A DNA stretch of 64,000 nucleotides from Macrostomum lignano (taxonomy: Eukaryota). The first letter of the stretch is position 1, and every line of letters begins with the position of its first letter. A model generated the notes under the pieces. The model was not told the origin of the DNA and made no database searches. It was given only the letters and a program-made list of their open reading frames with translations. The position numbers were made by a program, and so were the translations under genes. The stretch covers positions 62,001 to 126,000 of the forward strand of contig NIVC01000717.1 in NCBI GenBank assembly GCA_002269645.1. Reading direction: 5' to 3'. This document shows, in pieces, positions 1-64,000 of the stretch.

Positions 1-171
1 TACAGCCGCGAAGTTGTTGTCGGCGCGAGCCTGCACTCCGTCCGGGTCGCTGTCGGCGTCCACAATCCCACGAGTCAGATATCTTCGACCGAACCGTCGG
101 AACTGCTTGGCTTGAAACTTCAGGAACTGGGTGTACACTTTCGGATAATCAGTCTGACTGTACCACCAGTT
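1..171 (-). CDS. Downstream exon of the ankyrin-TRP channel (continues beyond the left edge of the window)
   Basis: Acceptor CCTTGCAG at 172-179 (minus), then open frame NWWYSQTDYPKVYTQFLKFQAKQFRRFGRRYLTRGIVDADSDPDG... to position 1. Phase 0 matches the GTAAGT donor at 735. An intervening small exon cannot be excluded. Confidence 0.65.
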
Positions 172-735
172 CTGCAAGGCAAGGGCCAACATTTAAGTTA
201 AACAGGCTAAATGCATCTTAATTAATAGTGTGTGCTCAACGTTCATTTAGTATGCAGCAGAGAGAAACAGAGAGCGGATAAACAATAGCTTTCAAATAGT
301 TTAAAAAGCTCTTCTTACCTGTTTAAGAGCAATCCATAGTTTACATATTAGCTACAATAGAATCTTGCGCTGCTACGTATGCAGAGAAAATTTTGTATTA
401 CCACTTCAAAAGTCTCTTGCTTCTCTTGAAGATGACAATATCAGACACGCGTCTACTGGTTTGTGGAAAGTATATATCGGCAATGCAAAAAGCTTGCACG
501 CGGCAGGTAAAGGAAGTATAGCATAGAATTTCTGCTCAGCCTAGCTAATGGGTGTATTTTAGCCTTAAGGCAAAGCCAATTGAAGAAGTCTAGGTGTCAG
601 AGACCCGTCCTGGCAACATCATCTGGGTTCGAGTTCACTTTTGACAGCGGAAAACAAAGTTGAGTTTGGAGGTGTTAGAGAGTGTTAAAGGATGAATATA
701 CATTTTAAATGCTTTAAAAAGCGACTGACACTTAC

Positions 736-3700
736 CGTGCTCTTACTGTAATGCTCGACATTTTGTAGTGCATCGCGAAATGACCAGTAAATGTAGAAAA
801 GTCCGACGAAAATCGCATAAATCACATAGATTGGTGACGGGACGGCGCACATCCGGTTGCACTCAACCAGCATGTCGAAGTACATTCTTCTCCAGACTAT
901 CTTGGACTTGCTGGCAATTTTGCTCACTCTCAGGCTAAACAGTGCAATCAGTAGATTAACCATGACGATGTTAACCAGCAGAAGGAATACAAACATGAAG
1001 CAGTTGTAGAACGCATCACTGCCTTGGTCATAGGCCATGGAGCCGATTTCATACCCAGTAAGGTTGGTACTGTTCACGCTATTAAATTTAATCTCGTCGA
1101 AATTAGTGAACATTAGCTTCAAGGGAAGCGTAAACACCTGGACAAGCGACAGCCAGTAGTTCGCTCCCGCTGGAACAGGGAACAGCAAGTGAAAGAAGAA
1201 AATCCCGAAGGAATATATCACAATCAGAATTACTGACAGAAACGGTAGCAGGTCCAGAAGTAGCAGTTGAACCAGCATCATAACCATGGGCCCCGTCTTC
1301 TCAAAGAATGTCAAAAGTGAAATCAGACGAATTCCCCAAATTAGGAAGCTGGCAGCTGTGAGCATTCTACCGGAGTAGTCTTTATAAAGCAGAACGCCTA
1401 GAAAACCAACAAAAAAAGAGGCCGCACTGGCCAATTCTAGCCAAGAGAGTGCTCTGTTGGTGCTCGAGAAGGGCAGGGAAGACCTGAATATTACACGAAA
1501 AGCCAACTTGAAATGATTTGAAATTCCATAGACAGCGAAGGCATACATCAAAACTTGATCGTAAATATACGTATTACTAGACAATGAATAAGCTTCATTC
1601 CGTATCGGAATTCCAATACTAAATAAAGACAGCAAGATTAAAGCTAACACATCGGACGCGCAGTACGAATAAAACTTTGCACGTGGTGAAGCGGCTGGAT
1701 ATCTCTCTAGCCAAATAATACCGACACCACTCTTAACGTCTTCATCGTTAGGCAGCAGATCCCTAGTCAGACTGCTGTGCCGGTTCTTCCATTCCGTGTC
1801 GGCCAGCTTGGTCATGCACTCACTGACAAACAGCTCATCACAATCAGCTTCCAGCAGCAGTCGCACAGTTGTGCACGGCTCAATAGCATCCTTCTTAGTC
1901 TCGCCAAGCATGCCCGACGTCGGGTGCACACAGGTGAACTGCGGGCCGCTACTTTTTGGCTCCATCCGGCCGCAAATATAGTCGAAGAGCAGTTGCTGCT
2001 CATAGGCGCTGGCATTGCGAAACATTTCATCAAGAGCGTTGAATGCAATGCATTTGAGCTTCTGTCTCAGTTCCTTAATCTCCTCGCGCTGCTCAGGAAT
2101 CTCCTTCAACTTTCGCTTGAGCTCAGTTAGTACTTTCAGGCATGTAGGAATTAGCTCGAACTGTCTCGTGAGCACTAGGTCCGGTATGATCTTGAATTTA
2201 TTGAGAAACAACGCTGTCTCAATGATGGACATCTCTGTTGCCTGAGTAAGATTTTCAGGATGTAAAATCGATGCAGCCAAGTACTCAGTTTCCAGGCTGA
2301 TGAAGCCCATGCTTATTGCACTACGCAGAATCTCAGGCGCGTCAAGTTCAATAGAAGTGACAAGAAGGTTTACACCTGAGAGTGCTCTCTGATGTTGCTT
2401 AGGGACACTCGCTGATACACTGACGGAGCTCAGAACTCTGTTGGCCGTCTCCCTATCAGGCAGATCCAATGCTCGCTTCGGCAAGTCCAGAAGTCTCAGC
2501 AGGTTTGTCTTTCTCCCGCCACTGCTCAGAAATGCTTTCTCAACTGCGCCATCCTTTCCACTGTTGCAGGCAAAGTCGATCGGTGTGAGTCCGTCATGGG
2601 TCGGTGAGGACAGCGACAAGCCCTTTTCAATGAGAAACTTGATGTTGCCCTCATGACCTGCTTGACACGCAAAGTGAAGACAAGAAGCTCCTCTGTGAGT
2701 TCCTGACGAGACTGTCAGTGACAGCAGTTGGGATGCTTCGATGCCAGATAAGCAGGCAAGTGGCTCAACAAAGTCTTTCAAGCGGTACCTGGTGGCAGCG
2801 AGATGAACCGCATGCGTCCCGGTTGAGCTGTGAAGCATCGCCTTGATCAGCTTTCCAACATTGTTGGTGTCCACGGCCGCTTCTAAAATTTGCTTCAACA
2901 AGTTCTCTCGAATTTCGCACACTTGGAGACAAGTCTTACCAATGCTGTTCTCAGTTCCCGGATTTACTCCGGCTTTGGCAATGAGCTTCAGCGATTTGAT
3001 GAAGGCTTCTATGCCGCTAGTTGCCGTAGTGTTCATGAAGAGTGCGTGCATCAGGGTGTTGCCGTCAGCGTCAACGCGAGTCATTTCATCGCTTGTTTTG
3101 AAAGGCTCGAGTGCAGCCACGTTCCAGTTGAAGCTCGCATAGAAAAGCGGGTTTCTCCCTGATGCGTCCAAGGATTTCAAGGACTTATCGAGTTCGCCAG
3201 GGAAATTTTCCTTCAAGAAATTGTAAGACTTGACGTTCGCAAAAGCAAGGTGCACCACTGTTTTGTTGTTTGTTATTTCGCCAGAAGATGCAGTCACTCG
3301 CGAGCTTCTTCACAGCGGCATCAGTGAAAGTGAGCATGCCCCGGGAGATAGCGAGATGCAATACTGTGTTGCCTGCGTCATCTGCGGCTTTGAGAACAGC
3401 AACCCTGGCAGCTGGTAGCAGCTCCAATAGAGTGGCCTCATCTTCACGGTGTGCCAAGCAATGCAGCACTGTCTGACCCAGTTTGTTCTGCTTCAACAGG
3501 CCTTCTGAGCCAGAAATCCTGAGTGCAGTGAGAAGTGCTTCTGAACAGTCTGTCCTATGGGCCATGTAGTGCATGCACGTGTTTCCAGAAGTGTCCTGCA
3601 AGCTGACGCATGCGGTATTCATTGCATTCAGCAGTCGCAACAGCACGCTTGGCTGGCAGTGCACCGACGCCAGATGTAATGCCGTCTCTGACTTGTTGTT

Positions 3701-5058
3701 TAACCAGCAGGGGCATCTGAGATTTCTCAGCAGTGCTGCTTTATGCTTATCTAACATGGCGTTTTTCATAGCCTGCCTCTCAGCGTACTCAAGGACAGCT
3801 AACATTGCGTTATCATTATTTTCGTTCATAGCGGCATAGTGCATCCACGTGTTTCCATCCCAATCAACCAGGCCAAACCTTTGGGCAACTTCCGGGTTTA
3901 AAGGCAACTCTGAAGACAACCTGAGCATTTGTTTTATGGTATCTACTCTGCAGTTTTGAAGCACCAGCTGCAACACCGATTGCTTTTTGTTATTTTTCCA
4001 CCGAAAACTCTTTGGAAAAAACTCAAAAGCCCGAAGTACAGCCTCGTCTGCACCTCGCATGGCAGCATAGTGAATGCTGGAGTTTCCCTGTTGGTCTTTC
4101 GTTTTAAGATGCTTCGTGAGACAGCCACTGCGTGTGTGACCAATCTCTAATAAAGCCGGTATTCTCTCTGCACTGAACTTCTCAATCGACATGTGCAGCA
4201 TTGTTTGTCCAGCGGAGTTCGGAGCAAACAGATCACTGCAACTGGTGGGTGTTGAGTCAACCAGCAGACTCAGCACGTCCTGGTGCTCTATGTTTGAGGC
4301 GGCATAGTGCGCTATGGTGTTTCTGCGTGACGTCTTCAGCATCTTGAGCAGTTTGGAAACCATTTCACCACCATCTATGATGTCAGAGAGGATTTTTCTC
4401 ACGGTGCCAGTAGAATGGCAACCAAGCGAGAGGTGGAGCGGCGTGACCGCCTTGTAGTCGTCTTTGAGCAGAGCTTGAGACCCGAACAGCCCCAGAATGT
4501 GCAGCAATGTGGACTCTCCATCGGTGCTCATCGCTGCATAGTGAGCTGCAGTTCGTCTGCTTTTATCGTGAACATGCTGACCCGAAAAGTCATTGGGTAT
4601 TTGCATGAGCAGTTCATTGGCTTCTGAGAATCTACCAACTTTTGTCAAACGAATAATTCTTCTCATAAAGTCCTTCTCTGCACACTCTTTGAGCACCTCT
4701 GCGGCCTTGTGCGAAGTGTCTGTTGAATCTTGATAGTCGCTTGAAGAATCCTCACGACAATTCATAGTAGTGCCATCTTCTTGGTCCAACTCGGCTTCTG
4801 AGTCGCTACTGTCGCAGTCCAGTTGAAGGACGGCATCGGATTTTACATGCAGACCAGATTGATGAAGTTCAGTGGGTTTCGGCAGCTGTGCTTCATCATC
4901 TTCACCGTCTCGCTGATGGAACTGGGCTGACGACTTTTTTCAGCGAGGCTTTGCTCGGTAGAGCTGCCGCCAATGAAGTTCGCATCGACGTCTACAATTG
5001 TCAACTCCCTGCCGTTGCGGCTGCCGTCACTGCTTCCACTTGATATGTCATCCGCCAT
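736..5058 (-). CDS. Ankyrin-repeat TRP cation channel, one very large exon (about 1440 codons after repairing two 1-nt indels)
   Basis: ORFs 4843-5058, 3185-4789 and 685-3297 join into one reading frame if one A is added to the A6 run (4935-4940) and one removed from the A4 run (3261-3264). About 18-20 ankyrin motifs (GNTxxHxAA-like), pre-S1 SPRAKF, six hydrophobic segments, S5 GPMVMML..DLLPFL, S6 NIVMVNLLIALF, TRP helix SKIVWRRMY and VPSPIYVI. Donor ACG|GTAAGT at 736/735, so the ORF-track tail VSVSRFLKH.. is intronic. Confidence 0.85.
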
Positions 5059-5267
5059 CCTCTGTTAATGGTGGAACGGCTCTCTGCGACGATCTGTGAA
5101 TTAATGGTTTTATAAAATTTTCATTGGCATTTTACGATACAGACATATATAACCTTGCTTACCATGTTATTCCATAAAGGAAGATACTACAGACAGGATA
5201 AAAAATTTCGGGAAAACTTAAATTAAGCCCACAAATACTTCAAAGTAACCCATGCAGCATTTATGCC

Positions 5268-5364
5268 GATGGTGAACTTACGATGGTGAACTTACGATGG
5301 TGAACTTACGATGGAGAACTTACGATGGTGAACTTACGATGGTGAACTTACGATGGTGAACTTA
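5268..5364. repeat. 14-bp minisatellite (GATGGTGAACTTAC) x7
   Basis: Seven near-perfect tandem copies read directly, about 210 bp upstream of the TRP start codon. Confidence 0.95.
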
Positions 5365-6824
5365 ACGGATGACGACGTTATACTGTACGTCGGCCAAACG
5401 TCGGTGTGGTGTAAAATTTGCCATTTCCAGCGACGTTGATAGACGTCAGATTGCTGAACGAGAATGATCTTGTTTTAATGTTTCTTTTACTGCCACAAGT
5501 GCTATCTTTAAAATGACAATTAAATCCGTAGAATAGTGTGTCTGCCCCCCCCCCTTTTAATAGAAGGCGTGGCTGTCACATGAGTTCAAAGCACATTTTT
5601 GAAGTTTAACGTGTCACCTAAGAACTGTTTTGAGCAGAAAGTAAAGAATACTAGCATTTTAAACAGTGCTGTATATTTGTGTTGTAACAAGGACCACTTT
5701 AGTAGAAGGGCAGTGGTCCTTGTGTTGTACATGTGTGCATGAAAGCTATTTGGCATCATTTGCACTCGCATATGTTCTTCAGCATTACTTTAGAGGTTTC
5801 ATACAGTAACTGCGTGGCTTACTTAATGCTCATAAACTTTTTTTTAAGTCACAGAACTATACCTGTTGCGAACCGAGTCAAATTAGCTCGTAATAAGCAC
5901 CCTGGGCTACAAAGCTTGCGACTAAACTAATCCCCATGCACAAAGACACACGCTAGCAACCAGAACCGTAAGCACGTATAAAACGGTAGTTTATTTCAAG
6001 CCATTATACGTAATCTTACCGGAAGTTTTATCGTAGTTCTTGTACTCGTAAAGTGAGTTAAATGCCCCCTAAAAAGAGTGATTGAAAGAGAAAGCTTGCG
6101 AACCGACTGTTGTGCTTTTGTTTTTGCTCCAAAAGCTAGCTAAGGACAGTTGTGAAATGCAGTGCTTATTTTATGCAGATGCACTGAATGCAGAATATCA
6201 GATAGCTTCTATTTTTACTGCCAAACTGAAACTGCAGCGATGCAGTGTTTTTGGGGTTGCAGTGCTGATAGAGAGAGATTTTTTTAGTTGCATAGTGCAG
6301 CCCTTCATCAGTAAAGCATCAACCTGTTTATCTTATTATGCTCAACTGCATGAATGAGTCCTTTTTTCATTGCATTGTACACTTCTAGATTCGAAAAACA
6401 CTTGATACGCCGTACGCGCAGCAGTACAGCAGTTCTGTACTCTCCACTTTCAGATGCATTCTCACGGCTCAATTCCATCTTATCATAGTAGCGAAGGAAT
6501 AAATTGGTATAAGATTATTTAGTGTGGATTCGCACTTGCGCAATAAACCTGTCTGAATTTCTACAAGAGCCAAAGTGCAACAGAGTGGCACGGCTGTGGC
6601 GACTGGCAAGCTTAAACATTTATTCGACAACCTTCTGTACTTTAGCAGAGAGGTGCCCAACCTTCTAGTTTGTTCGGAGATTATGCTACGACCTCCCGAT
6701 GACCCGGTAGTCTTTGATGAAGATGATTCTAGTTAGCCGGAATGAGTTTTGTATACCAGGTGTTTTGAGATCTCCATTATTCACCATAATGTCAAAATAC
6801 CGCATACTGTCATCATGTGCCTGC

Positions 6825-7790
6825 TTGACTTACTTGACTTAGCTGCAGGTCGATTCGAAGACGCAGCGGGGAGGCGAGCGTCGACTATTCCGCTAATCCC
6901 TGAAGAGCCCGCATAGACTAGGGCGCGGGGTCGGTCCGATCTGTAGCGTTGTCTTCGGTGGGGAAGACGGAGGCTCGTTAGGTAGCCCGGAGGAACTGGA
7001 TGAGCCGTGGAATATTCTCGGGTCGGCAGGCGTCGTCCAGGAACGGGTTGGGCCCGAGGTAGTGGAGCCGGTCTCGGTTGAAGGCCGGACAGTAGCAGTT
7101 GAAGGGCTTAGCATCTTCATTTTCAGGGTTGCAAAAGGGGCAGAGTTCGCGTCGGCGGACGCCTCGGAGGAAACAGTGCCTGGTAAAGCAACCGTGACCT
7201 GTGAAGGTCATAATGAGAACGCGGATATCTTTTTCGATTTTAAGTAAAGTTACGTAACGGATCTCACCCGTAAGTAACGGCCGGTCGGACCATTGCGGGG
7301 TAGATCCACCAGAGCCGCTTCGGGGTGAGATCCAAGGTGGTGCCGACGGCTCTGTGCAACAGCGCCAGAATTTCGAGGGCTTTTTGGTTTTGGCCTGAAC
7401 GTGGATAGACCAGCTCAGCCTGTGGTCCAGCGGACGCAGCAGCAGTCCGCTTCTCATGCCGCTTGAGGTTGCGGCGGATGTTGCGCTGGCACCGAGCCTC
7501 GGCCGTGCGCGATCGGCTAGACTGGTGGCCAGAGCGATCGGCGTCACTGGCTGGCCCGGTTGGACCAGGTTGAGCGTTGGAGCTACCGTTGGTAGCTGCC
7601 GGAGCGGCTAATCCCGGTGGGCCAGTGGCGACCGGGTCAGTTTCATTAAAATTGGTTTTTGTGGCCATAGCTGAAAAGCGGGGGAGGGCTACTCGTTACG
7701 CGAGTTGAGTACCCAACTGGCCGACACCTCAAGCCAGCCGGTTTGAAAAAAGGGGACCGCTAGCGACCGGACTACTCCCCAGCCTTACAG
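6825..7790 (-). mobile_element. Internally deleted non-LTR retrotransposon (R1/LOA/I-like), no RT left
   Basis: Minus-strand pieces: ORF1-like N-terminus (MATKTNFNE..), post-RT motif LTPKRLWWIYPAMVRPAVTYG, C-terminal Zn-knuckle TGHG..CPFC..CPAF..R..YLG, and 3' tail CTGCAGCTAAGTCAAGT shared with the 46.7-kb copy. The 5' boundary is uncertain (could extend to about 8170). Confidence 0.75.
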
Positions 7791-9622
7791 CATATCGGCA
7801 AGGTCAACACCTTAGGCATTTGAGGGTACGTGAAGCAGTACCACGGCCTGCAGGCTGGCGAGCCAGACCCGCATATCCAAGTTTGGCCGAAGCCACTGGA
7901 TGGGTCACCAGCGTCGGAGCCCAGTCTGTCCAGCAGCCCTAGGGTCTGCCTTGAACACTCACTGGGACGTGCACCCACCCCTGGGTCGACTTGCGAGACA
8001 GCGTGGCGGAGTCTGTGGCTGCCAGAGGCAAATAGATGGTGCAGACTTCCCACCAGCCTAAACCTGCTGGAGAAAGGGGCAGGCGTGAAGCATCGGAGAC
8101 CTTTAGCCCATAGGCGTAGTCTGTCTCATACTTAACTGGCATGCTGAATGCGCTTTCGTAAGCCATGATCCTGCACGAAAAAGTTATTTTCTGAGTATGG
8201 ATTCCCCAGCAAGATTCCTACCGACCAAGGAAAGCATTGACGCGAGGGCTTTACCACAAAACACCGTAAAAATAAAGCTAAAACGGCCAGGGGGATAACT
8301 TTAAAAAGCAGTGGAATAATTTTTACATCGTATTAATTATTTCACAAGAAAATACCGGATGCCAATAGACAATACTAAATCAGCCGAACTACAATCAACT
8401 AAAACAAGCTCCCTCGACAATCCTGCTTAGATCCAAGCTGGGAAGCTCCAAAACAGATCGCTCAAAGCAGTTTACGAAGTTTTTTCAGAAGATAGGCGAA
8501 GTTTCATGCAAGATTTGTTCCTCTTTTGGGATTTCACGAACTCGAAAGGATTTTATTCTACTAGTGCATCGGTGGAATCATCTGAAAATTTTTCAAGGAG
8601 AGTACGGTACATCCGGAAGAGCCATCAGGACTTCGTAGAGTGTTGTACTGGATGATTGCCTCTTGGTGTCTTTGAGGTCTTGAGGCCCGAGGAATACGAC
8701 GAGACTGAGGCCCAGATTCAAGGTTGGCTCGATGAAACATGCTCCTCGCGCCGATTCGTTTATCTTATCAGAGCTGGCAGAGATAGGTGTCACCCGGATA
8801 GGTTAGTACTCAAATCTAAGGGCAAAACATACGTCAATCGAAATCACCTCGTCTTAAATCTCAATCTTTTTTGCCGAAATGGTCAACGCGATTTTTCTAT
8901 TGTATTTGGTCAAGGGAGGAGTTTGAGACACCGTTGTGAGTAAGGACCCAGCCTAACTTGTAGTTAACTACAACTCTAGCATTTCTAGCGGTTTCGTCTC
9001 AAGATCGTTCCATTAGGCTGATATAAGTTTTGTCTCTGCTCTGGCTTGATGGAGCTCTGGAGCTCTGGAGCTTCAGCCCCAAGAAGAACCCCAATCCTCC
9101 CCAATCGCTGTTCAGAGACTAACAGCGTTCTGTTCAACCCACCTTGAGACCTTCTGACGACATGTAGCTACATGTGTATTTTAGTAAGACGACATGAATA
9201 TCTAGATCCAACCATCCGTTTAAATTTGATGCAATTTCATACCGTGTCTTGCGTAAATTGCTTAATTAAGGCGTATAACACTACCAACAGCAGCGAATCC
9301 GATTATGAGGCTGAAGTGCGCCGAGCTTTACCCGCTGAGGTCGGCCTGTTTCGGCTTCAGCTTGCTGCGGAGTCTGTGCCGGCTGTTCAACTTGACGGCT
9401 TTCTAAACATCTGACGACTGAGAGAGCGTGGAGCCGGAGATGTTTACATACGACAGCTTGAAGGTTGCTAAGAGGCCGTACGCTAATATTTTGTGTATAT
9501 GTGCCAATCTGGCATAACTAATTGATGCAATCGAAGTCCTCTGCCGTAACTCAAGTTGATCAAGTTGACCAGCACCGCTGACCCCTGAGCTCTTAGCTCA
9601 AACACACACACACAGATCACAA

Positions 9623-9697
9623 GTGTACAGCAACCCTGACTTTTCTAATCGCCATAGGCATGTACAATCTCTTCGTGCCTTGGAGGTTGGCCCTCAT
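9623..9697 (+). repeat. Diverged ~72-bp direct repeat, copy 1
   Basis: GTGTACAGCAACCCTGAC...GTGCCTT..GGTTGGCCCTCAT aligns with 10283-10353. Confidence 0.8.
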
Positions 9698-9931
9698 TAG
9701 CCCACGTGGCCAACTTTCGTGCAAAAGCCACTTATAAATTGAACCCGGGTACTCAGACACGTTGGCGCTTAGCCACTCTGTAGCACCGCCTGCAGGATCA
9801 GTGTCGTACGCAGAGGCCGGGGGGGGGGCAAGGGGGGCCGCTCCTACTTTTCGAATTGCATTTATCCAAAACAAATGTCACGGACCCAGCGTTTGCCACC
9901 TTGGACGCGGTACCCACCGGTCTAAGAGATT

Positions 9932-10150
9932 GGGGCGCCAACCGAGAGGCAGGGGCGCCAACCGAGAGGCAGGCGCGCCAACCAAGAGACAGGGGCGCCA
10001 ACCGAGAGACAGGGGCGCCAACCGAGAGACAGGGGCGCCCACCAAGAGACAGGGGCGCTCACCAAGAGACAGGGGCGCTCACCAAGAGACAGGGGCGCTC
10101 ACCAAGAGACAGGGGCGCCCACCAAGAGACAGGGGCGCTCACCAAGAGAC
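9932..10150. repeat. GC-rich 20-bp minisatellite (GGGGCGCCAACCGAGAGACA) x11
   Basis: Eleven tandem units with graded variants (CCAACCG to CTCACCA). Confidence 0.95.
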
Positions 10151-10282
10151 GGATTGACCACATCCTACCGACCACTACCATAAAGTTTGAAATAAATGGA
10201 AAAATTTCGACTGCGGTTGCGTCACCGCTAATTATCTCTGTTCACGGTGCCCCCTTCAAAAAAGTGGCTCCAACCTCCCCTG

Positions 10283-10353
10283 GTGTACAGCAGCCCTGAC
10301 TTTCTATTCGTCAGGCATATACAGTCTCTGTGCCTTAAAGGGTTGGCCTTCAT
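10283..10353 (+). repeat. Diverged ~72-bp direct repeat, copy 2
   Basis: GTGTACAGCAGCCCTGAC...GTGCCTT..GGTTGGCCTTCAT, 660 bp after copy 1. Confidence 0.8.
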
Positions 10354-10710
10354 GCTGTGAATAGCACGATAACCCTTTAAGATTGGGCCTTGGAGTTTTT
10401 AAATTTAAGTTTTTGATTCGTTTCTGCTCATGGAGGAATGGCTAAAGTTATCAAGGGTCATAGGGGAATTGTCTTAATGCTGTGACTCTCAACATAAAAG
10501 AATGTTCTGTCAACCATAAAAAGTGTCACTGGGGATTGCTAAGACGTCATAGAAGCCTTAAGAAACTAATAACTAACTTCTAAGTAACTAGCTACAAACG
10601 AATATTAAAAAACTATATTTATTTATATATTCGTTTGGTTAGCACTTTGACTGCACTTTCACTTGGCTGCATGTTGTTACATGTACGAGCTCGTAGTTCC
10701 AGTTTGTCAT

Positions 10711-11310
10711 TTAAACAGGGTACTGGTTTTGTGCAGGTCCGGTCGTTAATCGCACCAGAACCTCGTATTCCTCGCTTCTGTGCTCGTCTCCGCCGTACGG
10801 AAAGTAGGCGCAATGATGGTTCTTGTGCACCTTGCCCACGCACATTTCGCCCTCGACCTGGAGATTGGAAAACATTGTTTATCAGGTGAGAAGGGTAAAG
10901 TATACCTGCAGTAGTTGTATATTGTCACACAACTTTACAGAAATTACCTCTCCACGAGCGACGTACAGCGGTTCGTCATTCTTCTCTCGGCCAGCCACCA
11001 GCGCCTTCTTCGGTACGTCGCCGCTGTCCTCCCTCACCCACTTGTAGCCTTTGCCGTAGCATCCGATTTCTGAGCAGACCAGCACCTCGTACTCCGGGAT
11101 GGAGTGCTCTTTTCCATCGTAGGGCACGTAGGCATCAGCGAAGCCGTTTGCGACCTTAGCCGGGATCCAGCAGCCCTCAAGTTTAGCTCGGGCTACGTAG
11201 CGCGCATGACCAGCCTCGACAGCGTTCGGCGGGATGTGACCGTCTTTGGCAGGCTGCCAGCTGACGCAGATCTCGATGCCCTTGTGTCCGGCGTGCTTCA
11301 CCTTGCTCAT
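10711..11310 (-). CDS. DM9-repeat (DUF3421) lectin-like protein, copy A, 2 exons (11310-10948, 10857-10711), 169 aa
   Basis: Two DM9 units (W......G..P.NAVEAG..YVARA....IPAKV..AYVPYDGKEH....YEVL and W.....G.VP..ALVAG...EPLYVARG...VGKV...AYFPYGG.EH..EEYEVL); 90-nt GT-AG intron, phase 0. Confidence 0.9.
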
Positions 11311-11389
11311 TGTGCGAGATTATGGCTGTGCGAATGCTTTTACTAAGAGCGCGAAGGTGTGTCAGTTTTTTAGAGTAAGCAGCTGCAGC

Positions 11390-11462
11390 TTAAATAGGCA
11401 CTGCAGGGCCCCCCGTTGGATTTGGTTGGGAAGCGCATTGCAGACGCTAACTGAGCTAGAAA
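11390..11462 (-). promoter_or_regulatory. Putative core promoter of DM9 copy A, duplicated with the gene
   Basis: TATTTAA box in GCCTATTTAAGCTGCAGC about 85 bp upstream of the ATG; same block at about 15943-16040 upstream of copy B. Confidence 0.5.
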
Positions 11463-12190
11463 GCCTACAAAATCGCCCCCAGTTGCTTCAGATGATTTGC
11501 AACTTGCGTACGCAAACTGAATTATATTATAAATTCTGAGCAGGTCTTTAGCTTGTTCTCCATTAGAATATTGTATTCCTGGTCACAGCTCTACCTAGGT
11601 GGTCGCTTACTCATTGGTATACGAAGTAGGCGAGCTTCTAAAATAATTTAATCCTACGCGCAATTTACATACAGAGTACTATAGTAGTATAAATAGTAAA
11701 TTATGCTAAAATTTATTCATCCAGAAAGTAGAGACGCTAGCATTAAAATACGCTTAATTTAAGACAGAAATAAGTGGCATATTTTTGTAGTGTTTACCAT
11801 TGAAAATTTTGCGCCTGCCTTGGAATTTCGTGCCGCATTGTAAAGGCTTGTGCTTTCCGAATCATTGAGTAGGAATTTAACTACAGTTTTCTCATTACAG
11901 GCACATGTAAGTTTGAAATAAAATACTGTTGGTCATCATTGGTTTGAATTGCCCGACAAGCAAGACTTAGGTCTGTTTTACTGCGAAATATTATTGTCAA
12001 CGAGCTACATCGACTTATTAAAATGTAATCACAAATATTAATTTTCTCCTGCCAAGTAGCAAAATAGCCCAATTCAAGTGCAAATGGCCAAGTGCACCAT
12101 AGTCATTTCAAGTAGCAGATTCGTTCGTTTCTGTGTTCTGTGTATTTCTCTTATGTCCAGCTGCTCTGCGTCGGGGGGGGGGTTGGACCC

Positions 12191-12449
12191 TAGTGATTAG
12201 AGCGTCGGACTCACAACTGAAAAGTCGGGGGTTCGACTCTCGACTCACTTATGTGTGCCCTTGAGCAAGACACTTAACTCCGCATTGCTTCTGCAGTTCA
12301 CCCTGCAGCTGTAAAATGGGTGCCAGCATCAGCTGGGGCAATTGAGGGTGTGTGTGGTGACCTCCCAGTCCTTGGACTGAACAGCCGTACGCAGCCTTCA
12401 GATGCGCCGCGCGATAGCTGCGGCTGAGCTGTCGGTTGCACATCTGGCC
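12191..12449 (+). mobile_element. tRNA-derived SINE, copy 1
   Basis: tRNA-like head with B box GGTTCGACT, central GTG(C/T)CCTTGAGCAAGACACTTAAC motif, and 3' part aligning to the other copies. Confidence 0.85.
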
Positions 12450-12785
12450 ACTAGGTTGAATTCCGAATGTCTAGGACTGCTCAAGTAGGAGGGAAAACTA
12501 TGTACGTTTCTTGGAAATTTTTATGGGGCAGGTTTTACTGAAAAAAAATATATTAGGAAGATGGGCCACTCCATGCATATACTACGAGCAGTATACTTAG
12601 TAAAACAAACAACTTTCTACTTTCAGTTCAGTAGCAATGAAGAATACATACTAGCTATTTTATAAGAATAAAGGCAGCTGAAATGACTTTGATAAGTTTA
12701 GAAGCCCAAGCTTGCAGGCGTAAACAGCTTGCTAATTGGTTCAGCCATTGGTTCAGTGTACATTAGCTACTGAAATGTACATGTG

Positions 12786-14795
12786 ATGAGGACGCAATTT
12801 TTTCCAAATCTCACGCTCGCACATGCATGGGCTCCAAACTTGCCAGCCTACTGACATCAGGCTATGGGCATTTTACTACTTTTTATGTAATTTTCCTAGA
12901 ATTCAGTAGGATTTTTGTAGCTATTATGAATCTGCCATACTTGTAGTTATAATAACATAGGCGCGGTTTTTTGCTACTTTTGGGGTCATAAATCATTGCT
13001 TTTTGAGCTGGTCTGACAGCCACCTGCGCCTCACTCAATGCTGAGGCTGGCGCCAGATGGTCTGTGAGGATGCGGGCGGTAGCTTTTTTCTCATCATTTT
13101 GACAGGCCATCAGATTTATGAGGTGAGGGCCTATTGTTCGTGTTCACTCAAGCGTGTGACAGCTTTGACAGCTATGCGTTTTACCCCTAAAAGTACTTTG
13201 GGATTAGCGATTAGCGATTTCTCTTCACCATCTTCACTTTCTACTTAATAAGAGCTTTCTAATGCATATTTTTCACTAATTTTTATAATTCCTACGCGAA
13301 AGGTCATAAATCTATATGTAGCGATTTTGAGTGATTTATGACAACACCAGGCGTATTTTCATCGCCCCGATGGAACTGATAGGATCTTCTGGTCACGAGA
13401 GTTTGGGTGGAAACAAGCTCAGCCAATCAGAAAATTCGACGTCAGTTATAACAAATGGGCTCAGCCAATCAGCGTCGAGGTGTTCCATTATAACAAATCG
13501 CGGTCCAGTTGGCGGCCATATAAACCGATGTTTTTGGCCCGCTCGGACCAACACAGAGGCGGACACCCTTGGCTCTTCCAGTAACCTCCTCCGGAGTCAC
13601 GACCGTCGTCTCTTGATCCCCGGATTGCGACAACCCCCTTCATCATCAAGGACGAATCCCCCCGGTCGACGACATCAATCATTGAGGTTAAGATTATCAC
13701 CTGCTAGCTATCTGCGAAGACTGTGACATCACCATCCCGGGCCTACAGCTGCGAAGCACTAAGCCGATTCGGTCACTGCGGATTACCTGGTCTCCGGCTG
13801 TTGAGTTTCTGATTGGTTGGGTGAGAGGCTACCTGGACTTGCTTGGTTGGGTGATTCCTTATCTGTCCCCTATTTCAGTAGCTGAATTAGGCGCACACTT
13901 TTGCTCATTTTGTTCAGTAGTGCTGGCATTGAGGCAGAAATCATTCAATACTACTGCTAGTAGTCTAAAGCTCCAATTCAATCTGAAGTGTGAAGTGATC
14001 TAAGGAGAATGTTAAATCTGACAGTTATTTTTATCTGTTTTATTTCTTTGTTCGCCGATGGCTCAGATGAGTAGCTAAGCTAGTAGGCGCCAGTTACAGT
14101 GGACCAATGGCAAGACAGCTCTCAGTCGATCAATCTATCAAATCAGTCATCAAAATTGCCAATAGTGCAAAATCGGCGCTAGAGATGTACTCTCTGCACT
14201 CTAGATTCGCCAAGCGGCTCGGGTAATGAATCATGCGGTCTCTGATGTTCGAATTTGCCTATCATCAGCGCTAGGAGAGGCTGGTTGGCGCGTTGAAGGC
14301 CAAAAGTACAATTCCTCGTATTTAGCAATGCAATAGTACATGTAGCTACCCCATAGTCTCGCCACTGCAAAAATCCCCTGCACAAGTCCCCTCTGTACCT
14401 GCATGGCCAATGCGATCTAGTCCCAGCAGTGTCCCCTGTCATCGGCTATGACTTCGAGATTGACAGCGAAAAGACACTAGTTGGCAGGTAAGTGCTAAGC
14501 CCCCTCTAGTCGAAAGCCCGATTTCGAAAGTTCCGGTTTGGTGAGCCAGGACGCACGGGCTGGTGGCAGCGGGTTAGTTAATCTGCGGATTAGCTGGTCT
14601 CTACCTTCAAAATTCGCCCTGCTTGTCTCTCGCTGTCCCTCTCTTAGCTATAGGACCTAGACTGCTCGCCACACGATCAAGCTACCATGGGGCTGACCAT
14701 CTGACAGGAGTGGGGGGCCAGGACTCTAATTGATCTATTTCTGAGACCTGAGGCCCGAAGGCTTCCACAAAGGAGCCGAAAAGGTCGAAACCCAT
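12786..14795. mobile_element. ~2.0-kb non-coding interspersed repeat, copy 1
   Basis: Aligns end to end, in inverted orientation, with 43005-44992; shared termini ATGAGGACGCA and (reverse complement) ATGGGTTTCGACCTT; no credible ORF, TIR or consistent TSD. A short diverged fragment also lies at about 15565-15640. Confidence 0.85.
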
Positions 14796-16133
14796 CACAT
14801 GGCAGATTTAGGCTGGAACAACCGAGGAAGGCAATAAAAATTGGGTGGCGGGGCAGGGGTAGAGAAGTTTCGGTATGGGGTTTGAGGGCTTAAGCTTGGG
14901 GTACGAGCCAATAAATAAGCATTGCATTTGAAATACTTTTAAATGCTGCTGCTTACCTTACTACTGGTTTAAAAGTAGTTTGCACGCAAATTTGCTGAGT
15001 GGCCCATCTATTTATTATAGAATATAGTAATTTGTAGACTACCGCTTCTCATCTTTCAATTTACTTCGCTTTGGTTCGGCTACACTTCGAGGAGTTGATA
15101 GGACCTTCTCTCGCAGATCGGCCCTCGACATCTTGCAGCATCAACAGTTCACTCCTTTGTTGTGTCTGCCCGATCTGAGCATCTGTAGCCTTCTCTGGTA
15201 GATTGATAGGTAGATAGTTGTCTGCTACGTGTTTGCAAAGGCTTTCTGGCGTATAGGGGTCTCGCTTAAAGCTGTAACGCTCTTGGCGAGGCCATCACGC
15301 GTCTGTTTAGCATGGAGCGACGATTGCGTTGGACTGAAGCTTTCATGTTTATTGCATTGTCAATTCCATATCATGATCCTATTTTCACAATTTCCTGATT
15401 TTAGTTTCCTCCATTTTTCTTCATTTTCTACCGGTATGTGTAGTGTACTTCTTAGGGATTTATTTTTGCAAAGTTGTTTACGCCTAGAGGTCAACGTGTT
15501 AGGGCCGATTTTTTTCGATGATCTGCATTACTGACACTAAGTGCAGCAGCAGCAGCACTCTGTTTCTAGCTGTCTCGGTCACTGTGGACTTCCTGGTCAC
15601 CGGCAGGCTTAATACTCTGATTGGCTCGGTGAGATGCGTTTTCACCTTTGATGCAAGTGCGAGTTGAATTTTGTAAGTTTTCTTTCTTTTCCACCGGGCT
15701 GACCAGGATGAGTGGCTAAATTATTTAGTGAAGAGTCGCAGTGGACCGAAGGCAATGCAATTCCTGGTCAATCGCAACTATAACTTCATTCAGAAAACGT
15801 CCATCATATTCGTATTAAAGCATTGGTAATCCAGTATATACGAAACAGCTAGCCTATTCTGTACGCAGTGTTTGCGTACGCAAGTTCTAAAACGTCACGT
15901 TCAGCGCACACTCTTTTACAGCCAATGGGCGATTCAGTATGTGTTCTAGCTCAGTTAGCGTCTGCAATGCGTTTTCCAATTTACACTGCTTGCCAGCTAA
16001 CCAAACCCAACGGGGGGCCCTGCAGTGCCTATTTAAGCTGCAGCCGTTTACTCCAAAATTGACACAGCCTAAAGCTCTTCAAAATCCAGCTGTCTCGATA
16101 GTAAAAGCATTCGCACAGCCATAATCTCGCATA

Positions 16134-16703
16134 ATGAGCAAGGTGAAGCACGCCGGACACAAGGGCATCGAGATCTGCGTCAGCTGGCAGCCTGCCAAAG
16201 ACGGTCACATCCCGCCAAACGCCATCGAGGCTGCCCCGGGCTGCTTCGTCGGCCGAGCCAAACACGAGGACTGCTGGATCCCGGCAAAGGTGGCCGAAGG
16301 CCACACCAATGCCTACGTGCCCTACGATGGAAAAGAGCACTCCATCCCGGAGTACGAGGTGCTGGTCTGCTCAGAAATCGGATGCTACGGCAAAGGCTAC
16401 AAGTGGGTGAGGGAGGACAGCGGCGACGTACCGAAGAAGGCGCTGGTGGCTGGCCGAGAGAAGAATGACGAACCGCTGTACGTCGCTCGTGGAGAGGTAA
16501 TTTCTGTAAACTTGTGTGACAATATACAGCTACTGCAGGTATACTTTACCCTGCTCACCTGATAAACAATGTTTTCCAATCTCCAGGTCGACGGCGAAAT
16601 GTGCGTGGGCAAGGTGCACAAGAACCATCATTGCGCCTACTTTCCGTACGGCGGAACCGAGCACAGCAGCGAAGAATACGAGGTTCTGGTGCTGGGCGAG
16701 TGA
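16134..16703 (+). CDS. DM9-repeat (DUF3421) lectin-like protein, copy B, 2 exons (16134-16496, 16587-16703), 159 aa
   Basis: Inverted paralogue of copy A; donor GAG|GTAATT, acceptor CTCCAG|GTC, ends ..EEYEVLVLGE*. Confidence 0.9.
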
Positions 16704-18113
16704 ACGGATCTGCACTAAAGCAGCTATGGCAGATTTTTTCAACAGCCAAATGACAAACTGGAACTGATAATATGCACCCAATTTTTCTAAGAAAGTATGA
16801 CTGGTATAAAATTGCTCTCAATGGTGAAATATTTTATCGGTTGTAACACGATTTAATCAAACGTACTAACCATACGATTATAATACTCAAGCTACTATTG
16901 TTCTGAAGGAATATAATCGTCATTGGACGAAGATATTACTATAAAATTCACCTAAAAGCTTCTCCGTTTATGCTAATAGTGAATTAGCTCTCTGGCACTG
17001 AGGGGCTGAGAGAGTTCAGGCAAGCAAATACACAGGACGCATTGGTATGAAAAACTAAAATAGCCTGCAGGCAGAATGTACAAACACACGCGCGAGCGCG
17101 CATACACGCAGCGACAGCTGCAAAGCAAAGGTTTCCTGCGCATCAGTGTCCAAAAATTGCATTGAATTCTTTTGGCTTCGCAAATACGTAGCTAACAGGC
17201 AGCAGTGAGTGCCAATACGACAATGCTACGTTATGGACTTGGCTGCATGGCTATGTAGGAATTCCGCTGCAATAATTTCCTTTTGGAGACTAATCTGCTG
17301 CGCATTATTGAAAGAGAATAAAGGTATAAGAGAAGTCAAAGCTTAAGTTACAGAAGGGAGCAGAAGCAGTGCCTTCATTGAGTAGAATATCCGATATTGT
17401 CGATATTGTCGCCATAATTAATCAATACTCGCTGGAATATTGGAATGCGCCGAATTAAATGTCGGTAACTTTTTCGCTATAGCTGAGACAGTCCAGTGCA
17501 AAACTGGTTTGAACCAAATTAAGAAACCGGCACTCTAGCTACTCAAAAGAACCTCTAAGCAAGTAACCTAGCGAGCTCTGTGTAAACTGTGTACTCTTTG
17601 CCGAATAAAATGAAGCACTCAGCCTCTATACAACAAAGCTTGTAAGCAAAGCTCAACTTTCAATTGAGTAATTCACTAAAACCGCACAATGTAGTGCAGT
17701 GTAAACAGTGCCATGCAGGAATGTCAGCATCTATTTGCTCGGGGCGTGTGTACACTAATTGGCTTTGCAATATGAAGACGATATTGTTGAGAAAACGTAC
17801 GTGGTTTGAATGAACGGCTTTTTTGCATAGTTATTAGAGTGAATTAGCATAAGCTCTTCACAACTGAATCCTCAGAAACAATTGTAGAGGCGAGATAATT
17901 CAACGAATTTTTTTTCGATATGAACTACTAATAAGTAGCAAGGATAGCATCAGTTCACAAACTGAAAATATCCTTGTAGTTCAAACTCAATTGATGATTT
18001 TTTGCACAGCGTTTGCATTTCTCTAAAATTTCATATCTACGAAAGCACATACATTTTCATATTTCGACACTTCATAACAAAAAGCTGAACCGTAAACCTA
18101 TAAACCCTAACAG

Positions 18114-18236
18114 AGATATGAAGGTCGGTGATATGAAGGTCGGTGATATGAAGTGTCGGTGATACGAAGTCGGTGATATGAAGTGTCGGTGATATGAAGT
18201 CGGTGATACGCTCGTAGTTGAAGTATGAAGTGTCGG
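18114..18236. repeat. 15/16-bp minisatellite (GAAG[TG]TCGGTGATAT) x~7
   Basis: Tandem copies read directly. Confidence 0.85.
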
Positions 18237-18349
18237 AGTTGTGAAAGAGGCTGACTGCTTTTAGGAGACGTGAAACCCCAGTTTTGAGCGTTCGTTTTGG
18301 CGGCTCTTACATCTTAGTGTTTAGTTATAGATTTGGTTCTTATACTAGC

Positions 18350-18605
18350 TCGGCGGGGGAAGGACACAGGGGACAGCCGGGAGCGTTAGATCATCTCTCC
18401 CTGTGCTTTGAAGCCACCCACGGGTTGATCCGTGTGGTGACAACGGCGGTGGGGGTGGGGGCCACGGGCAGGGGAACAGTAAAAGAACCGATCGAGCCAG
18501 CCTTGGCCAAGCGATCGGCCAACTCGTTGTCGGGGGTGGCCCGAGTGCCCAGAGATCCACCTGAGGGACCACCTTGTTGGAGGCGCCTAAGCGGTTAAGT
18601 CAAGG
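18350..18605 (-). mobile_element. Decayed RNase H fragment of a non-LTR retrotransposon
   Basis: With two frameshifts reads LNRLGASNKVVLRWISGHSGHPDNELADRLAKAGS..., the W-x-x-GH-x-G-x-x-x-NE-x-AD-x-LAK motif of LINE RNase H, followed by H-x-x-R-(W)-x-N-x-PGC. Confidence 0.75.
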
Positions 18606-19343
18606 ACTGTACGCGAGCAGGTGGTGGCGCGCTCAGGGGCGAGGACAGGCACACGCTCACACGTGGTTTACAGTGGCCATGACGTTCTCATCACGTCAGG
18701 CATGTTACCCTCTGCTCTCTGTATCTTGAGGGTTGGCATACAATTTTTGCTTTTTAATCTCTAGCGATTCAAATATAAACTCCAAGACTACTTGTACATC
18801 ACCAGTTCCTTCTTTAGCAGATTAACGTTTTAGACTTTACCTAAAAACGTTCTTAACAAACGTCTATTATCGAAAAATGATTGGGGCTATAGCGCGACAA
18901 AACAAAAACAGCTGACTAAATAGCAATGCTTATTAGACATAGTATCATGGATGCTGCACTAGATTTTCTTCAAGAGAAGAACGCAAATTTGACGTATCGC
19001 TACATGTTGACTTGAATTTCATGCATAGAGAAATCAAATTTTTCTAGAGCAGCTTCTTCTTGACCGAAGATGTCGATGACGAAACCCCATTCAGTGCTGT
19101 GCGTTCTCCAGAGCATAGCACATGCACCAGCGATGCGACAAACAGAAAGCTCATTTCTAAGAAATCGACTACAGCGTCATTCTACGTCAATTGTCCATGG
19201 TAAAAACTCGTATATGTCTACCTTAATTTCAGTTGTCAATATTTTTCTCGGCACAAAATCTATACCAGTATAGTCATGCGATCCTACTTTAAGCAGTGTA
19301 TAGAGAATAATAGTTACTTTTTTTTATTACACCTGCTCTAATG

Positions 19344-19584
19344 GGCAGATGTGCAACCAACAGCTCAGCCGCAGCTATTGCGCGGCGCATCTGAAGGCTG
19401 CGTACGGCTGTTTAGTCCAAGGACTGGGGGGTCGCCACACACAGCCTCAATTACCCCAGCTAATGATGGCACCCATTTTACAGCTGGGTGAACGAAAGCA
19501 ATAATGCAGAGTTAAGTGTCTTGCCCAAGCACACAAATTTTTCCCTTTGAGTCGTGAGTCCGACGCCCTAAACACACTAGGCTA
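19344..19584 (-). mobile_element. tRNA-derived SINE, copy 2
   Basis: Reverse complement of the 12191 and 61155 elements. Confidence 0.85.
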
Positions 19585-19648
19585 CAACCCCTTAATAGGC
19601 AATGAAATAATAGAAGTCCATCACTTTAGTGACAATAATATTGTCAAA

Positions 19649-20669
19649 TCACTTTTTTGCGTCATTGTACACAACTCCAGCGTACTTGGCAGCCTCTGAT
19701 GGCAGCTGCAGCTCGATCTTGGACCGCCACTGCTCCGCCAGCTGCTTGATGTCGGCGCCGGTTCCTCCATACTCGGCAGGTAAAATCCTGGCCGGGATCT
19801 CCGACTGCAGCGACTCTTTCGAGCTCTTGTGAACTCGGACCAGCTCCTTGACCGACTTGCTCATGAACATCTTGAGCAGTTCGTACAGTGCGTTGAACAC
19901 AGTGGATGTGTTGAAATAGTTGACATGTTTCAGCTTCACTGGATAAGCTTCTTGAATGGCTGACAGCTTCTTGGTTGAGTCGAGGCTCCAGTGGGTCAGA
20001 TGACGCATCTCGAAGCCCTTAATTATGATTCGTAATAAATGATTTTAATTGCTATGTTAGATAACGTTAAGAATTGAACGTGGTTACATTTGTCCTGTAT
20101 TGTTGCAATATTCCTTTTTTGTAGTGGCAGTTGCTTAAATGTGCCTGTCGAGCACAGCTGTCACATTCACACACGCGAGTCTCAGTTCTGAGGCACCGCA
20201 TCCAGCCTCATCAGCTCAAGCTGCTCACCTGGAAGTCCACCATGGTGACGAGTCCGGCAGTCCTGGTTGCCGGATCAGCGCACAGCACATCGTAGCACAT
20301 GTTCATGTAGCGGGACATGTCCTCAAAGCTGACCCTGTCGGGCTGCCACAGTCCGCTGCGGAACAGCACCACGGCTGCTCCGTTGTCATCGTAGCCCAGC
20401 TGCACCACGTAGCCGACAGACAAGAGCTCCTGGATCGGCTCGGAGCTCACATCCGGGTACTCGAACCAGTCAGCGGCGCCCTTGGTCTTGGATGCTCGAA
20501 CTCGACAGAAGTCCGCGAGGCGGCGTCTGGCTGCTTCGACTCTGCTGTCGTCCGCGGTGGCCACCTCCAGGAACTTGGCGAGCACCTCGTCAGGCAGGCT
20601 GAGGCCCTTCAGCGTCTCCTGGGACTCCGCCCAGCAGCGTAGGTCGGCGATCTCTGCTTCTGAGGCCAT
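19649..20669 (-). CDS. CRAL-TRIO (alpha-tocopherol transfer protein/clavesin-like) lipid-binding protein, copy A, 2 exons (20669-20229, 20017-19649), 269 aa
   Basis: CRAL-TRIO N motif (L.DEVLAKFL), G.AVVLFRSG.W.P, GLVTMVDFQGF, YPVKLKHVNYFN, ILPAEYGG; GT-AG intron of 211 nt, phase 0. Confidence 0.9.
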
Positions 20670-21217
20670 GTGCTCTGGCTGTTGCCTGTTTAGACTTCCC
20701 GATTCTGTGTAGCTTGCAGTTTGCGATGCAAAGCTCGATTAGTGCGCAGTTTCCCGATGGCATGCAGGGCCAAGTCTAAAGTATATATAACTCTTCAAGC
20801 ATATGGTTTCTCTGCAGCCATTGGCTAACCAATGTTGAAAAACATTATTAGCTAGCCATAAAGAAAATTGCGCCACAAGGAAAGCAACGCAGGCTAGCAG
20901 GCGGTCGGGGTTTCCCTTGCTACGACCTCCGTCAAGTCGATCCTCCATCAAAACTGTCTGCCTCGATGCGGGAGGCTGATCGTGACGGATAGAAAACAGA
21001 TGACGCAGGGATTCTGAGAGAGCTTGGAAATGCAAAATGCAGCTCTGTTTGGACACGGTACTCTGCAGTTTGTAAATTCTTGTTTATAGTGGCAGACTTT
21101 CGATTTGGGATAGGAAAAGAGCCGAAAGTACGCCGGAATGACTTAGAGCCGAGTTTTGGCGCGGAGTCATTCACAGTGAAATGCTTTAAATGTACTTCTC
21201 TACATTAAAGCATGAAA

Positions 21218-21475
21218 CTCTGACATAACAATAACACTCCCTGACAACTGAAATGACACCTCTGACACAACAAGTAGACTCCTGACAACTGAAATGACAC
21301 CTCTGACACAACAACTACACTCCCTGACAACTTAAATGACACCTCTGACACAACAAGTAGACTCCCTGACAACTTTAATGACACCTCTGACACAACAAGT
21401 AGACTCCCTGACAACTTAAATGACACCTCTGACACAAAAAGTACACTCCTGACAACTTAAATGGCATCCCTGACG
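21218..21475. repeat. 41-42-bp minisatellite (CTGACAACTTAAATGACACCTCTGACACAACAAGTAGACTCC) x~6
   Basis: Tandem copies read directly. Confidence 0.9.
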
Positions 21476-22024
21476 CATAAATATACGTCTGACAAACAGC
21501 ATTGAAGCTCTGACACATTCTAAGAAAAAGAATCAGTTGAAATATTAAACACTTGAATCGTTACAATTGGCTTCACAAGTTGTGTTTCACAGTCCCCCAG
21601 AGTATACAAAGCACTCTAGATTCGTCTCTCAAATAGTATAAATTTCGCGGACCATGCGCTGGAAGTCAGAGACCCTGATCAGCAGAACTGCCCGCTTCCA
21701 TATAATAGCCCCATCTGTCCATTAATGGTTCCATAAACCAGTGGGCTACATAGCAAAAACTTTCACCGCACCCCCCAACAAGATAGAGGAGGTAGGCGAA
21801 GCCTTTGCTAGAAATTCTTTCGGCACTTTCGTCTAATTAGGGCTGGCTGCACACCGGGTGAACCCCAATGATTGGTGAGGTGCAACGGCGTCAGTCTGTT
21901 TTGGTTCATTTATATTTTGCTTCTGTTGTTCATTAGTGGCGCATAAAAAATTGATGCCAAATTGGCAAGAGATTCATTTGGGCGACAGTGAGATAGAGAA
22001 ACTGGTGAAATATTGAGATACAGA

Positions 22025-22560
22025 GATGAGTGAGAATGAGATTGTGAGATTGAGAGAGGGGTGAGATTCAGGGAGGTAAGATTGAGAGAGGTGAGATTGA
22101 GAGAGGGGTGAGATTGAGAGAGGGGTGAGATTGAGAGAGAGGTGAGATTGAGAGAGGGGTGAGACTGAAACAGGGGTGAGATTGAGAGAGAGATAAGACT
22201 GCGAGAAGTGAGATTGAGAGAGGGGTGAGATTGAAAGAGAGATAAGACTGAGAGGTGAGATTGAGAGAGGGGTTAGATTGAGAGAGGGGTGAGATTGAAA
22301 AGAGAGATGAGACTGAGAGGTGAGATTGAGAGAGGGGTTAGATTGAAAGAGAGATGAGACTGAGAGGTGAGATTAAGAGAGGGGTGAGATTGAAAGAGAA
22401 ATAAGACTGAGAGGTGAGATTGAGAGAGGGGTGAGATTGAAAGAGAAATAAGACTGAGAGGTGAGATTGAGAGAGGGGTGAGATTGAAAGAGAGATGAGA
22501 CTGAAAGAAGGGTGAGATTGAGAGAGGAGTGAGATTGAGAAAAAGGCGAGATTGGTGAAT
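22025..22560. repeat. Purine-rich (GAGATTGAGAGAGGGGT) satellite with higher-order units
   Basis: About 530 bp of GA-dominated tandem variants. Confidence 0.9.
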
Positions 22561-23509
22561 GTGATTCAGGTGAGAAGGAGATTCAGGAAAATGAGATTGC
22601 AACGAATAGGTCAACAATATGAAAATGTTTCCAATGCAATTTGCAAGTTCGGAGTCAAAGTCCCAATTATTTCAGGCAACAATGATTCACGCAGTGGAAA
22701 ATGCATTTCTCTTACTATTAGTAGAGCAAATTAGATTTGAAAAAAAACAATATTATTATAACAAGTTAGAGAGCCATTTGCTATGCTTTTAAATATTCTA
22801 ATCGATACTATCATTACCTACGCATTAACTATTAATGCTCGAGAAAAGCTTTCAGAGATGCAGATTGAATCTGAGTAGACTCAAGAACTGATTTTATGGA
22901 CACCGGAGACATAAAAAATACATTTATTCCGTTTTTGCAGTTAAATAATTTATATCATGGTATAAAACCCGGTTTTATGACTGGAAATATCCATATCTTC
23001 TGAGTCGACTTTGCTTGCTGTCTTGATCTTAATTAGGTCATTAGTCGAATGCATTAGGGAATTAGATAAAAGTACAAGTATTCTACCCCATACACATATA
23101 TAACGCTGTCTGCAAAGCAATATTTTCAGCTCGGGGCCAGGACAAGACGTTCTCAAATCGAACCAGCTGAGACTAAATCCGGCTCTCTCGGGAAATATAA
23201 CAAATTAAATTTTTCGAGCAGTTCTATTCGTTGAAAAAGTATCGATATCCTTTGCCGCTTCAAAGTGTTGCAGTAAAACAAATTTGTTGGAAATTCAAAT
23301 TGTAAAAATTTTAGTGCAACGTATTTGGCCTGATTAAAATTGGAGTTAATACGACTTTGTTTGGAAAATTTAAACAAATTTGGAAAGACAGAAGCTAATG
23401 TACTAATGTAAATCATTTTTAGGACGCAAAATTGATATTGGATAAGAGTTTTATTGATTGATGATTGATGTCCGTCAGACGACAACTCTTTAAATGTCTC
23501 ACACGACAG

Positions 23510-24085
23510 ATCTATTGATGAGTCACATGACGGTTCCATTAGCTGTATGTGACATATTATGTGTATCACGTATACTACGTGATGGTTCTAGATACGTTAC
23601 ATGCATATTTATAGATATGTCACGTCAGTTTCTTAGATGCATCACATGTCAGTTTTATAGATATGTCACATGTCAGTTTTTAGATATGGCACATGTCAGT
23701 TTCATAGATGCATCACAAGTCAGTTTCATAGATGTCTCACATGTCAGCTTCATGCATGTCACATGTCAGTTTTATAGATGTGTCACATGTCAGTTTCAAA
23801 GATGCATCACGTCAGTTTTAAATATATGTCACATGTCATTTTCATACATACGTAACATGTCAGTTTCATAGATGTGCCACATGTCATTTTCATAGATGTG
23901 CCACATGTCAGTTTCATAGATGTGCCACATGTCAGTTTCATATGTGTCACATGTCAGTTTCATATATGTCCACATGTCAGTTTCATAGATGTGTCACATG
24001 TCAGTTTCATAGATACATGTCAGTGATACACACATGTCAGTTGCATTGCATAGATGTGTCACATATCCCTTTCATAGATATGTCA
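23510..24085. repeat. 21-23-bp minisatellite (CATGTCAGTTTCATAGATGTGTCA-like)
   Basis: More than 20 diverged tandem copies. Confidence 0.9.
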
Positions 24086-25172
24086 TTTGCCAAGCGCGAT
24101 GCAATTTAAGCGTGGGCGGTAAAGTTCTAAAGTTCATTCAGAAACGCTAGCAAATGGTGCCCTCCGATCAACTTTCACGAGTCAGATGCATAACGATTAA
24201 ACTTTTTACTCTGCAGTAAATTGGATAAATTGTCCCCCGAATCGAAACCGGATGCACAGAAATTTGTTCCAACTCTTAATTGACCTTCCACAGAACAGCT
24301 TGATTACTTGATAGTTCGATATTTTAATGATCGATTGAGCTTATGCGAGGCGCATTATAACAGCTTAACAAGTAATGTGGCGCCAAAGGATTATTAAAAA
24401 AACTAGTGACCTCATTTCGTACGGAAAGTACCCCGCGACAACGCCTTCTCGGGGTCTGACTTGGCCCACACTTTCGAGTCGTTAGATATGTACATTGTGA
24501 GCCAAAAGAACGGAATAGAACCATGAGTCGTGGCGCAAAAATAAGACGCGCTAAACACTGAGCTGCTCCAGCAGCCCCTTCTAATATCTGCTGGTACTTT
24601 GACATCTTCATTCCATATTCTATGCTCGCCAAAAGGGCTTCCTTCACGACTGTAAGTCTACCAGAGCTGCAACAAACAATTCGATCCCAGATGTTTGTTG
24701 TCGGATCTCGAAATCTGAGTAACTCGTATTTCAAATTTTTTAGCAGATGTGACACTTCAAATGCGTCAAGGACAGACGGAGAAGCATAACTGAAGCAGCT
24801 CAGCCGGTTTGCATCCGGGAGAAGAAATGGGAAGCCTGCCATACCGGCTCTGCAGAATCAGTTTTCCCAAAAAATGGATTCCCCTCGCAGTGACGCTCTC
24901 AATCAGAATTGCCAATCTACCAGCGCAGGAATGAGTGGGAAGGCAATTCCAGGAAATCCGCAATAATGGTCGCCATTTATGAAAGGAATGGGAAAGTCCA
25001 AGGCTACTCATACAGCTCAACCAATGAGAACGCAGAGACGCCTCTTGGAGAGTTGGAATGCCATTTCTTCCCAAATATATGCAGAAGCAGTGCTCCCGGT
25101 TTCGTTGGCATTCCAGTCTACGCAGTGACAACTTCAAATTCATCAAGTCTAAACAGGCAACAGCCAGAGCAC

Positions 25173-26359
25173 ATGGCCTCAGAAGCAGAGATCGCCGACC
25201 TGCGCTGCTGGGCGGAGTCCCAGGAGACGCTGAAGGGCCTCAGCCTGCCTGACGAGGTGCTCGCCAAGTTCCTGGAGGTGGCCACCGCGGACGACAGCAG
25301 AGTCGAAGCAGCCAGACGCCGCCTCGCGGACTTCTGTCGAGTTCGAGCATCCAAGACCAAGGGCGCCGCTGACTGGTTCGAGTACCCGGATGTGAGCTCC
25401 GAGCCGATCCAGGAGCTCTTGTCTGTCGGCTACGTGGTGCAGCTGGGCTACGATGACAACGGAGCAGCCGTGGTGCTGTTCCGCAGCGGACTGTGGCAGC
25501 CCGACAGGGTCAGCTTTGAGGACATGTCCCGCTACATGAACATGTGCTACGATGTGCTGTGCGCTGATCCGGCAACCAGGACTGCCGGACTCGTCACCAT
25601 GGTGGACTTCCAGGTGAGCAGCTTGAGCTGATGAGGCTGGATGCGGTGCCTCAGAACTGAGACTCGCGTGTGTGAAGGTGGCAGCTGTGCTCAAGTGTGA
25701 CGGCTGTGCTCAAGTGTGACAGCTGTGCTCAAGTGTGACAGCTGTGCTCAAGTGTGACGGCTGTGCTCAAGTGTGACGGCTGTGCTCAAGTCTGAAAGTT
25801 GTGTTCAAATGTGACAGCTGTGCTCAAGTGTGACGGCTGTGCTCAAGTGTGTCATATGTACTCGACTGTGACAGCTTTGCTCGAATGACGTTTTACCTAG
25901 ACATAAGGACACCTTAAAAAATGCTTCAAAGTTGAGCTGCATGCATATGATACAGATCGATCGTTCTTCTCTTACACCGCGCAGGGTTTTGAGATGCGAC
26001 ATTTAAGCTACTGGAGCAGGGACGCGACCAAGAAGCTGTCGGCTATTCAGGACGCCTATCCAGTGAAGCTGAAACATGTCAACTATTTCAACACATCCAC
26101 TGTGTTCAACGCACTGTACGAACTGCTCAAGATGTTCATGAGCAAGTCGGTCAAGGAGCTGGTCCGAGTTCACAAGAGCTCGAAAGAGTCGCTGCAGTCG
26201 GAGATCCCGGCCAGGATTTTACCTGCCGAGTATGGAGGAACCGGCGCCGACATCAAGCAGCTGGCGGAGCAGTGGCGGTCCAAGATCGAGCTGCAGCTGC
26301 CCTCGGAGGCTGCCAAGTACGCTGGAGTTGTGTACAACGACACAGCCGATGCCGAATAA
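25173..26359 (+). CDS. CRAL-TRIO lipid-binding protein, copy B, 2 exons (25173-25613, 25985-26359), 271 aa
   Basis: Inverted paralogue of copy A; donor CAG|GTGAGC, acceptor CGCAG|GGT; exon 1 protein identical to copy A. Confidence 0.9.
25681..25890. repeat. 19-bp intronic minisatellite (GCTGTGCTCAAGTGTGACR) x~9-10
   Basis: Tandem array in the intron of copy B only. Confidence 0.9.
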
Positions 26360-27879
26360 GAAGATGCAACCAACAGTGAAGACAATCAAGAGCAGAGCAA
26401 ATTCATCATTATAATATTTCCTATATGCTTCTATTTAAGCTTGAAAACTGACACCCTTAGCAAAGTATTAAAATCAAACTTTAATAAAATTGCAGGATAT
26501 TCTAACTGTCACTAAGAAGTTTTAACAATATAGAATGTTATAACTAGCTTAATAGTGCTAATTGCTAAGCTTAATAACTAAAACTAATTTTACTGAAATA
26601 AATAAGAAACCCTAACGAGTATTCACTCAAACATTTTATCAACCAAAGAGCTTCCAGGCAAAAAATAAGTACCATGTATGTATTTACTGCTATCAAATTT
26701 CCTTCGCTAACTTGGTCACACCAAAATTTAACAATACGATTAAAAATTAATAAACACAAGCTAAAAGAAGCGCAAAAATAATGATTTATTAATTGCGCCA
26801 ACAGCTCTGCAACATAGTGCGAATTTAAACAAACAGATGGATGGAGGCAATAATGCAATTATAGTAACAACAAAAAAACCAATAAAAGTCTTAACTTTAA
26901 CAAAACTTTTTAGTTTCCTTCTGTCGCAATAATTAGATGCTACTAACATACTACTTATAGTAGCACGAATACATGGCAAAATGTTTTTTTGCGATTTTAA
27001 TTTTACGCGTAGTTTATTTAACGACGCTTCCAAATATTTCTACTAGAAGTAGCGCACCAAACGCATTATCCTGTTTTTCTATTACAAGCTGCCGAATTCG
27101 GCAAACCAGTCCATATGAATTAATGGCTAGGAACAATTTTATTAAACAAAGCACTTCTATAAGTTCGTGTAAAGCCACAACAGCAAGGCAACTTGGGTAA
27201 CTCGGTAATTCCGAGTCCTTTAGTACAAAATAAATTTATGATTATTAATTAATATTCACTAATCCAAATATCCCTGCCTCTAATAATAATAATAATAATC
27301 CAAATATGCCAGGCACTGTAAGACTGACACATGACAAAAAAACATTCGAACATGAGAAGAAAAAATCTGCTTCACTTGTGCATACTAAATTGTAATAATA
27401 ATATAATAAAAATAAAAATAATAATTAATAATTATTTAATATCCTAAGTAACTGACATTGAAAAGCCAATACAATGTCTAACAGTAATTATATGCAATAT
27501 TTTATTTTAATAATCTATTAACTACTAAATTAGCCACCCTAAAAGTATAGAAGAAATGACCAATGAATTAAGCATAATAAAGGTATTACACAGTGATACA
27601 ATAGGTGAGGAATAGAAAAGAGATATAAAAAGCGATAGACAGAGAGAGATAGAAATAATGTAAAATGTTAATATAGAAATAGAATGAAGAAAATTAGGAA
27701 GATAAGAGACGATCGATGGACAAATAAAGAAAGAAAAAGGATATAGAATAGATGTCCTATAGGGATAACGCATAAAAAACATAGAAACAGACGATTAAGA
27801 CACTACTAATAGTAGCTAGGAGATATCAGAAGAGACGTACACACACAAAATGCCAATTAGTTTTTTTAATCTAAAAGAG

Positions 27880-27937
27880 AGACAGACAGACAGCACTAAA
27901 AGAGAGACAGACAGACAGACAGACAGACAGCACTAAA

Positions 27938-27998
<61 letters not shown>

Positions 27999-28186
27999 GC
28001 ACTAAAAGAGAGACAGACAGAAAGACAGACAGACAGACAGATAGACAGACAGACAGACGGACAGACAGACAGCACTAAAAGAGAGACAGACAGACAGACA
28101 GACAGACAGCACTAAAAGAGAGACAGACAGACAGACAGACAGACAGCACTAAAAGAGAGACAGACAGACAGACAGACAGCACTAAA

Positions 28187-28235
<49 letters not shown>

Positions 28236-28324
28236 GCACTAAAAGAGAGACAGACAGAAAGACAGACAGACAGACGACAGACAGACAGACAGAAAGACAG
28301 ACACACAGACAGATAGACAGACAG

Positions 28325-28358
<34 letters not shown>

Positions 28359-28396
28359 AGCACTAAAAGAGAGACAGACAGACGACAGACAGACAC

Positions 28397-28431
<35 letters not shown>

Positions 28432-28552
28432 GCACTAAAAGAGAGACAGAAAGACAGACAGACAGACAGACGACAGACAGACACACAGACAGACAGACAG
28501 AAAGACAGACACACAGACAGATAGACAGACAGACAGACGGACAGACAGACCG
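27880..28552. repeat. Compound (GACA)n microsatellite with recurrent GCACTAAAAGAGA interruptions
   Basis: Read directly; lies just downstream of the TOM70 stop codon. Confidence 0.95.
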
Positions 28553-28671
28553 ACAGTGTAAAAGTCAGAAAAGACGCCTCACACAGTATAATGAATGTAT
28601 AATTAGACATTATAAAATTCAGAATAATTTTGCTAGCATCGTGTTGAGCAGACAATCAGGGCTGGAAAATG

Positions 28672-31600
28672 TCAGAAGGCCTGGTGCATGCCGGCAGCCA
28701 ATGAAGGCATTCGCAGGCCCATATCTCGGGCCAGTTGCAGTTGCACATCGGCAGCCTCCCGCAGCGCCCACAGGTGAGCCAACTCAGCCTCAGTCTTAGT
28801 CAGAGCGATAGCCCGATCAAACAGGCCGATGGCGGCGTCCAAGTTGCCACGCTGGACTTCGATAGTGGCCAAAGTTTCTAGGGCGAATTCACAGCGAGGT
28901 TCCACTTCTAGGGCGCGTTGGATTAGGGCTACACCGCCTTCGGTGTCGTTGTGAGCCTGCAGTCTCAGCAGGCCCTGGTGTACGTACGCTGTGCCCGAAT
29001 CTGGCTCGAGCTGTGATTATGGGGAAGCATGGAGCAGTCAGATGCTTCAACAATGCTCAGTTCTTGCTGAAACTCATGAGCACGCTCACACAAGGTGTAC
29101 AACAGCCCTGATACAGAGACTCTGCCTTAGGGAGGCCGACCCAGCAACTGGGGATCTATCTGGGAGGCTGGTGACCCAGCAACTGGGGATCTATCTGGGA
29201 GGCTGGTGACCCAGCAACTGGGGATCTATCTGGGAGGCTGGTGACCCAGCAACTGAGGATCTGGGAGGCTGGTGACCCAGCAACTGAGGATCTGGGAGGC
29301 TGGTGACCCAGCAACTGGGGATCTATCTGGGAGGCTGGTGACCCAGCAACTGGGCATCTATCTGGGAGGCTGGTGACCCAGCAACAGAGGATATGGGAGG
29401 CTGGTGAACCAGCAACTGAGGATCTGGGAGTCTGGTGACCCAGCAACTGGGGATTTGGGAGTCTGGTTACCCAGCAACTGAGGAATTTGGGAGTCTGGTG
29501 ACCCAGCTGTCCCAGCAACTGGGGATTTGGGAGTCTGGTGACCCAGCAAACTGGAGATCTATCTGGGAGACTGTTGACCCAGCAACTGTGGATCTGGAAG
29601 GCTGGTGACCCAGCAACTGGGGATTTGGGAGTCTGGTGACCCAGAAACTAGGGATTTGGGAGTCTGGTGACCCAGCAACTGGGGATTTGGGAGTCTGGTG
29701 ACCCAGCAACTGAGAATCTGGGAGGCTGGTGACCCAGCAACTGGGGATCTGGGAGTCTGGTGACCCAGCAACTGGGGATTGGGAGTCTGGTGACCCAGCA
29801 ACTGGTGATCTGGGAGACTGGTGACCCAGCAACTGGTGATCTGGGAGACTGGTGACCCAGCAACTGGGGATCTGGGAGGCTGGTGACCCAGTAACTGAGG
29901 ATCTGGGAGGCTGATGAGCCAGCAACTGGGGATCTGGGAGGCTGGTGACCCAGCAACTGTGGATCTGGGACACAGTGTATAAAACGGCCCTGATACAGCC
30001 ACTCTGCCTCAGGGAGGCCGGCCCTCATGGCTGTGAATTTCACGAAAAACAGGCCAGTCGGTAAGAGTCGGTACAAACCTCAGTAACCCGTTTAAACGCT
30101 TTCTCCGCCTCGTCAAACTGTTGCGTCTCTAGCAGGGCCTGGGCGTAGAGCGAATGCGCTTCACCGCAACGGCGATGCTTCTCGGTTAAACGGCGAAGCT
30201 GGTCGAGTGCGTTGGCGCCCGACCCGGTTCGGTGGGAGGCGTAGGCGCGCTGCACCGCGGGAATTGGATTGGCTGGGGCACCCTGCGGCGAGTTTTTAGG
30301 GAAGAATTTTTAGTATGTATGATTTTTTGGTAAAGTGCAAGGATTCATATATTGGGAAATCGGGATGTAAAATGGGGATTTCGATAATGGGGAATGGGGA
30401 TCTAAACGCGGATTCCGATGGTGGAGAATGGGGTTTCTAGCAAGGTCTAGCGAGAGTTCCAAGCTTATTGTTGCACTTTTTATGATCTGTCGGCTGTCTG
30501 CTTTCTGGCAATGTTTTGTTTAAATGCGGATTTTGATGGTGGAGAATGGGGACATTCTAAAATGCGGATTTCGATGGTGGAGAATAGGGATCTAGAATGG
30601 GGACTTCGATGGTGGGTGGAGAATAGGGATCTAAAATGGGGACTTCGATGGTGGAGAATAGGGATCTAAAATGGGGACTTCGATGGTGGAGAATAGGGAT
30701 CTAAAATGGGGACTTCGATGGTGAAGAATGGGGATCTAAAATGGGGACTTCGATGGTGAAGAATGGGGATCTAAAATGGGGATTTCGATGGTGGAGAATA
30801 GGGATCTAAAATGGGGACTTCGATGGTGAAGAATGGGGATCTAAAATGGGGACTTCGATGGTGAAGAATGGGGATCTAAAATGGGGATTTCGATGGTGGA
30901 GAATAGGGATCTAAAATGGGGACTTCGATGGTGAAGAATGGGGATCTAAAATGGGGACTTCGATGGTGAAGAATGGGGATCTAAAATGGGGACTTCGATG
31001 GTGGAGAATAGGGATTTAAAATGGGGATTTCGATGGTGGAGAGTGGGGATCTAAAATGGGGATTTTGATGGTGGGGAAGGGGGATCTAAAAAGGGGACTT
31101 CGATGGTGGGGAATCGGGATCTCTAAAATGGGGATTTCGATGGTGGGGAATCGGCAGTTGAAGAGGCGAGCCTAATATTCAAAGAAGGAAAAAAAACTTA
31201 AACAGTCAAATACAAACTAACCTCGCAAGCTTTAGTAAGATGCACCAAAGCTTCGTCCAGCCGGTCGGTGAGCAGCAGCATCTGGCCCCGATGATGATGA
31301 GCGTCAGGATGATCCGGGCACAGCTGCAGCGCTCGATCGAAATGGCCCAGCACGCTATCAGTTAGCACATCAGTTTGGCCTGGCATCGCCGCCTGCATAG
31401 CAAGGGACGCCAGCTTAATGAGAGCGTTGGCCCTGACGGACCGGTCAACGTCATTGGAGTTGGCCAGGCTCTTCAACGTGGGCTCGGCTGACAGGGGCTG
31501 GCCGGACAGCAGCTGCAGGGTGGCCAGAAGCAGGCGGCAGAGATCTCTGCGATACGGAGTGAGATAGGATTTCTTCTCGGCTGCCTGTTGTTCCTGTTGC

Positions 31601-34600
31601 TGCTCCTGCGGCTGCGGCTCGTCACCGGATTCACCTGCAGCTTGGCTTGCCTCGGCTGATGCTGTTGACGAGGGCGTCTGCGCGGAGCCTGCGATGGAAA
31701 TAATGGTTAATATGGTGACCCAGCAACTGGGGATCTGAGAGGCTGGTGACCCAGCAACTGGGGATCTGAGAGGCTGGTGACCCAGCAACTTGGGATCTGA
31801 GAGGCTGGTGACCCAGCAACTGGGGATCTGAGAGGCTGATGACCCAGCAACTGGGGATCCGGGAGGCTGGTGACCCAGCAACTAAGGATCTGGGAGGCTG
31901 ATGACCCAGCAACTGGGGATCCGGGAAGCTGATGACCCAGCAACTGGGGATCCGGGAGGCTGATGACCCAGCAACTGGGGATCCGGGAGGCTGATGACCC
32001 AGCAACTGGGGATCCGGGAGGCTGATGACCCAGCAACTGGGGATCCGGGAGGCTGATGACCCAGCTACTGGGGATCCGGGAGGCTGATGACCCAGCTACT
32101 GGGGATCCGGGAGGCTGGTGACCCAGCAACTGGGGATCCGGGAGGCTGATGACCCAGCTACTGGGGATCTGGGAAGCTGATGACCCAGCAACTGGGGATC
32201 CGGGAGGCTGATGACCCAGCAACTGGGGATCCGGGAGGCTGATGACCCAGCTACTGGGGATCTGGGAAGCTGATGACCCAGCAACTGGGGATTCGGGAGG
32301 CTGATGACCCAGCAACTGGGGATCCGGGAGGCTGGTGACCCAGCAACTGGGGATCCGGGAGGCTGATGACCCAGCTACTGGGGATCTGGGAAGCTGATGA
32401 CCCAGCAACTGGGGATCCGGGAGGCTGATGACCCAGCTACTGGGGATCTGGGAAGCTGATGACCCAGCAACTGGGGATTCGGGAGGCTGATGACCCAGCA
32501 ACTGGGGATCCGGGAGGCTGATGACCCAGCAACTGGGGATCTGTGAGGCTGGCCCAGCAACTGAAGATCTGGAAGAGAATCTGTGCGAACATGTAAAAAT
32601 CAGATTGCTAAGAATTAGCGGCACTAATTACAGCCTCAGCAACCGTACCGTTAGAGTGCACCGGAGCTTTCAACGCCTCCTCGCACAGGCCAATCAGCTG
32701 ATCGAATTTGTCATCGCTCAGAGCCTGCAGAGCGGCACTGAACGGGTCGGAGCCGATGGGCTCTCGCTGCACAGGGTCCTCGGAGAACGACATGAAAAAA
32801 GAGCGCAGAAACGCCTTGCTAGGCAACGAGGGAACAATGCGACTGGCGGATTCTTTAGCTAATTGACGACCGCGACTTTTTAGAACCTGAAATATAGATG
32901 GAAGGTGAGACCCCACATGGGTGAGGTTAGGAAAGGTCGAAAGTTCATATTTCAGTATTAAGGTCACAGGGTCAAAGGTCATAAACACACACTAAGGCCA
33001 AGGTTACAGGGTCAAAGGTCATAAACCCACACTAAGGCCAAGGTCACAGGGTCAAAGGTTATAAACAGACACACTAAGGCCAAGGTCACAGGGTCAAAGG
33101 TTATAAACATACGCTAAGACCAAGGTCATAGGGTCAAAGGTTATAAACACACACTAAGACCAAGGTCACAGGGTCAAAGGTTATAAACAGACACACTAAG
33201 GCCAAGGTCACAGGGTCAAAGGTTATAAACACACACTAAGGCCAAGGTCACAGGGTCAAAGGTTATAAACACACCCTAAGGCCAAGATCACAGGGTCAAA
33301 GGTTACCTGCTCAGCCCTGGTCAAGCTGTCCGAGTTGCTAAAGCTCTCCAGAATGCACACAGCGGTAATATCAACCAAAGCTCCGCGAAGTTCGCCTAAG
33401 CGTTCACGAACTTTAGCCCTACGAGCCAGAGCTTTAGTGTAGCGAGGACTGTGCTCCAGGGCGCTAGTGCAATCCCGCTCGACATCGTCCCATTTGCCCA
33501 GCGACTCCAGGGCCGCGGCGCGATTCTGATAGAATGTTGACAGGGTGTCGGATTGGTCTGGCGGGCACAGATCGATAGCTTCAGAGTAGCATTCGATTGC
33601 TTTGTCGTAGCGACCGCCTCGATAGTATTTATTGCCGCGCTCTTTCACCTGCAGTGCGGCTTCTAGCGGAGTTGCTGGCTGCTGCTGCTGTTGCTGCGGC
33701 TGTTGCTGCGATGGCGGCGGAGACGCTTCTTGAGAAGATTGTCCTGTCGATTCTTCGACGCTCTGGTTCAGGACAAGAAAGGTCAAGAGAGCTTGACTGC
33801 TAAGGGTCAAGTTAGGTCACATACTGAATTTTTAAGGGTCAAGTAAGGTCACATACTGAATTTTTAAAGGTCAAGTAAGGTCACATACTGAATTTTTAAA
33901 GGTCAAGTAAGGTCACATACTGAATTTTTAAGGGTCAAGTAAGGTCACATACTGAATTTTTAAGGGTCAAGTAAGGTCACATACTGAATTTTTAAGGGTC
34001 AAGTAAGGTCACATACTGAATTTTTAAGGGTCAAGTAAGGTCACATACTGAAGTTTTAAGGGTCAAGTCAGGTCACATACTGAATTTTTAAGGGTCAAGT
34101 AAGGTCACATACTGAATTTTTAAGGGTCAAGTAAGGTCACATACTGAATTTTTAAGGGTCAAGTAAGGTCACATACTGAATTTTTAAAGGTCAAGTAAGG
34201 TCACATACTGAATTTTTAAAGGTCAAGTAAGGTCACATACTGAATTTTTAAGGGTCAAGTAAGGTCACATACTGAAGTTTTAAGGGTCAAGTAAGGTCAC
34301 ATACTGAATTTTTAAGGGTCAAGTAAGGTCACATACTGAATTTTTAAGGGTCAAGTAAGGTCACATACTGAATTTTTAAGGGTCAAGTCAGGTCACATAC
34401 TGAATTTTTAAGGGTCAAGTAAGGTCACATACTGAATTTTTAAGGGTCAAGTAAGGTCACATACTGAATTTTTAAGGGTCAAGTAAGGTCACATACTGAA
34501 TTTTTAAGGGTCAAGTAAGGTCACATACTGAATTTTTAAGGGTCAAGTCAGGTCACTAACTTGAACGATATAATGATATCAAGTAAGGTGGGTGATACAG

Positions 34601-35033
34601 GGTCAAACCAGGTGACGAATAAGGTCAAGTCAGGTCACGAAATGGATGATAAAGGCTAATACAGGTAAAAAAACGAATTCATGATATTAAATCAACTAAA
34701 CCATTAAGGGTCAAATTAAGTCATAGGCTCACAACTTAGTGTCATGGTTTCAAATCATATTATATAACATCAATTGAAACTGTTGTTACGCTTGTATTAA
34801 GCTAAATACTTGTAAAAGCCAATATTTGACTCAGGATAAATTTACAGTTTCACTGCATCAAGACTAACCTTTTTCTTTTCCCCCTTTTCAGCATTCTGAG
34901 AGCGCCGATGGTAGAAATAGTAATAAGCCACTCCAAGGCCAAGCCCGGCTACTGGCACAGACACCAACGCAATGGTCTTCCAGTCCCATTTGCTGGAGTT
35001 GGATGCTGTACCACCGCCCATTCTGAAATCCAT
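28672..35033 (-). CDS. TOMM70: Mitochondrial import receptor TOM70, 6 exons (35033-34869, 33762-33307, 32886-32649, 31688-31222, 30282-30079, 29010-28672), about 622 aa
   Basis: N-terminal TM anchor followed by basic residues; TPR clamp KERGNKYYRGGRYDKAIECYSEAI..FYQNRAAA..RYTKALARRAK; C-terminus LEPDSGTAYVHQGLL..CEFALETLATIEVQRGN..ELAHL matches metazoan TOM70. All five introns are GT-AG and phases are consistent. Confidence 0.95.
29131..29970. repeat. TOM70 intron 5 minisatellite, 31-bp unit GACCCAGCAACTGGGGATCTGGGAGGCTGGT (some 35-bp variants)
   Basis: About 26 tandem copies; same family as intron 3. Confidence 0.95.
30380..31150. repeat. TOM70 intron 4 minisatellite, 35-bp unit GGGATCTAAAATGGGGACTTCGATGGTGGAGAATA
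   Basis: Homogeneous core at 30590-31010 with degenerate edges. Confidence 0.95.
31714..32575. repeat. TOM70 intron 3 minisatellite, 31-bp unit GACCCAGCAACTGGGGATCCGGGAGGCTGAT
   Basis: About 27 tandem copies filling almost the whole intron. Confidence 0.95.
32958..33305. repeat. TOM70 intron 2 minisatellite, ~40-bp unit AAGGTCACAGGGTCAAAGGTTATAAACACACACTAAGGCC
   Basis: About 9 copies; the array runs into the splice donor (GTAACCTTTGACCC). Confidence 0.95.
33803..34558. repeat. TOM70 intron 1 minisatellite, 32-bp unit GGGTCAAGTAAGGTCACATACTGAATTTTTAA
   Basis: About 23 nearly identical copies; degenerate copies continue to about 34730. Confidence 0.95.
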
Positions 35034-38000
35034 TCAGACATTTGATTAAGTTATTATAATGAGTCTTGAGACTAAATATTAATAGCAATAAGTTAATTTT
35101 GACTGACTTGCTTTTAAATCTTCAGATCCTGATTTCTTTAAGAAAATTCTATCCTGTTTTAATAATTAACATTTATATATGCTTAATACATTTGAAAATG
35201 ATCCCAAAACATTCTCTATCCTCAAATCCTAGGAATCAGATAGGATCCCAACACTGATTCCATGCTGTCTGTAAGATACTGCTTTATTGCAGATAGTATA
35301 GAAAGACTTTTGCTCTGAGTTTGCATATATTTGAATGTACAAGCTATGACTAATCCCCTCTCCTCTCTATTTTCCATGTTTCCATATTTTCTTTTAACAG
35401 GGCTAGGAATAATTCTATATATTAAAAGTTATTGCCAAACTAAAGGCAATAGTTTTTTAGCAGGCCTGCTAAAAAATAATTCAATAAAGTTAGTAAATAT
35501 TAAAAACTGTTTTAATGTATAATCAGCACTGCTTATAAGAAACTTGTTTTATAGAAACATGTGCCTTTATTTTAAATATAATCTAACAAAACATGTATAC
35601 TATTCATTCATTATACAATATATAATGAATGTATCATTATACAATTATTGAATAGTTATTAAACTATATCAATGCCACCTATAAAACAAAAAGCATCAAA
35701 ATAAATTTAGCTATAATAAGCTAAGCTTATAATATTCTAGTATATAATACAACTAGGCACAAAGGTGCCATAGTCCTCATCATGGCAGTACTAGATTATA
35801 GTCATTTTAGTGACGATATTTTGGTGCATCATTTCAATGAAAAGAAAAAAAACTATTTTGGTGACAGCCATTGTGGTTTCAATTCAAGCAAAAAATATCT
35901 TGCCAATCTTAAGTGCAATGAAATATAAAATTTAGAGGCTTGTAAAATGGTAGTGTTGTTTAATTCAGTTTTGCTTATTTACTATAAATTAGCAAACTTG
36001 CAATATTTTGTTTGTAACTTGTATACTTTTCAAATTTGGCAAATATTTTTTAGCTTTAGTTGAAGTTGAAAGTGAAGTACTTAGGGTTGTCTCGGGGTGG
36101 CCTGGTAGGTATTTGAATCCCATTGCTGCCACCAATGTTGTACCTGTACTTTTCTTGCTATCTAGCATAGTGATTTGGGCTCTCTGTCTTCTCAACCAGA
36201 AGCCTTCTATTAGCTCTTAGTAGCCTAGGTAGTGCTGTCACTAGTTCCTTCAGGAATCAGGTCTTTGCCTTTGGTGAGGTGAGTTTCCTGTTAGAATGAA
36301 ATAAACAAGTCAACGAACTCAGCACAGTGTGCAGATTTGCAGATTAATGAACAAGGTGTCCTGGTCAACAGGCCCTGCTGGGCTCAAAGGGTGGCTGGGA
36401 AGGCAGTGTTAGCCTCTCTTAGGCTTTTGGCATCTAGTTTAGTCAGGCCAATTATAGATAGCTTAAATGGGCAACTGAACAAAGTCTGGAAAACTAGACT
36501 AAAGAAGAACAATAATAACAATCCTTGATGGAACCAAGGGTAAGGGCATGTATTTATAACCAAGGAATCCCCACTGTACCAGTCTGTGCCAGACCTCATG
36601 ACTACTTATTTTTAGAACTAACGTCAGCCTCCACTATAGAGAAGGCAGGGTCTGCAGGTAAAGTGCATAGGGATGCATGACTCATTATCTATTTTTAGAA
36701 AAATGAGTCACCTATTACCTTAGAGAAGGCAAGGGCCCTGAAGCATAATTCCTTTTATAAATATGGGCCAAGACTTAAAGACTGAGAAAACAAGACTTGT
36801 CAAGTGACTTGCTTATATGACAAGGGAAACAGGCCACTAGCATGACCTTAGGATAGGAATGAAATGCAGAGCAGGCCATAGCAGAGAAGCTCATGGCTGC
36901 AAGCAAGAGCACAGAGAACAAGGGGAAATAGAGAACAGGCAGCAAAAGGGAAGGAAGGCTACCTAATGGCAGACAGCAACCCAGGGCAAGGGTCAAGGTG
37001 AAAAAAGCTGTTAATAATAGTGCAATGTCTAACATCAAACTAGTGGATCACCTCAAAAGTCATTTTATAAAGATGATTGTCTATTTTTGTCTGGATATTG
37101 TGGGACTAATTTACCATGACTTGCATAGGAAACATTTTTTTCTTAAAAATATACATGTCTATATTAATCTTTTGGCAGAAGTTTTGAAACTTACAAGATA
37201 TAAATCTTAACAAAATCACTATAAACTAATATTATAGAATGTCTCATATTACTAAAATGACCAACTTACAAAAAACTTTTTTTTCTTAAAAGTGAACTGT
37301 GTCTGTCACAGAAGTAACTTGTCACTGAAATGGATATTTGTCACTAGAATGTCTTATTATCTAAATGACCAACATAGTGGCTGCACCCATAGAACCAAAT
37401 CAATATATAATTCCCTTTGTTAACAATTGTTTTAGATTATTAAATATTGAATGAAAAAAAACTTAGAAGTTTCTAGTTTTATTTAAAGATCTGCTTAAAT
37501 GATAAAGTAGGCTTAATGTTTGATTTAATTTTGTTTAAACCTTTTATTAAAAGTTAAAATGAAGGTATTGCAATCTTGGGCAAATTCCTAGTTTTGCACG
37601 TTTAATTTCTATTTGAAATCGCGTTTATATGACATAGTCATGCTAAAGTGACGTGGCATATAGTCTATTGTCCTTGTAGTTGATAGTCTATGGAATAAAG
37701 GTCTGGGGATGATAAGAGTAAAGGCAATGGCAAAGGGAAAGGCTTAGCTGCAAATATTGAAGCTGCAAACTCAAGGTAGCCATTTAGTTGACAGTGTTGC
37801 CTGGGCTTGCCTCTTTGTGAAAAGTGCAGGGTCTAGGCCTTTATTTGCAAGGGGTCATTTTTTTAGGCTAGCCACTTTAGCCTGATATAGCTGATCAACC
37901 TAATCTATTGGTGGGCTAAAGAAGCGAAAGGGATAACCATTAAGCCGCAATGTAGGGTGGCCAAATAGACTGTCACTGACTGGCAAAACTTTATGCATGA

Positions 38001-38132
38001 TATCTGCTCCAGTATCTAGAAGCTGGGTTTTTTTTTTCGCCAGAGATAAGGTGCGAAATCGCACCTTGTGCCAAATTTCAAGGTGCGATTTTAAGGCTCA
38101 GAGTGCAATTTCTCTTGAGTCTTGTTTAGAAT

Positions 38133-40619
38133 GAGAGGGTTTCATGAGAGATATTCAGACAGACATTCGAAACGATCGTCTGTAACTTTAAACAAAATTG
38201 ACCCGCTTCAACCATCTTTTTGGCAAATACTTACGCAAGTGTTGGGCGTCGAGTCAAATAAGCTTTAATTTATTAACTGAAGTAAAAATCCTTCTGACAT
38301 ACATTGATTTAAAAATTGCTTAGCAACACTAGCTCTGATTAGAAATCGCTTTACTGTTGACTAAAATTGTTTTGATCGTAGCAGCCTAAAAGCAGATACT
38401 GGATTTAAAAATGCTTCGATTTACTCTATACGCATGTCTCAGCTTTAAAATGACACCTCAGGCGTCGCAAAAGACAGCTTTGATGCTGAGATATTCGACA
38501 CTAAACATGCATTGCTTTGCGCAATCTCACATTCAGAAATTTCACTGATTTTTTGTCGATATTTGTGCAGTTGCCGTGTCCTTGTTTTTCATCAGAAACT
38601 TGTCAAATTCTAGTCATGTCCAGTTTAAACCTGGACTTCTCTTAAACTGTCTTAAGTATTTGATTTTTAATGATTCCTGCCTTTATATTGCATAGATTGT
38701 ACCTGAGTCAGTGAGTCTGTGAGTGTACATTTGTACATATGGCAACCAATCATGACTTTTTCACCGCTTTGTGGTTCAAATAAATATACGAGTGTACGAG
38801 AAACATGTTCCAACTGTTATTGAGAGAAATTGACGTCGCGTTTATTAACAGTCAGTGGCAATTAATATGAAGCAAATAGTTTATTGTTATGTTTTTACTT
38901 TTTTTGCGTGGCAATTCTGCTATCCAAATCGGAATGAGGTAAGCGGTGGGAATAAAATAAAAAGAAAGAATTTTTTCTACTGTTGTTGCAACCCAATAGC
39001 TATATGTACTTCAAACTTTTTAGATTGAACTGGCGATTTCTAATGTACTGCTAAGCTTTCCAATCCCTACGGACTACAGTAGCAGTTCTTAACTTTTTTT
39101 CTGTCTTGACTTCTAGACTCGGAATTCGGAACAACCTAAGGAGCCGCATGAAAATATTTAATTGGATAAAGATATTTTCTAAAAACAGCTCAAGTCGTGA
39201 CACATCTTCTTCTCACCTCAGTCCATCAACTGCTGCTCCTTCTGAGACCAAAGCGATCGTGAAAGTAAAACAGATCAGTTTAGATCCCATGGCCATGAAT
39301 ACAACCATTTCAATTGTGAACCTGCTTCGCTTACAAGTACGAGCACTAGCCTTCCATTTGATGCCATTAGCTCACTTAACTCTGAAATAGTTCAAGGACG
39401 GTTCCAAATGTTGAGATCTGACGTAGAAGCAGTCCAATTTGTGGAAATTTATCAACTGGACTCCATGAATCACTCCAATGAAAGGCGGCGAATAGCTGCA
39501 GAATGCGTAAACAAGTTTAAGTGAGTCACAAAAACCCCATTTACTGTAACTACATACACTTGTACGTTAGCAAGGCTCCATGCGATGGTTAATAAATGGA
39601 GAAGTAGACAAGCATCTGAACAAATATTGAATAAAAATCAGTGAAGTTTCCGAATGTGAGTTTGAGCAAAGCAATGTTTAGTGTCGAATATCTCAGCATC
39701 AAAGCTGTCTTTTGCAATGCCTGAGGTGTCATTTTAAAGCTGAGACATGCGTATAGACATGACTAGAATTTGACAAGATTCTGATGAAAAACAAGGACAT
39801 GGCAACTGCACAAATATCGACAAAAAATCAGTGAAATTTCTGAATTTGAGATTGCGCAAAGCAATGCATGTTTAGTGTTGAATATCTCAGCATCAAAGCT
39901 GTCTTTTGCGACGCCTGAGGTGTCATTTTAAAGCTGAGACATGCGTATAGAGTAAATCGAAGCATTTTTAAATCCAGTATCTGCTTTTAGGCTGCTACGA
40001 TCAAAACAATTTTAGTCAACAGTAAAGCGATTTCTAATCAGAGCTAGTGTTGCTAAGCAATTTTTAAATCAATGTATGTCAGAAGGATTTTTACTTCAGT
40101 TAATAAATTAAAGCTTATTCGACACCCAACACTTGCGTAAGTATTTGCCAAAAAGATGGTTGAAGCGGGTCAATTTTGTCTGAAGTTACAGACAATCATT
40201 TTGAATGTCTGTCTGAATGGGTCTCCCTAAAACACGCCCCGCACCGCCCTGCAGCGCTACACATTAAAACAAATTGGACTATAACTAAAGACACTTCAGA
40301 ATGCATTTTCTGTTAAGCTTCAAGTTTTTATTAAATTTAGTTTTTTTTACTTTGAAATATAAAATTCGGTGAACAATAAGTCATATTAATAATAATATTA
40401 ATAAAATAATAATATTATAATTTAATAATGAAAACGAGAATATAAAAAATAATAATATTTAAAAAAATAAATAAAGATATTTATTCCATTACTATTTTAA
40501 CTTTTCCTTGCAATCAAATACTGCATTGACAAAAAATGTTATAATGTGTAGCAGTTCGGGGCCCAGTGCGGGGCGTGTTTTAGGGAGCCTTTGTCTGAAT
40601 ATCTCTCGTGAAACCCTCA
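38133..40619. mobile_element. Long-TIR (foldback/MULE-like) element nested in the hAT-like element
   Basis: About 480-bp inverted repeats: 38133-38620 versus 39757-40218 plus 40601-40619; part of the right TIR is also duplicated at about 39634-39755. No TSD recognised. Confidence 0.75.
40219..40591. mobile_element. 373-bp MITE with 9-bp TSD (Mutator-like) inserted in the right TIR of the long-TIR element
   Basis: TSD TGTCTGAAT at 40210-40218 and 40592-40600; TIR CTCCCTAAAACACGCCCCGCAC / GTGCGGGGCGTGTTTTAGGGAG; very AT-rich core. Confidence 0.85.
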
Positions 40620-42674
40620 CATTGCTCACATTTCAGACAACTGGGAATGTATATTTTAATATCTTACATAAGGCTATAGCTATAGGCTATATCGCCTATA
40701 TGACTTAATAGGATTTAAAGAGTTATTTTGTTTCATATTTTAAGGCAGTGCATAAAAAATAGCTTAAGCATGGTTAAGCCTTTAAAGAAAAATGGTTATA
40801 AGACCGCACCTAAACCGCACCTACTTTTTTAATTTCAGGGTGCGATTTTAAAATTTAGGGTGCATACGCACACTCTGCGCACAAAAAAAACCCTGTCTAG
40901 AAGACCACCTTAATGTAGCTTAGAGGCCCTAAAGTTGACGTTGAGATCAATAAGTCATATTTTTTTCTATTGAAAATATCATTAGGAAGCCTACTAGCCC
41001 AGTAAGTGGGTTCTAGGCTTAGGCATAGCAGAATATGGGTTGACTCGCTGCATGATGGTCACTATCCCTAACCAAAACCAAACTTTTATTGATATTTAAC
41101 TAGGCTACCAGTTTTTAACTTGTTCTGCTGCTTATTTCAAACTAATGTTTGGAAAATGCGATTTCAAACAGAAAATATTTAAATTTGTAAAACTAGAAAT
41201 TGCCTAATCTTGTTCTTGTTTAGTTGATATCTCCTATAAATATTTTTAATTCTATGATTTTTGTGCAAAGTTAGGCCTAATGATAAAAATCGCCTTGGCC
41301 TAAGTATCTAGGCCTAATCTATATAATAAAATAAAGCAACATGTCAATTTATTTTTTATCAATATCAGTTATTATTATTTTAATAACAATTGTCTAATAG
41401 CTTGTTCAATAGGGCCTAAGACCTATTTATTTGGCCTATGCTATAATTTAGTCCCAATGACATGAGATAAGTCCAGTTAAGCCTAATAAATCTTTTGCCA
41501 AAATTTTTGAAATATACAAATACAAAATATAAATGTCACAATCACAAAAATGTCACATGGGCCAGGTCAGTGCAATTTCAGAAGTCAAAGTCAGACTTGT
41601 GAAAAATAGCTTTGATTATGTAGACGTGGTAGGCGACATGGTGCTGCAGCCCCCTGTTGGAGTCACTAATGTTGACGCTTCGATGGGTGTCATGTTTAGC
41701 GACAACAATTTCACATGCACCTTCTACAATGGAACTCTGTATGATGTGCAACTAGGGGCCTAATCACGTACGTAGGAATAGGCCTAGTGGTAGGCCTACC
41801 CTTAATTTACGACCCATTTTTGAATCTATCTTCTGCAATCAGAGTAAAGTTGAAATGCTGTTCTAGCAATATAGCTCAATACATTAAGTAAATAACGCTT
41901 TTTGGAGTGGAAGCTTAACCACACTGGCGTGAGTGGCGTTAGGCGTCAGTGGAAAACTCAGTCTCAAAATCCATAATCGAGCATCGACCATCGAGAAATA
42001 ACAAAGGACAAACTGCGACTGCGATGAGCTGGCTAGGCCTACACAGGATTGACCCGGCCCCACTGACTACGGAGAGAGCTGGGCCTACTGCAAGGCAGTC
42101 TGAAAACGGGGCGAGCGCAGCATATTCCGCTAGCGTAGCGTAGAGAGCTAAAGTTCTGATTGATGATGTATCTAGTATGTAGTGGACATGTAGTAGTAGT
42201 AGTAAGTTGGCTCAGGCAAGAAGCCTGTTTGGCCAATATATTTCTATGTATTTAAGATTGCTTCAGGAATAGGAGACATTAGAATTAATTTATTGCGTTC
42301 GAAATAGGCGCGAAGTTTAACATGAAACATTTATCGATTTAAACAAATCATCAAGGTAGAGACTTCTGCTAATGACTTTTTCGGGTTGCGCTTGTCCGTG
42401 AAAATTCAGGAGGTCCTAACTTTAGTTTTCTTGTCACAAAAATATTAACTACTATGCTTTGGAAATAAAGTCACTGGAAACCACATTTAATAAAAGCAGG
42501 TACACTGTACTTCTTGTAAAGCTCAAAAAAGGCATCAAAATTAAGCAAAACCTTTATTGCATGGTGTTAATTAGGAATATTACGTATGCTTTGCATTAAG
42601 TGCTGCTTTGCATTCACATGCAGCACTGCATGAGGGCCGCGCGCGTAAAGGGGTCGCCACACAGGATTCTATAG

Positions 42675-45046
42675 GTGAACCGACAACCAATTCGGCGACA
42701 AGTCAATTCGGCGACAGTCAGTTCAACGACATATGAGGGGCGGTTAAAACAGGGCGGTAATTTGTAATCCATTGCGTTGAGTTCGCATGTTTACTCCGAT
42801 TCTAAAATAATACAAGTCACGGTAACCTTTTGCTGCGAAAGTGTAGGATGTGCTGCATGTATGCATTGTATATCATATGTACATGTACATGCACAATGAA
42901 CTGCGTTCCACTCAAAGGCTCATTTACAACGCGGCTATCAAATAAAGCTAAAGTCACACGACAGCATATATATATATTCAGCATACTTTAGCTTTCTATA
43001 TATTATGGGTTTCGACCTTCTGGCCCCCTTGTGGGGAAGCCTTCGGGCCTCAGGTCTCAGAAATAAATAAATTAGAGTCCTGGCCCCCCACTCCTGTCAG
43101 ATAATCAGCCCCATGGTAGCTTGATCGTGTGGCGAGCAGCCTAGGTCCTATAGCTAAGAGAGGGACAGCGAGAGACGAGCAGGGAGAATTTTGAAAGTAG
43201 AAATTAGCTAATCCGCAGATCAATTAACTTGCTGCCGCGCGCCCTGGCTCACCAAACCGGGACTCTCGAAATCGGGCTTCCGACTAGAGGGGGCTTAGCA
43301 CTTACCTGCCAACTAGTGTCTTTATGCTGTCAATCTCGAAGTCATAGCCGATGATAAGGGACACTGCTGGGACTAGATCGCATTGGCCATGCAGGTACAG
43401 AGGGGACTTGTGCAGGGGATTCTTGCAGTGGCGAGACTATGGGGTAGCTACATGTACTATTACATTGCTAAATACGAAGAATTGTACTTTTGGCCTTCAA
43501 CGCTCCAACTAGCCTCTCATAGCGCTGATGATAGGCTAACTCGAACTTCAGAGACCGCATGATTCATCACCCGAGCCGCTTGGCGAACCTAGAGTGCACA
43601 AAGTACATCTCTGGCGCCGATTTTGCACTATTGGCAATTTTGCTCATTGATTTGATAGATTGATCGACTGAGAACTGCCTTGCCATTGGTCCACTGTGAC
43701 CGGCGCCTACTAGCTTAGCTACTCATCTGAGCCATCGGCGAACAAAGAAATAAAACCGATAAAAATAACTGTTAGATTTAACCTTCTCCTTAGATCACTT
43801 CACACTTCAGATTGAATTGGAGTTTAGACTACTAGCAGTAGTATTGAATGACTTCTGCCTCAGCAATAACACTACTGAACAAAGTGAGCAAAAGTGTGCG
43901 CCTAATTCAGCTACTGAAACAGGGGACAGATAAGGGATCACCCAATCAAGCAAGTCCAGGTAGCCTCTCACCCAACCAATCAGAAACTCAACAGCCGGAG
44001 ACCAGGTAATCCACAGTGACCGAATCGGCTTGATGCTCTGCAGCTGTAGACTCGGGATGATGCTGTCACGATCTTCGCAGATAGCTAGCAGGTGATGCTC
44101 TTCGTTTGATGTTGCTGCTGATGACCGGGGGATTCGTCCTTGATGGTGATGGGGGAAGTCGCAAATCCGGGATCAAGAAACGACGGTCGCGCTCCGGGAA
44201 CCAGGAGTTGAATGCTGGGCCCGAGCAAGTCGGAGTCCGAGCAAGTTGCAGTCCGAGCGGGCCAAAAACACCGGTTTAAATAGCCGCCAACTGGACCGCA
44301 GTTTGTTATAATGGAACACGTCGATTCTGATTGGCTGAGCCAATTTGTTAAAATGAGCGCCGAATTTTCTGATTGGTTAAGCTGGTTGCTACCCAGAATC
44401 ACGTGACCGGGAAATCCTATCAGTTCCCACAGGGTCGTAAAAATATGACAGGTGCGGCCATAAATCAATCAAAATCGCAACAAAATGATTTATGACTTTT
44501 CGCGTAGGATTGACAGAAATTAATGAAAAACTATACATTAGAAAGCTCTTATTAAATAGAAAGTGAAGATAATGAAGAGAAATTGCTAATCGCTAATCCA
44601 AAGGTACTTTTAGGGGTAAAACGCATAGCTGTCAAAGCTGTCACACGCTTGAGTGAGCACGAACAATAGGCTCTGACCTCATAAATCTTGACGGCCTGTC
44701 AAAATGATGAGAAAAAAGCTACCGCCCGCATCCTCTCAGACCATCTGGCGCCCGCCTCAACACTGAGTGAGGTGCAGGTGGCTGTCAGTCCAGCTTCGAA
44801 AGCGATGATTTATGACCCAAAAAGCTGCGCCTATGTTATTATGACTACTAGTATGACCAGACATTATATCTAGTATAGATTCTATGAAAATTCGCAGAAA
44901 AAGGATAAAAATGCCCATTGCCCACTGTTAGTAGGCAAGTAAGTTTAGAGCCCATGTGCTAGCGCGGGATTTGGAAAAAAGTGCGTCCTCATACTTCAGC
45001 ATTCGCCGCGCCGAATTAGCAATTGTCGCCGAATTAGCTGGAAGCC
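42675..45046. mobile_element. Small TIR DNA element with TTCTATAG target duplication, carrying the 2-kb repeat
   Basis: TTCTATAG at 42667-42674 and 45047-45054; two AATTCGGCG(ACA) subterminal motifs at each end in inverted orientation. Confidence 0.7.
43005..44992. mobile_element. ~2.0-kb non-coding interspersed repeat, copy 2 (inverted relative to copy 1)
   Basis: Reverse complement aligns along the whole of 12786-14795, with scattered substitutions and indels. Confidence 0.85.
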
Positions 45047-46689
45047 TTCTATAGTGGGGGGGGGAAGACAAAGCCAAGAATTTTTACGTGTATATGACTA
45101 AATTCCTAATTGTAATTTTTTAGAATATTTTAATGTTTTCAGCGCTCATTCTGAGGCCACAGGCACTCATTTTAGCGGCGCAGGCGCTATGTATGTATAT
45201 CGTCGCCCTAAAGGAAAATTTATTGATTTCCATGAACGGATCACGGGGGGGACAAAGCATGGCATGGCATGTCCCCTATAGCAATAACTCAGGGGGGGGG
45301 CATGTCCCCCTGCTGTCCCCCGGTGGCGACGCCCCTGCTAGAGCAAATAATAATTCACGTTATTGCAGAAGAGACTCCCAATTGACGCCTATGTTCTATC
45401 GACTGATATAAGTATTTAAATATATACACGTGGAGGGGTAAAATTATACTATATTATTTATTATAGGCTTTATTATAGGCCATTAATCGGAGGCTTAATC
45501 GGGCCTCAGAGAGATGCTTAAATGAAACACTGAGCGCTCTCTGGCCTTGATCTGCACTCATGTCAGATGATCAGCCACCGACGTAGTTTCCCGGAAGCGT
45601 GGTTCCGGGAAAACAAGCTACTACATGTACTTTTAGTATTAAAAGTTAAAAGCTACATAAACACAGGGAAAGATAATTAGATCAAGCTCCCAGGTAAAGC
45701 ACGTTCCAATTCAAATAGCTTCAATTCTAACCCCAGCCAGTCAGATAGATGCTCAGGCTGACGATAGCCTAGGAATCCTGAGACCATGCAAGCACCAACT
45801 CTCAATGATTCTAATAACAAGCCGTTGAAGCCGAAGATGAAAACTTTTAAATGTACTGGCGATGTCACTCGATGGGGATGATGTCGCAATGTAGGAGAAT
45901 GGCAAAAATCAGGATGCCAGGGCCGTTAATATACATGTACAGCTCTCGATCCTCAAGGTCGTCGCTCGTGGAAAACCGAGACGCGTTTCCGGAAGGTTAC
46001 ATAAAGTTGCCTGATTTCCATAGCAGTTTAGAATTTATAGCATCCAAACTGCATGACACGTGATTTGTTATACCGGAATCACATCTGTTCTGATTAGCCC
46101 CAGACTGATGATCCCACTGCTCTCTCTCTCCATCATCCCCGATATTATCAGAGAGGTATATTTTGATGACGATTTAGGACTCCCATCAAAATTTGATGAT
46201 TTATGGCCGCGCCCTGTCATTCTGAGCATGGTTCCTCGGCAAGAATTGAGTCGAATTAAAACGAATATACGAGTATATTTTTAGCGGTTAAGGTCGCAGC
46301 TGTCAACATTTCGATCCATTCGAAGAACCAGTCCAGCTGACACAATGGACCGAAATCTCATAAGATTCATGCCAGTTGTGAAGAGATTTATTAATTATTG
46401 TTGTGCCGGCGTGCACTTGCACTGTTGAGCGATATATTCAGCTTTCAGTGCGGGTGCACCTGTCATTGCACCTTTCTTCACGTCAGCTGCCACCCCCAGC
46501 TTTGTCTGAAGATGAAGACTTTACGAGCACCGCCCCACCCCTCCCCCTGCGTGATTGGCTGAGCTGCCCGCCTAGCGTCCCCCATTACCCAGTTGTGATT
46601 GGTTCTTTGTGTACGTGCTCTTGCCAGCCAATCGGCAGCCGAGAAATGGCTGTGGGTCCAAACCCCAAACCCTAGAGGTTTGGGGTGGG

Positions 46690-47092
46690 GTTGTGGGTGG
46701 CATCGTCACCTCCAGGGGAAAATCCGCAGTGAGGAATGCCCATTCTGCCTCTCCGGTGTCGAGAATGCGGAGCACTTCATCTGTGAATGCCCCGCCTTTA
46801 CTCAGGACAGGCTCACCTACCTCGGCCCAAACCCGGACCTCTCCGACGTTTTCAGGCCCTAGAATCTCTGCCAGCTCGTCCGCTACCTAAGGGCTACCGG
46901 GCGAGCGACAATCCACCTCCTGGACTCTCGGAGGGGGACCGCGCTGCGGACACCGGCACCACCGGAACTCCCTGCGCGACACCGCAGCACTAGCTGCCCG
47001 TGGTCGCCAGGGGCTAGCGAAATGGGCGGCAACGCCTCCTCGCTGTTTCCGGACGCACGGAGCCCCCTGCAGCTAAGTCAAGTCAAAGTGGG
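46690..47092 (+). mobile_element. 5'-truncated 3' end of an R1/LOA-like LINE
   Basis: CPFCLSGVENAEHFICECPAFTQDRLTYLGPNP..NLCQLVRYLRATG Zn-knuckle, then 3' UTR ending CTGCAGCTAAGTCAAGTCAA as in the 6.8-kb element. Confidence 0.85.
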
Positions 47093-48850
47093 TGGTAAAT
47101 ATAACTATGTGTTGGAATGTGGCTCGAGGGAGAACGCGTCGGTTGAACCTGCCCTGACAAGTCACATGTCAACTCTTAAGTACACAATACTAACTCTAGT
47201 AAACCCTCGGCCGCTCTGCCGCGCTCCTTTTAGAAGCAGCTAAGCTGCCTCCGCTTAAATTTCTAGGGAACACCGCCTTCGGGAACTTTCGAGTTGTAGG
47301 GACGGGACCGACTCAGTGTTCGACGCAATCTCTCGCTCGACTATCATATACATGTACATGTATAACACATTGTAAAGACCACTGCAGATTATTAAAATAT
47401 TTTTTTATCGGATATCAGCCATAATTCTTGTAGATACTACATGTTATAATTAAGTCTATGCGCCAATTCTTGCCAAACTATTTTTTAACGTGGTGTGACG
47501 TTGTCAGTTTAAGGTGGTCCCGAAAAGGGCCGCTGGACTATATTTTCCCTTGTAATTTCTCATATTAATTTCTCCAATAGTTTATTTTAACGTTTACTTA
47601 TAGTAGAGCCCAACGATTTTGTGGCAATTTCTAATTCACTGTATATTTTGCTATCCTCTCTCGCGACCGTATAAAATTGGCACGATCGATAATTTTAAGT
47701 TCTCTCGCCAGCCAATGAAAACCACTCGTGCTTCGCGCTACCCCCCTCTGCGCTCCTTTATTAAACCCCCCGCCTGGCGGCGGCACTCCTCACTCCCGTC
47801 CTTGTCTGTGCTTCTCTCTTCCTCCCGGCCTGTCCTCGGCCTTGTTTTCCTTCTCTCTGTCTGGACCAGCCTGTTTACACTGCCTGCCACTGTCTGCCAC
47901 GGCTAACGCCAATCTCACTACTACGCATCTGCCACTGTTGTGCTCATCGCCGTTACTCACCACGTTGCATCGTCTTGCATCACTCGCCTACCACTCAACT
48001 ACAATCTCTAACTCACCTTCAAGTCAAAACCATTGTTGCAGCCGCCAGTGCCCCAAAAGCGCAATAAGTTCTATATTGATATTAACCGCATCGAATATTG
48101 ATCTCAACAATAATAACCAACTACGGCCAGTTTCCGGCCTTGTATGCCAAGTGCTCCGCTACGCAAATCCGCTATCAAGACTTGACTCGATTCATTTGGG
48201 ACTAAAACGGCCCTATTAAGGGTCACGGACAACATCAAATAACGTGACAGTGGCATCGTTTATTTCTGACTTCCAATAGTAATAACGTTTATTTACTATT
48301 TATACTGCAATCACAACGCTCATGCAATATTGTACAAGAACCAATCTTCTATATCAGTTACCACAATGTCCATGACTTCAAATACAAATCGAATCGCGCT
48401 CGATGATAAAATTTTAATAGGACACAAAATTTTTTAATAAGATGTGCCAGATATGACTTTAGAAATGCGGGGTGCGTTTCGTACAAATTTTTGTAACACT
48501 TAGTGCCATCAAAGTAGTTATGCAACACGGACTATAATCTTTAATATGTAAAAAAATAAATTTGTAAAAGTCTTTCACATGTGCGGCAATAGATTGAAAT
48601 TCTATGAAAATTTTCCGGAATCACAGTTACGTTAACATGTAGAAAATTATAACTTTGAATTTTTACATAAACAGTTTTTTCTCCACACAACAGTGTTGAA
48701 AACTGTTTACAAATTTCTGTAAAATATAAGCACTTTAATATTAAAAATAATAACGGAAAGAGAGTCAGTTAAAATTATCGAAATTTGTAGGCAACACGTA
48801 ACGGTTACCTTGTAGCTATGTTTTACAACTGGCTACAAATAGAATAAAAA

Positions 48851-60323
<11,473 letters not shown>

Positions 60324-61154
60324 ATTTAGTTCTGTGAAATTTGCAGGATTGACTTTAGTTTGCCATTCAGTCCTAGCTATAGTTTAATCAATAAGTTTCT
60401 TCATTTTTCTCTGGGATGTCATATTTCTTCTCCTCCTCCAGGTGCACAAGGAAAGAGCATACACAGCTCTCATTGGCCCAGCAGGAAGTGGGAGAAGAGT
60501 AGAGAGGACTGAGCAACTCAGACCATCTTACTCTCTTAGAGACGAGCTTTTTTAGTGTACAGTTTTATGAAATCTATGCGAAGAAAGTCGTAAAAAGTAT
60601 TTTGAATAGGATTGAAAATTGTCGCAAATTGAGGGCAGTGGCAAAAATTAACTCTGCTTAGTGGATTTTAAACTCAAAATACGAACGACTAAGATACGCG
60701 CGTATTAGGACCGACTTAAGAATCTATTGGTCGTAAAAAACGCGCGTTGCATGTAAATAAAAAATGCGTTTGCAATTTCAATAAGTGCTCAACTCTCATG
60801 TCTCTCTCTGGACCGTGAGACTCGTCACCTTCACCTGGCATAAGTTCCGCCTTGCTGCATCGATAAAATAAATACAGAGCCTAAGGATTCCGAGTGGCGC
60901 ATGGTTTTGTTTGCTCAACCCATCGATCGATTCAGCAGAGAATTCGCGTTCTTCATCAGAGCCCGCAGCTGTTTGGTTCTCTGAAGGAACTTATTATCGA
61001 GTGCTCGAAGCTTTTCATGCACTTTTCTGGCTAAACTATTGCACAACAAAACTATTGTACATAGACGCTAAAAGCCGCTAAAATCTCAAAGCAATAAATT
61101 GTTGTTTATTAATTGTTGAAAATGCTTGTTACTCGTTGAGGGGCTGTACATGTA

Positions 61155-61467
61155 GCTCGTAGCCCAGTGGTTAGAGCGTCGGACTCACGACTGATAGGTC
61201 GGGGGTTCGATTCCCGAACCACTCGTAACAATTTGTGTCCTTGAACAAAACACTTAACTTTACATTGCTTCAGTTCACCCAGCTGTAAAATTGGTGCCAG
61301 CATTAGCTGGGATAATTGAGGATGTGTGTGGCGACCCCCCAATACTTGGACTGAACAGCCGTACGCAGCCTTCAGATGCGCCGCGCAATAGCTGCGGCTG
61401 AGCTGTCGGTTGCACATCTGGCCCAATTGGGGCAGGTCCAATCAATTATTATTATATTATTATTATT
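61155..61467 (+). mobile_element. tRNA-derived SINE, copy 4 (apparently full length)
   Basis: A box TAGCCCAGTGG, B box GGTTCGATTCC, central GTGTCCTTGAACAAAACACTTAAC, 3' body and (ATT)n tail. Confidence 0.9.
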
Positions 61468-62296
61468 GTGAAAATGGATGCCTCTTTTAGCTGGGAAACT
61501 CATTTCTACTGGAAATAAATATTCAATAACTGCTTTAAGTAGGTAATGTAAATAGAAACATCTCTAAGTTAAAAAAATTGCATGTAAAATATCCAAGAGT
61601 AAACGTCACTGGTGGTTTTTGTTGCTATGGCTATCTGATATTAGTAAGTCTCTCAATCGTTCCACCCCGAGACTAACAGTCATGTTCCTAGGTACGCTTT
61701 GAAAGCAGTTGTACACAAGAATAAGCGCATTGTATCTAATTAAAGTGACAACAAGTTTTAAATGAATTGCTAAAGTTTTGGTCACAGTCAAAATAGTTTC
61801 ACATGTACGAAAATTGCAGATCCATGCGAACAAATCGGCTCTGCTCACGGCTTCTGACAGCAAGCTGGGCAATTAACAGCTGCCCACAAATTTTAATACA
61901 CATTATAAGCTTAATTTGGCTCATCTGCTGAATCGACATTTCTTGCCAAATGTGCCCCGAGGCAGTTGTCAACCCTGGGCTCAGCTTCAACAGAATTATT
62001 GTTTACATGACTATGCCAGTTTTCACACGGCACAGCAAGCCAAGCGTCACTCTGCAGCGGAAGAGATCGGATCAGTCTGATTAGCCGGTTGGTTTCCAAC
62101 AGAATTATGGTGGGCTAGTGCGCAGATGGAATTTATTAAATGTGCGTTTAAAACTGGCAGAACAAGCTTAATATCTGATACGATTATAGCCAGGCACAGA
62201 ATAGCAATTGCTTGCTAAGCAGCTTCAATTGTCATTCGATTCGTATTCGAAGAACCAGCTTGCAAAAAGTCCTAAAGAGAGAGATTCGTCCTAACA

Positions 62297-64000
62297 ATGA
62301 CTGTCTCAGTGGCTCCAACTGCGACCCTGTGAGTAAACTGTTATTTGATAACATTGCCTTTATTTTGCTGTGAGCACTGCACTAAATTAAGGTGATAGTC
62401 AAGTAGTCAAGCACATTCAGCTTGCTCCTGAGTCAAACACGTACTTGCAGATGCAACACGAATCGCACAACAACCCCACTCTAATCGTCCGGTGCTAAGC
62501 TACTCAAAATCCATTTGATTATGCAATTAATTTTTTGTTTTTTTGGGAGAGTAAAAGCTGATTACTAAACTATTCTCTGCACAAAATTAACGCAGGTGCT
62601 ACCACAAGATCAATGGTCCCACTGCCGAGAGTCTATTGGCAACTCACGGCGTTGAGGGCGCCTTCCTGCTTCGTCCCAGCTCCAAATCTCGAGACGGCAC
62701 CGGAGCTCAGGCCACGGTGCTGTCTGTGCTGCACCGAGCCAAAGTTATTCACGTGAAGATCGTTTCGAACGGCGAGGTCTGCCAGCTGGAGGGCGACACG
62801 GAACAGTTTGCGTCCCCTTTCGAGATCATTCAGCATTATACCTCTGGCAAGCACACTCTTAACCTGTCTAATCACGTGCAGGTGAGGCTTAGCCAGCCGA
62901 TATTCAAGGACAATCCGGTGTTCCTGGACGATCGCTGGTTTCACCGAAACATCAACGGAAAGCGGGCTGCCGCATTGCTTGATGGCAAGTCGGAGGGCAG
63001 CTTCTTGATCCGATTGGCTGCCCACGGCGAGCCTTTGTACGTGATCTCAATGGTAGGCCCGGACAACAAGGTGGTGCACGTGCAGATTCGCAAAGGTCAG
63101 GACTCGCGTGGTCAGCAAAAGTTTCACGTGTCACAGGACAGCACCTTTGTTTCAGTCCAAGAATTGGTCAGCTTCTACAAAGAACGCAGCATGGTGGACT
63201 CGAACGGCATCCAATACAAGCTTAAAAAACCTGTTAACACGTCAAGTCTGAAGGCGACAACCATCAAGCATCGCATCAACGATCTTGGCCACTCGGAGGA
63301 GGGCGGCTTCAGCGACGAGTACATGCAGTTGACAAAGTTCGACGAAGACAACCGCGAGAGGCCCAAGACTGAAGGCTTCAAAGCAGCCAATCGAAACAAA
63401 AACCGCTTCAAGAACATTCTGCCTTATGATGAAACGCGCGTGAAACTCACCGACACTGTTGAGCCACCGCTAAACGATTACGTGAATGCCAACTACATTC
63501 GACCTGATCTACACTTGCCGAACCACAATGTCTATATAGCCAGTCAGGGGCCGCTGCAGGCCACTGTCGTGGACTTCTGGCGCATGGTGTGGCAAGAGAA
63601 GGTCGAAGTGATCGTCATGACAACTAAGGAGGTTGAGGGCGGCAAGAGCAAGTGCGCCAAGTATTGGTCGACACGCGCTGACCCGGTCAAACAGGTTGAA
63701 ATCGGCGAGTCCGGCGGCGCTTTTATTATTCGCTACCTCGACGAAACTCTGAAGCATGACTACACCTTGACTAAACTGGAGGTGAGCCACAGCGCACGCA
63801 AAGAGCCACCGCGGTTGGTTTATCACTTCCAGTACCTGGCCTGGCCAGACCACAGCGTGCCAACGGACCCGACCTCCATTCTGACTCTGCTGCGCGACAT
63901 GAACCAGCTAGTGGACCGGATTCGGGCCGGCAAGCCGCGCCCCGGTCCACCAATTGTGGTGCACTGCAGCGCGGGAATTGGTCGCACTGGCACCTTCATA
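62297..64000 (+). CDS. SHP2/corkscrew-like SH2-SH2-PTP tyrosine phosphatase, 3'-partial; exon 1 62297-62328, exon 2 62596 to beyond 64000
   Basis: MTVSVAPTATL|CYHKINGPTAESLL..GAFLLRPS (N-SH2), RWFHRNINGKRAAALL..GSFLIR (C-SH2), KNRFKNILPYDETRV, DYVNANY, IASQGPL..T..DFWRMVWQE, KCAKYW, WPDHSVP, VVHCSAGIGRTGTFI. Phase-2 GTGAGT donor matches the CGCAG|G acceptor. Absent from the ORF track because it runs off the window. PTPN11/PTPN6 family, orthology not established. Confidence 0.92.

Follow-up and report, generated by a model that had tools for sequence, protein, structure and literature searches.

The window, a 64,000-nucleotide stretch of a Macrostomum lignano contig, carries at its start a gene on the minus strand that, judging from open reading frames (ORFs) and three-frame translation, runs from position 5058 to position 1 and continues past the window edge. 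Its large coding exon (736..5058, minus strand), supported by ORFs, three-frame translation, and tblastn of the paralog P0002, begins with a Met at 5058 and encodes an acidic N-terminus, an ankyrin array, a linker, the segments S1 to S6, a TRP helix, and a post-TRP segment. Because of two 1-nt homopolymer differences, the exon is spread over two frames; mending these frameshifts yielded a conceptual protein of 1498 aa without a stop codon. A GT-AG intron follows (172..735, minus strand; donor ACG/GTAAGT, acceptor TTGCAG/AAC), whose position is that of an intron in the family member P0166, and then a downstream exon (1..171, minus strand; NWWYSQTDYPKVYTQFLKFQAKQFRR...NNFAAV), which has a conserved rib-helix-like motif and ends at the window edge. 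About 60 C-terminal residues lie beyond the window, including a coiled coil known from P0002. Among the uncharacterised proteins of public databases are paralog models that are 95–97% identical. The ankyrin repeats and the channel are both contained in a single 870-aa ORF, which indicates that their fusion is not a gene-model artefact; together with the Pfam Ank_2 matches, this bears out the initial annotation, which had proposed a long ankyrin array fused to a channel.

The ankyrin-repeat array (2536..4555, minus strand; aa ~169–841) consists of ~18–19 divergent repeats with a period of ~36–42 aa and matches Pfam Ank_2, Ank_4, and Ank. Fifteen units were found by an iterated repeat HMM, 11 helix-pair repeats are present at residues ~90–598 of an AlphaFold model, and a second AlphaFold model adds ~7–8 helix pairs in the next segment, giving a total that agrees with the 18–20 repeats counted originally. 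Pfam matched only Ank families on the window copy and did not detect Ion_trans. The repeats sit where the SLOG/MHR1-2 region of TRPM channels would be. No Pfam match to SLOG/MHR1-2 (LSDAT_euk) was found in the window ORFs or in the family members P0004, P0015, and P0165, and phmmer with SLOG as the query gave no match in the gene's family (designated family A). Next to the array is a family-specific helical linker (1690..2502, minus strand) that contains LRLLDLPKRALDLPDR, IIPDLVLTRQFELIP, GPQF, and a pre-S1 helix, LFVSECMTKLADTEW; it is conserved across family A, and its AlphaFold model has a pLDDT of 65–84. Family A has no recognisable MHR3/4 linker, and Pfam gave no match to MHR3/4 (PF25508, the TRPM2-like domain) in the window ORFs or in family A. 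By HHalign, the linker is weakly alignable with that of the TRPM_MCLZ type (83% probability, E 8.6e-6, 123 columns) and reaches a probability of just 16% with TRPM MHR3/4, as against 97.6% for the TRPM_MCLZ-type linker compared with TRPM.

All of the channel motifs quoted in the initial annotation were recovered in the minus-strand translation: the pre-S1 motif IAFNALDEMF..TTVRLLLEADCDELFVSECMTKLADTEW (last part at 1789–1833), SPRAKF (1663–1689), GPMVMML..D..PFL of S4-S5/S5 (1177–1347), VFTLPLKLMF of the pore helix (1093–1143), the S6 motif NIVMVNLLIALF (925–999), and the TRP helix with PSP, WRRMYFDMLVECNRMCAVPSPI (820–906). They belong to a voltage-sensor-like S1–S4 domain with the S4-S5 linker (1273..1689, minus strand; SPRAKFYSY ... 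FLIWGIRLISLLTFFEKTGPMVMML), a pore domain (925..1266, minus strand), and a TRP helix (SKIVWRRMYFDMLVEC) with a post-TRP PSP motif (AVPSPIYVI; 820..906, minus strand). The pore domain comprises S5 (LLLLDLLPFL...), the pore helix and filter (VQVFTLPLKLMFTNFDE), and S6 (NIVMVNLLIALFSLRV), as assigned by phmmer to TRPM3, a profile to TRPM2, and multiple alignment; the TRP helix and PSP motif were assigned by PDB phmmer and multiple alignments. Structural support for the channel module is weak because its part of the AlphaFold model is poor (pLDDT <50). Aligned to TRPM2, the family A consensus retains the Ca2+-site residues Q-E...D in S2 and N..D in S3. The window copy retains the S4 Arg, and its S2 Glu and S3 Asn/Asp are substituted, with GISNHF and LSWLE at the Ca2+-site positions of the multiple alignment. 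Its S1–S3 region is hypervariable and strongly unlike that of paralogs 95% identical elsewhere. Given the loss of Ca2+-site residues and the divergence of S1–S3, the window copy is probably not Ca2+-gated in the manner of TRPM2/4/5/8, and it may be a ligand-pocket variant.

The functionality of the window copy hinges on two homopolymer frameshifts and whether they are genuine. One lies in an A6 run (4935..4940, minus strand; GAAAAAAG), where SLAEKKSSAQ of the paralogs P0002, P0167, and P0168 needs A7; the other lies in an A4 run (3261..3264, minus strand; CAACAAAACAG), where RNNKQQTVAHLAF of the paralogs needs A3. Errors in the assembly would account for them, as would recent pseudogenization. 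Length changes of one base in A-runs are typical long-read assembly errors, and both shifts are of this kind. Outside the two sites, the large exon (~1,440 codons) is free of stops, far beyond chance, and across the pore, S6, and TRP helix the identity with a paralog is 93%. Moreover, similar frame problems occur in the public models of sister copies, suggesting assembly noise across the gene family. A young family pseudogene in place of a working channel gene is on balance unlikely, although it would fit the spacing of the two frameshifts (<1.7 kb apart), the loss of the conserved S2 Glu and S3 Asn/Asp, a pore Gly changed to Thr, an S1–S3 region with only 55% identity to a paralog that elsewhere reaches 95%, and the failure of Pfam Ion_trans to detect the domain; it would affect function only and leave the classification unchanged.

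Profile comparisons establish the predicted S1–S6/TRP module as melastatin (TRPM) type. When the PDB was searched by phmmer with the single sequence, the top 60 matches were all TRPM (TRPM3, 1.8e-13), as were the top 60 obtained with the family profile (TRPM2, 1.6e-34, alignment spanning pre-S1 to PPP). The HHalign scores of the module were 283 for TRPM (E 1.7e-40), 227 for group B, and 204 for MCLZ, and 63, 57, 39, and 31 for NompC, TRPC5, TRPV1, and TRPA1, respectively; in the C-terminal region, the HHalign probability was 97% between family A and group B and 94% between A and TRPM. The family HMM gave 118–132 bits with TRPM_MCLZ-type proteins, 98–129 with an M. lignano group that combines ankyrins with PF25508, 90–104 with canonical TRPMs (n = 5, full model), 57 with NompC, and 23 with TRPV1; a sixth TRPM, P0169 of E. 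granulosus, scored 56 bits over a partial alignment, and human TRPA1 and TRPC5 gave no match. Among the best 150 of 1.84 billion representatives, nearly all full-length non-family matches carry SLOG/MHR, flatworm ankyrin-bearing ones aside, and none is TRPN-, TRPA-, TRPC-, or TRPV-like.

A search of the 1.84 billion representatives returned 22 proteins at E<1e-30, followed by a gap and then ordinary TRPMs, and every close match or family member checked came from M. lignano/Macrostomum. Family A came out as monophyletic in 97% of neighbor-joining (NJ) bootstraps and splits into ~27 clusters at 50% identity; its arrays have ~9–22 detected ankyrin-like units. The novelty thus lies in a large, fast-evolving, previously undescribed clade, so far Macrostomum-specific, in keeping with the unnamed lineage-specific subfamily originally suggested. 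The family sits on a long branch and is 22–24% identical to any TRPM-like group. Its position was evaluated by a maximum likelihood (ML) topology test using a home-made script with a BLOSUM62-derived substitution model and fixed subtrees, in which one reference each (n = 1) stood for TRPN and TRPA and no labelled sequence for TRPS. The best topology joins A to B+MCLZ, the flatworm ankyrin-bearing "TRPM-like" channels (RELL 0.58), and positions inside the TRPM superclade have a summed RELL of 0.75. In NJ bootstraps, A grouped with TRPM-like channels in 39% of replicates (with MCLZ/B in 37%), fell outside TRPM+TRPC/TRPN in 37%, and grouped with NompC in 2%. The tree of the channel region that the initial annotation had called for rejects a NompC sister position and modestly favors one beside the flatworm TRPM-like channels, but it formally rejects neither a position outside TRPM nor a TRPA1 sister position. 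Taken together with the PDB, family HMM, and HHalign results, the likelihood test upholds the view of the channel as TRPM-like rather than TRPA- or TRPN-like, and the nearest non-Macrostomum relatives, as judged by sequence, appear to be the flatworm ankyrin-bearing "TRPM-like" channels, including TRPM_MCLZ.

The tree bears on three other readings. Family A could be an independent old TRP subfamily outside TRPM/TRPS, possibly with an ancestral ankyrin-plus-TRP architecture, in which case ankyrins would not have been swapped for SLOG. The basal NJ placement, an ML position outside TRPM+TRPC/TRPN at a delta lnL of −3.6 ± 5.0 (RELL 0.16), the undetectable PF25508 and SLOG, and the 16% linker match to MHR3/4 are consistent with this. 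However, profile scores are 4–5 times higher to TRPM than to TRPC or TRPN; the S5, S6, and C-terminal motifs are common to flatworm TRPM-like channels; and the linker has an 83% match to TRPM_MCLZ. A long branch placed basally, near the long TRPA1 and TRPV1 branches, is an expected artefact, and confinement to Macrostomum among the 1.84 billion representatives disfavors great age. We consider such an origin improbable.

TRPN had been named as the main alternative, and a divergent NompC-type mechanotransduction channel would share the long ankyrin array and a PSP after the TRP helix (APSPLN in NompC). The PPP/PSP motif weighed in the initial annotation is common to TRPM, TRPC, and TRPN and is thus not diagnostic. 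The NompC sister position is rejected (delta lnL −18.8 ± 7.8, RELL 0.002; 2% of NJ bootstraps), NompC falls far below TRPM by HHalign (63 vs. 283) and below the TRPM-like proteins by family HMM (57 vs. 90–132 bits), the TRP box reads I-V-W-R-R (IVWRRMY) and not E-W-K-F-G, and S6 ends in LIALF and not LIAMM. NompC has 29 ankyrin repeats, as opposed to ~18–19 here. A TRPN channel is therefore highly improbable. A TRPA-type channel, with ankyrins and a TRPA pore, deserves equally little credence: the ankyrin count is near that of TRPA1, and the TRPA1 sister position has a delta lnL of only −9.0 ± 8.0, but human TRPA1 is unmatched by the family HMM and reaches an HHalign probability of 18%, the canonical TRP-box Trp and PPP-type motif of the window gene are both missing in TRPA1, and TRPA proteins are absent from the top 150 matches and from the PDB matches.

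Our preferred reading, to which we assign a probability of roughly 0.75 on sequence grounds, is that the gene product, ~1,560 aa at full length, is one subunit of a tetrameric TRPM-type TRP cation channel with ~18–19 ankyrin repeats. If it works as TRPM channels do, the S6 gate (NLLIALF) would be controlled by a ligand/lipid pocket built from the S1–S4 bundle and TRP helix, cations would flow through the pore loop (F-T-N-F-D-E), and the C-terminal coiled coil of the paralogs would aid tetramerisation. The ankyrin solenoid would serve in the cytoplasm as a tether or as an arm on which proteins dock. A sensory role of the channel would be purely speculative.

Like canonical TRPMs (TRPM2, TRPM3, and TRPM8), the window gene has a module that is alignable from pre-S1 through S6, the TRP helix, and PPP; unlike them, it lacks SLOG/MHR1-2, a detectable MHR3/4, and Pfam TRPM_tetra and has a long ankyrin array instead. 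Its TRP box is W-R-R-x-Y, whereas that of canonical TRPM is W-K-F-Q-R, and the canonical Ca2+-site residues are missing from the window copy. NompC (PDB 5VKQ) likewise combines a long N-terminal ankyrin solenoid with a six-TM TRP channel and a PSP after the TRP helix, and TRPA1 has a comparable ankyrin count. TRPS (soromelastatin), for which ankyrin repeats are reported absent (PMC7306681), is a SLOG-bearing TRPM sister family with a divergent TRP box 2, whereas the window gene has no SLOG.

The closest published counterpart is TRPM_MCLZ of Schistosoma mansoni (Smp_333650), the meclonazepam target, a characterised "TRPM-like" channel with N-terminal ankyrins and without SLOG/MHR1-2 (PMC10788528, PMC11731825, PMC12861061). 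The premise of the initial annotation that TRPM channels carry no ankyrins is therefore outdated for flatworms: the ankyrin plus TRPM-like architecture is already published for TRPM_MCLZ, the window gene is of a kind known from parasitic flatworms, and the function of the nearest known kind has been published (PMC10788528). The best non-Macrostomum HMMER match is an Opisthorchis ankyrin protein, P0029, in which the channel module occurs twice in tandem, in line with the published exon 3a/3b duplication, and which has the S1 HxxxH and S2 YxxxE pocket pairs at the published spacing (PMC12861061); its S4 Arg at E+75 was missed by the script and read by eye from the sequence.

In both TRPM_MCLZ and the window gene, ankyrins replace SLOG/MHR1-2 in one polypeptide that also has a TRPM-type S1–S6, a TRP helix, a PPP-type motif, and a post-TRP helix of the type x-L-x-Q-A/S-x-x-L/F-R. 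The TRPM_MCLZ group and the window gene also have in common the S6 motif NLLIALFS and an S5 D-L-x-P motif with one extra residue, the D-L-x-P motif being present in some SLOG-bearing flatworm TRPMs as well. However, their S1-TRP identity is only ~24%, trematode TRPM_MCLZ-type proteins have roughly 6–9 ankyrin repeats compared with ~18–19 here, and the linker of the window gene, unlike that of the TRPM_MCLZ type, has lost its similarity to TRPM MHR3/4. The pocket pairs S1 HxxxH and S2 YxxxE are absent from the window copy, in which the S4 Arg alone is retained, and a single exon encodes both its ankyrins and its channel, as opposed to the three exons of TRPM_MCLZ, of which exon 3 holds the channel (PMC12861061). 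The pocket residues and exon structure rule out the window gene as a TRPM_MCLZ ortholog; the separate M. lignano group with ankyrins and PF25508 is a better fit for that role.

The channel gene is a single gene on the minus strand, at window positions 1-5058. ORFs and translation place the ATG that opens its reading frame at 5058, and a tblastn match to P0002, a public M. lignano paralog model, follows one frame from this ATG to 736, resumes at 171..1 and then reaches the window edge. A GT-AG intron occupies 735..172 (minus strand; donor ACG/GTAAGT, acceptor TTGCAG/AAC). The large exon contains two frame changes, both inside A-runs: an A6 run at 4935-4940 (minus strand), where the sequence SLAEKKSSAQ of three paralog models needs A7, and an A4 run at 3261-3264 (minus strand), where the paralog reading RNNKQQTVAHLAF needs A3. 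A 40-nt GT..AG intron (3253-3292) was weighed as an explanation of the latter and discarded, since the paralogs continue through this site without interruption and have one A less. After these two single-base adjustments and removal of the intron, the conceptual protein is 1498 aa long with zero stop codons; by comparison with P0002, about 60 more residues, including a coiled coil, are expected past the window edge. Seven copies of a 14-bp unit (CGATGGTGAACTTA) form a tandem array at 5267-5364, approximately 200 bp upstream of the start codon.

In a single ORF of 870 aa (685..3297, minus strand), the final ankyrin repeats are joined to the linker, S1-S6 and the TRP helix; thus the fusion is present in the DNA rather than created by a gene model, and a gene-fusion artefact was rejected. 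The initial annotation had treated both parts as one gene, as found here, and all the motifs it quoted were recovered where it had placed them. Pfam searches of the ORFs of this gene returned ankyrin families only. An iterated repeat HMM marked 15 repeat units between aa 169 and 841, while AlphaFold models showed 11 helix-pair repeats in aa ~90-598 (pLDDT 67) and ~7-8 further repeats in the next segment. The total comes to about 18-19, which agrees with the earlier estimate of about 18-20.

The channel module was then compared with known TRP families. In PDB searches, the best 60 matches to the single sequence were all TRPM (TRPM3, 1.8e-13), as were those to a family profile (TRPM2, 1.6e-34). 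The alignment of the profile with TRPM2 starts at the pre-S1 K-F-Y, covers S1-S6 and the TRP helix, ends at the PPP motif and takes in the S2 Glu and S3 N..D of the TRPM Ca2+ site. A family HMM spanning S1 to PPP scored the ankyrin channels of trematodes at 118-132 bits, a second ankyrin-bearing group of M. lignano (group B, described below) at 98-129 and five canonical SLOG-bearing TRPMs at 90-104 (a sixth, partially aligned, scored 56); NompC reached 57 bits and TRPV1 23, and TRPA1 and TRPC5 gave no match. Profile-profile scores were 283 for TRPM, 227 for group B and 204 for trematode proteins of the TRPM_MCLZ type (the schistosome meclonazepam target), versus 63 for NompC, 57 for TRPC5, 39 for TRPV1 and 31 for TRPA1, where the NompC and TRPA1 channel sequences were taken from PDB alignments (X-padded queries) and TRPC5 and TRPV1 were the only outgroups among the matches listed for a chimeric bait query. 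A hydrophobic residue preceding the TRP-box Trp and an S6 ending in LIALF are also consistent with TRPM, and the PPP/PSP motif is not diagnostic because it is common to TRPM, TRPC and TRPN. An AlphaFold model of the linker and channel from a 6-sequence alignment had a pLDDT of 49.8 (channel part below 50), and Foldseek with this low-confidence model returned TRPM3, TRPM8 and TRPM5 along with ankyrin proteins at TM-scores of ~0.2. The TRPM-like pore proposed at the outset is therefore upheld by the PDB and profile-profile comparisons.

Word-indexed database searches gave one match for the single sequence and five for the family profile, so 1.84 billion representatives were searched exhaustively with HMMER. 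P0002 scored 7e-199, about 26 more clusters fell between 1e-57 and 1e-25, and after a gap came matches at 1e-21 and weaker. The source was checked for a subset of the top-tier clusters, and all members in it came from Macrostomum lignano; their database names are merely "ANK_REP_REGION domain-containing", "Ion transport domain-containing" or "hypothetical". We refer to this Macrostomum clade as family A. Across most of its length, the window protein shares 95-97% identity with three public models (P0002, P0167 and P0168), and none of the listed proteins matches it exactly; the window gene is therefore a paralog or homeolog without an existing protein model. Family A ankyrin arrays comprise about 9-22 units by the repeat HMM. 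Its members have in common the motifs GATCLHFACxxGH, LRLIDPxxRALKLPDR, ILPDLxLTRQFxLIP, GPKFPC, CxxxLxxxxW (pre-S1), NIVMxNLLIALF, IWRxxY, LPPP and WW..YPxxYxxFLKFQAxQFR, together with a coiled coil. The literature search found no published description of family A or group B.

No second family A copy was found elsewhere in the 64-kb window, the remainder of which is repeat-rich. A minisatellite-dense run (21218-34556) includes 31-bp arrays (29138-29970 and 31716-32563), a 35-bp array (30522-31151), a 32-bp array (33801-34556) and an (AGAC)n stretch (27876-28556); these repeats account for the skewed composition and spurious long ORFs of this run. A 240-aa ORF (24909-25631, plus strand), probably an exon belonging to a different gene, has at its end the first part of a CRAL/TRIO lipid-binding domain, scored at the Pfam threshold. 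A 410-aa ORF (51906-53138, minus strand) with a DUF3504 match (6e-10) and a weak phage-integrase match looks like a tyrosine recombinase, either of a mobile element resembling Crypton or domesticated.

Outside Macrostomum, the best match was P0029/P0163 of Opisthorchis viverrini, which combines ankyrins with two channel modules in tandem. TRPM_MCLZ of Opisthorchis, Clonorchis and Paragonimus has a duplicated channel-encoding exon 3 (Rohr et al. 2026, PMC12861061); since the tandem modules match exons 3a and 3b, the P0029 and P0163 models probably merge mutually exclusive exons. In the trematode proteins, S1 HxxxH and S2 YxxxE lie 33 residues apart and the S4 Arg follows the S2 Glu by 75 residues (read by eye from the printed sequence), the spacing of the published Sm.TRPM_MCLZ residues H827, H831, Y864, E868 and R943. 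Both this spacing and the exon 3a/3b duplication underlie the assignment of P0029 and P0164 as TRPM_MCLZ orthologs. As characterised, TRPM_MCLZ is permeable to Ca2+, has N-terminal ankyrin repeats and has no SLOG/MHR1-2 (PMC10788528, PMC11731825), so the join of ankyrins to a TRPM pore has a precedent, contrary to the initial annotation; its authors proposed the group name "TRPM-like" (PMC12861061).

Six M. lignano proteins of group B (P0036, P0046, P0052, P0056, P0065 and P0077) combine ankyrin repeats with the Pfam TRPM2-like (MHR3/4, PF25508) and Ion_trans domains but have no SLOG. Group B clusters with the TRPM_MCLZ-type proteins of trematodes (75% in NJ; HHalign scores 366-384), and its members seem to be co-orthologs, in a free-living flatworm, of the drug target, which the TRPM_MCLZ papers cited here discuss for parasitic flatworms only. 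HHalign of the linker gave probabilities of 99.5% for group B with TRPM, 97.6% for MCLZ-type with TRPM, 99.3% for group B with MCLZ-type, 83% for family A with MCLZ-type and 16% for family A with TRPM. A segment after the TRP helix is common to the groups (A-B 97%, A-TRPM 94%; motifs FLxFQAxQFR, LLYQAxSLR and ILLQSFALR). An S5 D-L-x-P with one extra residue occurs in 28/29 family A, 23/23 group B and 6/6 MCLZ-type proteins and in 0/5 outgroups; it is found too in some SLOG-bearing flatworm TRPMs.

In NJ bootstraps, family A (97%), group B (100%), the trematode group (100%) and group B with the trematodes (75%) were recovered, and the placement of family A was split (39% with TRPM-like, 37% basal, 2% with NompC). 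Family A is 17-24% identical to every other group, and distance quartets show long-branch behaviour, owing to which both approaches failed to place it. We therefore wrote a small script for a likelihood comparison of seven fixed backbones (27 taxa, 297 sites, BLOSUM62-derived model +F+G4). The best backbone joined family A to group B plus MCLZ-type (lnL -15831.5, RELL 0.58); two other positions within the TRPM superclade were each 1.2 lnL units worse (RELL 0.065 and 0.110, about 0.17 together). A TRPM affinity of family A is thus favoured. A sister relation to TRPA1 cost 9.0 +/- 8.0 lnL units (RELL 0.075) and grouping with NompC plus TRPC5 cost 5.4 +/- 4.1 (RELL 0.007). A divergent TRPN, the main alternative of the initial annotation, was rejected in this S1-TRP comparison, with family A as sister to NompC 18.8 +/- 7.8 units worse (RELL 0.002). 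Placement outside TRPM plus TRPC/N was 3.6 +/- 5.0 units worse (RELL 0.16). It is quite improbable that family A is an independent metazoan TRP lineage rather than a TRPM derivative, one that either kept the ankyrin state of the TRPM/TRPS stem from before SLOG capture or came by convergence to resemble NompC (with a TRPM-like pore carrying an ankyrin spring of nearly one full turn, for mechanosensation), with the S1-S3 pocket in either case diversifying rapidly among recent paralogs.

Divergence of this copy from P0002 is mosaic. Identity is 96% in the ankyrin array, 92% in the linker, 93% in S4-TRP and 88% in the C-terminal exon; it is low in S1-S3 (55%; 1273-1689, minus strand) and in the post-TRP segment (28%; 736-819, minus strand). 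The retrieved proteins include no closer donor for S1-S3. Residues that both family A and TRPM conserve, the S2 Glu and the S3 Asn/Asp, are substituted, and the pore-loop Gly of several family A members is Thr. Given these changes and the two homopolymer shifts, the copy may be a young pseudogene, or else a variant of the ligand pocket whose assembly is imperfect. The pseudogene reading seems unlikely: the frameshifts, the lost S2/S3 residues and the pore Thr would fit it, but the P0167, P0168 and P0002 models each skip different conserved segments or enter out-of-frame tails. This points to indel errors at these loci in the older assembly, so that frameshifts alone make a weaker case for a pseudogene. 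The high variability of S1-S3 between paralogs that are otherwise almost identical hints that the pocket has been diversifying, the same one to which praziquantel, meclonazepam and menthol bind in relatives.

By analogy with TRPM structures and TRPM_MCLZ, the window protein would be the subunit of a tetrameric non-selective cation channel in which the S1-S4/TRP-helix pocket controls the S6 gate, the ankyrin solenoid serves as a cytoplasmic tether or docking arm, and the C-terminal coiled coil helps in assembly. On the simplest reading, ankyrins replaced SLOG in a flatworm TRPM lineage, of which group B and TRPM_MCLZ would be conservative members and family A an expansion in Macrostomum that has diverged strongly, with its ankyrin arrays lengthened and its linker remodelled.

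TRPM and TRPS have been described as the TRP families without ankyrins (PMC7306681), a rule to which flatworm TRPM_MCLZ already set an exception. A free-living flatworm is now shown to hold two ankyrin-bearing TRPM-like groups: likely co-orthologs of the drug target with recognisable MHR3/4, and a much larger, strongly diverged expansion in which the linker is remodelled and ~9-22 ankyrin-like units are detected per array. Together they offer a route to study SLOG replacement and the origin of an anthelmintic target, and such channels could be studied in M. lignano, a transgenic laboratory model. The novelty is an expanded, diverged variant of a known flatworm channel kind and nothing categorically new. 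Gene structure also differs between family A and TRPM_MCLZ: the coding locus of another family A member, P0166 (L001 10001-12999 in assembly GCA_002269645.1, 2999 bp), is interrupted once, by an intron of ~95 nt whose place in the protein is that of the window gene's intron, so family A genes are nearly intronless, whereas TRPM_MCLZ has three exons.
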